A stretch of DNA of 29,241 nucleotides, taken from the NCBI GenBank assembly GCA_030916575.1, contig JAUPWJ010000036.1, positions 1 to 29,241 of the forward strand. Reading direction: 5' to 3'. Position numbers and translations under genes: made by a program. The notes under the pieces were generated by a model. That model ran no database searches, was not told the origin of the DNA, and saw nothing but the letters and a program-made list of their open reading frames with translations. The stretch is from Patescibacteria group bacterium (GTDB lineage: Bacteria; Patescibacteriota; Minisyncoccia; Phycocordibacterales; UBA9973). Shown in pieces: positions 1 to 29,241 of the stretch (its first letter is position 1; each line of letters opens with the position of its first letter).

Positions 1-2
1 CC

Positions 3-161
3 CACAACACCGATCCTTTATATATTTCTGAAGCAGAAGTAGCTAGAACTTTAATATCATTTGATTCAACAGAAATAGCTGATGTAATAGAAGATATTAT
101 AAGTGGATCTCAATGGCAAGCTAATCTTAAATTATTTAACGCAAAAACAACATCAGGATAA
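3..161 (+). other. Fragment of an unrelated ORF (HNTDPLYISEAEVARTLISFDSTEIADVIEDIISGSQWQANLKLFNAKTTSG*) fused to the broken end of murG; possibly phage-derived
   Basis: Frame +3 is open from position 3 to TAA at 159-161. MurG similarity on the minus strand stops at about 142. The phage-like assignment rests only on recall of similar-looking metagenomic phage proteins. Confidence 0.45.
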
Positions 162-445
162 ATAGAATACAATTTTACAATTGCTCGCAAAACCCCAAAA
201 CCCATTTTAAATAAATCAAAAAAATTTCTTATAGAAAAATAAGTGCGCATTTTCCCAGCATTTACTGCTTCATATATAAGTCCATTTTCAACTAAAACTT
301 CTTTATCATATGGGTCATTAGAAAAAAAGTAGAGCTTAGCTCCAATTATCTTTTCTTTATCAATTATTTGATTTACTTTTTCAACAACAGCTATTATTGG
401 GTAAAAATGACCCCCTGTACCCCCTCCTGTAAAAACTATTTTCAT
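110..445 (-). pseudogene. murG: MurG N-terminal part only (about 100 aa), truncated after PDVVF
   Basis: The N-terminus MKIVFTGGGTGGHFYP is the MurG signature, and the gene follows mraY-ftsW. The expected G-x-GGY motif after PDVVF is replaced by ALNNLRLACH*. Confidence 0.9.
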
Positions 446-457
446 ATTTTAATTAAA

Positions 458-1561
458 TTAATTTTTTTGAAATTTTGATATTTGTAACACAATACCTATA
501 GCCACAAGATAAATCATCAAAGATGTCCCACCGTGGCTCATAAATGGCAGTGGCACACCTGTTAATGGAAAGACTCCAATAACTGAAGCAATATGCATAA
601 AAGTCTGTGCTCCGATAAGTATAACAATTCCAGAGACCAAAAGTCTACTGAAAGAATCGGGCGACCTATTTGCAATCCGTAGTCCTCTGAATACAAACAT
701 AACATAAAGTAAAATGATAATTACAGAACCAAAAAAACCAAATTCTTCACCTATAACAGCAAATATGGAGTCTCCTTGAGCTTCAGGTAAATAACTAAAT
801 TTTTGTATACTTTGTCCATATCCCCTCCCCAATAACCCCCCAGAACCAACCGCAATATAAGACTGCCTAATTTGATAAGAAGAGCCTTGAGTATCTTGAT
901 TTGAATCAATAAATGTATTTACTCGCTCTTGTAAATACGGAGTAAAGTAAATCAGTGTTCCAAATAGTAAGGCCGAACCAAACAAAAGCCCTAAGATATA
1001 TTTCATAGGTATATCGGAAATAAAAAGCATCATGATTCCAGTAAAAATTATTAATATCAGACTCTTGTGGTCTGGTTGTTTTAATAAAATAAGAGCAATA
1101 GCAGACAGCATACCGACAAATGGCAAAATAACATATTTAAAATTTTGTTTTTTATTTTTAACCCAAGAAAGCCATGCAGAAAAATATATTATAAAACCAA
1201 ATTTAAGTATCTCGACTGGCTGTAATGTAAAAGGACCTATTTTTATCCAGCGCTCTGCCCCACCGTGCCCCCAACCGAGCCCAGGAATAAATACTGTGGC
1301 AGTTAAAAGTAAAGAACCTAAAAAGATAAAAAAAGCGTATTTACGCCAAAATTTATAATCTATTTTTAAAGCAAAATACATACCAACTAATCCTAGTCCC
1401 AATCCTAGAATTAACTGACTTTTTAAAATAGAGTAAAACAGTTCTTTATTTTTAACTAAAATACCGAGTGAGGCAGAGATAAACATACCGAGACCAACAA
1501 TAAGTAAAATAACTAAAGTTACTAGAAAAAATTTATCAACCTTTTTTCCATTATTACTCAT
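458..1561 (-). CDS. ftsW: SEDS-family peptidoglycan polymerase FtsW; likely start MSNNGKK at 1561, overlapping the mraY stop (TAATG)
   Basis: Motifs GAERWIKIG, LQPVEILK, LKQPD, DSIFAVIGEEFG and GVPLPFMSHGGTS. Located between mraY and murG. Confidence 0.93.
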   Translation of the reverse strand: MSNNGKKVDKFFLVTLVILLIVGLGMFISASLGILVKNKELFYSILKSQLILGLGLGLVGMYFALKIDYKFWRKYAFFIFLGSLLLTATVFIPGLGWGHGGAERWIKIGPFTLQPVEILKFGFIIYFSAWLSWVKNKKQNFKYVILPFVGMLSAIALILLKQPDHKSLILIIFTGIMMLFISDIPMKYILGLLFGSALLFGTLIYFTPYLQERVNTFIDSNQDTQGSSYQIRQSYIAVGSGGLLGRGYGQSIQKFSYLPEAQGDSIFAVIGEEFGFFGSVIIILLYVMFVFRGLRIANRSPDSFSRLLVSGIVILIGAQTFMHIASVIGVFPLTGVPLPFMSHGGTSLMIYLVAIGIVLQISKFQKN

Positions 1562-2613
1562 TAGCTTATGGAGGCCACAATTATTCCGATAATAGAAAAT
1601 ATGACGGAGAAAATCCAAAAACGCATTGTGACTTTGTGGCTTGGCCAGCCAAGTGCTTCAAAATGGTGATGTATGGGTGCAAGTCTAAAAATTCTTTTTC
1701 CTCCTCTTAACTTTTTTGAAATACTTTGTAATATCACAGATCCTGATGTTACCACAAGAGCCATAGCTATAATTGGTAAAATAAAAACTGTATTAGTCAA
1801 AAATGCAATTGTGGCTAGTGTGATAGTGAGTCCCATAATACCCGTCTCCCCCATATAAAACCTTGCCGGAGGAATGTTAAACCATAAAAATGCTAATATT
1901 CCTCCAGTAATAGCTCCACAAAGAGCGGCAATATCTACTTGGTTATTGATAAATGCTATGGCTCCATATGCTCCAAATATGGAAGCTAATACTCCACCCG
2001 AGAGACCATCTATGCCATCTATGACTCCACCTGAAAAAGTAGCTAAGGATACAAGTAAGAAAAAAGGTATTATTAAATAACCTAAGTATAAATCACCTCC
2101 AAAAGGAATATGGATTGAAGTCATGCCCAATTTATAATAAAACCAAATTCCAATTAAAATAGATATAGCTGAAATAATAATTACTTTCCACTTTCTCCAA
2201 GCACTATCATCATGTGCAATTTTTCCTTTTCCGTAAATTTGAATCAAATCATCTACGAGCCCTATTAAAGAACCGATAATTAAAGTAAAAAAAGGAATAA
2301 GGGTTTGATTACGACTAAGAAAATTTACTTTCTCCGAAACTGGAGTTTGGAGAACAAGAGAAAGAATATAAAAAAGTAAAACTACAAACAAAACGGAGAA
2401 CCATATGATAACTCCTCCAATCCTTGGAGTGTTAAGTTCATCTGTTTCATTGTGTATTTTCTGAAAATCAGCGTGAATTACATTCTCATTGCGAGAAAAT
2501 CTCTTCCACATTTTGTATTTATAAAAAAAATGAGTCGCAAAAGGTGTCAAAAATAAACCCAAAAAGAAAGTGAGCGCAGTCGGTATAAATATTTTTACAA
2601 CATCACCTAGCAT
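1561..2613 (-). CDS. mraY: Phospho-N-acetylmuramoyl-pentapeptide transferase
   Basis: Motifs TPRIGG, IGLVDD, DGIDGL, FYMGETG and APIHHHFE; about 10 hydrophobic segments. Confidence 0.96.
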   Translation of the reverse strand: MLGDVVKIFIPTALTFFLGLFLTPFATHFFYKYKMWKRFSRNENVIHADFQKIHNETDELNTPRIGGVIIWFSVLFVVLLFYILSLVLQTPVSEKVNFLSRNQTLIPFFTLIIGSLIGLVDDLIQIYGKGKIAHDDSAWRKWKVIIISAISILIGIWFYYKLGMTSIHIPFGGDLYLGYLIIPFFLLVSLATFSGGVIDGIDGLSGGVLASIFGAYGAIAFINNQVDIAALCGAITGGILAFLWFNIPPARFYMGETGIMGLTITLATIAFLTNTVFILPIIAMALVVTSGSVILQSISKKLRGGKRIFRLAPIHHHFEALGWPSHKVTMRFWIFSVIFSIIGIIVASIS

Positions 2614-2649
2614 TAGTCTATTTTACTCTATTTTTTTACTTATTCCAAA

Positions 2650-3240
2650 CTAGTAAAAATCTGGAGAATATTCATTAAAATCCATGACTTCAGGATCAAA
2701 GACAAGCCAAGTACTTTTCGCAAAAGTTGGAACTGTAGCAAAGCTCTCCCCTTCATTTCTATCTAGATAATTAAAGACAATCATACCAGAATCTTGTACT
2801 TCTAGTGTTTGTGGAGTAATTCTATCTCCTAAGAAAAACGCCTTAGAGCCTGTGTAATAACCGAATGGAGAATACAATGCCACAGCGACATAATAAAATG
2901 TTCCGCTTCCACCATCATTTTGAGTTAACAGAAAGGCAATATCTTCATAACCATCGTTGTTCCAGTCATATTTAACATCATTACCGAAATACTTTGTTGT
3001 TATCATTGAAGCTGAGTTAGGTACTATGGGTACTACAGAGATTCCGTCCTTTAATTTTATTTCTTGCCCTTCAATAACATAAGCAGCATTTTTAAAATCA
3101 CCTAATGATGAATTATTATTTTCTTGTTTTGTTTCTACCTGTTTATTGTCTTTAGGTGATAAATTACTTAAGAAAATTACCAATCCAATAAAAACAATTA
3201 CAATTACAAAACTTAAATTTAAATTTACTTTTTTCTTCAT
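2650..3240 (-). CDS. Membrane-anchored hypothetical protein with an extracytoplasmic beta-rich domain (DWNNDGYEDIA...GGSGTFYY)
   Basis: N-terminal basic residues plus one TM helix. Start placed at 3240 because TGA-TATAAT lies 6 nt upstream of it. Confidence 0.8.
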   Translation of the reverse strand: MKKKVNLNLSFVIVIVFIGLVIFLSNLSPKDNKQVETKQENNNSSLGDFKNAAYVIEGQEIKLKDGISVVPIVPNSASMITTKYFGNDVKYDWNNDGYEDIAFLLTQNDGGSGTFYYVAVALYSPFGYYTGSKAFFLGDRITPQTLEVQDSGMIVFNYLDRNEGESFATVPTFAKSTWLVFDPEVMDFNEYSPDFY

Positions 3241-3264
3241 AAACATATTATATCATTTTAAAAC

Positions 3265-3297
3265 AAAAAATACCCAGACTTTCATCTGGGTATTTTT
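3265..3297 (-). terminator. Intrinsic terminator after the ECF/DUF5667 operon
   Basis: 13-bp perfect stem AAAAATACCCAGA/TCTGGGTATTTTT with a 6-nt loop; A/T tracts on both sides, so possibly bidirectional. Confidence 0.85.
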
Positions 3298-3306
3298 AAG
3301 GTTTAT

Positions 3307-4551
3307 TTAGTCATCTTCATCCTCATCATCTTCGTCGTCATCTCCTCCACCTTGCCCACTATTATCATCTTCTTCATCCTCATCTTCATCAATATCGTCT
3401 TCTTCGTCTTCCATATCATCGTCTAAATCCTCATCATCAAAGTCTTCTTCGTCTTCCATATCATCGCTAGAGTCTCCATTACAATCCTCTGCATCTCTCC
3501 ATTCACCCCTACAAAATACTTCACTATCATCTTCTTTTACATCTTGATTTGATATTGAATCATCTGATATTTTATTTTCTCCTCCTTTGTCATCATTTAT
3601 ATCATCGTCTAAGTCATCACTAGAGTCATCATCTTTATCATCACTAGACTTACCACTCTTATCATCCTTAAATTCTATTTTTATCTTATCACCACTAGCT
3701 GTTTCTATTCTTATTTTACCGTCTTCTTTCTTAAACTCTATATCAGCGTCATCCCCTAATAATACCAATAGACTTTTTAAAGCCTCTTCTATTTTCAAAG
3801 AACGCTCAGGATCATTATTATCCTTTAATAGATTTTCTATATCCGTAAGAGCTACACCTACATCATTACTTTCACCTTCTGAGAAGTGCACAGAACGAGT
3901 CTTATTTAAGAATGTTTTATCATCTGCGCCACTTGTTCTGTCTTCTATTTGGAAATTTATAAATGTACTTACCTTTATTTCATCTATGGAATATTTTTTT
4001 GCAATTTCTTTAATAAGTTCTTCTTTTGTTTTCAAAGTACTTATGTATCCGTATTTTTTATCATTGGCTTCAATTTTTACCAATGTCTCATTTGTAAAAA
4101 CATCTACTTCTATTTCTGTTACCAAGGTACCTGAAAGGTCAGCAACTAAAACTGCTGGTACACTCTTTTTGTCTGAAATATTTTTTATTTCAGAAATTCT
4201 CTCTTCTGCGAATTTTAATTTTAAATCAGATTTTTTATTTTCACTTGCAAGTGAAATCTTTACTTTCTCAACTGCCAAATCAACTGGAAAAAGAAAATCT
4301 CCTGGTAGAGAATCATTTGAAGCTGCTACGACCCCCCCACCTCCTAATATAATTATTACGGCTAAAACACCCACAATCATTTTCTTCATATCATATTTCA
4401 TATAATTTTTTAATATATTAATTAATAACGGTTTTTTTACTTGTTCATTTTGTGCGATTTTCACCATTGCCCCATGCCAAATAGCATCCTTATCACCTTC
4501 CGTAAGTTTTTTTGTTTTTATTTTTATTAATTTGTCTTCAAGATTATTCAT
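3307..4551 (-). CDS. DUF5667-like single-pass membrane protein with a long D/E-rich C-terminal tail; putative anti-sigma factor
   Basis: About 55-aa N-terminal segment, a TM (IVGVLAVIIILGGGGVVAA), the motif SLPGDFLFPVDLAVEKV...AEERISEI, and an acidic tail. Overlaps the ECF sigma stop by 8 bp. Confidence 0.75.
   Translation of the reverse strand: MNNLEDKLIKIKTKKLTEGDKDAIWHGAMVKIAQNEQVKKPLLINILKNYMKYDMKKMIVGVLAVIIILGGGGVVAASNDSLPGDFLFPVDLAVEKVKISLASENKKSDLKLKFAEERISEIKNISDKKSVPAVLVADLSGTLVTEIEVDVFTNETLVKIEANDKKYGYISTLKTKEELIKEIAKKYSIDEIKVSTFINFQIEDRTSGADDKTFLNKTRSVHFSEGESNDVGVALTDIENLLKDNNDPERSLKIEEALKSLLVLLGDDADIEFKKEDGKIRIETASGDKIKIEFKDDKSGKSSDDKDDDSSDDLDDDINDDKGGENKISDDSISNQDVKEDDSEVFCRGEWRDAEDCNGDSSDDMEDEEDFDDEDLDDDMEDEEDDIDEDEDEEDDNSGQGGGDDDEDDEDEDD
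3397..3466. repeat. 25-bp perfect direct repeat (3397-3421 and 3442-3466) encoding DDMEDEED in the acidic tail
   Basis: GTCTTCTTCGTCTTCCATATCATCG occurs twice, 45 nt apart. Confidence 0.9.
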
Positions 4552-5053
4552 AATTTAAAAACTTTCTTAACTTATTAATGGCTCTATGGTGAATCACTTT
4601 CGCATTGTTTTCACTTATACCCAATGAGAGGGCTATGTCTTCAAACTTTAAATCTTCAAAGTATCGAAGCTCTATGGTTATGCGTTCATTATCTTTTAGA
4701 GTTTGGATGTTTTGGAGAAGATTGCGATAATCTTCTTTCTCCCCGTCTTCACTTGGGATATCAAAGATTTCATCTAAGTCCACTTTATTCATACTCTTTG
4801 CTCGCGCCTTTATAAGTTGTCGGCGAGCGACCTTGAACAAAAAAGCATAAAAATGCACTTCACTTATATATTGAAACTTCGGCAAATATTTCCATAATGA
4901 GAAATAAATGTCTTGGCAAATATCTAAGGCTTCTCCTTTATCTTTTATTCTATAAAGAACAAACGAATACACACGATTTATTGTCAAATCATAAATCTCC
5001 TTAAAGGCAGTATTATCTCCTTGTGCTAACTCTATGCTTTTTTCTAAATTCAT
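4544..5053 (-). CDS. ECF-type RNA polymerase sigma factor
   Basis: Region 2 (AFKEIYD...DICQDIYFSLW...FYAFLFKVARR) and region 4 (IELRYFEDLKFEDIALSLGISENNAKVIHHRAINKLR); 169 aa. Confidence 0.93.
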   Translation of the reverse strand: MNLEKSIELAQGDNTAFKEIYDLTINRVYSFVLYRIKDKGEALDICQDIYFSLWKYLPKFQYISEVHFYAFLFKVARRQLIKARAKSMNKVDLDEIFDIPSEDGEKEDYRNLLQNIQTLKDNERITIELRYFEDLKFEDIALSLGISENNAKVIHHRAINKLRKFLNYE

Positions 5054-5100
5054 AATTAGACACTTATTATATGCCTAGACTTTAATAAAAGGTTACAAAA

Positions 5101-5838
5101 CTATTTTAGGCTTAAATTAACTATATTTTGAGTAGCATCTAGTGTATACGAGAAATTTTTCTTCTCTTGTATGTGCCCATCTTCGTAAGTGACAATTCCT
5201 GTATCTTCTGAGGTATTAATATCAGCGTATAAAACATACCAAGTGCCACCCAATACTGCTTTTATAGGTGAGAGTGTGGAGATATTCTTTTTCAAATACG
5301 CCTCTACATTTTCTATTTCAACTAAATCATCACAAGCTACATCTGACATGTCCAGACTATAAGTTATAGCTTCCGGATTTTTATATACATACACTCCATC
5401 TCCCCTGTCAGACATTTCTCCGAAACCAACATCGGCCGTGCCTTCACCAAAAATTATTTTTAATTCTTCTGTCGTATTCATGCCTTCAGCCATAGTATCC
5501 CACATTGCAGAAATACGTCTCCCCATAAGCATTTGGTCAAGTTTACTCACGCTACCAACAAATTTTCCAACCTTAAAGTCTTTTTCAGCTGGTAAAAATT
5601 TTAATTCTCCGTCTACTTTATCTCCGGCTAAGTTCATACGAAGAGTATATTTGCCGATTGGTCCATTTGGGGATATATCTTTTTTATAAAAACAAAGAGA
5701 AATTACATTTTTAGGTATTTCATCATCAGGAACTATAGGCTCATCTTTTGCTCTTTTACCTTGCAATAACAATAAAATAACTACTACAATTATTAGTAAA
5801 AATACATTTCGCACTATTTTCCCTTTTTGATTAAACAT
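5101..5838 (-). CDS. Membrane-anchored hypothetical protein with two extracytoplasmic domains
   Basis: N-terminal MFNQKG plus a hydrophobic helix; Cys pair C49/C169; C-terminal AVLGGTWYV...YEDGHI module. TGC-TATAAT lies 6 nt upstream. Confidence 0.8.
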   Translation of the reverse strand: MFNQKGKIVRNVFLLIIVVVILLLLQGKRAKDEPIVPDDEIPKNVISLCFYKKDISPNGPIGKYTLRMNLAGDKVDGELKFLPAEKDFKVGKFVGSVSKLDQMLMGRRISAMWDTMAEGMNTTEELKIIFGEGTADVGFGEMSDRGDGVYVYKNPEAITYSLDMSDVACDDLVEIENVEAYLKKNISTLSPIKAVLGGTWYVLYADINTSEDTGIVTYEDGHIQEKKNFSYTLDATQNIVNLSLK

Positions 5839-5866
5839 ATGCTAATTATAGCACTTTTTTAGGTTT

Positions 5867-6028
5867 TTATTTAAAGTCATTATGCAAACCATCAGTACAA
5901 TTACATTCTACGAGCTCATGATTGTGATTTGCACAATCCGGTGCCTGACAGACTCCAGGCAAAGGTGAGACTCCCTTGCAACCCCCTTTACATATATAAT
6001 GCTTTTCTTGTTTTGTTTCTTCATTCAT
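5867..6028 (-). CDS. 53-aa Cys/His-rich putative metal-binding microprotein, absent from the ORF track
   Basis: MNEETKQEKHYICKRGCKGVSPLPGVCQAPDCANHNHELVECNCTDGLHNDFK* has 6 Cys and 4 His. TGG-TATAAT lies 6 nt upstream of the ATG. Confidence 0.85.
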   Translation of the reverse strand: MNEETKQEKHYICKGGCKGVSPLPGVCQAPDCANHNHELVECNCTDGLHNDFK

Positions 6029-6074
6029 ACATAAATTATACCAAATTCCTTTATTTTTAAATACAGTTTTAAAA

Positions 6075-6103
6075 TTGACACATAGTGATATAGGTGGTAA
6101 TAT
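6075..6103 (+). promoter_or_regulatory. Sigma70-type promoter
   Basis: TTGACA (6075-6080), N17, then TG-extended TAATAT (6098-6103). Confidence 0.75.
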
Positions 6104-6175
6104 AATTACGAATTAAGTTCCGACTTAGACGTATTGGTGTCGTAAACCAAATTTTTCTTTGTAAATTTCATAATC

Positions 6176-6637
6176 ATGGAAATATTCCTATTAGTATATC
6201 CAAAATACAATACCGAAACTTGTAATTTAACTCTACAAGGGAAAAGAGATGCTAAAAAATTCTTTAACATCGTAGATCCCCTGATACCTGCTCAAGATAA
6301 GATAAATGTCTTACACTGTTCTGTGAGGCATATAGAAGAAATAGCGAGAATGATTAACTACAACCTAGGTGAGGGAGAAAAAGATGGAGATCCTTTAAAT
6401 CTCGACAAGTTTTCGGAGAAAGACATAATGTACCTTGAAGTCAAAAACGTTCAAAGTGCTATTTTAGTATGTCACCAACCCATACCCTACCTAGAGAGGT
6501 TAATGGAGAAAGAACCGGAAGTGGTTAAGAACCTTTTTCCACTTAATGGTGGTTATGCGCTTCACTTAAAAGTAAGTAGTGGTTCTTATGCAACTAGTAT
6601 AAAAACTACTACGAGAAATAAGATACATTTGAACTAA
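6176..6637 (+). CDS. Orphan protein resembling a degenerate SixA-like histidine phosphatase
   Basis: The pattern IFLLVYP..LTLQG..VLHCSVRH..AILVCHQP follows the SixA order of RHG / LT..G / SP..RA / H-x-P motifs but lacks the RHG. Alignment was done by eye. Confidence 0.55.
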   Translation: MEIFLLVYPKYNTETCNLTLQGKRDAKKFFNIVDPLIPAQDKINVLHCSVRHIEEIARMINYNLGEGEKDGDPLNLDKFSEKDIMYLEVKNVQSAILVCHQPIPYLERLMEKEPEVVKNLFPLNGGYALHLKVSSGSYATSIKTTTRNKIHLN

Positions 6638-6641
6638 TAAT

Positions 6642-6680
6642 ACCCTAAGCACAGAACAACGTGCTTAGGGTTATTTTTTT
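6642..6680 (+). terminator. Intrinsic terminator between convergent genes
   Basis: 11-bp stem ACCCTAAGCAC/GTGCTTAGGGT, loop AGAACAAC, T-tract at 6674-6680. Confidence 0.88.
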
Positions 6681-7680
6681 AATTTATTTCAATATCTATA
6701 TAAGCCACTTGAGGGAATTTCTCAAGAATATTTTTCTCAACCATATTGATATGATTTCCAACAAGACGAGGAATACGGTCTGTTGTCTTAAACATCAACT
6801 TGGCAAACTTTTTAAAATCATCTTTTATATCATCAAATTCTTCTTTCAAATCCCCTGCTTCATATATTTCTTGATATAATGGTGAGCCATTCCACTCTAC
6901 AGTAGAAAAAATTCTATATTTACCAATATCAACTGCCACAGATTTAAACTCTACAACATGCTCTATACATGGATCTCTTAACAATTCTTCTATTATTTCT
7001 TCTGTCACAAGAGCACTTAATGGTTTACCTATAATATATCCGTGATTTTTAATAATTAAAATAACTGCCAAAAAGCCCAAAACTAATCCAATTGCTATTC
7101 CACCAAGTGCATCATAGGTCATGTCTCCTGTAATATAAGTGGCCCATTGTGCAATAAGAGCAAGTAATACACCTAAAACTGCGGCACCGTCTTCGTATAT
7201 AATTGCAAGCAAGATTGGATCTGCATCTTTAAAAATTTGTTTCGAAATAGCTCTACCATTTTTTAACTCTTTCAAAGCAAGCCATAAAGTTATCCCTTCG
7301 ACTACTAATGCTATTAAAAGAATAAAAACACTAAATATATTAAATGAATGAATTTCAGAACTTCTATGCAAAAGAGAATCTATGGAATGATAAATAGTAA
7401 TACCTGCACCGATAAATAAAATTCCACATGCTGAAATTAAAGACCAAAAAAATCTTTCAATACCATAACCATATCCCCGCCTTGTATCTGCGGGTTTTTT
7501 AGAACGCTTAAGACCTATTAAGAGTAAAGATTGATTTAAAGTATCAGCAAAACTATGCACGCTTTCTGCAAACATACTCGTAGAGCCCGTCACGAAAAAG
7601 ACAATAGTTTTTATTATTGTCACAAAAGTATTACCGAGGAGTGCGGCTATTACAGACTTTTTTCCTTGAACATATGCCAT
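6679..7680 (-). CDS. Cation diffusion facilitator, ZnT9/SLC30A9-like
   Basis: TGSTSMFAESVHSFADTLNQ (HxxxD), GYGYGIER, YEDGAA; six TM segments plus a cytoplasmic C-terminal domain. Confidence 0.9.
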   Translation of the reverse strand: MAYVQGKKSVIAALLGNTFVTIIKTIVFFVTGSTSMFAESVHSFADTLNQSLLLIGLKRSKKPADTRRGYGYGIERFFWSLISACGILFIGAGITIYHSIDSLLHRSSEIHSFNIFSVFILLIALVVEGITLWLALKELKNGRAISKQIFKDADPILLAIIYEDGAAVLGVLLALIAQWATYITGDMTYDALGGIAIGLVLGFLAVILIIKNHGYIIGKPLSALVTEEIIEELLRDPCIEHVVEFKSVAVDIGKYRIFSTVEWNGSPLYQEIYEAGDLKEEFDDIKDDFKKFAKLMFKTTDRIPRLVGNHINMVEKNILEKFPQVAYIDIEIN

Positions 7681-7701
7681 GAGTATTTATTATATCATTA
7701 T

Positions 7702-7926
7702 CTATTCTTCATCTCTTCTTCTATAAGCATCATTTTTCTCTTTTCTTTCCTTGTCTTCTTTTTTATTATCTCTCATTTTTTCTCTGTGTTCATCTCTACT
7801 TTTCAATAATAAATCTCTAGCCTCTTTTCTTTCTTCTTCTCTTCTTGCTTCCATTCTAATTAAGGCATCTTTTTCCAACTTTCTTTTCTCTTCTTCTTTT
7901 TCGTAATTCTCTTCGTAAAGTGTCAT
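7702..7926 (-). CDS. Small, highly charged coiled-coil hypothetical protein (74 aa)
   Basis: E/K/R/D-rich helical sequence, co-directional with and 6 nt after the ABC permease. Confidence 0.65.
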   Translation of the reverse strand: MTLYEENYEKEEEKRKLEKDALIRMEARREEERKEARDLLLKSRDEHREKMRDNKKEDKERKEKNDAYRRRDEE

Positions 7927-7932
7927 AAAATT

Positions 7933-8754
7933 TTACCTATTCCCTTTATGTTTTTTAAATAAATAAGCTGAAAGTGGTATCGCAATTATAGTAAATCCTA
8001 AACACCAAATTATTGCTAGAGTCATGTGGTTACTCATCGGTGTACCGATGAGAAGTGACCTTAATGCTTCAATAACGTGCGTTATAGGTTGATTCTCCGC
8101 AAAGAACTTTATTGCCGGAGCCATGCCATCAGTTGGAGTAAATGCACTTGAAGCAAATGTCAGTGGGAATATCATAACAAACCCTATCCATTGAACTGCT
8201 TCGATAGAACGAGCAACGAGACCCATAATAGCGGAAAGCCAAGAAATAGCAAAAGTAAAAAGTAATAAAAGGCCAACAACTTGAAGCCATTCTAATGGTG
8301 TCGCATTTGGTCTAAAACCTACAAGTAATGCTATACCTACCATAAATACAGATGAGAGGGTGTTGCGTATCAAATCCCCTATCACATGACCTGTAATTAC
8401 AGCCGAGCCTATAATTGGTAAAGATTTTATACGTTCTATAATTCCCTTCTTTAAATCATTTGCCACAGATAGCGATGTGGTAAGTGCACCGAAAGCTGCC
8501 ATTTGAACCCAAATACCTGCTACTAGATAATTTACATAAGAGACCTCTCCAGTATCTATGGAACCACCAAAGACATAACGGAAAAGTAACATAAACATAA
8601 CTGGAGAAATAATGATTGAGAGAAGTTGATCTAAATTTTGAAAAATATGTTTACAACTTCTTCCAACTAATATCAAAGTATCAAAAAAAGCAAAATATAA
8701 TTTTGATTTCTTCATCGGCACTGCAATATCATTTTTTGTAGTTAGTGTTTCCAT
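7933..8754 (-). CDS. ABC-2 type exporter permease (DrrB-like)
   Basis: Motifs YVNYLVAGI, GIIERIKSLP, FPLTFASSAF and NQPITHVIEALR; six TM segments; adjacent ATPase. Confidence 0.9.
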   Translation of the reverse strand: METLTTKNDIAVPMKKSKLYFAFFDTLILVGRSCKHIFQNLDQLLSIIISPVMFMLLFRYVFGGSIDTGEVSYVNYLVAGIWVQMAAFGALTTSLSVANDLKKGIIERIKSLPIIGSAVITGHVIGDLIRNTLSSVFMVGIALLVGFRPNATPLEWLQVVGLLLLFTFAISWLSAIMGLVARSIEAVQWIGFVMIFPLTFASSAFTPTDGMAPAIKFFAENQPITHVIEALRSLLIGTPMSNHMTLAIIWCLGFTIIAIPLSAYLFKKHKGNR

Positions 8755-8755
8755 A

Positions 8756-9728
8756 TTATTTTTCTTCTTTTTTATCTTCTAAAACAGTTCCTACTCCAGT
8801 AAGCTTTAAGAAAACGTCATCTAGTGTCGGCTTGTGTAGAGAAAAACTTTCAACTTCAATACCTCCAGCTTCGAGTTTATCTAAAATCTTTTTCAATTCT
8901 GCTACTGACCCACCAGTAGTCACTGAAATAAGTATTTCTTCTTCTTTAAAGAAAGCCACATCATTACCTATTGCCACCTTAGCTTTCTCAAAATCATTTT
9001 TAGATTTCAAAACTATTTCCAATCTTTCTTTTCCAACTTTATCTTTGAGTTCATTGGCTGTTCCACTTGCGATGATTGTGCCGTGATCTAATACCACAAT
9101 CTTATCTGCCAATTTATCTGCTTCATCTAAGTATTGAGTGGTGAGTAATATTGTTGTCCCTTCTTTTAAAAGTCTTTCAACTATTTCCCAAATTTTCAAA
9201 CGACTCCTTGGGTCAAGACCTGTGGTTGGTTCGTCTAAGAAAAGTATTGGTGGTGTCGCAATTAAAGATACAGCTAAGTCAAGCCGTCTTCGCATTCCTC
9301 CAGAATATGTTTTCGCAGGGCGGTCTGCAGCATCAACTAAATCAAATTCCTTTAAAAGTTCTTCTGTGCGTCTCTTTGTATCTACTTTGCTTAAGTGATA
9401 GAGCCTGCCCATCATATTTAGATTATCTCTTCCTGTGAGATATTCATCCACTGCCGCGTATTGACCAGTAAGGCCGATATTTGCCCGCACTCCATCAGCT
9501 TCTTTAACTTACATCATAGCCTGCAATAACAGCAGTCCCCGAATCAGGTTTTAAAAGCGTACTTAAAATACGAACCATGGTTGTCTTTCCTGCTCCATTT
9601 GGTCCTAAAAGTGCGAGCATTGTCCCCCTCTTTACATCAAGGTCAATACCTTTTAATACTTCCACTTTCCCGTAAGACATTTTAAGTCCACGAATAGATA
9701 TTACATTTTCATTTTCTATATTTTGCAT
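8756..9728 (-). pseudogene. DrrA-like ABC ATPase split by one extra base at about 9510
   Basis: Walker [10 protein letters not shown] lies in 9504-9728; signature YSGGMRRR and Walker B LFLDEP lie in 8756-9490. Removing one A in GAT GTA A GTT AAA GAA restores [16 protein letters not shown]. Confidence 0.88.
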
Positions 9729-9759
9729 TTATTTTTATATTAAAAAATTAATCCTAGAA

Positions 9760-10194
9760 TTACGCATCAAATAAATCAATCTTTTTATTTTTTACATGTG
9801 GAATTCGAGGAACAACAATTGCTACAAGCCCAGCCAAAATTGCTACTACATAAAAACCAAAACCAATACTCATACCAATAGCTCCAGCAAACCACAAACT
9901 CGCGGCTGTGGTTAAATTTTTCACACTTGTTCCTTCTTTTAAAATAAGTCCAGCACCTAGGAAACCTATACCTGTGACTATCTGTGCTGCAATTCTAGAT
10001 TTTGAAGCTGGGTCTACCATGCCTGAAAGTAATGTAAAAAGCATCGCCCCAGAAATAACAAATATGTGAGTACTGATACCAGCATCTTTCCCCCTGCTTT
10101 CTCGCTCAGCACCTATTAAATAACCCAATACTACTGCTAAAAGCATGCTAATAATGAACTTTATTTCTATATCTCCTATAAATAATTCGAACAT
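9760..10194 (-). CDS. MgtC/SapB family membrane protein; start MFELF at 10194
   Basis: Motifs IGAERE, AGISTH, RIAAQIVTGIGFLGAG and NLTTAASLW. TGC-TATAAT lies 6 nt before 10194. Confidence 0.92.
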   Translation of the reverse strand: MFELFIGDIEIKFIISMLLAVVLGYLIGAERESRGKDAGISTHIFVISGAMLFTLLSGMVDPASKSRIAAQIVTGIGFLGAGLILKEGTSVKNLTTAASLWFAGAIGMSIGFGFYVVAILAGLVAIVVPRIPHVKNKKIDLFDA

Positions 10195-10201
10195 TTTCCT
10201 A

Positions 10202-10882
10202 TTATAGCAAAAAATCAATAACTGCGAAAATACGCACTGGCGCTTCTGTAGCATCTTTTATTTTCATTGGCATTATAAAAATTTTTGCTCCGACACTAGG
10301 AACCTTATCTACATTTGCAATATTTTCTACTAAATATTTATCTCCACCCAAAATCATTCTATGCACTGGAAATCCATTAGCTCCAACATCAGCAGATAAA
10401 GTATCAGTGCCGAGTCCAACAATACTCCTCTCTAAAAGTAATTTAGCTGTATCTTCATGTACGCTTGGGAATTTATAATTATTTCTATACTTGTCTCTAT
10501 CCTCCCAGTACTTACTCCAACCAGTATAAAAAATTACAAAGGATTTTTTGGGTATAACGCCATGTTCTTTTTCAAATTTTGAAATTACATCTGGAATTAT
10601 AATATAATTTTCATCTGCCTCATTACTCACATCAATGACGATGCAATCAATAATCAACTCATCTTCTCTGAGAAAATCTATAGTTCGTCCGCCTTCTGCC
10701 ACATGTGCTGGTGCATCCATGTGTGTGCCAACTCCTGCGCCACATTTTACTTTATTTGTTCTAAATAAGTCAGGGATGGTGCAATCTTTATAATCTGTAT
10801 CAATAGAAAGTTCAAAATTATAAGAGCCATCCCATGTCGGAATGTCTTTTGAAAGAGAATACGTAAGATCAATTACTTTCAT
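10202..10882 (-). CDS. Cyclase-family metal hydrolase (kynurenine formamidase-like)
   Basis: Motifs GTHMDAPAH, GLGTDTLS and ENIAN...APVRIFA. Confidence 0.9.
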   Translation of the reverse strand: MKVIDLTYSLSKDIPTWDGSYNFELSIDTDYKDCTIPDLFRTNKVKCGAGVGTHMDAPAHVAEGGRTIDFLREDELIIDCIVIDVSNEADENYIIIPDVISKFEKEHGVIPKKSFVIFYTGWSKYWEDRDKYRNNYKFPSVHEDTAKLLLERSIVGLGTDTLSADVGANGFPVHRMILGGDKYLVENIANVDKVPSVGAKIFIMPMKIKDATEAPVRIFAVIDFLL

Positions 10883-11232
10883 TTATTTTCTAAAACCTTA
10901 ATTGATCTATTTATAACAACAAATCCATAACCCCAAATAAATGGCAACCAAAGAGGCATCAAACCAAATAAAGAAATTCTTTCAAAAGTTTCTACTCCTG
11001 TACTTATAAATATAGATTCAAAAATAGTCATCATTATAAAACCAAAAATAAAAATCTTTACATCATTTCTGTCTTTCTTAATAAGAAAAGAAGCAGTGAT
11101 AATGACTAAATAAAAAAATGCGAGCCACTTATCATCTTGTATAAGTGGTATTAACCCTATCATTACTAATATTGGAAAAGAATACTCAAATATTTTCCAA
11201 GCTTTTTCTTTTATATGTAAATGTTGATTCAT
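10879..11232 (-). CDS. Small multi-pass membrane protein (possibly DUF2878-like)
   Basis: About four hydrophobic helices; motif PLWLPFIWG. TGG-TATAAT lies 7 nt upstream. Confidence 0.7.
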   Translation of the reverse strand: MNQHLHIKEKAWKIFEYSFPILVMIGLIPLIQDDKWLAFFYLVIITASFLIKKDRNDVKIFIFGFIMMTIFESIFISTGVETFERISLFGLMPLWLPFIWGYGFVVINRSIKVLENK

Positions 11233-11251
11233 ATATAAAATTATACCACAC

Positions 11252-11605
11252 TTATTTATAAATATAATGAAAGTATAAATTCAGTAATAGGGAGCTTCCT
11301 AAGAAAAAAGTCGCTGCCCACATGAAAAATACAGGAGAAAGTCTGTTTTGAGTAATCTTACGAATATAGAAAGTAGCCCAAGTATGGTCATAATTTAATT
11401 CTATATCAATTTTCTTCCTCAAGAAAAATTCCCATCTACTGAGCAAACAGTAACCTAAAAATAAATCAAATAAAAGAGTGATACCTGTTGTCACTAAGTA
11501 AACATACCACAAATTTGGTATGGCCCAACCAAATAAAACTATCAAAAATACAAATAAATGTATAAAGAAAAGAAAATCTGCTGAAATTTTATAAATTAGT
11601 TTCAT
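11252..11605 (-). CDS. Small membrane protein (DUF2784-like)
   Basis: ADFLFFIH..FGW and CLLSRWE..LR resemble DUF2784 motifs. Confidence 0.65.
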   Translation of the reverse strand: MKLIYKISADFLFFIHLFVFLIVLFGWAIPNLWYVYLVTTGITLLFDLFLGYCLLSRWEFFLRKKIDIELNYDHTWATFYIRKITQNRLSPVFFMWAATFFLGSSLLLNLYFHYIYK

Positions 11606-11606
11606 T

Positions 11607-12182
11607 TTAATTATTTATCACCATGAACTCCCCTTCTTTTAATGCATATACCCGTAACTCCTCTTTATAATTTTTTAAATCTTCCAAAGATTTATCCCAA
11701 TTTACATTATATTCTTCTGACTTCCAGTGGACAATTACCTTTGCTGATGTTAACCCAAAGCCTTCTTTAATAACATGAGAGTTTAGTCCGTAAAAATACT
11801 TTACTATAACATTAGCACCGGCTGAAGTGCCTGCTAGAGTTTTTCCTTCTAACTCTTTTATCCAGCTTTGATTTTTATTTAAAATATTTATAAGAGGATC
11901 AGTATGCCCTCCTCTTATAAAAATTACATCAGAATTTTTGACTTGTTCTGTGAAGTTCTCTATTTGGGCTAACTCAAGCTCGAAGTTTTTTATGTATTTG
12001 GTAAAAAATATTTTATCTTTTTCAAATGTTTCCTCCCAAGCTTCTATTGGCCTTGCAAACATGCAGTCTAAAATCTTGATTGATTTTTTATCAATACCAC
12101 TGATTAACTCCTCACAAAAAGCCTTACCTTTGTCTTCGGCTTTCTGTACATATCCTCCAACTAAAATATATTTCGTGCTCAT
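11607..12182 (-). CDS. Peptidase S51 (peptidase E) / class I glutamine amidotransferase-like hydrolase
   Basis: Motifs SDVIFIRGG, AGTSAGA (nucleophile Ser) and VIVHW. Confidence 0.85.
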   Translation of the reverse strand: MSTKYILVGGYVQKAEDKGKAFCEELISGIDKKSIKILDCMFARPIEAWEETFEKDKIFFTKYIKNFELELAQIENFTEQVKNSDVIFIRGGHTDPLINILNKNQSWIKELEGKTLAGTSAGANVIVKYFYGLNSHVIKEGFGLTSAKVIVHWKSEEYNVNWDKSLEDLKNYKEELRVYALKEGEFMVINN

Positions 12183-12187
12183 AAATT

Positions 12188-12862
12188 TTAATCTAAAATA
12201 ATCTCTCGTATTGTTTTTAAAAGTAGATCTCTATCTTTACCATTAAAACTATGGTCACCATCTAGTGATGTCAACTTAATTTTTGTATTTAGCTCTCCTA
12301 AATCAACTTTTGGTAAAATAATATCTTGATTTGCATTTATAATTATCAATTCGGTTTTTTCAACAAAGGAATTGTATGCTTCAAATGGTTTAACATTTTT
12401 TCTCTCTAACCAGCATTCTTTAGGAACAAATCTCACATAACCATCAAGCACGGGTAGCCTAGACATACCTTCTAAATTTATTTCTGCATTAGGACGAGAA
12501 GCATATCTTTTCAATGTATGCTCTATACTTAAATCAAATACTGGAGCAAGTAATATAGTTTTTCTGATACCTTCCGGCTTGGCTATCGCAGGTATTAATG
12601 TTCCCATTGAATGGCCAATTAAATCTATAACTGAATTTGGGTTTTTTTCTTTAACTTCACTTATAACATTCTCTAATTTTTTAACTTGTTCGCTTATTGG
12701 ACAAATCGTAATTGCTTTATTCTCTTCATCAATATCATAATAATCAAATAAAACTGACTCCGCCTCTGGAATTTTTTCTGCTATATCAATAAGTAACCCT
12801 AAATCATCTTTCTTGACTCCATGCCCGTGTGAAAATATTACAATGTGTTTTTTATCTTTCAT
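12188..12862 (-). CDS. Alpha/beta hydrolase
   Basis: HGHG oxyanion motif, GHSMG nucleophile, and D plus DH triad residues. Confidence 0.88.
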   Translation of the reverse strand: MKDKKHIVIFSHGHGVKKDDLGLLIDIAEKIPEAESVLFDYYDIDEENKAITICPISEQVKKLENVISEVKEKNPNSVIDLIGHSMGTLIPAIAKPEGIRKTILLAPVFDLSIEHTLKRYASRPNAEINLEGMSRLPVLDGYVRFVPKECWLERKNVKPFEAYNSFVEKTELIIINANQDIILPKVDLGELNTKIKLTSLDGDHSFNGKDRDLLLKTIREIILD

Positions 12863-13461
12863 AAATTTATTCCTAAAGTTTTTAAATACTCCGCAAATGA
12901 TTTTGAGTCTGTATAGACATAACCTGTGATACCGAGCTTTTCACTTGCAAGGACATTTTCTTTGTTATCATCAATAAATACACATTCTTCGGGCTTTGAA
13001 CTTATCTTCTCTAGAGCATGTAAATAAATTTCCTTATCTGGTTTTACCATCCCGACTTCTGAAGAAATTACTATTTCATCAAAAAGATTTTTAAATTCGG
13101 GATAAAGTATATAAATTTTTCTTTCAAAAAAAGAAGCATTTGCATTAGAAAGAAGTATGGTTTTAAATCCTGTGTTTTTAAGTTTACCTATCATATCAGC
13201 CAAGGTTCTATCTAATTTTAGGTACGTATCTATTTCATCTCGTATAGCTTCTTTAGTTAAATTTATTCCTTCATATTTTGAAAAATATTCTGCCATATCG
13301 TCTTCTGACATTTTACCCAAATCAAATTCTCTTAGAATGTCATGTAGTTTTTCATCTATGAATCCATGCTTTCCACTTTTGTGTTTATACCAATTAGACA
13401 ATGGTGGGTCACAAATAACCCCAAAGCAATCAAATATAAAAGTGTTTATTTTTGTATCCAT
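12859..13461 (-). CDS. HAD-superfamily phosphatase
   Basis: Motif I FIFDCFGV, motif II LLSN, motif III KPD, motif IV FIDDNKEN. Confidence 0.88.
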   Translation of the reverse strand: MDTKINTFIFDCFGVICDPPLSNWYKHKSGKHGFIDEKLHDILREFDLGKMSEDDMAEYFSKYEGINLTKEAIRDEIDTYLKLDRTLADMIGKLKNTGFKTILLSNANASFFERKIYILYPEFKNLFDEIVISSEVGMVKPDKEIYLHALEKISSKPEECVFIDDNKENVLASEKLGITGYVYTDSKSFAEYLKTLGINL

Positions 13462-13462
13462 T

Positions 13463-14335
13463 TTATTTCTTATCTTTTACTTTTCTCTCATCTGTTGATG
13501 CTAGGAGAGTATTTACACTATTTAGTAGTGTTTTCACTTTTTCATGAATTTGTTCAATATTTTGCATGTCTTCTTTGCGCATACCCTCTTTATTCATCAG
13601 CGTCGTCTCAGTAAGCCAAGAAATACCAGTAAGTGGTGAACGCAAATCGTGTGTAGCAAGAGAGAAAAGTTTTTCTTTAAAAGAAATATACTCTTTTTCT
13701 TTTCTTCGTAAAAGAAGGCCAATAAAAATTAAAATCAAAACGAAAATAGTAGAAATTATTGGTATAGCAAGGTGAGTATATAAATTTCTAAAATATCTAT
13801 CTGCACTCATGTCCATACCGAGCACAGCTATGACTTGACCTTCGTGCTTGATAGACACGAGTGAAGTAAGCCAGCTCCCCCATCTGTCAGTGCTAAATTC
13901 TATACCTTCACCTTTCTCACCTTTCAATATTTCAATATCTAAATCAGTTGCCTCGTCGTAAACTTGCCCTGGTGGAGAATAATCTTCTGAAGTATCAGGT
14001 TCGGAGTCCAAATAGAAAAAAACTTGATCATTTCTATATCCTAAAAAATACACGAAACGTACTTCTTCATTTGTGGCTCGGATTGTTTCTAATTTATTTT
14101 TAAGTGATAAGTATACAGGACTAGTTAAATCTAGAGGAGTACCCGTTAAATTCATAATATCATCAATATTAAAAGCGACGGCCATAGAGGCAACATCTTT
14201 TAATAGAGTTTTCTGTGTATTATTTGAGACATCTTTGTAAGTATAGAAGGTTGCAAAAATTCCAACAAGAAGAATAATAACTATTATGACAACATAGTAC
14301 CAAGAGAATAATTGACTAGACGATTTATAATTCAT
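13463..14335 (-). CDS. Membrane sensor with a HisKA (DHp) domain but no HATPase domain
   Basis: TM, about 150-aa extracytoplasmic domain, TM, H-box ATHDLRSPLTGI and a second DHp helix, then stop. The next gene starts 1 nt later. Confidence 0.85.
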   Translation of the reverse strand: MNYKSSSQLFSWYYVVIIVIILLVGIFATFYTYKDVSNNTQKTLLKDVASMAVAFNIDDIMNLTGTPLDLTSPVYLSLKNKLETIRATNEEVRFVYFLGYRNDQVFFYLDSEPDTSEDYSPPGQVYDEATDLDIEILKGEKGEGIEFSTDRWGSWLTSLVSIKHEGQVIAVLGMDMSADRYFRNLYTHLAIPIISTIFVLILIFIGLLLRRKEKEYISFKEKLFSLATHDLRSPLTGISWLTETTLMNKEGMRKEDMQNIEQIHEKVKTLLNSVNTLLASTDERKVKDKK

Positions 14336-14337
14336 TA

Positions 14338-14730
14338 CTAAATTTCTTTACTGAGTAAATCTTTCACTTTTTCTAAAATCTCCACTGGATTCACTTTTGA
14401 CTTTAAAAGAAACAAAGAAGGCTTATCTGCGACTATTCCTTTCATGACTTCATCATTAGCATCAAAATTCGTAAGGATAATGACAGGGACTTTCTCTCCC
14501 CAAGGACCTGCTTTACGGATTTCATGTAGAACACTCATGCCGTCTGCTTTATCCATTTCCACATCTGTAATTATTAAGTTCGGCTCTTTATTTAAAGCTT
14601 GTACTAAACCTTCATTGCCGTCTCTAGCAGTGAGCATTTGAAAACCTTCCGCACTAAATACAGTAATAAGGGACTTCAAAATCATCTCGTCATCATCAAT
14701 AAGTAAAATTTTTGTATCTTTTGGGTTCAT
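14338..14730 (-). CDS. Single-domain response regulator (receiver only)
   Basis: Motifs LLIDDD, ITD (phosphoacceptor), ILT and LLK; 130 aa. Confidence 0.92.
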   Translation of the reverse strand: MNPKDTKILLIDDDEMILKSLITVFSAEGFQMLTARDGNEGLVQALNKEPNLIITDVEMDKADGMSVLHEIRKAGPWGEKVPVIILTNFDANDEVMKGIVADKPSLFLLKSKVNPVEILEKVKDLLSKEI

Positions 14731-14759
14731 ATCAATATTATAACACTTCTATTAAACAA

Positions 14760-15764
14760 CTACCTACACTTCGCTCCAGAGATTGGGCTGTATAAAGTAG
14801 TTGCTGTACATCCAGGAATCAAGGTCGAAGTTGAGCCCAATAAAATTGCACGAGATGCGGGGCCAAAAACTCCGTCTGCTGTTAAGCCTTTACTAATTTG
14901 AAAAGTAATTACTGCAGACTTAGTCTTAGGACCAAAAGTTCCATCTGGATTTATGCCAAGAGCAGACTGCATTGCCTTAACATCATCCCCCACCATGCCG
15001 AGTTTTAAAGTTCTAGCTATGCCAGAAACTACAGCAACTTTTTTCACAAGAGAATCTAATATTTCTGTAGGTAAGACAATACCCAAGCTTTGAGCTAAAA
15101 GTAATTCACTTTTATAATTTGAAACAACGAAATTTATAAGAACTTCTTCATCGTCCTCATCATTCATTTCATCTAATGCTTGGAGTAAACTCTCAATTTT
15201 ATCTTTCAAAATAAAAATTTTAGTTAATCGAGGAAATGGGTCTACTGCATCTCCGTCGTCATCATGAAGTTCATAATGCAAATGCGGTGCAGTTGATATA
15301 GCATTACCAGTGTTGCCTACATAACCGATAATCTCCCCTACTTTCAAAACATCTCCTTCATCAATATCTGCGAAAGAATCCAAATGCATATATGCCATAC
15401 TCTCACCTCCAGGATTTGCCGTATAAACATAAAGTCCTGCAGAGTCGCCCTCGCCTATACGAGTAACCACTGCTTCTGTAGGGCTCGCTATCGGTGTGCC
15501 TTTTGGTGCCATGATATCTAAGCCTTCGTGTTTCCGCCCTCCACTTCGAGGGTCTCCAAAATTTCTAACGATATTATTCGGAGTTGTGCCGAAAAGTAAT
15601 GGCACAGGTAAATCGTCTACTCTGTCATTACCTAAATCATTAATTTTATTTTGTAGCGAACTTCCTCCACGATGACGAGCAAAGGCAACATCGGGTGCTA
15701 ACATACCAACTATAAATACAAAAAGAAAGAAAGATACTACAGTATTTTTTAGTAATTTATTCAT
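14760..15764 (-). CDS. Secreted M23 peptidase with a C-terminal peptidoglycan-binding domain
   Basis: Signal peptide (AFA), HEGLD and PHLHYE zinc motifs, PG_binding_1-like LKLGMVGDDVKAMQSAL...DGVFGPASR, and a terminal C-x13-C motif. Confidence 0.9.
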   Translation of the reverse strand: MNKLLKNTVVSFFLFVFIVGMLAPDVAFARHRGGSSLQNKINDLGNDRVDDLPVPLLFGTTPNNIVRNFGDPRSGGRKHEGLDIMAPKGTPIASPTEAVVTRIGEGDSAGLYVYTANPGGESMAYMHLDSFADIDEGDVLKVGEIIGYVGNTGNAISTAPHLHYELHDDDGDAVDPFPRLTKIFILKDKIESLLQALDEMNDEDDEEVLINFVVSNYKSELLLAQSLGIVLPTEILDSLVKKVAVVSGIARTLKLGMVGDDVKAMQSALGINPDGTFGPKTKSAVITFQISKGLTADGVFGPASRAILLGSTSTLIPGCTATTLYSPISGAKCR

Positions 15765-15848
15765 ACTTCAATTATAGCATGTATAACATTGTAAAAAGCT
15801 TTAAAATTGGTATACTCATTATTGTCCGGAAATTTATTGATATCCTAT

Positions 15849-15919
15849 TGGGGGATCGTCTAATGGTAGGACAGAGGCCTTTGAAGCCTTTAATTGGGGT
15901 TCGAATCCCTGTCCCCCAG
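15849..15919 (+). tRNA. tRNA-Gln(TTG); CCA not fully encoded
   Basis: Acceptor TGGGGGA/TCCCCCA, anticodon arm GAGGC-CTTTGAA-GCCTT, T-loop GTTCGAATC. Confidence 0.95.
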
Positions 15920-15937
15920 CACTATAATAACTTATCT

Positions 15938-15946
15938 TTATCCACA
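15938..15946 (+). promoter_or_regulatory. Perfect DnaA box TTATCCACA
   Basis: Exact 9-mer between tRNA-Gln and the next promoter. Confidence 0.6.
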
Positions 15947-15958
15947 TTTTTACTATAC

Positions 15959-15991
15959 TTGACTTGACTTATATTGTGTGGTTATGATACT
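15959..15991 (+). promoter_or_regulatory. Putative sigma70 promoter of the orphan secreted-protein gene
   Basis: Tandem TTGACT (15959 and 15964) with TATGAT at N18 or GATACT at N16. Confidence 0.55.
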
Positions 15992-16135
15992 ATCTTTCTA
16001 ATTTGGTTCTTAGAAAAAATATTAGGTTTTCAGTGTGGCTCTTTGGGCATAAACAATTATTTCCAAAAAGCCATACTGAATTTCTCCGTTGATTTCAGTT
16101 TAAATGGTGTTTTTTCACACTTTAATTTTTTCAAT

Positions 16136-16846
16136 ATGAAAACATTATCGTCGTTTAAAGGCTCCCCACCTAAAAGGGGAATAGGGATTTGCCTCCTCAT
16201 TGTGATGTTCTTCGCAATGATGAGTAGTATAGCAACTTCAACAGCAGCAGCCCGGGCCGACCTCCCTGACAAAGTCGAAAAAGCCGTTCAGGTATCGCCT
16301 GGATATGCCCAACAACTTTTGGTTGTATCTATTGAAGGTAAGATGAACATCGCCGCAAACCAGGAATCCTCGGTGGATATCATGGCAGCAGCAAATCAAA
16401 AAGAAGAAAGCATTTACCTGCAGGCCGCCGTTGTGCCTCCACTCATTGCTCAAAGAAACAGCAATATGAAGGTATACGGAATCCAATCAAGCAGCGACCA
16501 AAACTCACTGATGATCCCAATTGCGACTGTGGAGGTGCCCAACATCGGATATGTTATTACATCCGAAAATTTGAACCTGAGCCAACTTGTTGCCGTCTGG
16601 AATAAAAAAAGAATGACAGAAGAATTGTCGTTGATCCCGGAGGTCCAGGTGAAAAGGATGATCAATCCTACATCAGGAAGTGCAATGGTAACAAGTCTGC
16701 TCAAGGAGATGAACCAAAACTGCGCTGCAACAGCTAAGACTAAGGAGAATGGTCGCCAAAACCTACAGAATGATCCTGCTAAAGAAAATCCAAGTGCCGT
16801 ACAGAAAAGAGACGGTCAGGGAACGATAGCAATGGTCATTGCGTAA
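16136..16846 (+). CDS. Orphan secreted protein, GC-richer than its surroundings; likely start MKTLSSF
   Basis: Basic N-region, hydrophobic core and AAARA cleavage-like site. Lines 16261 and 16381 count 29/60 and 31/60 G+C. No family recognised. Confidence 0.7.
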   Translation: MKTLSSFKGSPPKRGIGICLLIVMFFAMMSSIATSTAAARADLPDKVEKAVQVSPGYAQQLLVVSIEGKMNIAANQESSVDIMAAANQKEESIYLQAAVVPPLIAQRNSNMKVYGIQSSSDQNSLMIPIATVEVPNIGYVITSENLNLSQLVAVWNKKRMTEELSLIPEVQVKRMINPTSGSAMVTSLLKEMNQNCAATAKTKENGRQNLQNDPAKENPSAVQKRDGQGTIAMVIA

Positions 16847-16851
16847 CACAA

Positions 16852-17040
16852 GGTTGGAGACCGGACTCCCAATTAAATCCGTACTATGTACCTTTTGAGA
16901 ATATTTTTTCACGAAAATAATTTTCTGTAAACAAACAACAGTAAACCTAGAGCCTAACAAGCTCTGTATGAACAACATACATCTCTTATCTCATTAGCGA
17001 AAAAAGCTAATGGACTATGTTAAGATGGGGTGATTTAATT
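16852..17040 (+). ncRNA. Candidate structured RNA or long structured 3' trailer
   Basis: 9-bp closing stem 16871-16879/17032-17040 enclosing several short hairpins. No known family recognised. Confidence 0.3.
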
Positions 17041-17047
17041 CTATTCT

Positions 17048-17080
17048 AAGCCCTTGGAAGTAATTCCAAGGGCTTTTTTT
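17048..17080 (+). terminator. Intrinsic terminator, likely bidirectional with dnaX
   Basis: 12-bp stem AAGCCCTTGGAA/TTCCAAGGGCTT, GTAA loop, T-run. Confidence 0.9.
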
Positions 17081-18116
17081 ATTCTTTTTCTAGAATTTTT
17101 ACCAAAGCGAGCTCAAGTGGAAGCTCGGGGATGAATGCATTATCTATATTTGCATACGCTTCTAAAAGCACAGCAAGAGATTTTGAACGGAGCATTCCCT
17201 CTTTATCTTCTTTCAATAAACTTTTTAAAAATACTAAATCATCTTCAGATAAATCATTACTCATATCGTCTGCGAGCTTTGGAGCATAACGAAGAATCAT
17301 TGCCATACGAAATTTTAAAATCAATAATTTCATAAACAACTTCATGTCCAAATTCTCCATACTTATATCTCTGACTGTCTTTATCCCCCGCTCCAAGTCC
17401 GCATGAGCTATGGCAGAAAGAATTTCATTTACCAAAGTCGTCTTAGGAGCACCAGTAATTTTCTCAATATCTTCTTTACTTACTTTTTTTCCTTTAGAAA
17501 AATTTAAAACTTTTTGGAGCACTCCAAGTGCATCCCGAAAAGAACCGTCAGCGAGTATCGCAAGGAGTTCACTTGCTCCTTTCTCTAGTTCATAGCCTTC
17601 TGCCTCTGCTACTTCTTCAATTAAAATTTTTGCAATATTTTCAGTCGGCTTTTTAAAATTAAAAACCTGGCAACGAGAAATTATAGTCTCAGGGACTTTA
17701 TGAAGCTCGGTCGTCGCTAGTATAAATATCACATGCTTTGGAGGCTCTTCAAGAGTTTTCAATAACGCACCCCAAGCATCCTTGGAGAGCATATGGACTT
17801 CGTCTATTATGTAAACTTTGTATTTTGAATCAAAAGGCAATACTCGCACACCGTCTCTAAGCTCACGAATATCGTCTATGCCTCGGTTTGATGCGGCGTC
17901 TATCTCATACATGTCATTTACTGACACACCTATTTCTTTCGCAAAAATACGAGCCACAGAAGTCTTACCTGTGCCTCGTGAGCCCACAAAAAGATAAGCA
18001 TGAGAAACATTGCCGTCTTTGACGGATTTCTCGAGTACTGAAACGATATGCTCCTGCCCTTTCACATCATTAAAGGTTGCTGGGCGGTATTTACGATATA
18101 GTGCTAAATCATGCAT
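17079..18116 (-). CDS. dnaX: DNA polymerase III subunit gamma/tau (gamma-length, 345 aa)
   Basis: Motifs LYRKYRP, GSRGTGKTS, EIDAASNRG, IIDEVHML, LLKTLEEPP, SRCQ and GSFRDAL. Confidence 0.96.
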   Translation of the reverse strand: MHDLALYRKYRPATFNDVKGQEHIVSVLEKSVKDGNVSHAYLFVGSRGTGKTSVARIFAKEIGVSVNDMYEIDAASNRGIDDIRELRDGVRVLPFDSKYKVYIIDEVHMLSKDAWGALLKTLEEPPKHVIFILATTELHKVPETIISRCQVFNFKKPTENIAKILIEEVAEAEGYELEKGASELLAILADGSFRDALGVLQKVLNFSKGKKVSKEDIEKITGAPKTTLVNEILSAIAHADLERGIKTVRDISMENLDMKLFMKLLILKFRMAMILRYAPKLADDMSNDLSEDDLVFLKSLLKEDKEGMLRSKSLAVLLEAYANIDNAFIPELPLELALVKILEKE

Positions 18117-18128
18117 AAAAAGAGTATA

Positions 18129-19181
18129 TCAAAATTTCTTTAAAAAATCATTTACTATTTTTTCAACCCCGTCTGCATTTTCGGCCTCCATGAGTTCCAC
18201 ACGGAGCTCTTTTGCACCTTCAAAATTATTCACATAAGCTTTGTAGTGCTTTTTCATAATTGCAAAATTTTTATGTTGACCCAACATTTCTTCAAAAAGT
18301 TTTGTGTGTTCTACCATAACTCGCAATTTCTCTGTAAGTGAAGGAATATTATTTGAAAGGACTTTCGGAGCGCGACGGCGCGAGAAGGAAAAAATTTTTT
18401 CCAAAAAATTATTTGTGCCTTTCAAATGATGTTCCGAACGAGGACTACTGAAAAGCCACGGATTTCCGAATATTGCGCGTCCGAGCATCACCCCATCACA
18501 ATCATATTCTTCACATTTACTTTTTCCATCTTGCATATCCAAAACATCACCATTACCAATTATTAAAGTCTCGGGAGAAATTTCATTTCTAATTTCCACC
18601 ACCCTTTTCATCACATCCCAATGTGCAGGCACAAGAGACATTTCTTTACGAGTTCGCAAGTGCACAGTGAGTGCTGATACACCCTCTTTTAAAATTTCTG
18701 GTATCCATGTTTCAATTTCATTTTTATTATAACCAATACGAGTCTTCACAGAGACAGGTAAACCACCCCCGCCTTCTTTCGCAGCTCTGATTATAGCTCG
18801 CGCAAGCTCAGGATTCTTTATCATACAAGCTCCAGCACCTTGTTTCTCAATACTTTTATCAGGACAACCCATATTAATATCTATACCATCAAAACCAAGC
18901 TCCTTACACAATTTGGAAGCTTCACGAATATTGTCCGGATTGGCTCCAAATATTTGCGCCACTATTGGATGTTCATTTTCACCATACTTCAAATCAATAA
19001 GAAGTTTTTCTCGTGCTTTGGGATGTGCCAAACCATCAGCAGAGACGAATTCAGTCCAAAAAACATCGGGCTTTCCATATTTTGCAATTATCTGTCTAAA
19101 AGCACAGTCAGTGACATCAGCCATTGGGGCTAAAACAAAGAATGGTTTATTTAATTTTTTCCAAAATCCCAAATTAATCAT
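18129..19181 (-). CDS. dus: tRNA-dihydrouridine synthase with an internal insertion of about 30 aa; likely start MINLGFW at 19181
   Basis: Motifs LAPMADVTD, DINMGCP, VSVKTRIG, GNGDV and GRAIFGNPWLF. Confidence 0.93.
   Translation of the reverse strand: MINLGFWKKLNKPFFVLAPMADVTDCAFRQIIAKYGKPDVFWTEFVSADGLAHPKAREKLLIDLKYGENEHPIVAQIFGANPDNIREASKLCKELGFDGIDINMGCPDKSIEKQGAGACMIKNPELARAIIRAAKEGGGGLPVSVKTRIGYNKNEIETWIPEILKEGVSALTVHLRTRKEMSLVPAHWDVMKRVVEIRNEISPETLIIGNGDVLDMQDGKSKCEEYDCDGVMLGRAIFGNPWLFSSPRSEHHLKGTNNFLEKIFSFSRRRAPKVLSNNIPSLTEKLRVMVEHTKLFEEMLGQHKNFAIMKKHYKAYVNNFEGAKELRVELMEAENADGVEKIVNDFLKKF
18347..18446. repeat. Palindromic, structured element inserted in frame in dus
   Basis: 10-bp perfect inverted repeat 18351-60/18418-27; 8-bp inverted repeat with one wobble 18364-71/18431-38; 16-bp perfect palindrome 18387-18402; AGGACT direct repeat at 18358 and 18441. 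Confidence 0.65.
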
Positions 19182-20043
19182 TAAATTTATAAGTAACCCT
19201 ATTGCCAAACCTTAAATCAATGTATTCCAAGGAATCATATTTTTCCTTCAAATTTTTTTGTAGCGGATCAGTAGTGACTCCTGCCTGAAAATTTTCTGCC
19301 ATTTTTATTAAATCAGCATCATTATTTAAAATAATTTTGGGCGCATTGGGTGGCAGTTTACCTCCCGATAAATAAATCTCTATCTCACCATTTTCTTTCA
19401 TAAATATTGAGGATGGATTTATATCTTCACTTGAAATATTTTCTATAAAACCTACGACATCTACGAAATTTTCATTTAAATATTTCGAACCTGCAGGCTC
19501 TGGAGCATCTATGGCTCCAAAAAATTTCAAATAAACATCATTAGAAAAATAAGGTGCTTCATCGAAAATATACCCATTATCATCCATAAAATAACATTTA
19601 TTCTCTTCCGGTTTCATGCCTTCTTCAGGTAGTCCCACACCACACCAAGTATATATGCCTGTACGCTCCCCCACAGTAATTTCTAAAATTCTATTTGCTT
19701 TTATTTTTACTTCAATATCTTTTAACCTTTTATATGTATCTTCTAATTCTATTTTTATTTTATCTTTAGGCAGAAGGATAAAATTGGTTTTAGGTAAAAA
19801 ATACAGATAGTGCCCTGCCATACTTTCATTTACGATTTTTTCAATGTCTTTAGTTTCTATTATTTTATTGCCCTCAACTAGAACACTCTCAATATTTAAT
19901 TTCGGTATTCTAGATATAAAACAAAGTGCAATAAATAAAATGAGTACGCAGACTAAAATAAATATAATTCTATTTCTTATTACCCTCTTCTTTTTTTTCT
20001 TTATTTCTAGAAGGCGCGGAGTATTTAAAATACTTTTTTTCAT
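19174..20043 (-). CDS. ftsQ: FtsQ/DivIB-like cell division protein
   Basis: Basic N-terminus, single TM, POTRA-like region (IESVLVEGN), C-terminal YIDLRFGNRV. Confidence 0.8.
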   Translation of the reverse strand: MKKSILNTPRLLEIKKKKKRVIRNRIIFILVCVLILFIALCFISRIPKLNIESVLVEGNKIIETKDIEKIVNESMAGHYLYFLPKTNFILLPKDKIKIELEDTYKRLKDIEVKIKANRILEITVGERTGIYTWCGVGLPEEGMKPEENKCYFMDDNGYIFDEAPYFSNDVYLKFFGAIDAPEPAGSKYLNENFVDVVGFIENISSEDINPSSIFMKENGEIEIYLSGGKLPPNAPKIILNNDADLIKMAENFQAGVTTDPLQKNLKEKYDSLEYIDLRFGNRVTYKFND

Positions 20044-20055
20044 AGTATTTCACTG

Positions 20056-21321
20056 CTACTTAATGAATTCTTTTCCTCCCATATATTTTCTCAAAACTTC
20101 AGGGATTTTTATAGAGCCATCTTCTTGCTGAAAATTTTCTACCAAAGATGCTGGAAGACGAGATGTGGCACAAGCTGTATTGTTTAATGAATGAGTAAAG
20201 CGCAATTTTCCGTCATCATCTCTATATTTGATACCAAGTCTGCGTGTTTGAAAATCGTGAAAATAAGAAGAAGAGTGAGTCTCTCTGTATTTTTCTTGTG
20301 AAGGCATCCAAGCTTCTATATCATATTTCTTTACTTGCCCTAAGCCCAAGTCTCCTCCGCAGTTTAAAACGACATGATAAGGAATACCGAGCTCTTGCAT
20401 CAAGTGCTCCACATGAGCTGTGATTTCTTCATGCCACTTTACACTCTCTTCATGAGAAGCCTCAGTCAATATGACTTGTTCTATTTTGAAAAATTCATGC
20501 ACTCTTATTATTCCTTTTATATCTTTGCCATGCTTCCCCGCTTCCGCACGAAAACAAGGAGAGAAACTAATATATTTTTTAGGTAAATCTTTTTTATCTA
20601 AAACTTCATTCATATGATATCCCATAGTAGCCACCTCTGCTGTTCCTGCTAGGTATTCATTTTCTCCTACTTTATATAAATCTTCTTCTGATTGAGGAAG
20701 CATGCCTGTGCCTATCAAAGACTCTTTACGCACAAGTGAAGGCACAATCATCGGCGTATAACCTTTTTCAATAAAATAATTCATGAAATAATTCCACAAT
20801 GCAAAAAATAAACTTGCTCCATCATTTTTCATGAAATATCCCCGAAAGCCGGAAACTTTCACTCCGCGTTCAAAATCTACCATGTCTAATGCCTCCATCA
20901 ATTCCACATGACTCTTCGGTGTGAAATTAAAAACTGGTTTTTCTCCCCAAGACCGGACTTCAACATTCTCTTCATCACTTGCTCCCTCTGGTACAGTAAT
21001 GTCTGGAACATTTGGCACATGTATCATTATTTTCTGCCATTCTTCAGTAATACTTTTCAATTTTTCTTCTTTAGTTTTTATATCTTCCTTAACTACACGC
21101 ATTTCTTCAATAAGTTGCATTTTCGCAGAACTCTCTAAATCGCGAGAAATCTGCATTGAGACTTTATTGACCTCCCCACGCAAATCTTCTACTTCTTTTA
21201 AGATACTGAGACGCTCATCATCAAGAGAGATTAATTTATCAATATCAATTTCCACATGCTTTTTGCGAGCCCCAGCCTGCACTATGTCTTTATTTTCCCG
21301 AATAAATTTAATGTCTAACAT
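20056..21321 (-). CDS. serS: Serine--tRNA ligase
   Basis: MLDIKFIREN, N-terminal coiled coil, LAGTAEV, CFRAEAG, RVHEFFKIEQ, YRETHSSS and HSLNNTA. Confidence 0.97.
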   Translation of the reverse strand: MLDIKFIRENKDIVQAGARKKHVEIDIDKLISLDDERLSILKEVEDLRGEVNKVSMQISRDLESSAKMQLIEEMRVVKEDIKTKEEKLKSITEEWQKIMIHVPNVPDITVPEGASDEENVEVRSWGEKPVFNFTPKSHVELMEALDMVDFERGVKVSGFRGYFMKNDGASLFFALWNYFMNYFIEKGYTPMIVPSLVRKESLIGTGMLPQSEEDLYKVGENEYLAGTAEVATMGYHMNEVLDKKDLPKKYISFSPCFRAEAGKHGKDIKGIIRVHEFFKIEQVILTEASHEESVKWHEEITAHVEHLMQELGIPYHVVLNCGGDLGLGQVKKYDIEAWMPSQEKYRETHSSSYFHDFQTRRLGIKYRDDDGKLRFTHSLNNTACATSRLPASLVENFQQEDGSIKIPEVLRKYMGGKEFIK

Positions 21322-21359
21322 ATGTTTGATTATATAATAAAGTTGATATAATGAAAAGT

Positions 21360-22220
21360 ATGAAGATTGAAAAGCTTCCTAAGGAAAAATTTCCTCCGGC
21401 TCTGCTTGAAATTCCTCAGCCACCTGAGAAATTATTTATAATTGGTGAATTACCTCCGCCAAACTTAATTCCTCTTTGTGTTGTTGGTTCTCGTAAATTT
21501 ACCTCTTACGGTAAGGAGTGTTGTGAAAAATTAATCACTGGGTTAAAAGGATATCCTATAGTTATCGTATCTGGTTTAGCACTTGGTATCGACACAATTG
21601 CGCACAGAAAAGCACTTGAAGTGGGATTGAAAACTTTAGTCTTTCCTGGATCAGGACTTTCTATGGAAGCTATTTATCCGAAAACAAATTTAAAATTAGC
21701 ACAAGAAATTATTGAAAAAGGTGGTTGTATAATTTCTGAATTTGAACCAAATTTCAAAGCTACTCTTTGGAGCTTTGGGCAACGTAATAGACTGATGGCG
21801 GGATTATGTAAGGCAACACTAATCATAGAAGCAGACGAAAGGTCAGGCACATTAATTACTGCTAGGCTCACAACAGAATATAATCGTGATTTATTGGTTG
21901 TACCAAATTCAATTTTCGCATCCAATTCAAAAGGCACGAATAAATTACTTAGACAGGGTGCTACACCTATAACTTGTGTAGAAGATTTATTAGAAGCTTT
22001 AGGATTTGAAATTCCAAAAGATGAAGAGCGTCAAGCAAAACTTTTTGCTGATTTGTCACCTGAAGAAAATAAAGTAGTAAAACTTTTACGTGAACCGATG
22101 CCGAGAGATGAACTCATCCGTGCACTTAAAATGCCGACCCCGCAAGCCAATGCACTACTTTCAATTATGGAAATAAAAGAACTCATCAAAGAAGAATTGG
22201 GAGAAATGAGATTGTATTAA
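21360..22220 (+). CDS. dprA: DNA-processing protein DprA; likely start MKIEK at 21360
   Basis: Motifs VVGSRK, VSGLALGIDTIAH, RNRLMAG and SGTLITA; C-terminal winged helix. TGA-TATAAT lies 7 nt upstream. Confidence 0.95.
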   Translation: MKIEKLPKEKFPPALLEIPQPPEKLFIIGELPPPNLIPLCVVGSRKFTSYGKECCEKLITGLKGYPIVIVSGLALGIDTIAHRKALEVGLKTLVFPGSGLSMEAIYPKTNLKLAQEIIEKGGCIISEFEPNFKATLWSFGQRNRLMAGLCKATLIIEADERSGTLITARLTTEYNRDLLVVPNSIFASNSKGTNKLLRQGATPITCVEDLLEALGFEIPKDEERQAKLFADLSPEENKVVKLLREPMPRDELIRALKMPTPQANALLSIMEIKELIKEELGEMRLY

Positions 22221-22224
22221 AAAT

Positions 22225-22257
22225 AAAAAAAACACCCATACTAAAGGTATAAGTGTT
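22225..22257 (-). terminator. Imperfect intrinsic terminator of the orphan lipoprotein
   Basis: AACAC/GTGTT plus ATAC/GTAT stems followed by a U-tract on the minus strand. Confidence 0.6.
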
Positions 22258-22258
22258 C

Positions 22259-22304
22259 TATCGGATTGGATGTTGAGAATTTCTAACCTTCCGATATGGT
22301 TAGA
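22259..22304 (-). other. H-type RNA pseudoknot just after the lipoprotein stop codon
   Basis: Minus strand: TCTAACC-A-TATCGGA-A-GGTTAGA-N16-TCCGATA; two perfect, crossing 7-bp stems. Confidence 0.65.
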
Positions 22305-22306
22305 GA

Positions 22307-22981
22307 TTAATTTTTCTTCGGTTTTACAAGTTTTTGCTTATAATCAACACCACGAATGGTATCAGTCACAAAAATAATAGGTGCCCGAGCCATCTCCGGT
22401 GTAGTTACTCCCTCTATTGTTTTAACAGTAACTGGAGTACCTGGACTTGTAATTGTAATCACTTCATTTGGGTCGTAGAACAATCTACTGCCCTTACCTC
22501 CAAACAAATCCCAAATTTCTTTCTTCTTGGACATTGACCAAGAGTCAATCATCACAGAATCCGGATGATTAAAAAGTGGTGTAAGTAACGGCATCATGGT
22601 TTTATCTTGAACCATGTAAAATAACTGCTTACCGTTAGCAAAAGTAGCTATATAGCCTTTCATCACTACCTCTTTTCCATTTACAAATCCTTTAGTAATA
22701 ATGGTGTCTAAGAAACACGCGGTTTTGTAATCAATAACAAACCTATTAGAACCACTACGGAGATCGATAAGTGTACTGTCTGTGTAAAACGTTCTGCCAT
22801 CAACTAAGTATTGAGACATAGCGCTATCAGTAACAAAAGGTATAAGGTAATTTTGTTCTTTCGGAATTTCTGTGCTGAGATTTTTTTTGCTCGCACAAGA
22901 TTCCAAAAGAAGCATAGCTACCATTGCCCCAATCATAAGGATGGTAAGCAGGAAATTATTCCTGCGTGTTTTATTATTCAT
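22307..22981 (-). CDS. Orphan lipoprotein; likely start MNNKTRR
   Basis: Basic N-region, hydrophobic core and lipobox-like LLESC; inverted between dprA and topA. Confidence 0.75.
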   Translation of the reverse strand: MNNKTRRNNFLLTILMIGAMVAMLLLESCASKKNLSTEIPKEQNYLIPFVTDSAMSQYLVDGRTFYTDSTLIDLRSGSNRFVIDYKTACFLDTIITKGFVNGKEVVMKGYIATFANGKQLFYMVQDKTMMPLLTPLFNHPDSVMIDSWSMSKKKEIWDLFGGKGSRLFYDPNEVITITSPGTPVTVKTIEGVTTPEMARAPIIFVTDTIRGVDYKQKLVKPKKN

Positions 22982-23008
22982 GACAAATAACGAGTTTGGT
23001 GAGTTCAT

Positions 23009-23038
23009 ATTATAGCACATTTATATGCATTTTGTCAA
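23009..23038 (-). promoter_or_regulatory. Consensus sigma70 promoter
   Basis: TTGACA, N18, then TG-extended TATAAT on the minus strand. Confidence 0.8.
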
Positions 23039-23081
23039 TAAAGTTTGCTAAAGTTTTTATTTTCATGTAATACTATGTCTA

Positions 23082-25295
23082 ATGAAATTATTGATTGTGG
23101 AGTCCCCTTCAAAAGCAAAGACTATTGAGAAATATCTCGAAGGTGCTTTTACTGTGCGTGCATCTGTGGGCCACATTCGTGATTTACCTAAGTCCAATAA
23201 AAAAGCAATTGATATTGAAAATGGTTTCAAGCCTTTTTACGAAATTTCAAAAGGCAAAGAAAAAGTCGTGCATGAATTAGAAGGACTTGCAGAAAAAGCA
23301 AAAGAGATACTACTAGCTACAGACCCTGACCGTGAAGGAGAAGCTATTGCTTGGCATATTGAAGAATTATTAAAACAAGACAAAAAAGTAAAAGCTCCAA
23401 TTCAAAGAGTAGCCTTTCATGAAATTACCAAAGAAGCTGTAGAGGAAGCATTAAAGCATCCCAGAAAAATTGATACAGATTTACGTAAAGCTCAAGAAGC
23501 CCGAAGAGTATTAGACCGCCTAGTGGGTTATGATTTATCAGGACTCATTTGGAAAAAAGTTCGCTACGGTCTTTCAGCTGGACGAGTTCAATCCCCTGCA
23601 CTACGTATAATCATGGAGCGCGAAAGAGAAATCCGTGCATTTATTCCAGAAAAATTCTGGCGATTAAAAGGACTTTTTGAAACTCTTAAAAAAGAACAAT
23701 TAACTCTTGAATGTGGAGATGAGCCTCGTGATGAAAAATTAGTAAATAAAATTTTATCTGCTGGAAAAAGTGGTGACTGGATTGTGGACAGTGTTAAGGA
23801 GTCTGAACAAAAAAGAAGTCCGAAGGCTCCTTTTACAACTTCAACATTGCAACAAACAGCGAGCTCAAGACTTGGATATTCTCCTTCTCGCACTATGCAA
23901 TTAGCTCAAAAACTTTACGAATCTGGACATATCACTTACATGCGTACAGATAGTACAAATTTATCTAAAGTAGCTCAAGAACAAATAATTACTCAAATTA
24001 AAAAAGCTTATGGTGATAAATATGTAGAAGCAAGGACGTTTAAAACAAAATCTAAAAATGCTCAAGAGGCTCACGAGGCTATACGCCCGACACATATAGA
24101 GGTAAAGCACGCTGGCACAGAAGAACAACAAAAACTTTACCAGTTAATTTGGGAGCGAACTATCGCTTCTCAAATGTCTGATGCGAAATTACTTAAGACG
24201 AAAGTAAGTGCAGTGATAAAAGGCCATGAGGACTTACCAGCATTTTCTGCAACAGGCTCACGACTCCTTTTCCCTGGATGGCTAGAAGCGGACTTGGGCT
24301 CACGAAGTGAAGATGTAGAATTACCAGAGTGCAAAGAGGGAGAAAAGTTAAAATTATTGGAATTGAATTCTGAAGAGAAATTTACTGAACCACCAGGACG
24401 TTATAGTGAGGCCGGACTTATTAAAGAACTAGAAACCAGAGGCATCGGACGCCCGAGTACTTATGCATCTATCATGCGAACACTTGAAGAGCGCGAATAT
24501 GTCCGTAAAGAAGGCCGAACACTTTTCCCTACTGATGTGGGTGAAGTTGTTTCAGACTTTTTAGAAAAAAACTTTGCAGACTATATATCAGATACTTTTA
24601 CAGCAGATATGGAAGACAAGCTCGATGAAATTTCTAGAGGTGAACGAGAGTACGAAAAAACTTTAAAAGAATTCTATGGGCCATTCTTGAAAGAAGTAAA
24701 GGCTAAAGATAAATTAGAAAAAGCTACAAACTTAGGTGATGCACCTCCAAATATAAAATGTCCAAAATGTGAAGGTAAAATGATGATTAAACTCTCTCGT
24801 GCTGGAAAATTTTATTCTTGTTTAAATTACCCTGACTGCACAGGAGCACTTATGCTAGACGGTACAGAACTACAAGGTCCAAAAGAAATTGGTGAGATGT
24901 GCCCACTTTGTGGTGAAAAGAAAGGAAAGTCTGGCGGAGGTAAGCTCGTCATTCGAGAGCGCCGTGACGGTACAGGGACATTTATATCTTGTTCTCGTTA
25001 CCCAAAATGTAAATTTATAAAAGAAGATGAAGAAGAAAAGAAAAAGAAAATGACTGGCGTCGTCTGCCCTACTTGTCAAAAAGGCGAAATGATGGAACGC
25101 CGTGGAAGATTTGGAATATTTTATTCATGTTCAAACTACCCTGACTGTAAAAATGCTATCAAAGCAAAACCTACTGGCAACATCTGCCCTATGTGCCAAG
25201 CTCTCATGATGGAAGGCACAAAAACTATACCAGAGCGATGTAGCAATAATAAGTGCCCAAACCACCGCCCCGATAAATTGAACAAGATGCAATAA
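23082..25295 (+). CDS. topA: DNA topoisomerase I (type IA) with C-terminal zinc ribbons
   Basis: Motifs IVESPSKAKTI, ATDPDREGE, SAGRVQS, HITYMRTD and GIGRPSTY; repeated CxxC...YSC..YP.C units. Confidence 0.97.
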   Translation: MKLLIVESPSKAKTIEKYLEGAFTVRASVGHIRDLPKSNKKAIDIENGFKPFYEISKGKEKVVHELEGLAEKAKEILLATDPDREGEAIAWHIEELLKQDKKVKAPIQRVAFHEITKEAVEEALKHPRKIDTDLRKAQEARRVLDRLVGYDLSGLIWKKVRYGLSAGRVQSPALRIIMEREREIRAFIPEKFWRLKGLFETLKKEQLTLECGDEPRDEKLVNKILSAGKSGDWIVDSVKESEQKRSPKAPFTTSTLQQTASSRLGYSPSRTMQLAQKLYESGHITYMRTDSTNLSKVAQEQIITQIKKAYGDKYVEARTFKTKSKNAQEAHEAIRPTHIEVKHAGTEEQQKLYQLIWERTIASQMSDAKLLKTKVSAVIKGHEDLPAFSATGSRLLFPGWLEADLGSRSEDVELPECKEGEKLKLLELNSEEKFTEPPGRYSEAGLIKELETRGIGRPSTYASIMRTLEEREYVRKEGRTLFPTDVGEVVSDFLEKNFADYISDTFTADMEDKLDEISRGEREYEKTLKEFYGPFLKEVKAKDKLEKATNLGDAPPNIKCPKCEGKMMIKLSRAGKFYSCLNYPDCTGALMLDGTELQGPKEIGEMCPLCGEKKGKSGGGKLVIRERRDGTGTFISCSRYPKCKFIKEDEEEKKKKMTGVVCPTCQKGEMMERRGRFGIFYSCSNYPDCKNAIKAKPTGNICPMCQALMMEGTKTIPERCSNNKCPNHRPDKLNKMQ

Positions 25296-25334
25296 AAAAA
25301 TCCGTTAACCCTAAGTAAATTTAGAATTAACGGA
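25294..25334 (-). terminator. Terminator-like hairpin between topA and the orphan receiver gene
   Basis: TCCGTTAA/TTAACGGA stem with inner CTAA/TTAG; the A7 tract gives a U-tract on the minus strand. Confidence 0.6.
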
Positions 25335-25358
25335 AGTGAAGTTTTTTCTTTAGAAACT

Positions 25359-25763
25359 TTATTTGTAAGATAATGGCTCAACGGTAAAATCCGTCTTAAT
25401 CTGGTTCACAGCCATAGGTGAGATAAAGATATCTTGCTTATTCAACCACCTTTTTACACCCCATTGAAGAATGGGATCAGTTGGAACTTTGTGTGTCAAC
25501 ATGACCACTTCACCGTTTTTTGATGGTGTATTTAAAACAATCCATACAATACCGGCGACATAATCATATTTAGACATCCTTTCTGTGATATCTTCCATAT
25601 CCATGTCTATGAAGACGATATCAAAGATATTTTCTTTAAGAGCAAGTTCTACGCTCTTAAAGTTATGGGCCGTTTTTACAAAAGCCCCAGAAAAATATTG
25701 CCGGAAACTCAACGGCAAATTCCGACGAACCATATCGTCAGAGTCAATAATGAGAATATTCAT
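25359..25763 (-). CDS. Divergent single-domain receiver (CheY-like) orphan
   Basis: ILIIDSDD, IVFID, VMLT and WLNK fall at the four conserved receiver positions. Confidence 0.7.
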   Translation of the reverse strand: MNILIIDSDDMVRRNLPLSFRQYFSGAFVKTAHNFKSVELALKENIFDIVFIDMDMEDITERMSKYDYVAGIVWIVLNTPSKNGEVVMLTHKVPTDPILQWGVKRWLNKQDIFISPMAVNQIKTDFTVEPLSYK

Positions 25764-25817
25764 AATGGATATTTTTTTAACAAATAGCGAAATACTATTT
25801 GTGACATTTTCAAATAA

Positions 25818-25845
25818 ACATTACCATAAAAATATATTATGTCAA
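25818..25845 (-). promoter_or_regulatory. Sigma70 promoter of the orphan receiver
   Basis: TTGACA, N16, then TG-extended TAATGT. Confidence 0.65.
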
Positions 25846-25887
25846 AAAAAATTTGCATTTCATATTTTAAATAGAGATAATACAAAT

Positions 25888-27357
25888 ATGTCAGATTATA
25901 AAGAAATTATTAAGCTCATAGGGCAAGGTATTACACCAGAAGAGGAGAAACTCATAGAGAAAGCTTATCTTTTCGCTAAACGAGCTCATGAAGGACAAAA
26001 AAGAATGAGTGGAGAACCTTATTTTATTCACGTTGCTGCTACAGCAAAAATCTTAGCAAAACTCGGTATGGATGCAAAAACTATTGCGGCAGGACTCATG
26101 CATGATGTTCTAGAAGATACAGAAATTGAAGAAGAAGAAATGAAAAAAGAATTTGGAGATGATATTGTCTTTTTAGTTAATGGAGTAACTAAATTAGGAA
26201 CTCTAAAATATAGAGGTCATGAAAGACATATTGAAAGTCTCCGAAAATTCTTCGTGGCTATGGCCAATGACCTGCGTGTGGTCATTATTAAATTCGCAGA
26301 TAGACTTCATAACTTACAAACATTGGAACACGTGCGAGAAGATAAAAGACTACGTATTGCCTTAGAGTCAATTGAGCTTTATGCTCCACTCGCCAACCGT
26401 CTCGGTATGGGAAAACTCAAAGGAGAAATAGAAGACGCGGCTTTTCCTTATGCTTACCCAAAAGAATACGCAGAAGTAGAAGAAATAATTAAAGAAAGAA
26501 AAGATATATATCAAGAACAATTAGTAGAAGTCGAAAATGAACTCAAAAAAGAACTAGCAAAAAATAAAATTAGTGTTTCTGAAATTACTTATAGAATAAA
26601 AAATAAATACAGTTTATACAAAAAACTCAAGCGTCATAATATGGATATAGAAAAGATTTATGATATCGTGGCACTTCGTGTGGTAGTCGATACTGTAGCA
26701 GAATGTTATCAAGTACTAGGCTTAATCCACTCCATCTGGAAACCTCTCCCAGGGCGCATAAAAGACTATATAGCATTACCTAAAACCAATGGCTACCGCT
26801 CACTACACACCACAATTCTCACTAGCACAGGAGGTATTGCTGAAATACAAATTAAAACCAAAGAAATGCATGCAGAAGCAGCTTATGGTATAGCAGCTCA
26901 CTTTGCTTATAAAGAAAACGGCAATAAGGCAAATCATAATAATAATTCAAAATTTAAATGGATTGAAGAATTAAAAGAATTAAACTATACTCCCGACCAA
27001 CCAACACAATTCTTAGAACACTTAAAAATGGATTTCTTCAACGACCGTATATTTATCTTTACTCCAAATGGTGACGTTGTGGACTTACCTGAAGGTTCAA
27101 GCCCTATAGACTTTGCTTACTCTATACACTCAGACATAGGTGACCACATCTCAGCTGCAAAAGTAAATGGCAAAATGGTTCAGATACTTTCTCAACTTAA
27201 AAATGGAGATATTGTAGAAATCATAGATAAAAAAGATGCTCACCCATCTTCAAAATGGCTTGAGCATACAAAAAGCTCAATAGCTAAAAAACATATTAAA
27301 TCTTATTTAGAAAAAAATAGTCTTCTCGCAAAATTAAAATCTTACGGTAAGTGGTAA
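25888..27357 (+). CDS. RelA/SpoT homolog with HD, synthetase and TGS domains but no ZFD/ACT; likely start MSDYKE
   Basis: Motifs SGEPYFIH, MHDVLED, KFADRLHN, YRSLHTT, EIQIKT and TGS FTPNGD. GATAAT lies 6 nt before 25888. Confidence 0.93.
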   Translation: MSDYKEIIKLIGQGITPEEEKLIEKAYLFAKRAHEGQKRMSGEPYFIHVAATAKILAKLGMDAKTIAAGLMHDVLEDTEIEEEEMKKEFGDDIVFLVNGVTKLGTLKYRGHERHIESLRKFFVAMANDLRVVIIKFADRLHNLQTLEHVREDKRLRIALESIELYAPLANRLGMGKLKGEIEDAAFPYAYPKEYAEVEEIIKERKDIYQEQLVEVENELKKELAKNKISVSEITYRIKNKYSLYKKLKRHNMDIEKIYDIVALRVVVDTVAECYQVLGLIHSIWKPLPGRIKDYIALPKTNGYRSLHTTILTSTGGIAEIQIKTKEMHAEAAYGIAAHFAYKENGNKANHNNNSKFKWIEELKELNYTPDQPTQFLEHLKMDFFNDRIFIFTPNGDVVDLPEGSSPIDFAYSIHSDIGDHISAAKVNGKMVQILSQLKNGDIVEIIDKKDAHPSSKWLEHTKSSIAKKHIKSYLEKNSLLAKLKSYGKW

Positions 27358-27358
27358 A

Positions 27359-28363
27359 TTACAAACTAAAATTTGTAATATCGTAAAGTTTAGAATCGTC
27401 CTCCTTTACTTCTTCTTTACTCCTATCATCTATGGGTGTATTTTCTTGTGAAGGCGTATCAGATATGTTTTCCTCCCCTACTATCGGTGTATTTTCTGCA
27501 ATATGATTTTCTAACATATCAGTAACATTTTTTTCTATTTCTCCTTTTTTAATTTGATCTAATATTGCTCGCAAATCTTCTGTAGAAAAATAATCAATCT
27601 TTATCTGTCCTCCTGTATCTTTCCTCTCTATATGCACACGAGTACCAAGCTTGTCTTGAAGCTCTTCTTCAAGTTCAACTATTTCTGGGTCTGGCATATA
27701 CTCTTTCTTGCGAATTCTGTCGTATGCAATTTTCCTAGAAATTTTTTCTGCTTCACGCACAGTAAGTTTTCTAAAAATAATTTCTTTAAGAAGGACTATT
27801 TGCTCTTCGGGGTGGTCTGCAAGCATAAGAAGTGGACGAGTATGCCCTTCTGAAATTTTACCTTCAGAGAGAGCAGTAAGTGCATCTTCAGGTAAAGTAA
27901 GTAAACGTAAGGTATTGGAAATAGATTCGCGACTTTTACCGACTTTTTTTGCAATTTCTGCATGAGTAAATTTAAATTCATTTGCTAGGCGAAAAAATGC
28001 TCGAGCTTTATCAACTGCGTTAAGATCTTCACGCTGTAAATTCTCAAGTATAGCAAGCTCTAATTTCATAAGTGACGTATCGCCGACACGTATAATGACT
28101 GGCACTTGGGATACACCAGCTAGCTTCGCCGCACGAAGTCTTCGCTCTCCAGCAATAAGCTCATATTCAGTCATAAGTCCCCCATCTTCTTTTACGATTT
28201 CTACTCGAGATACTGTAAGAGGCTGAAGTATGCCATATTGACGCACAGATTCAGAAAGCTCAGCGAGCCTTGCTTCATCAAAATCTCGTCTTGGTTGATA
28301 AGGATTTGGTTTGATTTTATCGGTCTCTACCCAGAAGATTGAATTGGAATATAAATTTGACAT
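27359..28363 (-). CDS. parB: ParB/Spo0J partition protein
   Basis: PNPYQPR, GILQPL, ELIAGERRLRAA, ENLQREDLN, an HTH, and a low-complexity acidic tail. Confidence 0.95.
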   Translation of the reverse strand: MSNLYSNSIFWVETDKIKPNPYQPRRDFDEARLAELSESVRQYGILQPLTVSRVEIVKEDGGLMTEYELIAGERRLRAAKLAGVSQVPVIIRVGDTSLMKLELAILENLQREDLNAVDKARAFFRLANEFKFTHAEIAKKVGKSRESISNTLRLLTLPEDALTALSEGKISEGHTRPLLMLADHPEEQIVLLKEIIFRKLTVREAEKISRKIAYDRIRKKEYMPDPEIVELEEELQDKLGTRVHIERKDTGGQIKIDYFSTEDLRAILDQIKKGEIEKNVTDMLENHIAENTPIVGEENISDTPSQENTPIDDRSKEEVKEDDSKLYDITNFSL

Positions 28364-28437
28364 TGATCTATTTTAGCATAAAAAAACTTTTTATAAAATT
28401 GATTCTTGAGTAAAATTAGGTTAATATCATGTTAATT

Positions 28438-28521
28438 GCCCAGATGGCGGAATTGGTAGACGCGATGGACTCAAAATCCATTGATGGCAACATCATGAGA
28501 GTTCGATTCTCTCTCTGGGCA
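28438..28521 (+). tRNA. tRNA-Leu(CAA); CCA not encoded
   Basis: Acceptor GCCCAGA/TCTGGGC, D-loop AATTGGTA, anticodon arm ATGGA-CTCAAAA-TCCAT, long variable arm, GTTCGA. Confidence 0.96.
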
Positions 28522-28531
28522 CAATATAAAA

Positions 28532-28540
28532 TTATCCACA
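28532..28540 (+). promoter_or_regulatory. Perfect DnaA box TTATCCACA
   Basis: Exact 9-mer between tRNA-Leu and the HTH-murA promoter. Confidence 0.6.
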
Positions 28541-28554
28541 GTTTGTATTTACAA

Positions 28555-28572
28555 TATATCATATATGATATA
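28555..28572. promoter_or_regulatory. 18-bp perfect palindrome overlapping the extended -10 box; candidate operator
   Basis: TATATCATATATGATATA equals its own reverse complement; TATAAT at 28569-28574. Confidence 0.55.
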
Positions 28573-28582
28573 ATATGTATTT

Positions 28583-29241
28583 ATGGCGAATAATTCACAA
28601 AAACAAATTGGGGCTTTTATTAAAACATTACGAGAAAGAAAAGGCATTACGCAAGGAGATTTTGCTAAAATGCTTTCCACTTCTCAAAGTGCAGTAGCGA
28701 GAATGGAAAAAGGTGAGCAAAATTTCTCAACTGATTTATTAAATAAAATTAGTACTGTCCTCGGTCAGAGTATAGTATCTATAAACAACACGACAGACTT
28801 TGAAGTAAATGGGGGTAAAAAATTACACGGTAGTATTAAAACAAATTTTTCTAAAAATGGCTCAGTTGGTCTACTTTGTGCTTCCCTTCTAAATAAAGGC
28901 AAGACCACTTTACACGGTATAGCTCGTATAGAAGAAGTTTATAGAGTTATAGAAATATTGGAATCAATCGGAGTGAAAGTAAAATGGACTGCTCAAAACT
29001 CTCTTATAATTACTCCTCCTACAAAATTTAATTTAAAGAATATAAATGTTGAATCAGCAATCAAAACTCGCTCTATTGTCATGCTTATGGGTCCACTCGC
29101 CCACCATATGAATTCTTTTTCTATCCCCCATGCTCAAGGATGCAACTTGGGTAAACGCACTATATCTGCTCATACATATGCTCTTGCAGACTTAGGAATA
29201 AAAATAAAAACTACTAATAATAGTTATGAAATAAGTAGTAC
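28583..29241 (+). CDS. murA: XRE-family HTH fused to UDP-N-acetylglucosamine enolpyruvyl transferase; 3'-partial and absent from the ORF track
   Basis: HTH IKTLRERKGITQGDFAKMLSTSQSAVARMEKG, then MurA motifs VNGGKKLHGSI, SKN, RSIVMLMGPL and QGCNLGKR (catalytic Cys loop). Open to the window end. Confidence 0.9.
   Translation, partial: MANNSQKQIGAFIKTLRERKGITQGDFAKMLSTSQSAVARMEKGEQNFSTDLLNKISTVLGQSIVSINNTTDFEVNGGKKLHGSIKTNFSKNGSVGLLCASLLNKGKTTLHGIARIEEVYRVIEILESIGVKVKWTAQNSLIITPPTKFNLKNINVESAIKTRSIVMLMGPLAHHMNSFSIPHAQGCNLGKRTISAHTYALADLGIKIKTTNNSYEISS

What the first reader, a model, noticed from the sequence alone, without database searches (positions are those of the whole stretch)
28532..29241. 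XRE-HTH-MurA fusion with a perfect 18-bp palindrome on its own promoter: candidate self-regulating enzyme
The first committed enzyme of peptidoglycan synthesis carries an N-terminal XRE HTH and keeps the catalytic Cys loop. TATATCATATATGATATA overlaps its extended -10 box, where a repressor operator would sit, and a DnaA box lies 14 nt upstream. Hypothesis: a trigger enzyme that senses UDP-GlcNAc, PEP or product and represses its own leaderless transcript. HTH-MurA fusions are known to exist; the operator link is my inference.
Basis: partly seen in the sequence, partly recalled or inferred. Interest (0 to 1): 0.65.

Follow-up and report, generated by a model that had tools for sequence, protein, structure and literature searches.

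The report
MurA enzyme with its own operator
In this tiny uncultured Patescibacteria bacterium the enzyme that starts cell-wall synthesis (MurA) carries a repressor-type DNA-binding head, and an 18-base palindrome inside its own promoter is kept almost letter for letter wherever that head is present, so the enzyme very probably switches off its own gene.

Summary
ORF 28583-29239, cut by the contig end, encodes an XRE HTH fused to the N-terminal part of MurA, including the catalytic Cys. The perfect palindrome lies at 28555-28572, between a -35 (TTTACA) and a -10 (TAATAT, or TGATATAAT). An exact TTATCCACA lies 14 nt upstream.

Alone the palindrome is weak evidence: the genome has 20 perfect palindromes of 18 bp or more, against 2-11 in shuffles. 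Comparison decides it.
- Of 95 distinct HTH-murA loci, 92 carry the site (91 with at most 2 mismatches, one a 4-mismatch symmetric variant); the other three stop at contig ends.
- All 11 HTH-less murA loci lack it.
- All 18 positions are conserved whatever lies upstream.
- The paired positions 4/15 and 5/14 change together with the HTH recognition helix.
- The site occurs once per genome.

Autorepression of a probably leaderless murA mRNA is well supported. Ligand sensing ("trigger enzyme") is untested. The DnaA box belongs to a genome-wide class of promoter-proximal boxes.

I found no paper describing this. This scan has already reported the same circuit on 50 or more other genomes, and DnaA-box promoters as well.

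The parts
28438..28522 (+). tRNA-Leu(CAA), co-oriented with murA and 60 nt upstream of its ATG. No terminator follows, so read-through into murA is possible.
   Evidence: ARAGORN. No terminator-like site in 28300-28700. The same tRNA precedes murA in 10 of 11 HTH-less relatives.
28532..28540 (+). Exact DnaA-box 9-mer TTATCCACA, 7 nt upstream of the -35 and 14 nt upstream of the palindrome.
   Evidence: A 9-mer with at most 1 mismatch, always in + orientation, lies 6-28 nt before the palindrome in 29 of 55 loci without divergent murB. In the genome 18 of 30 copies are non-coding, against a mean of 1.36 for permuted 9-mers.
28548..28553 (+). -35 element TTTACA (relatives: TTGCAA or TTGCAT).
   Evidence: Promoter scan TTTACA-17-TAATAT. 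The aligned position is conserved at 84-97% in relatives.
28555..28572 (.). 18-bp perfect palindrome TATATCATATATGATATA, the inferred operator of the fused HTH. It fills the -35/-10 spacer and overlaps the -10.
   Evidence: unique in the genome. Present in 92 of 95 HTH-murA loci, 91 with at most 2 mismatches. Positions 1-18 are about 100% conserved in all upstream contexts.
28566..28576 (+). -10 region: extended -10 TGATATAAT (28566-28574) and TAATAT (28571-28576), the latter 17 nt from the -35.
   Evidence: In relatives the -10 (TATAAT or TATACT) sits at palindrome positions 17-22.
28583..28774 (+). Start codon (probable transcription start, leaderless) and the XRE/Cro-C1 HTH domain, aa 1-64. 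The recognition helix TSQSAVARME is aa 33-42 (28679-28708).
   Evidence: Pfam HTH_3. Closest solved relatives are dimeric DNA-binding XRE proteins: C.BclI, ClgR, PezA, HigA. No SD motif, with the ATG 6-8 nt after the -10.
28775..28804 (+). Linker, aa 65-74.
   Evidence: pLDDT about 53 in the model of the 95%-identical full-length protein.
28805..29239 (+). N-terminal 145 residues of the MurA domain, truncated by the contig end. K91-N92 lie at 28853-28858, Cys187 at 29141-29143 and R192 is present.
   Evidence: Pfam and NCBIfam MurA models. Alignment to solved MurA structures. A 12,976-nt public contig continues 2,173 nt past the window end.

Best explanation
The gene encodes the cell's only detected MurA (UDP-GlcNAc enolpyruvyl transferase) with an N-terminal XRE-type helix-turn-helix.

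Proposed mechanism:
1. Two HTH heads of a MurA dimer bind the two arms of the 18-bp palindrome.
2. The palindrome occupies the spacer between the -35 and -10 of the gene's own promoter.
3. Bound protein keeps RNA polymerase off, so murA transcription falls as MurA protein accumulates (negative autoregulation).
4. The transcript probably starts at or 1-2 nt before the ATG, so it is leaderless.

Shown here: the fusion, the site, its position in the promoter, its near-perfect conservation, its restriction to HTH-bearing genes, and its co-variation with the recognition helix.

Inferred: physical binding, the direction of the effect (repression), dimer binding, and the transcription start.

Whether substrate or product occupancy of the MurA body modulates binding is open.
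For: 1. Fusion and enzyme:
- HTH_3 plus the MurA N-part lie in one frame.
- The 95%-identical full-length P0001 (503 aa) passes the NCBIfam MurA subfamily cut-off, 302.7 against 297 bits, and scores far above AroA at 53 bits.
- K91/N92, R163, C187, R192, D388, R414 and R456 are invariant in 42 fusions and align with the conserved motifs of solved MurA structures.
- It is the only PF00275 hit in the assembly.

2. Footprinting:
- 91 of 95 distinct HTH-murA loci (50-95% protein identity) have the site with at most 2 mismatches. One more has a symmetric variant, and the other three have 256 nt or less of upstream DNA.
- In 11 HTH-less murA loci the best match has 5 or more mismatches.

3. It is not merely a promoter:
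- Positions 1-18 are about 100% conserved with divergent murB (n=37), a co-oriented tRNA (n=19) or other DNA (n=30) upstream. Flanks fall to 40-60%.
- When extra DNA is inserted, the palindrome stays with the -35/-10, not with the ATG.

4. Specificity co-variation:
- Helix TSQSAVAR goes with A4/T15 in both arms in 48 loci, in one arm in 12 and in neither in 0.
- Helix TSQSS[IV]PR gives 0, 17 and 10 for the same three classes.
- The TTQSA[IV]AR clade has TATAGC...GCTATA, a symmetric double change.
- Independent contrasts on supported branches all go the same way (3 of 3).

5. The site occurs once per genome in 41 relatives, at murA. The exceptions are look-alikes beside unrelated small XRE or other small HTH genes.

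6. The HTH resembles dimeric operator-binding XRE proteins.

7. Homodimer model: score 0.61, best of 3 controls 0.00. That mark was reached by 20 of 30 proteins solved as pairs of one chain and by 1 of 23 solved as single chains. Runs agree in at least 89% of contacts, and partner pLDDT is at least 85. The interface lies in the MurA body. This supports a dimer but does not show one, and it may reflect likeness to solved MurA crystals.

8. Geometry:
- The operator spans a 15-17 nt spacer, the classic repressor position.
- The ATG lies 9-15 nt after the palindrome, without an SD motif, in 65 of 92 loci.
Against: - No binding, expression or transcription-start data exist.
- The palindrome alone is not statistically unusual in this AT-rich genome.
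- The right arm overlaps the -10, and in murB-divergent relatives the left arm doubles as a -10 for murB. Part of the conservation is therefore promoter constraint.
- Co-loss of HTH and operator is partly trivial, because they lie 10 nt apart and one deletion removes both.
- The co-variation rests on few independent events (3-4 on well-supported branches, sign test not significant).
- The window holds only 219 codons, so full-length properties are taken from a 95%-identical relative.
- The HTH lacks the fifth helix that many XRE proteins use to dimerise.
- The predicted dimer interface is not clearly less conserved in HTH-less relatives.
Confidence: 0.77

Rival explanations
1. Pure promoter architecture. 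The palindrome is two back-to-back extended -10 elements (TGnTATAAT on each strand) of a once bidirectional murB/murA promoter. It is conserved for RNA polymerase, not for the HTH.
For: In 37 relatives murB starts 8-13 nt to the left. There the left arm reads TGATATAAT on the minus strand, with the murB ATG as the 7th base after it. In the window the minus strand reads TGATATATT.
Against: - In the window, and in 55 loci without divergent murB, the left arm is just as conserved.
- Spacer positions 5-12 have no promoter role, yet they are 89-100% conserved.
- Other promoters of the genome do not carry the sequence: it is unique.
- The changes are symmetric and follow the recognition helix.
- HTH-less murA genes do without it.
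Confidence: 0.07
2. The palindrome is an operator, but for another regulator. The HTH on MurA would then serve another purpose, such as protein-protein contact (as the XRE-type HTH of RodZ binds MreB) or non-specific nucleoid tethering.
For: Small stand-alone XRE proteins exist in these genomes, for example a 115-aa ORF on contig C35 with 40% identity. RodZ-type use of an XRE fold is established knowledge.
Against: - The site is found only where the fused HTH is present, and it changes with that HTH's recognition helix.
- The stand-alone XRE of this genome has a different recognition helix.
- HTH-less genomes keep no close copy of this HTH.
- One site per genome, next to the HTH gene, is the signature of an autoregulated XRE protein.
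Confidence: 0.06
3. HTH-MurA binds the site but does not act as a simple repressor of its own promoter. It could act as a roadblock that stops read-through from the tRNA-Leu promoter, or as an activator or architectural factor together with the factor that reads the adjacent DnaA box.
For: There is no terminator between tRNA-Leu and murA. In HTH-less relatives murA sits 3-4 nt behind the tRNA and must be transcribed with it. A DnaA-box-like 9-mer accompanies the promoter in 29 of 55 loci without divergent murB.
Against: The operator keeps a fixed register with the -35 and -10 in every context, including the many loci with no tRNA upstream. A 15-17 nt spacer needs no MerR-type remodelling. A site covering the spacer and the -10 normally excludes RNA polymerase.
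Confidence: 0.1

Closest known systems
BirA / bioO of Escherichia coli (biotin protein ligase and bio-operon repressor)
   Same: An active enzyme with an N-terminal HTH-type DNA-binding domain. It binds as a dimer to a palindromic operator that overlaps promoters. In many relatives of this locus the operator lies between divergent murB and murA, as bioO lies between bioA and bioBFCD (the BirA facts are from established knowledge).
   Different: BirA has a winged helix, not an XRE fold. It regulates the pathway operon, not its own gene, and its co-repressor (biotinyl-5'-AMP) is known. Here the enzyme is MurA, the gene regulates itself, and no effector is known.
PutA and NadR (trigger enzymes with a fused DNA-binding domain)
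   Same: Bifunctional enzyme-repressors. PutA represses its own gene from a divergent control region (established knowledge).
   Different: They have different DNA-binding folds (RHH in PutA) and different pathways, and for PutA a redox and membrane switch has been demonstrated. Nothing comparable has been tested here.
Autoregulated XRE/Cro-C1 repressors (434 Cro/cI, controller protein C.BclI, ClgR, HigA and PezA antitoxins)
   Same: The same HTH family (HTH_3; best solved matches). A 14-18 bp dyad operator lies over the protein's own promoter, and the recognition helix begins with S/T-Q-S.
   Different: Those proteins are small dedicated regulators that dimerise through a fifth helix or a C-terminal domain. 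Here that place is taken by a 430-residue essential enzyme, and the predicted dimer contact lies in the enzyme body.
BzdR-type regulators (XRE HTH fused to a shikimate-kinase-like domain; NCBIfam PRK08154)
   Same: An N-terminal XRE HTH joined by a linker to an enzyme-fold domain. The HTH of this protein gives a weak match to that model.
   Different: In BzdR the kinase-like domain serves as a sensor for benzoyl-CoA and is not the cell's enzyme (established knowledge). Here the catalytic residues are intact and it is the only MurA detected.
Known controls of MurA: ClpCP with ReoM/ReoY and PASTA kinases in Firmicutes, CwlM in mycobacteria, LpxC-MurA coupling in Pseudomonas
   Same: The same control point, the first committed step of peptidoglycan synthesis (papers listed: PMC7286690, PMC12077105, PMC4946905, PMC9995270).
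   Different: All of those act on the protein, through proteolysis, phosphorylation signalling or partner binding. Here the control is transcriptional and built into the enzyme.

Membership tests
MurA (UDP-N-acetylglucosamine 1-carboxyvinyltransferase) | EPSP-synthase fold and a score above the curated MurA model cut-offs | tested here: met
   Pfam PF00275 covers aa 75-491 of P0001. NCBIfam NF006873 MurA subfamily: 302.7 bits against a 297 cut-off. The stricter equivalog TIGR01072 is not reached (295 against 392.7). AroA scores only 53 bits. The window fragment covers model positions 3-147 only.
MurA (UDP-N-acetylglucosamine 1-carboxyvinyltransferase) | Catalytic Cys loop and conserved Lys, Arg and Asp residues | tested here: met
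   K91-N92, R163, C187 and R192 are in the window. D388, R414 and R456 are in P0001. All are invariant in 42 fusions and align with the same residues of solved MurA 5ujs.
MurA (UDP-N-acetylglucosamine 1-carboxyvinyltransferase) | Enzymatic activity, serving as the cell's MurA | not testable with these tools
   It is the only PF00275 match in the 74%-complete assembly. murB is present elsewhere, at C6:15126-16175.
Autoregulated XRE/Cro-C1 HTH repressor | HTH_3 domain above the cut-off | tested here: met
   46.3 bits against a cut-off of 23, aa 13-64.
Autoregulated XRE/Cro-C1 HTH repressor | Dyad-symmetric site over the protein's own promoter, conserved in orthologues | tested here: met
Autoregulated XRE/Cro-C1 HTH repressor | Recognition helix and operator change together | tested here: met
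   Contingency 48/12/0 against 0/17/10, and the TTQS clade with TATAGC arms. Few independent events.
Autoregulated XRE/Cro-C1 HTH repressor | Dimer formation | tested here: inconclusive
   Model only: score 0.61, best control 0.00. The mark was reached by 20 of 30 proteins solved as pairs of one chain and by 1 of 23 solved as single chains. Contacts agree in at least 89% of cases and pLDDT is at least 85. The interface lies in the MurA body, not in the HTH.
Autoregulated XRE/Cro-C1 HTH repressor | Specific DNA binding and repression | not testable with these tools
   Needs EMSA, footprinting or a reporter assay.
Trigger enzyme (enzyme whose regulatory activity depends on its substrate or product) | Effector-dependent DNA binding | not testable with these tools
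   The fold model shows a flexible linker (pLDDT about 53) and no docking of the HTH on the enzyme. There is no evidence either way.
DnaA box as part of a replication origin | A cluster of boxes next to dnaA or an AT-rich unwinding element | tested here: not met
   There is a single box here. dnaA lies on another contig, C71. Boxes are scattered before promoters across the genome.
Promoter-proximal DnaA-box element of Patescibacteria | Exact 9-mer just upstream of a -35, co-oriented with the gene and enriched in non-coding DNA | tested here: met
   18 non-coding copies against a mean of 1.36 for permuted 9-mers. It lies 7 nt before the -35 here. It recurs in + orientation in 29 of 55 murA loci. 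Which protein reads it was not tested.

The most novel reading that the evidence does not exclude
HTH-MurA is a true metabolite-sensing trigger enzyme. Occupancy of the MurA body would change the geometry of the MurA-MurA dimer, and with it the spacing of the two HTH heads and their affinity for the operator. Candidate ligands are UDP-GlcNAc with PEP, or the tightly bound pathway product UDP-MurNAc, which is known from enterobacterial MurA. Flux into peptidoglycan would then feed back directly on murA transcription, and on murB in many relatives. The adjacent DnaA box would add a replication-linked input. Together this would be a minimal cell-cycle and cell-wall coupling circuit in organisms with very few regulators.
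Probability: 0.25. Interest if true: 0.8.

Novelty: new variant of a known kind. Interest (0 to 1): 0.62.

Why it matters
MurA is the committed step of peptidoglycan synthesis and the target of fosfomycin. Every control of it described so far acts on the protein. A MurA that binds its own promoter would add a transcriptional layer built into the enzyme, and a new member of the small class of enzyme-repressors such as BirA, PutA and NadR.

It would also show how ultra-small Patescibacteria, which have few regulators, economise by fusing a DNA-binding head to an essential enzyme.

The system is unusually tractable. It consists of one protein and one 18-bp site. Natural variants pair helix types with operator types. 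Relatives have repeatedly lost the module and can serve as controls.

Tried and rejected
- RNA hairpin or terminator: folding 28545-28590 as RNA gives -8 kcal/mol, z = -1.1, with no T-run and no terminator call. Rejected.
- Wider regulon in this genome: no second site with at most 1 mismatch. The 2-3-mismatch matches (C16:4692, C25:19090, window 4387) are not dyads with the C/G pair. murB of this genome sits inside another operon without a site.
- Extra pattern matches in relatives (G010:C34, G012:C4, G039:C5) lie at HigA-type toxin-antitoxin loci or a small excisionase-like HTH gene. They are not cell-wall genes.
- Rest of the gene: not in the assembly, so full-length work used the 95%-identical P0001.
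- Expression: only assembled contigs of public runs were available, so no transcription start could be read. One 230-nt contig from a wastewater metatranscriptome library lies on 28842-29071 with no differences, but DNA carry-over cannot be excluded. Parts without cover say nothing.
- Dimer-interface relaxation in HTH-less relatives: divergence ratio, interface over rest, is 1.10 against 0.88 in HTH-bearing ones. That is too small to interpret.
- Rfam on the long leaders of some relatives: only tRNAs were found.
- Literature: six searches (HTH or XRE with MurA, trigger enzyme with Patescibacteria, MurA2 with Streptomyces, Parcubacteria with MurA, 'HTH-MurA') found no description. Three apparent hits were false or irrelevant.

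Full report
**What is in the window**

The window is one whole contig (C74) of an 842-kb, 93-contig, 74%-complete assembly with 34% G+C. Close relatives are named Paceibacteria, Nomurabacteria or Patescibacteria in public records. The same DNA occurs in activated-sludge, wastewater and freshwater metagenomes.

The last 710 bases hold the following features, in order:

| Feature | Coordinates | Source |
|---|---|---|
| tRNA-Leu(CAA) | 28438-28522 | |
| Exact TTATCCACA | 28532-28540 | |
| -35 TTTACA | 28548-28553 | |
| Perfect palindrome TATATCATATATGATATA | 28555-28572 | |
| -10 TAATAT, 17-nt spacer | 28571-28576 | |
| Alternative extended -10 TGATATAAT | 28566-28574 | |
| ATG | 28583 | |

The ORF runs to the contig end, 219 codons. 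It has Pfam HTH_3 at aa 13-64 and the first 142 profile positions of the EPSP-synthase/MurA fold at aa 75-214. Upstream on the minus strand is parB, and before that a RelA/SpoT gene.

**Is it MurA?**

- The fragment is 95% identical to a 503-aa public protein, P0001.
- P0001 passes the NCBIfam MurA subfamily cut-off but not the stricter equivalog cut-off. It scores far above AroA.
- P0001 aligns end to end with solved MurA structures at about 30% identity.
- K91/N92, R163, C187, R192, D388, R414 and R456 are invariant in 42 fusion proteins. They line up with the conserved motifs of solved MurA.
- It is the only PF00275 match in the assembly, and murB is present elsewhere.
- A 12,976-nt public contig covers the stretch without a difference and continues 2,173 nt beyond the window. 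The truncation is therefore an assembly end, not a broken gene.

**Is the palindrome more than chance?**

Not on its own. The genome has 20 perfect palindromes of 18 bp or more, and block-shuffled genomes have 2-11. The exact sequence is unique in the genome.

**Phylogenetic footprinting**

I fetched 110 murA loci from species-representative genomes. After removing duplicates there were 95 HTH-murA loci and 11 HTH-less murA loci.

- Of the 95, 91 carry the palindrome with at most 2 mismatches within 700 nt upstream.
- One more carries a 4-mismatch version of a symmetric variant.
- The remaining three have only 18-256 nt of upstream DNA before a contig end.
- In the 11 HTH-less loci the best match has 5-8 mismatches.

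When the loci are aligned on the site, positions 1-18 are 89-100% conserved. The exceptions are the mirror pair 4/15 (50-74% in some contexts), while the mirror pair 8/11 dips only to 89-93%. The -35 and -10 are also conserved, and everything else falls to 40-60%. This holds equally with divergent murB upstream (37 loci), a co-oriented tRNA as here (19) or other DNA (30).

In murB-divergent relatives the left arm does double as an extended -10 for a leaderless murB. In the window no gene diverges from it, yet the left arm is perfect.

In relatives where 110-590 nt have been inserted in front of the gene, the palindrome stays with the -35/-10 and not with the ATG. It is therefore a DNA-level promoter element.

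**Link to the fused HTH**

The variable operator positions follow the recognition helix.

| Recognition helix | A4/T15 in both arms | C/G in one arm | C/G in both arms |
|---|---|---|---|
| TSQSAVAR-type | 48 | 12 | 0 |
| TSQSS[IV]PR-type | 0 | 17 | 10 |

- A distant clade (about 50% identity) with TTQSA[IV]AR has TATAGC...GCTATA, a symmetric double change at positions 5/14.
- On a tree built from the MurA domain alone, the few contrasts on well-supported branches all agree: 3 of 3 for helix against operator and 4 of 4 for HTH against site. These are too few for a significant sign test.
- The pattern TATNNCATATATGNNATA occurs once per genome in 41 relatives, at murA. The exceptions are look-alikes at two HigA-type toxin-antitoxin loci and one excisionase-like gene.
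- The stand-alone XRE of this genome has a different recognition helix.
- The nearest solved relatives of the HTH are dimeric operator-binding proteins: C.BclI, ClgR, PezA and HigA.

**Mechanism**

The operator fills a spacer of normal length (15-17 nt) and overlaps the -10. This is the classic position for steric repression.

The palindrome-to-ATG distance is 9-15 nt in 65 of 92 loci (mode 11; 10 in the window), with no Shine-Dalgarno motif. The ATG therefore falls 7-8 nt after the -10, which implies a leaderless mRNA.

The AlphaFold model of P0001 (mean pLDDT 88.4) shows a four-helix HTH joined to the enzyme by a low-confidence linker, residues 61-70. The Cys loop is flexible, as in known MurA structures.

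The homodimer prediction scored 0.61, with 0.00 for the best of 3 controls.
- That mark was reached by 20 of 30 proteins solved as pairs of one chain and by 1 of 23 solved as single chains.
- The runs agree in at least 89% of contacts, and partner pLDDT is at least 85.
- The interface is symmetric and lies in the MurA body (residues 195-199, 228-232, 280-282, 332-340, 374-384, 407-409, 432-434), not in the HTH.
- This supports a dimer that could present two heads to the dyad, but does not show one. It may reflect likeness to MurA crystal dimers.

Ligand control remains pure inference.

**Evolution**

Class-wide, the fusion was found only in the window's own genus and order, in 2 of 120 evenly drawn genomes. 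Within the order it is in about half of the families sampled, and within the genus in 13 of 24 genomes.

HTH-less MurA proteins of the genus are not one clade (AU test p = 8.6e-7; at least 4 changes on supported branches). In 10 of 11 HTH-less loci murA lies 3-165 nt behind the same tRNA-Leu(CAA). The box, promoter, operator and HTH were therefore lost as a block more than once, leaving murA to be transcribed with the tRNA. Because the operator and the HTH lie 10 nt apart, their co-loss is only weak functional evidence.

**The DnaA box**

- TTATCCACA occurs 30 times in the genome. Of these, 18 are in the roughly 17% of the genome that is non-coding, against a mean of 1.36 (maximum 7) for 200 permuted 9-mers.
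- The copies typically lie 4-18 nt upstream of a -35.
- dnaA is on another contig.
- Among murA loci without divergent murB, 29 of 55 have the box with at most 1 mismatch. It is always co-oriented and lies 6-28 nt before the palindrome.
- It is a general promoter-proximal element of these organisms, not a murA-specific feature or an origin.

**Novelty**

Six literature searches found no description of an HTH-MurA protein or its operator. Databases annotate the proteins as MurA or as 'XRE family regulator'.

This scan has already reported the same circuit on 50 or more other genomes, and DnaA-box promoters on about 80. I treated those notes as leads and re-derived everything above on this window's own relatives.

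Noticed in passing
window 15938-15946 and 28532-28540; genome-wide in G000 (e.g. C1:2801, C8:574, C28:2760, C29:4500): The exact DnaA-box 9-mer TTATCCACA is about 13-fold enriched in non-coding DNA (18 copies). It usually lies 4-18 nt upstream of a -35. In the window both copies follow a tRNA gene (tRNA-Gln and tRNA-Leu) and precede a promoter.
   Followed up: partly
G000 contig C1, 5599-6626: Three exact DnaA boxes lie within 1 kb (5599, 5619 and 6618 on the minus strand). This may be the replication origin, although dnaA lies on contig C71.
   Followed up: no
L015:1424-1515, L024:1383-1473 (also L018, L019, L021): In HTH-less relatives of the same genus the murA ATG lies only 3-4 nt behind the 3' end of tRNA-Leu(CAA), with no room for a promoter or an SD motif. 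The mRNA 5' end may be made by tRNA 3' processing, in a 'tRNA punctuation'-like arrangement.
   Followed up: partly
L039:2878-3000, L094:2881-3000, L057:2839-2988, L058:2854-2988: Elements of about 110-150 nt are inserted between the operator/promoter and the HTH-murA ATG. Their ends pair with each other (e.g. CCCGTTAGAGAT...ATCTCTAACGGG), and the 3' arm ends in GGG or AGG directly before the ATG. There is no Rfam match. They could be small mobile hairpin elements or regulatory leaders.
   Followed up: partly
L045:2402-3000, L051:2264-2870: In two relatives a small gene (one histidine-phosphatase-like, one P-loop-like by eye) sits between the operator and HTH-murA. There the operator would control a two-gene operon.
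   Followed up: no
L115 (G010:C34:3592-3609), L116 (G012:C4:28550-28567): Look-alike palindromes (TATAACATATATGTGATA, TATTACATATATGTGATA) lie between a gene of about 107 aa and a HigA-type XRE gene. These are probably toxin-antitoxin operators with the same core, CATATATG.
   Followed up: partly
P0001 residues 195-199, 228-232, 280-282, 332-340, 374-384, 407-409, 432-434: A symmetric MurA-MurA dimer interface is predicted in the enzyme body. Part of it lies near a segment of about 12 residues that solved MurA structures lack in the alignment.
   Followed up: partly
window 4239-4256 and 18387-18402: Two other perfect palindromes occur in the window: TTTCACTTGCAAGTGAAA and GGAAAAAATTTTTTCC.
   Followed up: no
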